Assembly: GCA_048882505.1 (NCBI GenBank) | Contig: JBHLRO010000001.1 | Coordinates: 120,001-152,000 of the forward strand | DNA length: 32,000 nucleotides | DNA from: Candidatus Thorarchaeota archaeon | GTDB lineage: Archaea; Asgardarchaeota; Heimdallarchaeia; Hodarchaeales; Hodarchaeaceae | Reading direction: 5' to 3' | In this document: piece after piece, positions 1 through 32,000 of the stretch | How the letters are laid out: every line of letters starts with the position of its first letter | Position numbering within the stretch: position 1 is the stretch's first letter | The notes under the pieces: generated by a model | What the model saw: only the letters and a program-made list of their open reading frames with translations | The model's database searches: none | What the model was told of the DNA's origin: nothing | Translations under genes and position numbers: made by a program

Positions 1-17
1 GGGTCATCTAAGTTCAT
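1..17 (-). CDS. 5' end of a gene running off the window edge (MNLDD...), plausibly the tungstate ABC ATPase TupC
   Basis: ATG at 17-15 directly follows the tupB TAA (18-20) on the minus strand. Identity is inferred only from the usual tupBC order. Confidence 0.3.
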
Positions 18-737
18 TTAATCCGCCTTTCTTGGAATGAAAATTCTTTGGGTATGCTGAAAATAGGTAAAAAGTATGTTCATGGCAAAGGCCGTAGTCA
101 AAAGGATTAAACCCAGAGCAAGGGCGAATCCCCATCTTCCTGCGGCAATCTCTTTACCAATGGCCGTAGTTAAGGTTCGGGTTCTCCATCGAATGTTCCC
201 TCCTACAATTTGGATAGCCCCGATTTCCGAGATCGCTGCTCCAAAGGCCGCAATGAACGCAGCCACGATTTCAGTACGTACTTCCCGAATCTGTAACCAT
301 ATTAACTGTAATGGTGTCGCCCCCAACGTTATTGCCGCCTCTTTAACACTTGGATCAATGTTTGAAACTGCACTAGCCGAAAGTCCGATTATAATTGGTA
401 AGGCTAGGATTAGTTGCGCTATCATCATAGCAGTTTCTGTTAATAGAAGATGAACAAGACCTAGGGATCCACTAGATGAGAATAATACGAAAATTAGCAG
501 CCCCATTACAACTGGAGGAAAGGACATCCCTGTATTCACTGTGACCAAAATAAATCTTTTTCCTGGTAGGTCTCGGGAACCAAAGATGATACCCAACGGG
601 ATCCCAATTATCCCAGCCAAAATAACGGCTGTCAGGGAGACTCGTAATGATAAGATAGTAATATACAATACTTCTGCATCTAAGGTAATAATTAATGTTA
701 TTGCTTGGATTAAAGATTCCAGTAATTCGTTTGACAA
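18..737 (-). CDS. tupB: Tungstate ABC transporter permease
   Basis: Hydrophobic multi-TM protein with GIPLG...NTGMSFPPVVMGLL, an EAA loop (EAAITLGAT) and EIGA..IVGGNI...TRTLTTAI typical of TupB. TTG start. Confidence 0.88.
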   Translation of the reverse strand: MSNELLESLIQAITLIITLDAEVLYITILSLRVSLTAVILAGIIGIPLGIIFGSRDLPGKRFILVTVNTGMSFPPVVMGLLIFVLFSSSGSLGLVHLLLTETAMMIAQLILALPIIIGLSASAVSNIDPSVKEAAITLGATPLQLIWLQIREVRTEIVAAFIAAFGAAISEIGAIQIVGGNIRWRTRTLTTAIGKEIAAGRWGFALALGLILLTTAFAMNILFTYFQHTQRIFIPRKAD

Positions 738-1119
738 TCTTGTTCAATCCTTGGCGGCGCCATTTTTTTTAAATGGCAAGAACTGGATGTATCACCCATT
801 TCTATGCAAGAATAAAACCTCCCCTGTGCGATCAATAGTTTTTTCTCGAGAATTCAAAACTCGAGTTAACGCACTAAGATACTTGTCGATCATGAAACGA
901 ATTGGCTTATTGTAATATTGCCTAGCCAGAACCTTTTCATAAGAGATTAAACCACATCTCCAATATTTTGGCGGCTTATCGGCCGAAATTATTCCTAACT
1001 TCGGATTTTCTAATTCAGATTGCTTGATTTATCATTGAACAAACAGGGTGCCCAATGATCTTATGAACCAAGAGATGTAGTTAGGAGGATATCTTGTGGG
1101 TTAAGGTAGGCGAGCGATC

Positions 1120-1989
1120 CTGCAACTCTATTTCAAACATCTACTTCCAAGCTACCAAGAATGGCGGGAGGAACCATTTACTCCGTGGCGTTTTGAGGAA
1201 TACGTCTTTTTTTCTGTTTTAGGCTTCTTTGAATCAAATCTGCTAGATGATCCCGAGTTTTCTCTGAAAGAAATCGTTCAATGCGAATCTATCTTTATGG
1301 ATTCTGGAGCTTTCGCTGCGGCATCCCTAGGTTTTACGTTAGACCCATTCGAAATTGCAGAAATGCAATCACGCCTTAAAGCAGATCTGATAGTACCTTT
1401 GGACGAAATTATTTTCTCTGAAGATGACGAAGATATAATTAACCAAAAGCTCACAAGCACAATTCTTAACACGGAAATCCTGATTGATTTAAAATCAATA
1501 GAGAGTGAAATCGTTGGACCTCTCCAAGGGCTGTCCCTAGACATTATAGAACGTCTGTTTGATACTTACAGATCACTAGGAATCAAGAAATTCGCTCTCG
1601 GGGGACTAGTTTTTCAATCGAGTCTCAAACAGACTATTGAGCAAATTAAAAAGGTTCGACGACTCACTAAGGGATATTCTTTACATATCTTTGGACGATT
1701 TCTTCACCCTACATTGTTACAGCCGATTATGGAAGCAAAGGTTGATTCGGTGGACGGTTTTGGATATATCATCAAGTCTGTGAAAGGGATGTATATTCAG
1801 CAGGAGAACAGAAAATATGTCGCTATTGGAGCCTTAGAATCTGTGGAGGAGTGTTCGTGTTCTGTTTGCCTGAACAATGATATCTTGGACTTTCAACGAG
1901 GGGATGAGACGGCCCAGTATCTCTTGATCCAACATAACATTAGGGCACTAATCGACATCAAGAACCGATATTTATCGGAGCTGTATTGA
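1120..1989 (+). CDS. Compact queuine/archaeosine tRNA-guanine transglycosylase (TGT)-fold protein, DpdA-like, no PUA domain. Start uncertain: frame open from 1105, first ATG at 1297.
   Basis: TGT motifs in order: IFMDSGAF, VPLD, GPLQG, FALGGL, LHIFG, VDSVD (nucleophile Asp position), Zn site CSCSVC...HN. The same frame is open upstream of the ATG (LQLYFKHLLPSYQEW...SLKEIVQCESIF), and the DSG motif sits right at that ATG, so the real start must be upstream. Confidence 0.85.
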   Translation: MQLYFKHLLPSYQEWREEPFTPWRFEEYVFFSVLGFFESNLLDDPEFSLKEIVQCESIFMDSGAFAAASLGFTLDPFEIAEMQSRLKADLIVPLDEIIFSEDDEDIINQKLTSTILNTEILIDLKSIESEIVGPLQGLSLDIIERLFDTYRSLGIKKFALGGLVFQSSLKQTIEQIKKVRRLTKGYSLHIFGRFLHPTLLQPIMEAKVDSVDGFGYIIKSVKGMYIQQENRKYVAIGALESVEECSCSVCLNNDILDFQRGDETAQYLLIQHNIRALIDIKNRYLSELY

Positions 1990-1992
1990 CCC

Positions 1993-3309
1993 ATGGAGCA
2001 GCTGATGAATTTTCTTGTTTTAAACGGACATTTAACAGCCGGAGAAGGGTTTTTATTCGGTAAACTTGTGCAGCAATGGCCCTATTCTCTAAAGATAAAT
2101 CAAGCGAAGAAAGAACTGAGGAAAGCAGGTTTTGCTAGGGCCCAGGAAGTCTTAATAAGACTTTCTAGCAAGAGAATAATAATTGTCGACAACAGCCAAA
2201 TTGCATTTCATCAAAGGGGAATTTTAAAATTCTTGGATAACCTCCAAAATCAGCTTTCTAAAATATCAAGCGAATTTGGCCGACTTAAACTGAATTTTAA
2301 TAAGGAAAGGCCTGACCCGAAAGATACTTCTGGTCATCGAATTTTGCTCCCCGAAGATGTATTGCTATTATTCTCCAGTAATAAGCCAGTACAATCCGAA
2401 AAGATATTTCTTGATGGAACTGATTTAATTCACACTATTGAGACAATCGAGCGTCTAGCTAGTCTGGGAATCCTGAAAATTCAAGAAAGATCTAAATCTC
2501 GTCAATTATCATTAACCAGTGAGGGAGCTGCCTTAAGATATTTATTTTATCACAAGCACGAGTTAAACCAAGCAAATTACGATTACCTAGAAAAAACATT
2601 CCTGAAATCAAATCAAGCTACATGGGAAACGTTTTTGGAGAACTTGAATCATACACGAGAGGAACCAACCCTTTCATCGTGGCAGATTAATTTTATTGCC
2701 ATCATCACCAATCTCAGTATTCTAATGAAAGAAGAAGGGAAACCTTCGAGTTTTACTCTAAAGCCTCCAGAAGGAATAGTACCCTTAAATAATCAAGAAG
2801 TTAGGACATTGAAAGAAGAAGTCAGTGGATTCATACCAATGATGACAGGTAGACTCCTTGAAGTTCTTATAGAGCTACAAAACTCAGACAATCCGATATC
2901 TATTGGCCAGAATTTGGAACTCGGACCATCAGGGCTTGGAGGAAGTTTAAAAATGTTAACGAAGTTTGGATTGGTGCAAAAATTGGAAAAAAAGTCAGCT
3001 TACAAGCTAACTTCGAAAGGAGAACAGCTAGTGAAATTTTCTGACGACATGGAGGAAATGAAAGCTCAGTTTGCAGAGACAATCGAGGGTTTCAAAGTCT
3101 TTGAATCAGTGAGGAGATATGCGGAATCACTGCCGGACAACTCATTTGGTTTCATAGACTTGGCGGGTTATTTTCGGGCCTCCGGGGTTGAAAATTTTAA
3201 TCCTGCAAAAGCCCTGTCAGTAATGCGATTGATGACGCAGCTCCACATGGGAATAATGGAGCAGGAGGGCAATTCAGGAGCCTATCGTCTCACATCGCAA
3301 GAGGGGTAA
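1993..3309 (+). CDS. Uncharacterised protein with about four tandem winged-helix-like domains (putative DNA binding)
   Basis: Repeated wHTH-type endings: LIRLSSKRIIIVD, IERLASLGILKIQ...LSLTSEG, LKMLTKFGLVQK...YKLTSKGEQL, MRLMTQLHMG...YRLTSQEG. Starts 3 nt after the TGT stop. Confidence 0.7.
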   Translation: MEQLMNFLVLNGHLTAGEGFLFGKLVQQWPYSLKINQAKKELRKAGFARAQEVLIRLSSKRIIIVDNSQIAFHQRGILKFLDNLQNQLSKISSEFGRLKLNFNKERPDPKDTSGHRILLPEDVLLLFSSNKPVQSEKIFLDGTDLIHTIETIERLASLGILKIQERSKSRQLSLTSEGAALRYLFYHKHELNQANYDYLEKTFLKSNQATWETFLENLNHTREEPTLSSWQINFIAIITNLSILMKEEGKPSSFTLKPPEGIVPLNNQEVRTLKEEVSGFIPMMTGRLLEVLIELQNSDNPISIGQNLELGPSGLGGSLKMLTKFGLVQKLEKKSAYKLTSKGEQLVKFSDDMEEMKAQFAETIEGFKVFESVRRYAESLPDNSFGFIDLAGYFRASGVENFNPAKALSVMRLMTQLHMGIMEQEGNSGAYRLTSQEG

Positions 3310-3318
3310 GGAATTTAT

Positions 3319-4770
3319 TTGATACGCCTCCAAAAAGTCCTTAGTTCACGATCTAGATTTATTTGCCATTGTGGAAGGATTTTGTGTAGTGGAATCGGGT
3401 GTGAAGAGCATGGTATGGAAATCCAAATTGATACGACGTTTATTAAAGCTCGTTTTGAAATTCAAATGAATTCGAGTATAGCTCAATGTCTAACATTTGA
3501 TATAGAGTTGCCGCGGAATCTTTTTGTCTCACTTTTCGAAAGGGAATCCATTAAATCCAAAATTTTCACCGAAAGTAGTTTAGGCAAGGTCCGTTACCGA
3601 ATTATCATCAATAATCCTATAGGGCAAAAACTCCTTCGTGATGCCTTGGACGAATACCTAGAGACGATAGAAAGCGAAAGATTTCTTTCAGCTTACCTAC
3701 TTAAAACTTTCAGGATCAAAATGAAATCTGGGGTGAATATTTATTACTTGCTTAGCAAAATCACGGTTTCTTCTTCGAAAAACATTTGCCTCACCTTCGA
3801 AATGATTCCCCTGCGAAGGTTAAGCTCATACATTATGTGGCGGTTGTCCCATTGTGGTGGAACACGCGAAAGCATCTCTTCCTCTCTGGAAAACCAACGT
3901 AATGAAGTAATCACCAAATTAGGTGAATCTACTGAAATTGATGCCATTAATTGGTCCAAAGAAAAAAAGCTACCTTCCTTCATAATGTGTAAGGGAGTAG
4001 GAAGCTTTTTTCCTTCGGATTTATTCCATAGTTCAAAGCATTTCTTGATTAGTGAGCCTTTCGTGAGAAAGGCATGGGATGGGTTGGAAAAGATAAGCTT
4101 TCAATTTGTTGAAGGTCTGAGCAGGTTTTTCTTTCAAAGAAAGAGCTGGAATGGGGAGTTTCGAAAACTTAAATACGATGATGGAACCTTTACGGAATAT
4201 AATGGGCATCGAATACGAGTTCGTTCTTCCTTTCTACAAACCGTAGGAAGAAATCAAAACAAATGGCTTTTAAAAAAATTAAATTCGCTTTTGACGCCCT
4301 TGGCTGATAAAAATACCCCAAATGGTACTCGAAAACTACTTTTGATCAGCTGTTCTGCGACCAAAGATGTTTTGGGAGATCTCCTCCCCGCAATTCTTAG
4401 GTATTGCGGGCGTGTTCATCTCCTGGTTAAAGCTATTCTTCAAGCAAAACTGTGGCCAAAAAACACGGACATGTTAATTATTAGCGCAGAATATGGACTA
4501 CTTTCTCCTTTTGATCCGATTCCGTATTACGAAAAAAGAATGCTTCCAGAGAACGTTTCTGCTCTTATCAATCAAGTCAAAAAACAACAAAAGAAAATCT
4601 CATTTCATTCATACGAAAGTTGTTTTGTCTATCTTTCCCCTCTTTATGCGAAGGCGGCTTCGCCTATTATCGATGAGCTATCCTCATTAGGCAGTAGAAT
4701 ACATATAGGTTCTACATTAGCCCAGCTTCTTGAGTGGATAACTCGGATCAATACCATCGAAAAACAGTAA
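3319..4770 (+). CDS. N-terminal Cys/His Zn-finger + unknown middle + C-terminal YaaA/DUF328/DUF6884-like domain
   Basis: N-terminal CHCG..LCSGIGCEEH. C-terminal LLISCSATK...LRYCG...LIISAEYGLLSPFDPIPYYEKRM matches the YaaA-like signature. TTG start 9 nt after the previous stop. Confidence 0.72.
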   Translation: MIRLQKVLSSRSRFICHCGRILCSGIGCEEHGMEIQIDTTFIKARFEIQMNSSIAQCLTFDIELPRNLFVSLFERESIKSKIFTESSLGKVRYRIIINNPIGQKLLRDALDEYLETIESERFLSAYLLKTFRIKMKSGVNIYYLLSKITVSSSKNICLTFEMIPLRRLSSYIMWRLSHCGGTRESISSSLENQRNEVITKLGESTEIDAINWSKEKKLPSFIMCKGVGSFFPSDLFHSSKHFLISEPFVRKAWDGLEKISFQFVEGLSRFFFQRKSWNGEFRKLKYDDGTFTEYNGHRIRVRSSFLQTVGRNQNKWLLKKLNSLLTPLADKNTPNGTRKLLLISCSATKDVLGDLLPAILRYCGRVHLLVKAILQAKLWPKNTDMLIISAEYGLLSPFDPIPYYEKRMLPENVSALINQVKKQQKKISFHSYESCFVYLSPLYAKAASPIIDELSSLGSRIHIGSTLAQLLEWITRINTIEKQ

Positions 4771-4850
4771 AAGATAGGGTTATTAGCATGCTTTCTTGAA
4801 ATCCTTGCTTGTTTGGTAGGTTTGTTACTTCTTGAATATCCGCAGAGCTC

Positions 4851-5462
4851 GTGATGATAATGACCAGTCTTTTTTTACATTTTTTGAGTGCCATAATTGT
4901 TTTAAGCTTGATTACTAGCCTTTATAACCTAGAAATCCCTCTGATTGATCGCATTTTGCTTGCATGTTGTACCATGCTTCCGGACGCCATTGATAAAACA
5001 TTAACTGGCACTAGGTATCCTTTTCATTCGTTGCTACTAAGTAGTGTTTTTCTATTATTACTTAACAGCCTTATGCTATATTTAATTAGATCGAATCCAA
5101 AACTGTCAATAGATGTTAAAGAAAGGATTACTTGTTATATGTTAATGGGCTCCATCGCTTTTCTTATCCACCCAATCATGGATTTGGAAAGTGGCGTTCC
5201 CCTATTATACCCTTTGGACTTACGAGGTTTTGAAGTGGCCTTCAATATGGAAATTATACAGCGATTTCCACCCCAGCTATCACACTTTCAATTAGAACTC
5301 ATCACATCCCCGTTCAATTTTGCACAAACATATGATCGTCAGGCTAGTGCCTTGAGTACGCTGGATGCTCTGTTCATATTTCTCATACTGATTGTACTCT
5401 TATCTAGGGGGTTTGTTGGCTTATATGAAAAACTCCGCCCGATTTTTAAAGAGACTGTGTAA
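4851..5462 (+). CDS. Membrane-bound metal-dependent hydrolase (YdjM/DUF457-like)
   Basis: TM segments with LPDAID, RYPFHSLL, HPIMD and GVPLLYPL motifs typical of this family. Confidence 0.7.
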   Translation: MMIMTSLFLHFLSAIIVLSLITSLYNLEIPLIDRILLACCTMLPDAIDKTLTGTRYPFHSLLLSSVFLLLLNSLMLYLIRSNPKLSIDVKERITCYMLMGSIAFLIHPIMDLESGVPLLYPLDLRGFEVAFNMEIIQRFPPQLSHFQLELITSPFNFAQTYDRQASALSTLDALFIFLILIVLLSRGFVGLYEKLRPIFKETV

Positions 5463-5479
5463 TCGTCCACAAGGCAAAA

Positions 5480-6982
5480 ATGGATAGACCTCTGGCTCTT
5501 ATCAGCGTGCATGACAAGACAAATATAATTGAATTCTGTATAAACCTTTCATCCCACTTTAAATTCATAGCAACTGGAAATACGACCAAACACCTGCGTG
5601 AGGGAGAGGTAGAAGTTCAAGAAGTCAGCTCTCTAACGAAATTTCCAGAGATTTTGGACGGACAAGTCAAAACCCTCCATCCCAATCTCATGGGGGGGAT
5701 TCTCGGACGGGCATCTCAAAACAATGAACTTTCCAAGCTTAATATCACCCCTATTGGGATGGTAGTTGTCAATTTGTATCCTTTCTCGCAGGTAGTTTCG
5801 CGCTCCCACGAAGTAGGAGAGGCCTTGGATAACATTGACATTGGTGGAGTTACACTACTCCGTGCTGGTGCGAAAAACTATCCTGAGGTCATCCCAGTGT
5901 GTGCGGTTGATGATTATCCTTGGATCAGCAAAGCGATTATCGACGGATCAATGGATCTTGAACTACGAAAATATCTGGCAAGAAAAGCCTTCGGATATAC
6001 TGCAGTGTACGATGTTTCCATTGCTAACTATTTTCATGGGTTGGAGAAGGATGCCTATCCTGACCCATTGCTCATGAATTTTGAAAATCCTCAGGAGCTC
6101 CGATATGGAGAAAATTGGCATCAGGACGCCCGATATTATCTTTTACCTGGAAAAAAGCCCTTTTTTACTCAATTGCATGGCCGTAAAGTCTCTTTGAACA
6201 ATTTGGTTGACTTTTATGCTGCTATGGGATTGTTTTCCGAGCACACCCAACCTTCGTGCGCGATTATTAAGCATACTAGTCCTTGTGGGTTCGCTAGTGC
6301 TCCAAAAATTGAAACCGCATTTGATGATGCGTTTGCCACAGATAATCTTTCGGCTTTTGGGTCGGCAATGGGTTTTAATCGTCCGATTACCATACCTTTG
6401 GCAAAGAAGCTCAATAGAATCTTTGTTGACGCAATAATTGCCCCTGATTTTGATTCGAAGGCGTTTGAAATACTGTCACAAAAAGAAAGAATAGTCATCT
6501 GCAAATTTAATGACTATGAGATACCAACTGCTTCAGTCCGTTTTGTTCCGAACGGACTTCTGCTGCAGCCAACAGATACACGAATCCTAACGGAGGAGGA
6601 TCTTAAGGTGGTGTCTCGCGTTCAACCCAGAAACCATGAGATCCAGGAATTGACGTTTGCTTGGAAAGTAGGCAAGTATGTCAAGTCAAATTCTGCTGTC
6701 ATAAGTACAGGTACGAAAACAGTGGGGATAGGGATGGGCCAAACCTCGAGAATTGGAGCTGTGGATTTAGCGATAAGGAGGGCTGGTTCAAGAGCAAAGG
6801 GATCAGTTTTGGCATCGGATGCATTCTTTCCGTTTCGTGATTGCGTAGATGCCGCTGCTGAAGCGGGAATAACTGCGATCATCGCGCCTGGGGGATCTAT
6901 TCGTGATGCTGAATCGATCAAGGCCGCAGATGAACATGAAATCGCGTTGGTATGGTCAGGAGTACGAGCTTTTCTCCATTGA
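5480..6982 (+). CDS. purH: Bifunctional AICAR transformylase / IMP cyclohydrolase
   Basis: ALISVHDK, VKTLHP, NIDIGGVTLLRAGAKN, LRYGENWHQ, IIKHTSPCG, GMGQTSR, ASDAFFPF, PGGSIRD. Confidence 0.97.
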   Translation: MDRPLALISVHDKTNIIEFCINLSSHFKFIATGNTTKHLREGEVEVQEVSSLTKFPEILDGQVKTLHPNLMGGILGRASQNNELSKLNITPIGMVVVNLYPFSQVVSRSHEVGEALDNIDIGGVTLLRAGAKNYPEVIPVCAVDDYPWISKAIIDGSMDLELRKYLARKAFGYTAVYDVSIANYFHGLEKDAYPDPLLMNFENPQELRYGENWHQDARYYLLPGKKPFFTQLHGRKVSLNNLVDFYAAMGLFSEHTQPSCAIIKHTSPCGFASAPKIETAFDDAFATDNLSAFGSAMGFNRPITIPLAKKLNRIFVDAIIAPDFDSKAFEILSQKERIVICKFNDYEIPTASVRFVPNGLLLQPTDTRILTEEDLKVVSRVQPRNHEIQELTFAWKVGKYVKSNSAVISTGTKTVGIGMGQTSRIGAVDLAIRRAGSRAKGSVLASDAFFPFRDCVDAAAEAGITAIIAPGGSIRDAESIKAADEHEIALVWSGVRAFLH

Positions 6983-7007
6983 TGGAAAGGGGAAGGTAAT
7001 TGCCTCG

Positions 7008-8177
7008 TCATTGCATAATGGCTTGAACTACGGGCGGATCATCATCTGAAATTCGAATTAGACCCTTATCTACCAGCTCCAAGAGCATACCATGCAATTT
7101 GACTGGGTGAGCGCCGACAGATTTTGCCATTGTACTTAAATCGAGAGATCCTCCGAGATTTAGGAGAATCAATACTGAGGCATATAGGGGATGACTGGAG
7201 AGAAGTCGTTCGGTATAGTCAACCAGGAGATTTTGCTCGTTCTGCACTGCTGATACTTCCTCCAATTGTTTTTTGAGATTTTGAAGTTCCTCCTCCAATT
7301 GATCGATCATTGTTTTGTAATGGTTCACACGTAAATGAATCTCCTTATCGTACCAAGATTTGGTTTCGTTACGTATTTTATGGGCCAGTTTTTGGAGTTC
7401 CTCTTCTTTTTCACTACGGACTTGAACAAGCTTTTTTTGAAACTCTTCCTCAACTTCAAGACGGATTTGGCCCAGGCGCTGTTGGAGTTCTTCTTCAACC
7501 ATCCGTTGATAATAGTCCTCTTGAATCTTATAGGTCTCTGCTACGGACTGCAGAGCTTCCTCCACATCTTTTTCACGGATTAACTCTCTTTTCTTTAGAG
7601 TTTCGATGAGAGCGGACTTGACATTGACTTCGTGTACCAAACCATCTAGACGTTGCTGATAAAGCGTTTCCTGTTTCTGTAAATGTTCAGCCCGCCTTTG
7701 AAGTCGGTTTATTTCATCTTGAAGGCGATTCATTTCCGTCTGATTTTTTTCAAATATTCCCTGAGCTTGATCCTTCTGGAACGTAAGGTTCTCAATAATC
7801 TTTTCTTGACTCTTAAGTCGTTCTTTTAATGCTTGAAGATTAGGATCAGGTTTGGGGATTTTTAACGTCTCCTTGGGGGGTTCATCGATAGGTGTTGGGA
7901 CAATTATTTGCTTTCCTTGTATGAAATCACGAATTCGACCCAGAGATTTAAGTGTAAGACGAGTAAGTTCAGTATCTACGATTTTTCCTGTGGATTCCCT
8001 AACTTGCTTTACGAAATTATTGAGATCTTGATAGGAGAATTGTTGCGGCGATTGATCGACGAAACGAGATTTTGTTGCAGACAAGGCAACTCCAATTTCC
8101 TCGTGGGCCCGTTTACGATCCTGAGTCATCTCGTTGATGAATTCTAACCCAAAATCCTTTAGTGTTTGTTGAGACAT
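7008..8177 (-). CDS. Long coiled-coil protein with C-terminal winged-helix domain
   Basis: About 200 aa of E/Q/K/L heptad-rich sequence after a Pro-rich linker. C-terminus LDLSTMAKSVGAHPVKLHGMLLELVDKGLIRIS is wHTH-like. Confidence 0.7.
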   Translation of the reverse strand: MSQQTLKDFGLEFINEMTQDRKRAHEEIGVALSATKSRFVDQSPQQFSYQDLNNFVKQVRESTGKIVDTELTRLTLKSLGRIRDFIQGKQIIVPTPIDEPPKETLKIPKPDPNLQALKERLKSQEKIIENLTFQKDQAQGIFEKNQTEMNRLQDEINRLQRRAEHLQKQETLYQQRLDGLVHEVNVKSALIETLKKRELIREKDVEEALQSVAETYKIQEDYYQRMVEEELQQRLGQIRLEVEEEFQKKLVQVRSEKEEELQKLAHKIRNETKSWYDKEIHLRVNHYKTMIDQLEEELQNLKKQLEEVSAVQNEQNLLVDYTERLLSSHPLYASVLILLNLGGSLDLSTMAKSVGAHPVKLHGMLLELVDKGLIRISDDDPPVVQAIMQ

Positions 8178-8298
8178 CTCCCAGACCTCTTATATTTTGG
8201 ATTTAGCATGGTAAATACGATCCAATGTTGATTTAAGACTCAAATACTGCGAAATGAAATGTAAATATTAATCTCCTTATTTAATGCACCCCTTAGTC

Positions 8299-8856
8299 CT
8301 AACCTCCAGCCAGAATCTTTTCCTTTGCTATTCTTTCAAAAGCTTTTAAAATTGACCTAGCCTCTGAAATTTCATAGAAAAAGGCACCTGACTCATTTCC
8401 TTCAGGTTCAGGGAATGATAAATCCATTGATCGTTTTGATTCAGGAATAACGTCAATGAAAACTGTAGTAGGACCATTATCGGGGTTCATTTTTTGGAAT
8501 TGAAGATAAAGATTACGTGCCTTTTCAATAGCATCAGGAATGAATCTTTGAAATAAAATAACTAATCCTTGGCTGTTTTGGAACAACCAAGGACGGTTCC
8601 GTTCCATAAATTCCTTCATATTGACACGAATCACAACGAATTTTATTAATGTCTCCCATATTTGGATTTTGAAGGTAACAATTGAGACCCCCAGTGCAGA
8701 GTAGTCTTCATAATCTCCTCCTTGTCTACTATGAAGATCCTTAAGATAATTTTGTCCCAAATCATCAGGAACAGAAAGGGTACAAATTTTGATTTGGTGT
8801 TCTTTCATCTTAATATTAGGGGTTTCAGTCACGCGATCCATCCGCTTCCGATACAT
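8299..8856 (-). CDS. Ras/Rab-like small GTPase fold with degenerate nucleotide-binding motifs (putative pseudo-GTPase)
   Basis: Spacing follows Rab-like proteins (IKICTL; YSALGVSIVTFKIQI; RPWLFQNSQGLVILF; FFYEIS...ILKAFERIAK), but GxxxxGK[ST], DxxG and NKxD are absent. Confidence 0.6.
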   Translation of the reverse strand: MYRKRMDRVTETPNIKMKEHQIKICTLSVPDDLGQNYLKDLHSRQGGDYEDYSALGVSIVTFKIQIWETLIKFVVIRVNMKEFMERNRPWLFQNSQGLVILFQRFIPDAIEKARNLYLQFQKMNPDNGPTTVFIDVIPESKRSMDLSFPEPEGNESGAFFYEISEARSILKAFERIAKEKILAGG

Positions 8857-8913
8857 TTCAGATCAAACTTGGAAATGGTTTCTTTTAAGCTTGACCTTGG
8901 GGTAGCTACATGT

Positions 8914-10740
8914 TCAGTGCACGAGGTCGATTACCCGCTCGATCTCTGATTGGGTCAGATCCCCCTCTTGGGTACACCGACGCCGTTTATATAAATATTG
9001 AAGTCCGGTCTTGAAATCATCAAGAGATACAAATGCCTTCGATCCCGCCGCTCGGCCAGTTGGCAGTGGTTCCTCAAGTAATCGATATGGTAGCCGATCA
9101 TATTCACCCACAGGTTGTATAATTTCACGCATGTTAAAAAATCGGGATATGGCCCATGTATTTTGCGCAATATTTCGTACATCCGTTTTAAAACCAGTTA
9201 CAGCGGTAAATAAAGCTTGGCTATCAGCTAGGCTTAATCCTGGAACGATCGAGTGGGTGAAATGGCAAATAATCAAGCTGTCCTTTACTATCTTTAGGTC
9301 TTGTTCCTCATGTAAAGTCTGAACAATTTGGGGAGTAATCGGGCCTGCTTGCTTTGGGGATTTCGTTGTCCTCGGCCAACCTTGAAGATGTGATGCTCCC
9401 ATGGGGGCTGTTGCATATGATAAACCCAGTCCATAACGACCGCGTGGATCCCACGCCGCCATTTCAAGGCCTTTCACGTGAATGGCAAAGTGTTCTGTTG
9501 GAGATCCAAATACTCGGGAAGCGAATTGGACACCATCTGCTAGGATATCACCAACCCCTCTTCGGTTAACGATCTTCTTTATCAGTTCAATGGTTCCTCG
9601 GGTATCACCATAGAATAGACTCTCGTTCATGTATTGGTCGGGAATCAGCCCTCGCTCGGAGCATTCCATGAACCACCCAAGAACGTTTCCTAAACTAATC
9701 GTATCTAAACCGTATGCATTGGCCCAATAGTTGATTTCTATAGTTGTTTCAATATCTAATTCACAGTTGGCGCCTATCATGCCTAGAGTTTCGTATTCCG
9801 GAACCCCAATTATATGGTCGGTTTCTCCAAATGGGAACTTGTATTGATAGATGTGTGCACAGGAGAGGGGGCACCTAAAGCATGGTTTTTTCTTTGTGGG
9901 ATATTTGGTGGCAGCCTCATGGTCAATTCCAGAAGTATCCTCTAGCATTCCTTCGCTAAAGTTCCTAACAGGGAGTTGATCTCGCTTTGAGGCTACACGA
10001 ACAAGATTTGTTGTTCCGACCCGGTAAATTGGCAATTCCGCTTCCCTTCCGGCTTTTACGCGCGATCTTAGATCATTAGCTAGATCTCTTACCTTTTCCG
10101 GGTCTGCGACGGGTATCTCTTTTCTTGTTCCATTAATTCCAATTGCAAGTAGACCCTTACTTCCGAAAATAGCTCCAACGCCTCCCCGTCCGAGATTACG
10201 AAAACTTTCTGCTGTGACGCAGGCATATTTAACTTGGTTTTCCCCCGCTTTACCGATGGCCATTACTTTTATGTTCTCTCCCGCGATCCTCTGGATTTTC
10301 CTTTCCTTTTCCAAAGCAGATAATCCAAGCAGCTTTTTACCATCTTTAAATTCGACGTGATCCTCAGTGATTGTGATATAACACGGATCTTCACTTGTTT
10401 CCTCCAGAATTACCGCATCGTACCCCGCAAACTTCAACTCCGGTCCTATAGATCCACCTGCGTGAGTGGCAAGGAAAAAGTTGGTAAGGGGGGACTTGGT
10501 TATAACCGCATATCGTCCTGTGATTGGTATTCTTGTTCCTTGAAGCGGGCCCGTAACGAGCATGACTTTATTCTCGGAGCCAAGAGGAGAGAATCCTGGC
10601 TCCGTTTCTCGTATAAGTAAATAAGCTCCTAGGCCGTTGCCGCCCATAAAGTTTTGGATTACCGACTTGGGTAATGGTTCAACGCGGATTTCTGCGGTTG
10701 AGAGGTTGATCCTTAATATGGAACCGATAAAACCGTACAT
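8914..10740 (-). CDS. aor: Tungsten-containing aldehyde:ferredoxin oxidoreductase family protein
   Basis: ILRINLS, GGNGLG, KSPLT, GPELKFAGYD, GRGGVGAIFGSK, CFRCPLSC (Fe-S ligands), EYET, AYGLDTIS, HVKGLE. ATG at 10740 has AGGTGA upstream; the ORF track start at 10752 lies inside that SD-like motif. Confidence 0.93.
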   Translation of the reverse strand: MYGFIGSILRINLSTAEIRVEPLPKSVIQNFMGGNGLGAYLLIRETEPGFSPLGSENKVMLVTGPLQGTRIPITGRYAVITKSPLTNFFLATHAGGSIGPELKFAGYDAVILEETSEDPCYITITEDHVEFKDGKKLLGLSALEKERKIQRIAGENIKVMAIGKAGENQVKYACVTAESFRNLGRGGVGAIFGSKGLLAIGINGTRKEIPVADPEKVRDLANDLRSRVKAGREAELPIYRVGTTNLVRVASKRDQLPVRNFSEGMLEDTSGIDHEAATKYPTKKKPCFRCPLSCAHIYQYKFPFGETDHIIGVPEYETLGMIGANCELDIETTIEINYWANAYGLDTISLGNVLGWFMECSERGLIPDQYMNESLFYGDTRGTIELIKKIVNRRGVGDILADGVQFASRVFGSPTEHFAIHVKGLEMAAWDPRGRYGLGLSYATAPMGASHLQGWPRTTKSPKQAGPITPQIVQTLHEEQDLKIVKDSLIICHFTHSIVPGLSLADSQALFTAVTGFKTDVRNIAQNTWAISRFFNMREIIQPVGEYDRLPYRLLEEPLPTGRAAGSKAFVSLDDFKTGLQYLYKRRRCTQEGDLTQSEIERVIDLVH

Positions 10741-10990
10741 TCTGAATTTCACCTAAGGATCTTCGGTATATTGGAAAATAAGATTCCAGAAAGGCATATT
10801 TACGCCCGAATTGCTCCTGTCGGAATGTTCATTGGCTAGAACAAGATTAGCTGGTTGGAATCTATATTTCGATATTATGCTGTTTTCTGTTCCCCATATT
10901 TATTAATCTCTTTGAATCTCCGATTAACAATATAGAATTCATGTTTGTGGTACATTGAAGGTAAACCTTGAACAATTGAGGAGTAAATAA

Positions 10991-11932
10991 ATGTTGACAC
11001 CAAGGGAAAAACTACTGTCGTTTATTTTAATACTTATCGTCGGAGTAGGTTTTCTTCTATGGAGTATTCCATTATTATTCGCGCAAGAAGGAAGCAATAG
11101 AATTACACTTGCCACCACAACGTCAACAGATAATTCAGGGCTTCTTGAATTCCTTCATCCTATAATGACTAAGGATACGGGAGGCCTAGAAGTAGGTGTA
11201 GTAGCGGTCGGAACGGGAGCCGCGATCCAGCAAGCTAGGAGAGGACTTGCTGATGTGGTGATAGTCCACAATCGTGAATTGGAGGACCAATTTGTAAAAG
11301 ACGGATTTGGCATCCATAGAGTGGATTTGATGTACAACGATTTTATTTTGGTAGGCCCCGAGTCAGATCCTGCAGGAATAAAAGGATTAACGAACTCTAG
11401 TGAAATTTTCCGTCGAATTTATGGTGAACGTGGGAATTCATCGTTCATGAGCAGAGGAGATGGTTCAGGAACTCATCTTAAAGAACTGGAACTTTGGAAG
11501 GCCGCCGATATTTCCATAAGGTCTGAAAATTCCTCGTGGGCAAGCGAAAATCTTTGGTATCTAGAATCTGGAGCAGGAATGGGAGAAACATTAACTTTAG
11601 CTTCCGTTTCTCAATCCTACACTATTACTGATCGTGGAACCTGGCTGTTCGTGCATGAAACGTTATCAAGTATGGTCCTTCTAGCATCAGGCCCGCTTGA
11701 ATGGCATAATCCATATGGGGTCATCCTGGTGAATCCAGCTAAATTTCAATCAGGCACAATAAAGCTTGATGCTGCAAAAAAGTACGTTCAGTGGCTTATA
11801 TCAGAAAAAGGACAGAGTTTAATCGATAGTTATCTAATTGGCGGCGAACAAGCTTTCTTTGCAGATTTTGCCAACCATCTAAACGAAATGTCTAGTACGG
11901 AAAAGGAATTTTGGGGAATCAATGGGACATAA
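10991..11932 (+). CDS. tupA: Tungstate ABC transporter substrate-binding protein
   Basis: N-terminal TM/signal segment, diagnostic LATTTSTDNSGLL, VAVGTGAA, SRGDGSGTH..E, GAGMG.TL, TDRGT, NPYGVILVNP. GAGGAG SD before the ATG. Confidence 0.93.
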   Translation: MLTPREKLLSFILILIVGVGFLLWSIPLLFAQEGSNRITLATTTSTDNSGLLEFLHPIMTKDTGGLEVGVVAVGTGAAIQQARRGLADVVIVHNRELEDQFVKDGFGIHRVDLMYNDFILVGPESDPAGIKGLTNSSEIFRRIYGERGNSSFMSRGDGSGTHLKELELWKAADISIRSENSSWASENLWYLESGAGMGETLTLASVSQSYTITDRGTWLFVHETLSSMVLLASGPLEWHNPYGVILVNPAKFQSGTIKLDAAKKYVQWLISEKGQSLIDSYLIGGEQAFFADFANHLNEMSSTEKEFWGINGT

Positions 11933-12020
11933 GGTTTTCCGCTTTGATGGATGGAAAAGTCATTAGGGCTACCATCACGTTCCATATTATGATTTGTGTC
12001 CGCTTTTACCCTAAAATTCT

Positions 12021-12902
12021 CTAGGCTACCTCCCAGGCGTCGAAAACTCTCTTTAAGGCATTTAAAGGCCGTCCAGCGGCCCTACGTTCTTCCAATCGCA
12101 TTACCACAACCAGGGCAATTTCATATAGAACAATCAACGGGAGACTTAGTAAAATCATTGAGAGAGGGGTAGGATCTGGAGTGATCACCGCAGTAAGAGC
12201 AATAAGAGCAATAAGAACCTCTCGTCTTCGTTGCACCAGGGTTTCACTAGAAAACAACCCAGCTAGCGCCCCAAAAACGATCCAGATCGGAAATGTGAAG
12301 AGGAGACCCGTTCCCACTAAAGAAAAGAAGATAAATTCGATGAAAGATTCAAGAGGCACAAAATTTACTATTCGGCCATATTCTATGATTGTGGTCAACC
12401 CAAAAAGTGTTTGAACCATGACTGGTACAAGAAGTGCCCCCGCGACAGCTCCCAAACCAAATAAAACTCCAAAAGAGATTGAAAGTTGCCTTGCGAAGTG
12501 CGCTTCTTCATCATACAGTGCAGGTCTCAAGTAAAGATAGATTTCGTACGATATTAATGGAATATTCAACAATATTGCGATAACAATGGCTAATTCCACA
12601 CAAACTACAATTACGCTGTACGGTGCTCCCAGCGTGAACTGAAAGGTTCCTCCCTGTGCCTCTGCGAGAGAAGTGGCCCATACAAGGAGCTCCCTCAATA
12701 TCAGAGTAATAGCGGGGTCATAATCTTGCAAAGACCAAGTCCCTTCCAAAATAGAAGCCGGCATAAAGATAACCAGGATGGTGGTCATTCCCAGAGACAA
12801 GAAAATAACTTTCAAACGGTCTAATAGTTCTTTAATATGCAGCTGCAATTCTTCTTTTGGCATACCAGCGATTAATGTAATATCTTCATCGTCAATAGTC
12901 AC
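12021..12902 (-). CDS. tatC: Twin-arginine translocase subunit TatC
   Basis: HIKELLDRL, YEIYLYLRPALYDEE, RREVLIAL...AVITPDPTPLSMILLSLPLIVLYEI. GTG start. Confidence 0.9.
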   Translation of the reverse strand: MTIDDEDITLIAGMPKEELQLHIKELLDRLKVIFLSLGMTTILVIFMPASILEGTWSLQDYDPAITLILRELLVWATSLAEAQGGTFQFTLGAPYSVIVVCVELAIVIAILLNIPLISYEIYLYLRPALYDEEAHFARQLSISFGVLFGLGAVAGALLVPVMVQTLFGLTTIIEYGRIVNFVPLESFIEFIFFSLVGTGLLFTFPIWIVFGALAGLFSSETLVQRRREVLIALIALTAVITPDPTPLSMILLSLPLIVLYEIALVVVMRLEERRAAGRPLNALKRVFDAWEVA

Positions 12903-13049
12903 AATAAAAACCGCATTGGCTTTGCAAATCTTGATGATTAGGTTTAACGCCAGGGTCTATGATGATCTCGCAGCATTTAAACTTTCTTTCTATGATTGTA
13001 ATTGTTTGAATGCTCCAGTTTTTTGTTGGAAATCGCTAGGAAAGAGGTT

Positions 13050-15179
13050 GTGCTCGAACCTTTGAGATTGGAAAAGAGCCTTGAACCTTGGACAAACCTT
13101 TGTAACACAATCTACTCCGGGGTTTCTCTCCCCGAATTTAAAATGAAAAAAGAAGAAGTATCCATAATAGTGATTCTTGGTATATGGCTACTTAGATTTC
13201 TAAGCAGTAAGAAAAATGAAGTTACAAATCTGAATTGGATTTTCAGCGAATTAGAAGAAAAAAAGAAATCCAGTCAAGACTCGCTTCATTTGTGGCAATT
13301 TTTGGCTCGGATGTTCGGTTTATTCACGGAGAAAATGCCTGAAACTCTTGTCGCGGTGTTAAATTCCAATTTGGATAGCTTTACAGATCTGATTCGGGAT
13401 GATGTTCTTGGAACCATATTACAACGCTCTCTCCAAAAGGATAAACGAAAACAACTAGCTGCCAACTATACCACTTTCCCAGCATCCAAGGTTTTAAGTT
13501 CCGTAATTCCCCCCAAGGTATATCGAAGGATCATTGATCCTTTCTGTGGATCAGGACGCCTTGTTTCAACATATCTAGACACCTTAAGTAACGAAACTGC
13601 CTCTCCTGAACTGATCTGGATAAATGATTCCCATCCAACAGCTGTGTTGATCGCCTATTCACGAATCATGCTTTCGCTATCGAAACTTCCCCAAGTTTCA
13701 ACAAGGTTAGTTGCTACAATTGGGGATGCTTTTGTCGAACTAATGCCTGATAAAGTTGGGACGTCCTTTGAATTAGTTTTAATGAACCCCCCTTTTACGC
13801 GGATACACAGAATAGAAAAACCTCAGAAAAAAGCGCTCCTCTCTCTAAGAAGAACCTATGGTAAATTCCTCAAAGGTCAACCGGGATTACACGTTTACGC
13901 GATCCTATTGGCTGATCAAATCCTGAGCGAAAAGGGAACTCTCGGTGCTATTCTCTCTGGCGCAACATTATTCTCTGCCTATTCTCAGGAGATTCAAACT
14001 TACTTAGCTACTGAGTATCAGATCGATGCAATTCTGGCCTCTATTACGAGCAAATCATTTTCCGAAGATAGCAATTTGAGAGAAGTAATTCTGGTTTCCC
14101 AAAAACATAAGCCGGAAAGAACTCACAAAGTCAAGTTCTATCACGTTTCAAACCCCCTTTCTGAATTTAATGAATCAAGTTCTCTCATCCAATCTGTCTC
14201 CTTAAGCAACTTGGCGGCTGATTGGAATTGGATGCGGTATTTTCAACCTAAATCAATGATTGAACTCAGACGGAGGTTACTAAAAACAAATAAGATAAAG
14301 TCTGGCGAAAAATTAAGGCTCCAGATTGTACGTGGGGTCGAGATGTATGGTCCAAACTTCTTTTTTTTCCCTAATAAGCTGTGGAGCCAAGTAGTTCAAA
14401 CAACTGAAGGAATTACTATTTCTTCCAAGACACATTCATTAAAAATACCGTGGCCATATATTAAGAAGTCATTGAGAAAGCCAGGTAATTATCACGGGTA
14501 TATTACACCTGATGTTGAGGATTTTGCCCTTTCAATTCCTGGGAACTTTAATGACATCCTTGAAATGCCCATATGGCTGAAAGAGTACATCGAACTGACA
14601 CATCAGTATGCTGAACCCGCAAAGAAAAAATTTGGCTCCAATTGGGTACACCATGTATTTCATCAACTGGAAACAAAAAGGCCATGGGGCCACTTGTTTT
14701 TTGTAGATAAATTTGGAATTACTACCATTACCAACAATGTATTCTTTTTAGAAGAGCGAATTACATGTACAAAGAATTTCTACGTCTTAGTAAACGAATC
14801 CTTGGAACTGGCAAAATTCTTGGCTGCTTGGTTTAATTCTTCATTCTATTTCTTTCTTTTCATGTGCAGCCGTAGGGAGATTGGCGGATCATTTGGTCGA
14901 CTTCAGATCATTGATTATTTACAAGAACCTCTGTTTCTCGATATGTCACAAAGTTCATTTGAGACAATCAATAATATTGTTAAGGCGTTTGATAAGTTTA
15001 GATCAAAAAAATTAGGCTCTATCCCTAGTCAGCTATTTGCACAGGAGAGGATAGCACTTGATTACGCCATTGCCAAAGCATTAAGCCTCGATAATAACGA
15101 AATTCCAGGCCTTATAGAAAACCTGCATAGTATTTTGCAATTGGAGTTTAAAAAAATGCAATCTCGCGATAGGTCATAA
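13050..15179 (+). CDS. N6-adenine DNA methyltransferase with C-terminal TRD (Eco57I/type IIG-like M-TRD part), no recognisable nuclease domain
   Basis: Motif I IDPFCGSG, motif IV LVLMNPPFTR, and a C-terminal RREIGGSFGRLQIIDY...P typical of IIG-like TRDs. The ORF is open from TTG 13002; GTG 13050 preceded by GAGG is preferred. Confidence 0.85.
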   Translation: MLEPLRLEKSLEPWTNLCNTIYSGVSLPEFKMKKEEVSIIVILGIWLLRFLSSKKNEVTNLNWIFSELEEKKKSSQDSLHLWQFLARMFGLFTEKMPETLVAVLNSNLDSFTDLIRDDVLGTILQRSLQKDKRKQLAANYTTFPASKVLSSVIPPKVYRRIIDPFCGSGRLVSTYLDTLSNETASPELIWINDSHPTAVLIAYSRIMLSLSKLPQVSTRLVATIGDAFVELMPDKVGTSFELVLMNPPFTRIHRIEKPQKKALLSLRRTYGKFLKGQPGLHVYAILLADQILSEKGTLGAILSGATLFSAYSQEIQTYLATEYQIDAILASITSKSFSEDSNLREVILVSQKHKPERTHKVKFYHVSNPLSEFNESSSLIQSVSLSNLAADWNWMRYFQPKSMIELRRRLLKTNKIKSGEKLRLQIVRGVEMYGPNFFFFPNKLWSQVVQTTEGITISSKTHSLKIPWPYIKKSLRKPGNYHGYITPDVEDFALSIPGNFNDILEMPIWLKEYIELTHQYAEPAKKKFGSNWVHHVFHQLETKRPWGHLFFVDKFGITTITNNVFFLEERITCTKNFYVLVNESLELAKFLAAWFNSSFYFFLFMCSRREIGGSFGRLQIIDYLQEPLFLDMSQSSFETINNIVKAFDKFRSKKLGSIPSQLFAQERIALDYAIAKALSLDNNEIPGLIENLHSILQLEFKKMQSRDRS

Positions 15180-15186
15180 TCATCGG

Positions 15187-15819
15187 ATGGAGATTGATTT
15201 TCTCTTAATGGTACGTCGAAAAATGGTTCAGGATTTGGGAGAGACGCTAAATGCAGTTTGGCAGTCTGTGTTTAGGCCCAAAAAATTCTTTTCAAACCGT
15301 CAAAGCTCCTTGATCCAAGAAAAATACGGGTGGATGTTTATCCTGGTAAGATGGGCATATTACTCTGTGATCTTCATGTTTTTTCGTGATTATAAAGGAT
15401 TGTGGAGGCCTTTTCAGCCCATACCTCTGGGTTTTAGTTTGGATACATATGCGTTTTTGCAGCCACGAGTTTCGATCTTTTTTGGGATTTTTTTAATGAC
15501 AAGCATAGCAATCTGCCTGTGGTTGTATCTTAATCGAAGAAAAAAGGGAATTCAATTATTTCGTATCATAAATACCTTAGGTGTGACTTTTTTTCTTCCC
15601 TTTGTGCTTGTACAGCCGATTGATTTCTTTTTATTATCGACTATCGGCTGGAACATAGTCATTATTGCTCCATTGCACACTTTTGTCCTCATATGGGAAA
15701 CCCAAGCTTCAATAATACTTTTAGACCATATTCGTGAACTCACTTCATCGGAAAAGGTAATGGGAGGCCTTATCATAGCTGCAGTTTGGATTTTTATTAC
15801 GGCGCTCTTCTGGAGATAA
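15187..15819 (+). CDS. Multi-pass membrane protein (Yip1-like topology)
   Basis: N-terminal VFRPKKFF followed by about 5 hydrophobic segments. Starts 7 nt after the MTase stop. Confidence 0.6.
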   Translation: MEIDFLLMVRRKMVQDLGETLNAVWQSVFRPKKFFSNRQSSLIQEKYGWMFILVRWAYYSVIFMFFRDYKGLWRPFQPIPLGFSLDTYAFLQPRVSIFFGIFLMTSIAICLWLYLNRRKKGIQLFRIINTLGVTFFLPFVLVQPIDFFLLSTIGWNIVIIAPLHTFVLIWETQASIILLDHIRELTSSEKVMGGLIIAAVWIFITALFWR

Positions 15820-15943
15820 TAAACCGATCGTTAGATCTTGCCAAAACATTTGCATCACCTGCAGTGGAGCGTCTACCGTTTTTCCTAACCGTCAGGGTCT
15901 ATCTTTATAACTAGAAAGGCTATTCCCATTGTATGATAGGATT

Positions 15944-16636
15944 CTAGGATTGAAAGTTCTCCATTTTGGAGGCACGATAAAATAGAATGGCTGCCACTCC
16001 CAAATCTATAACAAATCCGAGATTGCGAATAATAAGGAAGCTTGGATTTATTACTCCAAGAGTACCAATCAGTATATAGAACCCAAAGAACAAAACAAAA
16101 ACCAATTTAGTCATCCTGAGGCCTACAGGCGATGAAAGAGTCATAACCAAAAGAACCACATAGATAAAACCCGCCATATAACTTGTCAAATCCTTAATAA
16201 ACGTAAAAGTCCATAAATAAACCCAAAGGATGGGATCTGCGTTCCACCCGTTAAAAACACCTGTGATAAATGCGATGTGAAGGGCATTCTCGATCAGATC
16301 GCATCCTGCGGTTGTCATTCCAAGAACTAGACCCAGTCTCGGAAAAAAGGGTCCTAGATGTTTAACAAGGAGAAACAGACCATAAAAGAGGGATAAGTAG
16401 CCCAAAATAAAGAATGTGTCAAAAATAATTCCTGCCAGCATTATGTCTCGTTCTGGAAGTGACATTGCATTAAGTTGGGTGTAAATGTCGGCGGGATCCA
16501 TTGCTAGATGAAACTGGCCACCATCTGGATAAAGAACGGTAGTAGTTACCATGCCTAGGGTCATGATGAAGCCTAGGAATACCATAATCGACACCATGTT
16601 TAGTTCCGAGGATTTAGGGACAGACATATCAATCAT
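15944..16636 (-). CDS. Uncharacterised multi-pass membrane protein
   Basis: About 6 hydrophobic segments, with intramembrane DTFFILGY and CDLIENALH motifs. Confidence 0.65.
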   Translation of the reverse strand: MIDMSVPKSSELNMVSIMVFLGFIMTLGMVTTTVLYPDGGQFHLAMDPADIYTQLNAMSLPERDIMLAGIIFDTFFILGYLSLFYGLFLLVKHLGPFFPRLGLVLGMTTAGCDLIENALHIAFITGVFNGWNADPILWVYLWTFTFIKDLTSYMAGFIYVVLLVMTLSSPVGLRMTKLVFVLFFGFYILIGTLGVINPSFLIIRNLGFVIDLGVAAILFYRASKMENFQS

Positions 16637-16727
16637 CAGTTTGTAATTCCTGGAGGAGCTTGCTACGCTAAGAACTTGATTAATAATTTTCCCAACAAAG
16701 GATCTTGTGTCATAGAGAGGTCATTCG

Positions 16728-17186
16728 TCAAACCGAAGATAGAACAACACAGGTTACAGTCCGTTCAATACCTGTTACATTCCTAAGCTTCTCTATCACA
16801 AAGGAGTTTAAGGCCTCCACATCTGCCATGGCAACCTTCACGATTAAATCTATCTCTCCAGTTACGATTGAAACCTCTTCAACTTCTGGAAGCCCCTTGA
16901 TTCTTCTTGCTACTTCAAGTTGGTCGATACTGTGGCCTTTTGTGGATCTGTACGAAACGGTACAAAATACAAAAGCTCGTAGTCCCTTTCCTATCTTCTT
17001 ATTGTTAATTTTGACTGTAAACCTTTCGATCACTCCTGTATTATACATTCTTTTGATACGGTTATGCACTGTTGTTCGGGGGATCTTAGTTTTGTTATGA
17101 ATTTCGGCAGTCGTCAATCGAGCGTTCTTTTCGAGTAACTTTAGGATAATTCTGTCCTTATCATCTAGCATTTTGTACATTTCCAT
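16728..17186 (-). CDS. Lrp/AsnC family transcriptional regulator
   Basis: LDDKDRIILKLLEKNARLT...TTVHNRIKRM HTH plus a RAM domain (LPEVEEVSIVTGEIDLIVKV). Confidence 0.95.
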   Translation of the reverse strand: MEMYKMLDDKDRIILKLLEKNARLTTAEIHNKTKIPRTTVHNRIKRMYNTGVIERFTVKINNKKIGKGLRAFVFCTVSYRSTKGHSIDQLEVARRIKGLPEVEEVSIVTGEIDLIVKVAMADVEALNSFVIEKLRNVTGIERTVTCVVLSSV

Positions 17187-17197
17187 CTGTCGAATCG

Positions 17198-17229
17198 ATG
17201 ATGGAACAAACGTCCATTATTTTATAAAA
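17198..17229. promoter_or_regulatory. TATA-like element and adjacent inverted repeat in the Lrp/asnA divergent region
   Basis: TTTTATAAAA at 17220-17229. ATGGA-N7-TCCAT at 17201-17217 lies between it and the Lrp start codon. Confidence 0.4.
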
Positions 17230-17345
17230 TTACGGTCGTTATATGTACAAAATTCCAGTTCCATTAGATACTTTTCTTATAGCCGGACTTTCTAGATTCT
17301 AGCAATCCTAAAGTTGGCATTAAACAAACGAAAAGAGCGAAGCAA

Positions 17346-18287
17346 TTGCGATCGAAAGTCCAACACAGACTAATTGGGCACGGATATTCTGATTATAAAG
17401 AGATCACGTTGATTTATCACATACAATCCGTGGCACTCAAAGCAATTCATGATTATTTAGACTCTAACGGTCTCGTACAACTTATGCCGATAATCCTTGC
17501 ACCGATTACTGATCCACTTAATCATCCAGTACACGAGGCACAAATTAAAACTGAAATCGGTCAAGAGCTTCAATTAACCAAGAGTATGATCTTTCACAAA
17601 CAAATTGCTATTGCGGTACTTGATGTAAAAGGTATCTACATCATGTCTCCTAATATAAGGCTAGAAATGGGCCTAGAGAAAAGTAACAGACATCTACTCG
17701 AGTTTACACAGGTGGACATTGAGTTCAAAGACGCCAAAGCTGGCGATTTTATAGCTTTCATGGATAATTTGCTTGTTCACGTGTTTTCTGAGGTCAGGTT
17801 AAGGTGCCAATCCGAACTAGAACTTCTCGGGGTGGATTTAGAGATACCTGTACCTCCCCTTAAAGTCTATTGGAGTAAAACCTTGGAAAGAAAATTCGGG
17901 AGTGATTGGGCAGACATTATATCCAGGCGTGAACGTTCACCATTCTGGATTACCGATTTTGAACGTGAGTTTTACGATCGAGAGGATCCTAACGAAAAGG
18001 GCCGTTACATCAACTATGATCTGTTTTGGCCATATGGATTTGGAGAAGCACTTTCGGGAGGGGAAAGAGACTTCGAATTTAGAACTCTCGAAAGAAAGAT
18101 AAGAGAAAGGAATCAGAAGTTTGCAGAATTTGAAATCTATCTAGATCTTGCGAGACAAGGAGTACTGAGACCCAGTGTGGGTGGTGGACTTGGCGTCGAA
18201 CGTCTCATTAGATTCTTAACACGTCGTGAACGCATCCAAGATGTTTCACTTTTTCCAAGAGTTCCTGGAAAAAGGGTAACAATCTGA
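17346..18287 (+). CDS. asnA: Archaeal-type asparagine synthetase A (AsnRS-related, ammonia-dependent)
   Basis: PITDPL, LTKSMIFHKQ, SPNIRLE, RHLLEFTQVDIE, REFYDRE, NYDL..PYGFGEALSGGER, GGGLGVERL, FPRVPG. The AsnRS catalytic core lacks an anticodon domain. TTG start. Confidence 0.92.
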   Translation: MRSKVQHRLIGHGYSDYKEITLIYHIQSVALKAIHDYLDSNGLVQLMPIILAPITDPLNHPVHEAQIKTEIGQELQLTKSMIFHKQIAIAVLDVKGIYIMSPNIRLEMGLEKSNRHLLEFTQVDIEFKDAKAGDFIAFMDNLLVHVFSEVRLRCQSELELLGVDLEIPVPPLKVYWSKTLERKFGSDWADIISRRERSPFWITDFEREFYDREDPNEKGRYINYDLFWPYGFGEALSGGERDFEFRTLERKIRERNQKFAEFEIYLDLARQGVLRPSVGGGLGVERLIRFLTRRERIQDVSLFPRVPGKRVTI

Positions 18288-18337
18288 TAAAACATTCTAA
18301 TTACGCTATTGGAACGATTCTTCAAGGATAATCTATT

Positions 18338-18360
18338 AAAGGGGTTTTTTCGCTCCTTTT
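18338..18360 (+). terminator. Possible hairpin/T-tract terminator after asnA
   Basis: AAAGGGG-TTTTTTCG-CTCCTTT forms a 7-bp stem with one G-U pair, with T tracts, about 50 nt after the asnA stop. Confidence 0.3.
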
Positions 18361-18417
18361 AATCGTTGTCTTTGTCCAAAGAAGACTATTTCTAGGTTTC
18401 CCACATCAAGCCAATCA

Positions 18418-20517
18418 ATGACAGTAACACAACGCGACATCGAAAAACATCTTTGGGACGCCTCTAATATTCTCCGAGGCAGTGTGGATGCCTCAGAATT
18501 CAAGAATTTTATAGTTGGGCTGCTTTTTCTCAAGAGACTCTCTGATGTTTATGATGAAATTGCCAGAAATGAACCAGATAGCGCTTCTACGGCCCAAATT
18601 GTTTGGGAACACCTTGATGGACAAACTTATCAAATTCCCACGGAAGCCCATTGGAATGCGATACCTCGGTTATGGTACCAGGACATTGGCGATCATCTTA
18701 ATCATATTTCAGAACTTCTCGAGCAGAAAAACCCGTTACTTAAGGGAATCCTAACTAATATTGATTTTAGCCGTTTGCCAAGGGATACCTTGATACGCTT
18801 GGTAAGCCATTTTGATGAAATACGTCTACGCAATGCAGATCTAGTAGATCCAGATCTTTTAGGCCGGGCTTACGAATACCTGATTGCGAAATTTGCAGAA
18901 AAAGCCAAGCAAGGCGGAGAATTTTATACACCCCATAACGTGGTTCGTCTTCTTGTTGAACTCCTAAATCCCGAAGAAAACATGTGGGTTTGTGATCCCA
19001 CCTCTGGCTCTGGAGGCCTCCTGCTTCAGTGTGTGGAGTTTTTACGGCGCTCAGATAAAAATTGGCAAACTCTTTCTCTCTTTGGTCAAGAAAGCAACCC
19101 ACAAACTTGGGCATTATCAAAGATCAATATGTTCCTGCATGGAATTAACGCCAGGATTGAATTAGGTGACACAATTAGAAACCCCAAGCTTGTCAAGGAT
19201 GGCCATCTTCTCCTGTTTGATCTGGTTATTGCAAATCCCCCATTTTCGTTAAAAGAATGGGGAAGGGGGATTGCGAAAAACGACCCATATAATCGATTTA
19301 AACTAGGAATCCCCCCAAAGAGTATTGGGGATATGGCCTTTCTCCAGCATATGATATCTACTTTGAGATCAAATGGACGTCTGGGAATTATATTACCCCA
19401 TGGTGTTTTGTTTCGTGGAGGGGCCGAACGGAAGATACGAAAAACCCTCGTAGAGGCAGATTTCATTGAGGCCATCGTAGGTCTTCCACCAAATCTATTT
19501 TATGGCACTAGCATTCCGGCATGTATCTTGATACTTAACAAAAACAAGCAATCGGATCGAAAATCAAAAATACAATTCATAAATGCGTTTTCGCTATACA
19601 ACGCCCGTCCCAGTCAAAACGTGCTCACCGTACAACATATTCAAAAGATCGTGGAGGCACATAGTAATCAACGCGAATCCCCCCAATTCTCACGAATAGT
19701 TTCCATAAAGGAAATTAGGGATATGATGTATAATCTTAATATATCGCTCTACATTGACATTTCCACCCCAGATCCTCAAATTGACGTACAGAAGGTATGG
19801 AATGGTTTTCATCTTCTTGAAAATGTTCGTCAGTCGCAAATTGACCAGGTTCAAAAAGTGATTGAACGAGTTTCTGAATCTGCATCCTCTTCCACTTCAA
19901 CCATCAGCGCATACCCAGATACTTGGTACAGTGCAAAGCTGGGAGACTTGGTAACAATTGAAACAGGAAAACGAGCAAAGGGAGGAGCTTTGAAGAGTGG
20001 AGAAGTGGCGAGCATCGGAGGAGAACATATCAACGATGGAAGAATTTCATGGGAAACAATCAAATACATCCCTGACAGAATTTACATGCAGCTAACGCAG
20101 GGAAAGGTTAATCTACACGATGTTCTAGTTGTCAAGGATGGGGCCACTACAGGCAAGGTTGCTTTCATTCGTGATCTTCCCTATGAAAAAATCGCAGTAA
20201 ACGAACACGTTTTTCTAATTCGAACCAATGATCCTAACCAATTGGACGCAGAATTCTTGTATTATGTTATGGAGTCGAAAATCGGGCAAAGTCAGATTAA
20301 AAAAAGATTTCATGGAATCATTGGGGGAATAAACAGAACAGACGTCAAATCGATAAAAATCCCTATTCCGCCAATCAAGGAACAGCACAAGATTGTACAA
20401 ATTCTGGCCTCCCTTGAAACTCACATTAATTTGACAAATGAGGTTAACCAACAGGTCAAAACGTTGAAGAAGGGGTTAATGCAACATCTTCTATCTGGGG
20501 GGTTGGGACCAGATTAA
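18418..20517 (+). CDS. hsdM: Type I R-M methyltransferase HsdM fused in frame to a single HsdS target-recognition domain
   Basis: LWDASNILRG, LGRAYEYLI, GGEFYTP, DPTSGSGG, ANPPFS, LPHGVLFRG. After a Ser/Thr linker come WYSAKLGDL...TRD...IPIPPIKEQHKIV...LKKGLMQHLLSG. Confidence 0.92.
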   Translation: MTVTQRDIEKHLWDASNILRGSVDASEFKNFIVGLLFLKRLSDVYDEIARNEPDSASTAQIVWEHLDGQTYQIPTEAHWNAIPRLWYQDIGDHLNHISELLEQKNPLLKGILTNIDFSRLPRDTLIRLVSHFDEIRLRNADLVDPDLLGRAYEYLIAKFAEKAKQGGEFYTPHNVVRLLVELLNPEENMWVCDPTSGSGGLLLQCVEFLRRSDKNWQTLSLFGQESNPQTWALSKINMFLHGINARIELGDTIRNPKLVKDGHLLLFDLVIANPPFSLKEWGRGIAKNDPYNRFKLGIPPKSIGDMAFLQHMISTLRSNGRLGIILPHGVLFRGGAERKIRKTLVEADFIEAIVGLPPNLFYGTSIPACILILNKNKQSDRKSKIQFINAFSLYNARPSQNVLTVQHIQKIVEAHSNQRESPQFSRIVSIKEIRDMMYNLNISLYIDISTPDPQIDVQKVWNGFHLLENVRQSQIDQVQKVIERVSESASSSTSTISAYPDTWYSAKLGDLVTIETGKRAKGGALKSGEVASIGGEHINDGRISWETIKYIPDRIYMQLTQGKVNLHDVLVVKDGATTGKVAFIRDLPYEKIAVNEHVFLIRTNDPNQLDAEFLYYVMESKIGQSQIKKRFHGIIGGINRTDVKSIKIPIPPIKEQHKIVQILASLETHINLTNEVNQQVKTLKKGLMQHLLSGGLGPD

Positions 20518-20735
20518 TCAGAGTAAGGAACCAATTGTTTTGTTCTGTCCATAAATACGGAATCCTTCAACGGACTTTATGTTCATTTTATTATAAGCGC
20601 GTGTCGCTATTTACCTCGATTTTTCAATACCGGATTTCAATCCGAAAATCTGGAATCATTACCCTTAAAATGGAGTTCAAGGTATATCCACAGACATCTA
20701 ATGGCTGTTAAAAACCAGATTTGGTGATAAAAAAG

Positions 20736-21098
20736 ATGTCTATGGAAATGGATCCCGCTCAGCAAGTCCTTGTATCAACTGTTGAGGAAATTCCTGGATA
20801 TGAGATTGTGAATTATCTGGGGGTTGCCTTTGGAATTACTGTACGATCACGTGGTGTCGGAGGTCGCTGTATAGGAGGCTGTGAAGCCTGTGTTGGCGGG
20901 GAAATAACCGCGTATACACAAAGCGCAATTGAAGCTCGAAATGATGCTATCTATCGATTATGCAGAGAAGTAGCGGATCGTGGTGGCAACGGAGTTATCG
21001 GTGTCAAATTTGACTCGTCTCGTTCTGGACAAGATGCATCAATGACTGATATTGTTGCCTACGGAACTGCAGTTAGAGTAGTGCCCAGATCCAAGTAA
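20736..21098 (+). CDS. YbjQ/UPF0145 family protein with unusual Cys substitutions
   Basis: STVEEIPGYEIVNYLG, VGGEITAY, EAR..AI.RL, GGNGVIGVKFD, AYGTAV. ATG 20736 follows GGTGA; the ORF is open from 20721. Confidence 0.88.
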   Translation: MSMEMDPAQQVLVSTVEEIPGYEIVNYLGVAFGITVRSRGVGGRCIGGCEACVGGEITAYTQSAIEARNDAIYRLCREVADRGGNGVIGVKFDSSRSGQDASMTDIVAYGTAVRVVPRSK

Positions 21099-21123
21099 AA
21101 TTTCACTCAAAAGCAAACAAGCT

Positions 21124-21744
21124 GTGCCCAGATCAATGTTATCAAAATCCAGACCTCTATCCTTAAAATATCGGCTCCATTTTTCTCTCCGTCACCTTAA
21201 ACTATTTCTTCCATTCCGTTTTGCCCATCATCCTCTTTGTGAGGGTTTTTCACAAGAAACCATTTCATACCATCGTTGGGTTATCTGCCGAGGATGTACT
21301 TTTACATTCGTGTCTTTCTTTTTCATGACTCTGATTGACTTTTTTTTCCAACCTTTCAAGAAAATAGCATTGGTCGAGGGTTTGTTCCTGGTTCTTCTGC
21401 TTACTGGTCCAGTGTGGATCGGGCTCTTTTATTCGTTTCAGAGTCGCATTGTCAAAGACATTTTGAGAATAGTTCTAGGGAGTGGATGGGGAATTTCAAT
21501 AGGAGAATTATGGCTACGCCCGTGGATGCCCGATAAGATGGTCATTGCCCTTGGGATAGTAAGTTTTTGGGTATTATTTGTTCAAATAAGAAAGATACGT
21601 AATAAAAAGAACATAAAATTTTGTAGTACGTGCCCCCAGAGGACATACACAGTATGTGATGGATTTAAGCGACAGTATGAAGCTGAAATCCAGTTCAACC
21701 AGGAAATAGATACCTTCTTGTGGGAAGAATCAAATAAACAGTAG
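21124..21744 (+). CDS. Membrane protein with Cys/His metal-binding motifs (DUF2085-like)
   Basis: FAHHPLC...ICRGC, about 4 TM segments, then FCSTCPQRTYTVCDGF. The start may be ATG 21136. Confidence 0.6.
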   Translation: MPRSMLSKSRPLSLKYRLHFSLRHLKLFLPFRFAHHPLCEGFSQETISYHRWVICRGCTFTFVSFFFMTLIDFFFQPFKKIALVEGLFLVLLLTGPVWIGLFYSFQSRIVKDILRIVLGSGWGISIGELWLRPWMPDKMVIALGIVSFWVLFVQIRKIRNKKNIKFCSTCPQRTYTVCDGFKRQYEAEIQFNQEIDTFLWEESNKQ

Positions 21745-21801
21745 CAATCCTCTCGAGTACTAAGTAGCAGGGATCAAAAAACCGTATAGGCTGTGTATAT
21801 C

Positions 21802-22326
21802 CTACCCGAAAACTTGTTTAAGCAATTTGTTCAGATAGGCCTGTATAACCTCGTCTGAATCGCCCACCCTACTAATTCGTTCCCAAGCATCTTCTGTAAG
21901 TCCATACTGTTGAAGACGGTCGGGGAGGATAAGTTGCCAACGATGCACGCCTTCCCGGTAATTTGCGGCTTCGTCCATTAAAATTTGAAATTCAATTGAC
22001 AGTTGAAAATACACCTTCAAACTGGCCTGGTCTAATGCAATTGGCCCAGAGATGCTAGGAAAAATGGATTCAAGGGGGAGAGGAACATTTAATGAGATAG
22101 GGGTAAGACGGAAATTGGAATCTTGCTTCGAAATGGATTTAGAGCCCCCATTTGATGAATATATATTTGCGGGGTCGGGTTTTCCTTTTTCAAAGTTATA
22201 TTGAAAATCCTCTGGAATGACAGGTTTAATCTCGCTGGCTTTTCGCTCTGTTAAGGTTTTTGTTCCACCACAGTGCGGACAAGGGAGTTCCAGGATGTAA
22301 GAATGACATTTTTTACAAACTGGAAT
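21802..22326 (-). CDS. Zn-ribbon protein, longer than the 72-aa ORF in the track; probable non-canonical start (ATT 22326, ATA 22332 or CTG 22341)
   Basis: The frame is open from 22365 to TAG 21802 and reads IPVCKKCHSYILELPCPHCGG...Pro/Ser linker...helical C-terminal domain. GGAGG at 22339-22335 lies 8 nt before the ATT. Confidence 0.65.
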   Translation of the reverse strand: MPVCKKCHSYILELPCPHCGGTKTLTERKASEIKPVIPEDFQYNFEKGKPDPANIYSSNGGSKSISKQDSNFRLTPISLNVPLPLESIFPSISGPIALDQASLKVYFQLSIEFQILMDEAANYREGVHRWQLILPDRLQQYGLTEDAWERISRVGDSDEVIQAYLNKLLKQVFG

Positions 22327-22354
22327 CGCTATATCCTCCAGAGGCGAATTATTT

Positions 22355-22825
22355 TCACATGGTTCTCAATCGATGACTTGATACCACCGAACTTTTCTCA
22401 GAAATAGTTACCCGATGCATTATGTCACCATCTTTTAATTTATCGATTATCTCTAAACCCCTGGCCACCTTACCGAAAATCGTATGTTGGCCATCTAGAT
22501 GCGGTTGTGGAGCACGAACTAGAAAAAACTGGGAGCCACCTGTATTTCTCCCAGCATGGGCCATGGATATTGCGCCTCGTATATGATTATGCTTGCCTGC
22601 ATTTTTTTCTGTTTCACAGGGAATCTTATAACCAGGACCTCCTGTTCCTGTGTCGTGAGGACAACCTCCTTGAGCAACAAAACCAGGAATACAGCGGTGA
22701 AATGATAAACCATCGTAAAATCCTTTTTCGCTCAGACTCACAAAATTCTTGACAGTATTTGTGATTTCATCAAAAAATTGGATCTCGATATTTCCGTATC
22801 GAGTTTCAATAGTTGCTTTTGTCAT
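22355..22825 (-). CDS. ppiA: Cyclophilin-type peptidyl-prolyl cis-trans isomerase
   Basis: FYDGLSFHRCIPGFVAQGG, GTGGPGY, GAISMAHAG.NTGGSQFF, HLDGQHTIFGKV. Confidence 0.95.
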   Translation of the reverse strand: MTKATIETRYGNIEIQFFDEITNTVKNFVSLSEKGFYDGLSFHRCIPGFVAQGGCPHDTGTGGPGYKIPCETEKNAGKHNHIRGAISMAHAGRNTGGSQFFLVRAPQPHLDGQHTIFGKVARGLEIIDKLKDGDIMHRVTISEKSSVVSSHRLRTM

Positions 22826-23163
22826 GGGCTATCACCAAATCTCTTCTTGGGGAAGTTATTTAATCTTTCGTTTATTAACTGGATCAAAACTCCCCAATAG
22901 CTCCTCTATAATTTAATTTTCGTGTTTCTTAATCCCTTGAATCGAGAATCCCGTGTTTTTACGGTATTTTAGGAAACTGTACTCCAGGTGAGATGAACCC
23001 TATTATTCCGAACGATTTATTCATCATGGAGATCAGACATATGCCTTTAGAACATCTAGGGTTCATTCGTTGTCCATTGCTTGATTGCCAAAAAGATATC
23101 CTATTTGAATGGGAAGTTCTTTTGTGGGCCAATTATTCAATGGAATAAGGAGAATGGCGCTAT

Positions 23164-24087
23164 ATGATCGATTATAGACATTATGAACCCAATAAGGGGT
23201 ATGAAGAATTACAAGCGCAAATTTATAATGATGCCAATCCCGCGAACTATCCACCGGCCACTGCTGACCAAATTATTAAGCGATATCAGGAAGAAGGCAT
23301 TGACCCACGGATGGTTCGGTACGCATTTGAGGGGGACAATATGATCGCATATATTCAAGCTCGGAAACGATCATCCGTCAACGAAGTCCATCTTAGCTTT
23401 CCATGGGGTCGAAAAGGGTGTCCAACCGAGATCCAGGATAAGTTATTCAACGACATGTTAAATTTTTGCCAGGAAACATTTTCAGACCACACGGTTCGGG
23501 TAAATTTACCTGCAACACTTACTGAAAACGTGAAATTTCTCCAACAAAAAGGGTTCGTTGAAAAAAATAGATGGTATCAATACTTTGTCGATTTAAAAGA
23601 TATTAGCAGTCTTAAATATGATCAATCAAGATACTCTTCACAAATCGCTTCAGAAACGGATGTTGAATCTCTAATTGATCTGATAAAAGTCGATGGACGT
23701 TATAAATCCAATTTCAAAACTGATTCTGAAATTCGGGATTACTTGGTTGGGAAAGTACTTGCAACCGGACATTTGGTGATGATCCATGATAACGGAGAAT
23801 TAACGGCGGCCTCAGCGCCCCTTCTCTATAAACTTCCGCTTAAAGAAAAAGAAGCTATTATTCTTCGGTTCACCGCTTATAGGGATTCAAAATCCCAAGA
23901 AGCATATCGTCCACTCCTTATTGAAGTAGCCAAAGAATGTATGAGATCTAATTATGGAGTCGACCACCAAATGAGTCTTTATAGCGATCAAATGGATACT
24001 CCGCCCCAAGTTCGCTCCGTGATTGAGGGGCTTAATTCAGAAGGAGAATTAGCATTCTATTATTTCTATCAGGAAGAAAAAGGTTAA
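23164..24087 (+). CDS. Probable GNAT-fold acetyltransferase-like protein (tandem domains)
   Basis: N-terminal IDYRHYEP...IYN, MVRYAFEGDNMIAYIQ, VKFLQQKGF; a second repeat begins SQIASETDVESL. Confidence 0.55.
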   Translation: MIDYRHYEPNKGYEELQAQIYNDANPANYPPATADQIIKRYQEEGIDPRMVRYAFEGDNMIAYIQARKRSSVNEVHLSFPWGRKGCPTEIQDKLFNDMLNFCQETFSDHTVRVNLPATLTENVKFLQQKGFVEKNRWYQYFVDLKDISSLKYDQSRYSSQIASETDVESLIDLIKVDGRYKSNFKTDSEIRDYLVGKVLATGHLVMIHDNGELTAASAPLLYKLPLKEKEAIILRFTAYRDSKSQEAYRPLLIEVAKECMRSNYGVDHQMSLYSDQMDTPPQVRSVIEGLNSEGELAFYYFYQEEKG

Positions 24088-24109
24088 GTCCTCTCCTCCA
24101 AATTTATAG

Positions 24110-25285
24110 ATGGGAACTAATTTTCCATTAAATGTCATGGGTATCTCCGTGGGAACTTCAATGGAATATCCGGAATTGGCAGATTATTTATGCAAAAAAG
24201 CATTAAAAAAGTACAGAAATGAAATTGGTATAGTTGCAGTTTATGGGTCATTTGTAACTGGAACCCAAACCCCCTATTCTGACCTTGACCTCTATGCAAT
24301 CCTTGATTCGGGCACAAAATCCAGGCCAAAATGGTCGTTCATCTATAATGGTGTTCCCGTCGATTTTTGGAGTATGTCGTGGAAGGATGCGGAACAACTT
24401 GCAGAAGGGGGAGAGGATCATGTCTGGAGCGTTTCTGCTTCTCTCTTTCATAACAATAGGGTATTGTATTCACGAAGTTCTGAAGATTTGAGAAGATTCG
24501 AGCAGATTAAGGCCAAAACAAGTGTAACCCAAGAAAAACACCTAAAGATCATATTGGATATATTCAGTCGTCTGTTTATTTATCCAGAAATAGTAAAACG
24601 TGCAGGAATGCAAAATGATTTGCTTTCGGCTCGCTGGGCAGGTTGGAACCTAGTTAATTCCAGTATTGAAATTATCACAAGGATAAACAGCAATTTTCTC
24701 ACCAAAAACTGGGGGTCCAATCTTCATCAAGTTCTGGATTTGCCCCGCCTTCCAAAGGATTTCCCCGAGTATGTTCAGCATTTAACAACCTCAGATAATA
24801 TTGACGTAATTCTGATGAACAGTGTTCAGTTTTTGGAGTCCTTGGATCGATTTATTTCCCGATTTCAGAAAAAATTGATTGTTGCAAGTTATGATTTTAC
24901 AGCACGTTTCGCTGACCACTTTATTAGCATCAAGGAATACATTGGCAAAATCTTATCCGCCTGTCAAGAGAAGAACATACATAAGGCAAGTTTTGCTGCC
25001 TCTGAACTCCAAATCTGGATTGCGGAAATTCTAAACAGTTCCAAATATCCACAATACGTAAACACATACAAGTACAACCTCTACCAGGAGGTTAACTCCG
25101 AATACAAAAGACTTCAGTTTCCGGATTTATCGAAATACATATCGACGCGGAATTTTGTGGGTTTGAGATCGGCAACGGAAAAACTTGAAGCAATGCTCAA
25201 GGATATATCTCGGCAATATGGGGTAAAAAACAGAGAATTCATTTCAAAGGAAGAGATACGTGATTATTTTGATAATTTGGCTTAG
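24110..25285 (+). CDS. Pol-beta-family nucleotidyltransferase (kanamycin nucleotidyltransferase-like) with extended helical C-terminus
   Basis: VAVYGSFVTG...YSDLDLYAI and a third Asp in PVDFW, followed by helical-bundle regions. The start may be ATG 24161. Confidence 0.75.
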   Translation: MGTNFPLNVMGISVGTSMEYPELADYLCKKALKKYRNEIGIVAVYGSFVTGTQTPYSDLDLYAILDSGTKSRPKWSFIYNGVPVDFWSMSWKDAEQLAEGGEDHVWSVSASLFHNNRVLYSRSSEDLRRFEQIKAKTSVTQEKHLKIILDIFSRLFIYPEIVKRAGMQNDLLSARWAGWNLVNSSIEIITRINSNFLTKNWGSNLHQVLDLPRLPKDFPEYVQHLTTSDNIDVILMNSVQFLESLDRFISRFQKKLIVASYDFTARFADHFISIKEYIGKILSACQEKNIHKASFAASELQIWIAEILNSSKYPQYVNTYKYNLYQEVNSEYKRLQFPDLSKYISTRNFVGLRSATEKLEAMLKDISRQYGVKNREFISKEEIRDYFDNLA

Positions 25286-25320
25286 CTATCTGAAGTAACT
25301 CTAATACTATGATTAGTTCC

Positions 25321-26313
25321 TTACTGGTTAGTTCCTTCGTGTAATAGTCCCCACTCTTCCAGTTCTCTGACGGATACGTTCGCCCCGCATAATACAATCC
25401 CGATTTTTTCCACTCCTTTTAACGCAAACTTCCTATTTAAAAGCGCAGCAATTGTACAGGAGGTTGCAGGTTCTACTATTATCTTCTCTTCTCTCATAAG
25501 AAGGCTCAAAGCATTTAAAGCTTCCTGGTCAGTCACCGTTTCCATCGCATTTACCACAGCTTTTAAGCGCGCAAAAGTGCTTGCCGTAGTACGTTTTGCC
25601 GCTAGAGTTGTGGCGATACTTGTTATTTCCGGGAGCGTTATCAGCCGGTTTTTCCTGAAGCTTTGCGTGACAGCATCGGCACCTTCGGTCTCAACTCCAT
25701 AAATCATGATTTCTGGTCGCATCTGGCGTGCCACCATACCTATCCCGCTAAGTAATCCACCTCCGCCAACAGAAGCCACAATTGCATCTAAATCGGATTT
25801 CTGTTCCATCATCTCAAGTCCAATCGTTCCCTGTCCTTTTACCACATTTAGATCATCGAACGGATGAATGTATACAAGGCCCTCCTCCTCTGCTACTCGT
25901 TGAGCTTTCTCATCTGCATCATCCCACGCTTGGCCAAATTGAACTGGTTTACCTCCCCACTTCACGATTTTTCCAATTTTCTCTTGAGAAGTTGTCATTG
26001 GAACATAAACAGTTACAGGTGTATCAAATTGTTTCCCTGCATAACATACTCCTAATCCATGGTTTCCTCCAGAAGCAGTTATTAATCCCCTATTTCTTTC
26101 CTCCTCATCCAGGGCAAGCACTTTAGCACATGCTCCTCGAACTTTGAATGATTTGGTGGGCTGAAGGAATTCATATTTGAGATATATCTCCTTTCCAATT
26201 AGATCTTCTAGAACATAAGACCGAATGAGCGGTGTTTGTTCAATATAAGGTTGAATCTTCTTATGCGTTTCTAAAATTTCCCATAAAAGAAGACCTTTGA
26301 AGACACCTGACAC
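25321..26313 (-). CDS. PLP-dependent threonine/serine dehydratase (catalytic domain only)
   Basis: TPLIRS, KYEFLQPTKSFKVRGA, ASGGNHG, IHPFDD...GQGTIGLE, VGGGGLLSG, VEPA, VLCGAN. Confidence 0.9.
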   Translation of the reverse strand: MSGVFKGLLLWEILETHKKIQPYIEQTPLIRSYVLEDLIGKEIYLKYEFLQPTKSFKVRGACAKVLALDEEERNRGLITASGGNHGLGVCYAGKQFDTPVTVYVPMTTSQEKIGKIVKWGGKPVQFGQAWDDADEKAQRVAEEEGLVYIHPFDDLNVVKGQGTIGLEMMEQKSDLDAIVASVGGGGLLSGIGMVARQMRPEIMIYGVETEGADAVTQSFRKNRLITLPEITSIATTLAAKRTTASTFARLKAVVNAMETVTDQEALNALSLLMREEKIIVEPATSCTIAALLNRKFALKGVEKIGIVLCGANVSVRELEEWGLLHEGTNQ

Positions 26314-26316
26314 TGG

Positions 26317-27102
26317 TTAATCCCCCGCCTTAGCTGCGATTAAAGCCGCTCCGAGGGCACCGATCATCTGTGGACCAGGAGAATCAGGAATTTCAATTGT
26401 TTTCTCTATCTGGGCCTCTAACATAGATTTAACTCCGGAATTGTAAGCAACACCTCCGGTTAGAGCTACAACTGGTTCTACCCCAACCCTAGCTGCATAG
26501 GTTCCGATTTTTTTGGCGATCGCCTGACAAATTCCAGCAATTACATCAATACGGCTGACTCCTTGGTTTATTTTAGATATTGTCTCTGATTCCGCAAAAA
26601 CTGTACATGTATTCGATATGGAGGTTGGATTGGTCGATTGGATAGCGATTTTGCCGAAATTTTCTAAATCAACTTCCAAAGCATTAGCCATTACTTCAAT
26701 GAAGCGCCCTGTACCCGCAGCACACTTCTCATTCATTGTGAAATCTTGTACTCTTCCCTGACCATTAATCTTAATCACTTTTGAATCCTGTCCCCCTATG
26801 TCAATAATTGTACGGATATTCTGGTTTGTGTAATGGGCCCCAATTGCATGGCAAGTAATTTCAGTTACTTGGCGCGTAGCATTTTCTACTAACTTGCGGC
26901 CATACCCTGTCGATATAACCGTTTGGAAAGATTGTCCGATGACAGATTCAGCTTCCTCTAGCATTTCTTTGGCGATTTTTGCTGGATTGTACCCGACGCG
27001 AATGATTTTTTGATAACGTAGATCGGGTTCGTTTGATGTCACACCTAGCACGACGATCTTTGCCGTAAGTGACCCCACGTCTAGTCCTGCAACGTAATTC
27101 AT
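26317..27102 (-). CDS. 2-hydroxyacyl-CoA dehydratase activator (HgdC/HadI/BadG-type ASKHA ATPase, [4Fe-4S])
   Basis: GLDVGSLTAK, STGYGR, EITCHA, IDIGGQDSK, MNEKCAAGTGRF, CTVFAESE, GGVAYN, GALGAAL. Confidence 0.92.
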   Translation of the reverse strand: MNYVAGLDVGSLTAKIVVLGVTSNEPDLRYQKIIRVGYNPAKIAKEMLEEAESVIGQSFQTVISTGYGRKLVENATRQVTEITCHAIGAHYTNQNIRTIIDIGGQDSKVIKINGQGRVQDFTMNEKCAAGTGRFIEVMANALEVDLENFGKIAIQSTNPTSISNTCTVFAESETISKINQGVSRIDVIAGICQAIAKKIGTYAARVGVEPVVALTGGVAYNSGVKSMLEAQIEKTIEIPDSPGPQMIGALGAALIAAKAGD

Positions 27103-27150
27103 TAGACATTCGTACCTTAGATTATATTTATGAGTAAACGGGTAGCCAAG

Positions 27151-29148
27151 TTAGGAACAATATATGCATCGCGATTGGCTTCCCATATGGTCTTCTGATT
27201 TACAATACCAACGCTGGCAACGTTTACACTGATCGAATTCGGAGAAATAGTCAAGAACTATATCCTTTTGAGCCATACTCTGCCTTAGTTTAATTATTGC
27301 TGAGTCTCGTACAGAATTAGGTATTACCAAATCACTGATGCGTTGCAAAAATAGTAATTCATCATGGGGATTAGGTTCCACGCCTTTTTTAACGAATTGT
27401 TCGAATTTTTGTAACAAATCGGTCAAATGGGCAGTAAGAACGATTATTTCGTCAATTGAAGAATCACTGTCATATGGGTGATCATAGAATTGAAACTGCT
27501 GCGAGAGTGATTGGAGTGTAACCCACATGGACGGATCATCGAATATTTCTAGTGCTAGCGAGCATTTACGGCCCGCACAACGAAAACCAATGTTAAACAT
27601 CTCCTTATCTCTGCCACTTGCAAAATAACTAGGTATTGGTAAGAGGCGATATAAAAGGCGGTAATTGTTTACAAGGTCATTATACAATGATCTGGCTTTC
27701 TGATGAACTTTAAGATATAGTATGGAATTTTTTTTAACAAGCGATTGTTTACGAATTCTCAACTGCGACTGTAGAAGATCATCATCTTCTGTTTCCAAAA
27801 TTTGCTTCTCCAGAAGTCGTAAGGCTCTAACTGAATTCTTTAGCTGACCATGGGTGATTTTAATATCGTCGATTTGAAGAAAAAGTGGATCTGTGTCAGA
27901 GAGAGTAACAAGCACTTGGAACTCTGATAATGCATCAGAGATAGCTTTACGAGTTTTAGCTTGTCTCTCATCCAAGGAGGGCAGATTTCTAATGTACGGT
28001 TTCAATGGGAGGAAGAGGTCTTTAATTTGCTGTTGGACATCATTAATACGAGATTGTTCCAATTCACTTATCTGTGACCTTTGGGAAACTGCTAGGATTT
28101 GCTTTCCCGCCTTGGTTCCAATTCGGCCATCAATTTGCTTATTTGCGATAAGATACTCAAGGGCCATTGATAGGACTTCTCGGGGCAATTTTAGGCGACG
28201 CCGTAAATACCCAATAGAGATTTCATCTACATGGTATTTTTCGATAACCATCTTAATTTCGTTTTCAAGAGAAGTTAATGTTTGGGCATCAAAAGCACTT
28301 AAAGATTGAATTTCCTCTTCAGTGATGTCGCCTTCGAATTCTTGTTGGATTTCTTCCAATACTCTTTCTCGTTCGTCGTCTCTTACCTCGGGTACGTTTA
28401 CTCCATAGAGTACTGGATCCACTATCTTACGGTAAAACGTCATGAGTTCTTCTTCAAGTCCAATGTCTTCTAATTTCGTATCATGTTGTGTAACAGCGAG
28501 AGCCAAGTCTTGAGAAGGATTAAATGCTACATTTAACGCGAGACGCTCATCTCCTTGTATTATGCAATTTTCCACGCCCCCAGCGTTTACTTCCATATCA
28601 ATTCTCTCCACCAAACTTAGTAAACTTGTTATTGAGATGGCAAAGAGGAAGTCATCCATTTCTTTCCCTTCTGGATAGGCCACCCAAACCGGAAATCCCG
28701 CAGACGCAATGAGCCCGACAATTTGATATTTATCGGAATATCCCTGGTGAAATATGTGCTTCAATAAAACCTTCAATACATCCAGGGGATCAAACGTAAC
28801 GTCATGGAGAAGAAGGAGAAGAAGTGTTGGAGTGAATTCTGCACCAATTGAAAAAATGGAGATTGATTGTTTCCGACTCTTGATAGAGACGGTATGCCAT
28901 CTATCCAATTGTAGTTCATTACTCAATATCTGGGTAATTACTCCCCAAGCTTGTAGTAAAAGTCCCGCCCACATGTCGATAGTTGATTCATCACCGCTCG
29001 ATACGGTTTTATCAGATGAGTCACCTGCTCGCGCCAGGATCAGGTTTTTTACTTCCGAATCCCTAATATCACCTTTGAGTACATGAAAAGCTTCACCAAC
29101 AATCTTACTCCAGTTTTCTATTCCCATCTTTTTTTCCAATATCCTCAT
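27151..29148 (-). CDS. Multidomain protein: two roadblock-like domains, PCI-like winged helix, helical region, C-terminal Cys/His finger
   Basis: The second domain (YQIVGLIASAGFPVWV) resembles the neighbouring roadblock start (HIHLISLTTPEGLPIL). EISIGYLRRRLKLPREVLSMALEYLIANKQIDGRI is PCI-like. The C-terminus is CKRCQRWYCKSEDHMGSQSRCIYC. The start overlaps the upstream stop (ATGA); alternative ATG at 29127. Confidence 0.7.
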   Translation of the reverse strand: MRILEKKMGIENWSKIVGEAFHVLKGDIRDSEVKNLILARAGDSSDKTVSSGDESTIDMWAGLLLQAWGVITQILSNELQLDRWHTVSIKSRKQSISIFSIGAEFTPTLLLLLLHDVTFDPLDVLKVLLKHIFHQGYSDKYQIVGLIASAGFPVWVAYPEGKEMDDFLFAISITSLLSLVERIDMEVNAGGVENCIIQGDERLALNVAFNPSQDLALAVTQHDTKLEDIGLEEELMTFYRKIVDPVLYGVNVPEVRDDERERVLEEIQQEFEGDITEEEIQSLSAFDAQTLTSLENEIKMVIEKYHVDEISIGYLRRRLKLPREVLSMALEYLIANKQIDGRIGTKAGKQILAVSQRSQISELEQSRINDVQQQIKDLFLPLKPYIRNLPSLDERQAKTRKAISDALSEFQVLVTLSDTDPLFLQIDDIKITHGQLKNSVRALRLLEKQILETEDDDLLQSQLRIRKQSLVKKNSILYLKVHQKARSLYNDLVNNYRLLYRLLPIPSYFASGRDKEMFNIGFRCAGRKCSLALEIFDDPSMWVTLQSLSQQFQFYDHPYDSDSSIDEIIVLTAHLTDLLQKFEQFVKKGVEPNPHDELLFLQRISDLVIPNSVRDSAIIKLRQSMAQKDIVLDYFSEFDQCKRCQRWYCKSEDHMGSQSRCIYCS

Positions 29149-29540
29149 ATCATGGATCGTAGTTCAGTATTAATCTTTTCCGCAATTAGGTTAGGACTCC
29201 CGCCAGGTTTCGTTACTACAAGAGTTATAAGTGATGATGAAACCGCGATAGCCACGTCTCTGGATTTACCTTGGACGTGAATTGAACGAACGTGCTCTTC
29301 GCTTAAAGTTGAAAGTGTCCGTTCTCCAAGTGAGGTGCTCGCGCCAGCCAAGGCCGCATATCGATTCGTTATGGCCTGATCGGTAATCTCTATAACCTCA
29401 TTATCCGACTCTGAACGAGCAAGTGTGAGAATAGGGAGACCTTCAGGTGTTGTTAACGATATAAGATGAATGTGGTCATGGTTCTTTAACACTTCGACCA
29501 CCAAATTCTTAATCTGGGTTCTAACTTCGCCTTTGAGCAC
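29145..29540 (-). CDS. Roadblock/LC7 (LAMTOR/MglB-like) domain protein
   Basis: 131 aa with the helix-beta-beta(T.EGLPI)-helix(YAALAGASTSLGERT)-beta3-helix pattern. GTG start. Confidence 0.8.
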   Translation of the reverse strand: MLKGEVRTQIKNLVVEVLKNHDHIHLISLTTPEGLPILTLARSESDNEVIEITDQAITNRYAALAGASTSLGERTLSTLSEEHVRSIHVQGKSRDVAIAVSSSLITLVVTKPGGSPNLIAEKINTELRSMI

Positions 29541-29627
29541 TTTCCAGCACCAACTCGCCTATGAAGGCCGTATTAGGCAAAATTAATTCAGGCTCCACTA
29601 TCTTCCGATATAATTTAAATGTTGAAA

Positions 29628-30767
29628 TCAAGATATTAGCCTGCATATTCCTCTCTTCTCGAAAATCTGAACATCATCTTGTGAATATCCGATCTCCTCA
29701 AGAATCGAACGAGTGTCCTCCCCAAGTCTGGGGGGAGGTGAGACGATAACATCATCCTTTATGTATGGGGACTTAATCAAAGGTATCTTTCCTAGGCTGG
29801 GGTGATTTATGGGACTTACAGCACTTCGTGCGCTTAAAGCTTCTTTTACGGTGAGAATAGGGGCCCCTGGAACGTCATATTTTTCAAATAATTCCATCCA
29901 TTCCCCTAATGGCCGTTGGCCAAAGATAGAGGGGAGAATTGAATTCAGATAATCAGTATCGAATTGTTTTTCTGTAAGTTCGGGCTGGCTAATCGCTTCG
30001 CAAAAATTCTTCCAAAATTTAAATTCCAACGGGGCAAAAGATAGAAATTGGTTATCCTCTGTTCGAAATATTCTATAATATGGTTGGAAGCCGGACAAAA
30101 AGTGGTCCTCTCTTTCAGGTTCTCCAAGACCAACGAGGTAGGTTGCAGCAACAATCGATAACCACGAAATCAAATGGTCAGTCATCGAAACGTGGATATA
30201 TTGAGATTCATCCTTTCGTTGATAAAGTGCGGCCAAAATAGAAATCACTGCTGGTAAAGCGCCTCCACCTATGTCACCTATTTGTACACCTGGAGGTATT
30301 GGTCGTTCACGAGGACCTGTGATATGAAGGACTCCACTCATTGCTAGATAGTTAAGGTCATGGCCAGCCCTTGTGTCATTTGGGCCATACCCAGTTAAGG
30401 AGCAGTAGATGATCTTTGGCTGGATTTGTCGTATGGAATTATAACCAATCTGTAATCGGTCTGCCGTCCCAGGCCGAAATCCTTCGATAACAACGTCTGC
30501 AGTCGTGGCTAACCTATAAAAGATTTCTCGTCCTTTCTTGCTTTTTAAATCCAGAGATATCGATCTTTTATTACGGTTTAATAACGAAAAAACCATGGAT
30601 TCGCTTTCTATGAAAGGGGGGTAGTGTCGTGTTTGGTCACCATTCAAATTTTCAACTTTAATTACTTCTGCTCCCATATCACCTAGGATTTGGGTTGCAA
30701 AAGGCCCTGGAAGGTTGCTTGTTAAATCCAAAACTCTTATTCCTTTCAAAGCGTTTCTTAAGGGCAT
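29628..30767 (-). CDS. Family III CoA-transferase (CaiB/BaiF/AMACR-like)
   Basis: LKGIRVLDLT..LPGP, GAEVIKVE, NRNKRSI.LDLK, EGFRPG, SLTGYG, GHDLNY, PP.LGEDT. The ORF is open from 30950, but the family fold begins at ATG 30767. Confidence 0.92.
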   Translation of the reverse strand: MPLRNALKGIRVLDLTSNLPGPFATQILGDMGAEVIKVENLNGDQTRHYPPFIESESMVFSLLNRNKRSISLDLKSKKGREIFYRLATTADVVIEGFRPGTADRLQIGYNSIRQIQPKIIYCSLTGYGPNDTRAGHDLNYLAMSGVLHITGPRERPIPPGVQIGDIGGGALPAVISILAALYQRKDESQYIHVSMTDHLISWLSIVAATYLVGLGEPEREDHFLSGFQPYYRIFRTEDNQFLSFAPLEFKFWKNFCEAISQPELTEKQFDTDYLNSILPSIFGQRPLGEWMELFEKYDVPGAPILTVKEALSARSAVSPINHPSLGKIPLIKSPYIKDDVIVSPPPRLGEDTRSILEEIGYSQDDVQIFEKRGICRLIS

Positions 30768-31185
30768 AAATCTTCGAAATATCCACAATTTCTTTCCTAA
30801 ATAAAGTCGATCCATGGGAAATGACGGTTTTTCCTTAGACTCAGAATATCGGAACTCACTATTTTTTTTGCCATCGCTCCTCTTCCTCCCCTTTCTTATT
30901 TTAGGATGCAAACAGACCATTTTCGGATCATGAGTGACTCTTCCAACCAATATGGATTGACTTTCTCTTAAAGTAACGTAGATAGATGGTGATGTGCTTA
31001 AAAGAACGAACTTGTCAGGGCAAAATGGAGTTGAAATTAAGGATGGATCGTATTCCTACTAATTAATTTTGAGATTAGGGACTATATTACTCGTATGGGG
31101 CAGTTAAAATCATCTTATATGAATTCCATCCAGAAGAACATTAAACCAGCCTTTTCTCCGGCTACAAAGGAGGAGATTACGCTTT

Positions 31186-32000
31186 ATGTCCACTGAAGAA
31201 TCAGGTTCATACGCTGATAATGCAGACGAAATCGAAACGTTCAACGTTGATAAAGAAAAGGACTTTTCTAATTGGTTTACCAAGATTGTTCACCAAGCTG
31301 AGCTCGCTGATATGCGATATAATGTAAAGGGATTTATAGTTTATCGCCCATGGTCAACAATTGCCATGAAACTCATGTTCGATATTTATGAGGGGGAACT
31401 AGATAAATTTGGTCATGCCCCTGTAATTTTTCCTTCAGTTATTCCGGAAAGCAATTTTCAAGTTGAAGCTGAGCACGTCGAAGGTTTTGCCCCTGAAGTG
31501 TTTTGGATATCCTCTGCAGGAAGTAGTGGGAAGCTTGAAGAACGTCTGGCTTTAAGGCCAACTTCCGAGACAGCTATGTATCCACTTTATTCGTTGTGGA
31601 TTAGAAGCTGGCGAGATCTTCCCCTAAAACTGTATCAGAGTGGAAAAGTTTGGCGATATGAAGGTAAATCAACCCGACCATTTTTGCGAGGTCGAGAGTT
31701 CATTTGGATCGAGAGTCACGACGTTTTTGCAACATTGGAGGAAGCGAAAGCACAGACCAGGGAGGATATGCAAATTTCGCGAAACTGCTTGACGGAGCAA
31801 TTTGGGATCCCGTTCATTGGATTCCAACGTCCTGAGTGGGATAAATTCGCAGGGGCCGTCCATACATATGCCGCTGACACTCTTATGCCAGATGGTCGTT
31901 TTCTCCAACTTCCTTCAACTCACCTCTTGGGAGATAAATTTGCCCAAGCGTTCGGTATCAATTTTACTGATGCAGCTGGAGAATCTCATATTGCGTTTCA
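31186..32000 (+). CDS. proS: Prolyl-tRNA synthetase, archaeal/eukaryote-type (5' part; runs off the window)
   Basis: Not in the ORF track because it has no stop in the window. Manual translation gives FSNWF, VKGFIVYRPW, EAEHVEGFAPEVFW, LALRPTSET, DLPLKLYQ, RYE..TRPFLRGREF.W.ESH, KFAGA, STHLLG. AGGAGG lies upstream. Confidence 0.96.
   Translation, partial: MSTEESGSYADNADEIETFNVDKEKDFSNWFTKIVHQAELADMRYNVKGFIVYRPWSTIAMKLMFDIYEGELDKFGHAPVIFPSVIPESNFQVEAEHVEGFAPEVFWISSAGSSGKLEERLALRPTSETAMYPLYSLWIRSWRDLPLKLYQSGKVWRYEGKSTRPFLRGREFIWIESHDVFATLEEAKAQTREDMQISRNCLTEQFGIPFIGFQRPEWDKFAGAVHTYAADTLMPDGRFLQLPSTHLLGDKFAQAFGINFTDAAGESHIAF

Follow-up and report, generated by a model that had tools for sequence, protein, structure and literature searches.

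7-Deazaguanine bases occur in the DNA of phages and archaeal viruses and in that of bacteria with Dpd islands. The bacterial Dpd modification module of Salmonella Montevideo is composed of DpdA, DpdB, and DpdC (PMC10164549), and DpdC turns preQ0-DNA into ADG-DNA (PMC10164549). A second system for comparison is DpdA1-4 with ArcS2 in phages and archaeal viruses (PMC6884629, PMC10516641). These DpdAs, like gene 1 below, are short (~300 aa) TGT paralogues that lack a PUA domain, and they are sometimes paired with a stand-alone nitrile-tailoring ArcS C1 core (PC-x3-K). The ArcS C1 core together with phage DpdA2 gives dG+ in DNA (PMC10516641). The third system is arcTGT plus ArcS, which forms archaeosine at G15 of tRNA. 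A narrow literature search found no published description of a cellular 7-deazaguanine-DNA system in Asgard archaea.

The window analyzed here is a 32,000-nucleotide stretch of an Asgard archaeal contig. It contains three co-oriented genes, and re-reading the ORF coordinates confirmed the gaps of 3 nt (gene 1/gene 2) and 9 nt (gene 2/gene 3) given in a first-pass annotation of this DNA. The stop codon of gene 1 is TGA 1987-1989, and the spacer to gene 2 is CCC. The features of the module are as follows.

1084-1116, + strand: leader of gene 1, with an SD-like AAGGTAGG at ~1104-1111 upstream of ATC 1117 (read from the sequence)
1117-1989, + strand: gene 1, short TGT-superfamily transglycosylase of ~290 aa; probable start ATC 1117, frame open from 1105
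1993 (ATG)-3309, + strand: gene 2, tandem winged-helix protein of 438 aa with 4-5 winged-helix (WH) units
3319 (TTG)-4770, + strand: gene 3, whole frame, with a Zn knuckle, an alpha+beta region, and a DUF6884/YaaA-fold domain
3319-4308, + strand: gene 3 N-terminal region, residues 1-330, Zn knuckle plus alpha+beta region; predicted partner of gene 1
4327-4770, + strand: gene 3 C-terminal DUF6884/YaaA-fold domain, residues 337-479, with CxxxK and SAxxG motifs

Like bacterial Dpd, the module links a PUA-less TGT-fold transglycosylase to a protein of the DUF6884/YaaA superfamily. Unlike bacterial Dpd, it has no DpdB (ParB/DndB-like ATPase) or dpdD-K nearby, it carries a new Zn-knuckle/alpha+beta partner fused to DUF6884 along with a tandem winged-helix protein, its host is archaeal (Asgard), and preQ0 synthesis genes are not linked to it. 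The lack of an adjacent helicase or nuclease was already part of the first reading, and it extends to seven other full loci; neither the window nor these loci has a helicase, nuclease, or DpdB-like ATPase adjacent to the module or a dpdD-K restriction gene beside it. The module also differs from viral DpdA/ArcS2 in that its tailoring domain is of the DUF6884 type without the full ArcS motif, and in being chromosomal, with no viral neighbours. Our best reading is that the module works as a self-contained unit for 7-deazaguanine base exchange and tailoring on a non-tRNA nucleic acid, most probably DNA.

Gene 1 within the TGT superfamily

Gene 1 matches the Pfam TGT model (PF01702) over residues 76-284 with 53.5 bits, above the cut-off of 26.3 (residue numbers count from 1105). 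The motifs present are D66-S-G, P98-L-D100, L140-Q-G, G166-G-L, D214-S-V-D217, C250-x-C252-xx-C255, and H277. These catalytic and Zn motifs are invariant or nearly so in an alignment with 14 homologues; their counterparts in P. horikoshii arcTGT (1iq8) are D95, the D249 region, and the Zn site. D66 (1300-1302) is the predicted general acid/base, D100 (1402-1404) the predicted base-binding Asp, D214/D217 (1744-1755) the predicted nucleophile region, and C250/C252/C255/H277 (1852-1935) the predicted Zn site. Conservation of three active-site Asp residues is shared with bacterial Dpd. The protein stops directly after the Zn subdomain, with no PUA or C-terminal extension. The Pfam match and the alignment thus bear out the initial description of gene 1 as a ~290-aa, PUA-less protein with complete TGT motifs and Zn site. 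We collected 39 homologues, nearly all of them ~290 aa long and Asgard-labelled wherever the source names an organism, and PF01702 is found in all but two fragments.

The gene 1 frame is open from 1105 and has no ATG, GTG, or TTG upstream of 1297, the M of MDSG. Its homologues start with M-x-x-LYFKHL precisely at the position matching ATC 1117, and gene 1 therefore probably encodes a ~290-aa protein with a non-canonical start. ATC and CTG are rare starts allowed in translation table 11. A canonical start codon is missing both here and in the closest relative. G070, a relative with 82% identity, retains the SD-like AAGGTGGG and ATC-CTG; a mini-ORF starting at TTG 1095 with AGGAGGA, which lies in a frame other than that of gene 1, is not conserved, nor is AGGAGGA itself. 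The missing ATG, GTG, and TTG between 1105 and 1297 could also mean that this copy of the module is a decaying or silent remnant that does not express full-length gene 1 for want of a canonical start. Genome G068 retains just a 74-aa remnant of gene 1 and one metagenomic copy has an in-frame stop, both in line with such decay. We consider this highly improbable for the copy in the window. Its 294-codon gene 1 frame is open throughout and 82% identical to that of G070, which likewise retains ATC-CTG and the SD-like motif, none of the catalytic residues is lost, genes 2 and 3 are whole and lie close together, and table 11 permits the rare starts.

Unlike bacterial DpdA, gene 1 fails the DpdA equivalog NF041059 (26.3 bits, cut-off 200) and falls in its own clade. 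The PADLOC DpdA model (PDLC02807) gives 24.9 bits (E 2e-6). The score against the arcTGT equivalog TIGR00432 is 55.3 bits, below the cut-off of 350 and above gene 1's own DpdA-model score. In the tree, the canonical arcTGT clade (SH-aLRT 100) leaves out the gene 1 family, which by sequence is a clade outside canonical arcTGT; a tree constrained to join the two was not rejected (p-AU 0.20). The free search separates the gene 1 family and 10 short TGT-like proteins from the phage DpdAs, and constraining the gene 1 family with these DpdAs, all references being phage proteins, gave a lnL of +33 versus the free search (p-AU 0.84). A tblastn search of 50,697 phage records found no homologue of gene 1, DUF6610 (DpdA4) did not match at E up to 1, and solved DpdA structures were absent from the PDB sequence matches of gene 1. 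The first-pass annotation had placed gene 1 in a Dpd-like module. Gene 1 is a PUA-less second TGT paralogue; its DpdA equivalog score (26 bits against 200) falls short, and the tree tests are compatible with either a DpdA-like or an arcTGT-like deep placement.

A canonical arcTGT of the 640-aa class is encoded elsewhere in the genome alongside an ArcS-like gene, and therefore the tRNA G15 pathway is already covered. The outcome feared at the outset, that gene 1 would branch within canonical arcTGT and be the only TGT of its genome, is contradicted by the tree and by this separate arcTGT. Unlike arcTGT, gene 1 lacks the C1-C3/PUA tRNA-binding domains. The gene 1 family is found in 8 of 400 Asgard genomes and in 2 of the 21 genomes of the genus, a sporadic spread that fits an accessory rather than a core translation function.

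Gene 3, gene 2, and the predicted complex

The cluster recurs in Asgard archaea, as a neighbourhood check proposed in the first-pass annotation revealed. The TGT gene adjoins the gene 3 N-terminal region in all seven other full loci, which come from Heimdall-, Odin-, and Thor-labelled records. The order TGT-gene 2-gene 3 is kept in G070, G307, and the Odin-, Thor-, and metagenome-derived loci, and three further loci have the TGT and gene 3 N-region pair alone. Gene 2 is missing from three of the eight full loci. It occurs only where gene 3 has DUF6884, the two being gained or lost together.

The TTG 3319 start of gene 3 is backed by an N-terminal CxC...CxxH knuckle kept in homologues, formed here by C16, C18, C28, and H31 (3364-3411). 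A ~310-aa alpha+beta stretch separates the Zn knuckle from the DUF6884 domain, and fold comparison suggests at most a weak resemblance between the N-region and the Argonaute N-lobe (N-L1-L2/APAZ-like). Complex prediction with gene 1 and the gene 3 N-region gave an ipSAE of 0.67 (runs of 0.67, 0.64, and 0.68), compared to 0.11 for the best control. The ipSAE mark was benchmarked on solved complexes, reached by 58 of 80, and on mismatched pairs, reached by 2 of 110. At least 53% of contacts recur between runs, with a partner pLDDT of 73 or more. The predicted interface contains family-invariant residues on both sides: D80, P81, E83, A85, and E86 of gene 1 and S189, L190, R194, and F242 of gene 3. 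These models indicate that gene 1 probably binds the gene 3 N-terminal region. The winged-helix protein had been proposed to replace DpdB. This idea is not sustained, since the gene 3 N-region is the constant partner of the TGT and hence the better candidate for a DpdB stand-in.

The C-terminal domain of gene 3 contains C345-SAT-K349 (4351-4365) and S389-AEY-G393 (4483-4497). These correspond to CxxxK and LSAxxG, the conserved motifs that describe DUF6884 (PMC11701544), and CS[AG]TK and SA[KE][YF]G are conserved in 7/7 sequences that have the C-domain. Gene 3 of the window scores 20.3 bits against DUF6884 (PF21818; cut-off 30, E 6.6e-4), and each of the seven full-length family members is matched with E no higher than 0.01 (lowest 1.1e-7). 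DpdC is reported to match the same Pfam family (PMC11888242). The PADLOC DpdC models (PDLC02815/02818) give E 0.029 here and weak matches in 3 of 11 gene 3 members (E 6e-4 to 2e-3). The domain has a YaaA-like alpha/beta ('cantaloupe') fold, and together with the motifs this agrees with the early suggestion that gene 3 ends in a YaaA-like domain. The fold is equally near the tRNA-acting ArcS C1 domain and YaaA. The ArcS C1 (DUF5591) motif PC-X3-KPY-X2-S-X2-H is not kept in gene 3, where C-x3-K alone remains.

The AlphaFold model of gene 2 (pLDDT 87) consists of 4-5 tandem winged helices with no catalytic domain, and its best Foldseek matches are the tandem-WH scaffolds Pol III C82/RPC62, the SelB C-terminus, STK19, and TFIIH p52. 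The ~4 winged-helix units read from the sequence earlier are thus recovered in the structure prediction. Gene 2 has 15 homologues at 34-75% identity, and a C-terminal motif, GF-x-DL-x-G-x-FR...NFNPAK, is strongly conserved.

Nucleic acid target and proposed reaction

We infer the target (DNA), as well as the substrate base, the reaction carried out by DUF6884, and what gene 2 does. Gene 1 would be an active TGT-fold transglycosylase that forms a heterodimer with the gene 3 N-region. The Zn knuckle and alpha+beta domains of the N-region may bind the substrate, filling the place of DpdB or of the arcTGT C-terminal/PUA domains. The pair would remove the target guanine via the conserved Asp nucleophile and insert preQ0. 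Where present, the DUF6884 domain would convert the nitrile of the inserted preQ0. The models for this conversion are DpdC, which turns the nitrile into an amide, and the ArcS C1 domain, which turns it into an amidine. The tandem winged-helix protein may bind nucleic acid and position or target the DUF6884 step. The predicted logic of insertion followed by nitrile tailoring on the polymer is that of bacterial Dpd. The specific proposal of a DpdB-less, restriction-less Dpd-like system that puts preQ0 into DNA and then modifies the nitrile has, in our judgment, an even chance of being correct.

A search for queCDE-type preQ0 synthesis, suggested in the first-pass annotation, did not find QueC in the 94.5%-complete genome. 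An apparent QueC is ThiI. De novo preQ0 synthesis in the host is doubtful on this gene content. A YhhQ/Vut_1-type precursor transporter is encoded (128 bits), and the preQ0 for the exchange is probably imported by it.

The main alternative to the DNA reading is an accessory RNA modifier, in which the short TGT and gene 3 put preQ0 at a non-canonical site in tRNA, rRNA, or another RNA and DUF6884 then acts like ArcS C1 to give an archaeosine-like base. RNA binding by tandem WH domains has a precedent in SelB, and the DUF6884 fold is as near to tRNA-acting ArcS C1 as to YaaA. We regard an RNA target as a real but clearly less probable option than DNA: a PUA or other known tRNA-binding domain is absent, the full ArcS motif is lost down to C-x3-K, the distribution is sporadic (8/400 genomes), and the likelihood rises when the gene 1 family is constrained with phage DpdAs. 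In addition, the literature presents YaaA/DUF6884 proteins as binding DNA (PMC11701544).

A DNA-damage or repair module that does not use 7-deazaguanine is improbable. Here the TGT-fold enzyme would excise or exchange a damaged guanine and the DUF6884/YaaA-like domain would sense the lesion. We know of no TGT-fold enzyme that is a repair glycosylase, gene 1 keeps all the TGT residues for guanine/7-deazaguanine binding and the covalent intermediate, the TGT and DUF6884 pairing is the DpdA-DpdC signature, the YhhQ transporter offers a possible preQ0 supply, and one would expect a repair function to occur more widely. Consistent with repair are the missing QueC, the lack of linked restriction genes, the role of YaaA as a peroxide-stress DNA-binding protein, and the recovery of the DUF6884 member YfjM among proteins that interact with abasic and RNA-base lesions (PMC11701544). 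There is also an outside chance that the heterodimer is a writer whose substrate is set by the Zn-knuckle partner and that it serves lesion- or structure-targeted repair/editing, or site-specific epigenetic writing of 7-deazaguanine on the chromosome, rather than a Dpd-style self-mark.

Since no restriction partner co-travels with it, the proposed DNA-directed module would lay down only a mark, epigenetic or protective, and would not be a full restriction-modification system. Defence, part of the first reading, is not directly supported by these observations. Another Asgard genome, G014, has a second, differently built TGT-like and DUF6884 neighbourhood (L019). Like the module, it places short sister-clade TGT-like genes beside a DUF6884 protein with no adjacent nuclease. 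Unlike the module, it has two divergent TGT paralogues, DUF6884 is N-terminal in an unrelated 533-aa protein, and homologues of the gene 3 N-region and gene 2 are absent.

Asgard archaea are the closest prokaryotic relatives of eukaryotes, and eukaryotic TGT is a heterodimer in which one subunit is catalytic and the other is not. With two or three genes, the module would be a minimal writer that has no DpdB or restriction genes, a new obligate partner, and a built-in tailoring domain. Should the target be DNA, an unrecognised base modification may be present in some Asgard chromosomes, with a bearing on sequencing, virus-host biology, and the evolution of the TGT family.

Layout and gene models of the module

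The first-pass annotation described three co-oriented genes, which it read as a candidate base-modification/defense operon, a minimal Dpd-like module acting on DNA or another non-tRNA target. Three co-oriented ORFs are confirmed in the window, which is G000:C1:120001–152000 of a host genome of 4.3 Mb that is 94.5% complete.

1105–1989, + strand: gene 1, short TGT-superfamily protein; coordinates are those of the open frame
1993–3309, + strand: gene 2, tandem winged-helix protein, 3 nt behind gene 1
3319–4770, + strand: gene 3, zinc knuckle, N-region and C-terminal DUF6884/YaaA-fold domain, 9 nt behind gene 2

The reading of positions 1084–1299 identified no ATG, GTG, or TTG in the gene 1 frame ahead of 1297. 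Homologues begin M-x-x-LYFKHL precisely at the position of the window's ATC 1117–CTG 1120. The gene from G070 (82% identical) retains the ATC-CTG and an SD-like AGGTG, and it has lost the out-of-frame TTG 1095 mini-ORF along with its AGGAGGA. ATC 1117 (or CTG 1120) is therefore read as a putative non-canonical start, which these sequence comparisons favor over a frameshift. The TTG start of gene 3 at 3319 is backed by homologues, which share a conserved CxC...CxxH knuckle within the first 32 residues that the automatic gene calls had cut off.

The module is flanked upstream by an ABC permease on the opposite strand and downstream by a YdjM-like gene and PurH. The flanks are different in each lineage and include PMT, OMP decarboxylase, TauE, peptidases, NHL, and ParA-like genes. 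Synteny within the genus is uninformative, as only G070 is close (its PurH is 88% identical compared to 60–64% in the others). YdjM-family genes also lie near the module at loci L004 and L018, but the three have no detectable mutual homology, and a conserved fourth gene was rejected as coincidence. Within the window, an N6-adenine methylase/Eco57I-like gene (13002–15179) and a gene described in the first-pass annotation as an HsdM-half-HsdS fusion (18418–20517) lie 8–14 kb downstream. They are parted from the module by the housekeeping genes PurH, AOR, PBP, and TatC and are linked to it in no other genome. A 706-aa gene upstream of the module in G070, considered as a DNA methyltransferase, proved to be an InhA-like peptidase with no relation to the window's N6-methylase. 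The module is self-contained and, as the first-pass annotation had noted for this locus, no nuclease or helicase is linked to it at the loci examined.

Placement of the gene 1 family

Gene 1 matches the Pfam TGT domain above threshold (53.5 bits). Its score against the arcTGT equivalog is 55 bits (cut-off 350), and it falls far under the equivalog cut-offs for ArcS and bacterial Tgt. By the curated model it is not a member of the DpdA family, with 26 bits against a cut-off of 200. In an alignment of 14 members, little or no variation is seen at D66-S-G, D100, Q141-G, G167, D214/S215/D217, C250, C252, C255, and H277. A profile alignment to Pyrococcus horikoshii arcTGT matches the conserved residues with its D95, its Zn site, and the nucleophile region near D249. 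Gene 1 ends right behind the Zn subdomain, and therefore has no PUA domain.

The family is tiny. When 1.84 billion representative sequences were scanned in full with a HMMER profile, 343 proteins matched at E ≤ 1e-3 and five at E ≤ 1e-30. Homologues with a named source are all labeled Asgard archaea (Heimdall-, Hod-, Odin-, Thor-, and Borrarchaeum). Of 400 genomes from the phylum, 8 were found to carry the family, among them 2 of the 21 genomes of the genus. A third genome of the genus, G068, holds only a 74-aa N-terminal TGT-like fragment (locus L021, G068:C165, 7225–7446; 65% identity) abutting an unrelated ORF, which appears to be the remnant of a lost module. With gene 1 or its nearest outgroup (P0067) as the query, tblastn against phage and plasmid sequences returned nothing useful.

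A quick maximum-likelihood tree covered 111 sequences, with DpdA references from the phages 9g, RHEph04, MS1, and Rosebush. In it, the gene 1 family is monophyletic (SH-aLRT 99), and its sister group (99) consists of ten further short TGT-like proteins. Four of these ten were scanned; DpdA was the best match for three (21–41 bits), and one had no match. The genome does encode a separate canonical arcTGT, and the clade that holds it excludes the gene 1 family (SH-aLRT 100), as does the clade of the four phage DpdAs (SH-aLRT 98). A constraint that joined the phage DpdAs to the family and its sisters raised the likelihood 33 lnL units above the free search (p-AU 0.84), and joining the family to the whole arcTGT clade was 28.6 units worse (p-AU 0.20). 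Neither grouping is rejected, and in its deep placement the family may be nearer to DpdA or to arcTGT. The core of the original interpretation withstands the refutation set out with it, as gene 1 is not the genome's only TGT and lies outside the canonical arcTGT clade. Corrections apply to the DpdA membership, to the partner of the TGT, and to the status of the DNA and defense claims.

The invariant pair and its predicted complex

The order TGT–gene 2–full-length gene 3 occurs in the window, in G070 and G307, and on Odin (L005), Thor (L039), and metagenome (L038) contigs. In L004, G084, and G085 the TGT is followed by the gene 3 N-region only (334 aa). The two gene orders identify the TGT and the gene 3 N-region as the invariant pair. 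The first-pass annotation had the winged-helix protein in place of DpdB. That protein is not the constant partner of the TGT; gene 2 and the DUF6884 domain fused to gene 3 are gained or lost together across loci. Gene 2 was found nowhere in G084 or G085 (92% and 84% complete), and each of these genomes has a stand-alone DUF6884 gene elsewhere. The window's own genome also carries one at C4:121438–121839 (L025; 42.8 bits, 164-aa frame), and similar copies occur in G070, G084, G085, and G307. A TGT–gene 2 fusion (P0055) was set aside as weak evidence: the contig reads through, yet its TGT is interrupted by an in-frame stop close to the N terminus. In one metagenomic copy, on JGI contig L038 (182–1240), the TGT runs into gene 2 as one 666-aa call, and an in-frame stop replaces the Trp of the homologues (E-W-Q); the stop may reflect a sequencing error, recoding of the codon, or decay of the copy.

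Controlled complex prediction with gene 1 and gene 3 residues 1–330 gave an ipSAE of 0.67 (runs 0.67, 0.64, and 0.68), compared to 0.11 for the best control. A score of this height was attained by 58 of 80 solved complexes, versus 2 of 110 mismatched pairs; custom alignments went into the prediction, so this calibration is only approximate. The runs shared at least 53% of contacts, with partner pLDDT of at least 73. The predicted interface consists of family-invariant, family-specific residues (gene 1 D80, P81, E83, A85, and E86; gene 3 S189, L190, R194, and F242). These models support binding of gene 1 to the gene 3 N-region.

The N-region has no Pfam match over residues 1–330, and a search of ESM Atlas features gave no usable match. 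The top Foldseek ranks held only Argonaute/PIWI chains, but an unbiased structural search returned generic alpha+beta domains at equal or higher Z, and no Argonaute or APAZ assignment is made. The mean pLDDT of the gene 3 AlphaFold model is 75. In the gene 2 model (pLDDT 87), four to five winged helices follow one another, and no enzymatic domain is visible. Its best structural matches are the tandem winged-helix scaffolds of Pol III C82/RPC62, the SelB C terminus, STK19, and TFIIH p52, and conservation peaks in the C-terminal motif GF-x-DL-x-G-x-FR...NFNPAK.

Candidate chemistry and precursor supply

All seven sequences that have the gene 3 C-domain match DUF6884 (best 1.1e-7) and YaaA. The two DUF6884 motifs named by the Pfam curators, CxxxK and LSAxxG (PMC11701544), correspond to C345-SAT-K349 and S389-AEY-G393 and are kept in all seven. 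DpdC is reported to match DUF6884 (PMC11888242) and converts preQ0-DNA to ADG-DNA with no need of DpdA or DpdB (PMC10164549), and the DpdA2 of phage nt-1 expressed with the ArcS C1 core gives dG+ in DNA (PMC10516641). On these precedents, a TGT-fold enzyme beside a CxxxK domain of the DUF6884/YaaA superfamily is a signature of preQ0 insertion followed by nitrile tailoring. By analogy, the CxxxK cysteine would attack the preQ0 nitrile. The chances that the module acts on DNA are about even. An RNA target is the main rival reading and the less probable one, and a role in defense is conceivable. Compared to ArcS, gene 3 has only the C-S-A-x-K core of the PC-x3-KPY motif. PC-x3-KPY is present in 2q07, an ArcS C1-C2-PUA homologue, and in the genome's own ArcS-like protein, which matches 2q07 at E 1e-20; AF0587 was identified from sequence as an ArcS C1-C2-PUA homologue. 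The PADLOC candidate-defense model PDC-M57A is matched by 4 of 11 gene 3 family members (best E 1e-4), a little ahead of the models for DpdC.

Genome G014 contains a differently built TGT+DUF6884 module. Two divergent TGT-like genes (321 aa on the + strand and 432 aa on the − strand) stand back to back at this locus (L019, G014:C28, 6911–10754), and one of them sits in the sister clade of the gene 1 family. The gene beside them encodes a 533-aa protein whose N-terminal DUF6884 domain scores 37.9 bits, above the Pfam cut-off.

The window's genome has two PTPS/QueD-like genes, and nothing in it exceeds the TIGR00364 cut-off for QueC. Its sole QueC-like match, on contig C36 (G000:C36:7656–8132; L022 1498–2184), belongs to the ThiI family of PP-loop proteins (155 bits for ThiI versus 28 bits for QueC). 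The genome does encode the canonical arcTGT, an ArcS-like gene (289 bits), and a YhhQ/Vut_1 precursor transporter (C19:28682–29212; 128 bits). This gene complement suggests that the cell probably salvages preQ0, which would serve tRNA and the module alike.
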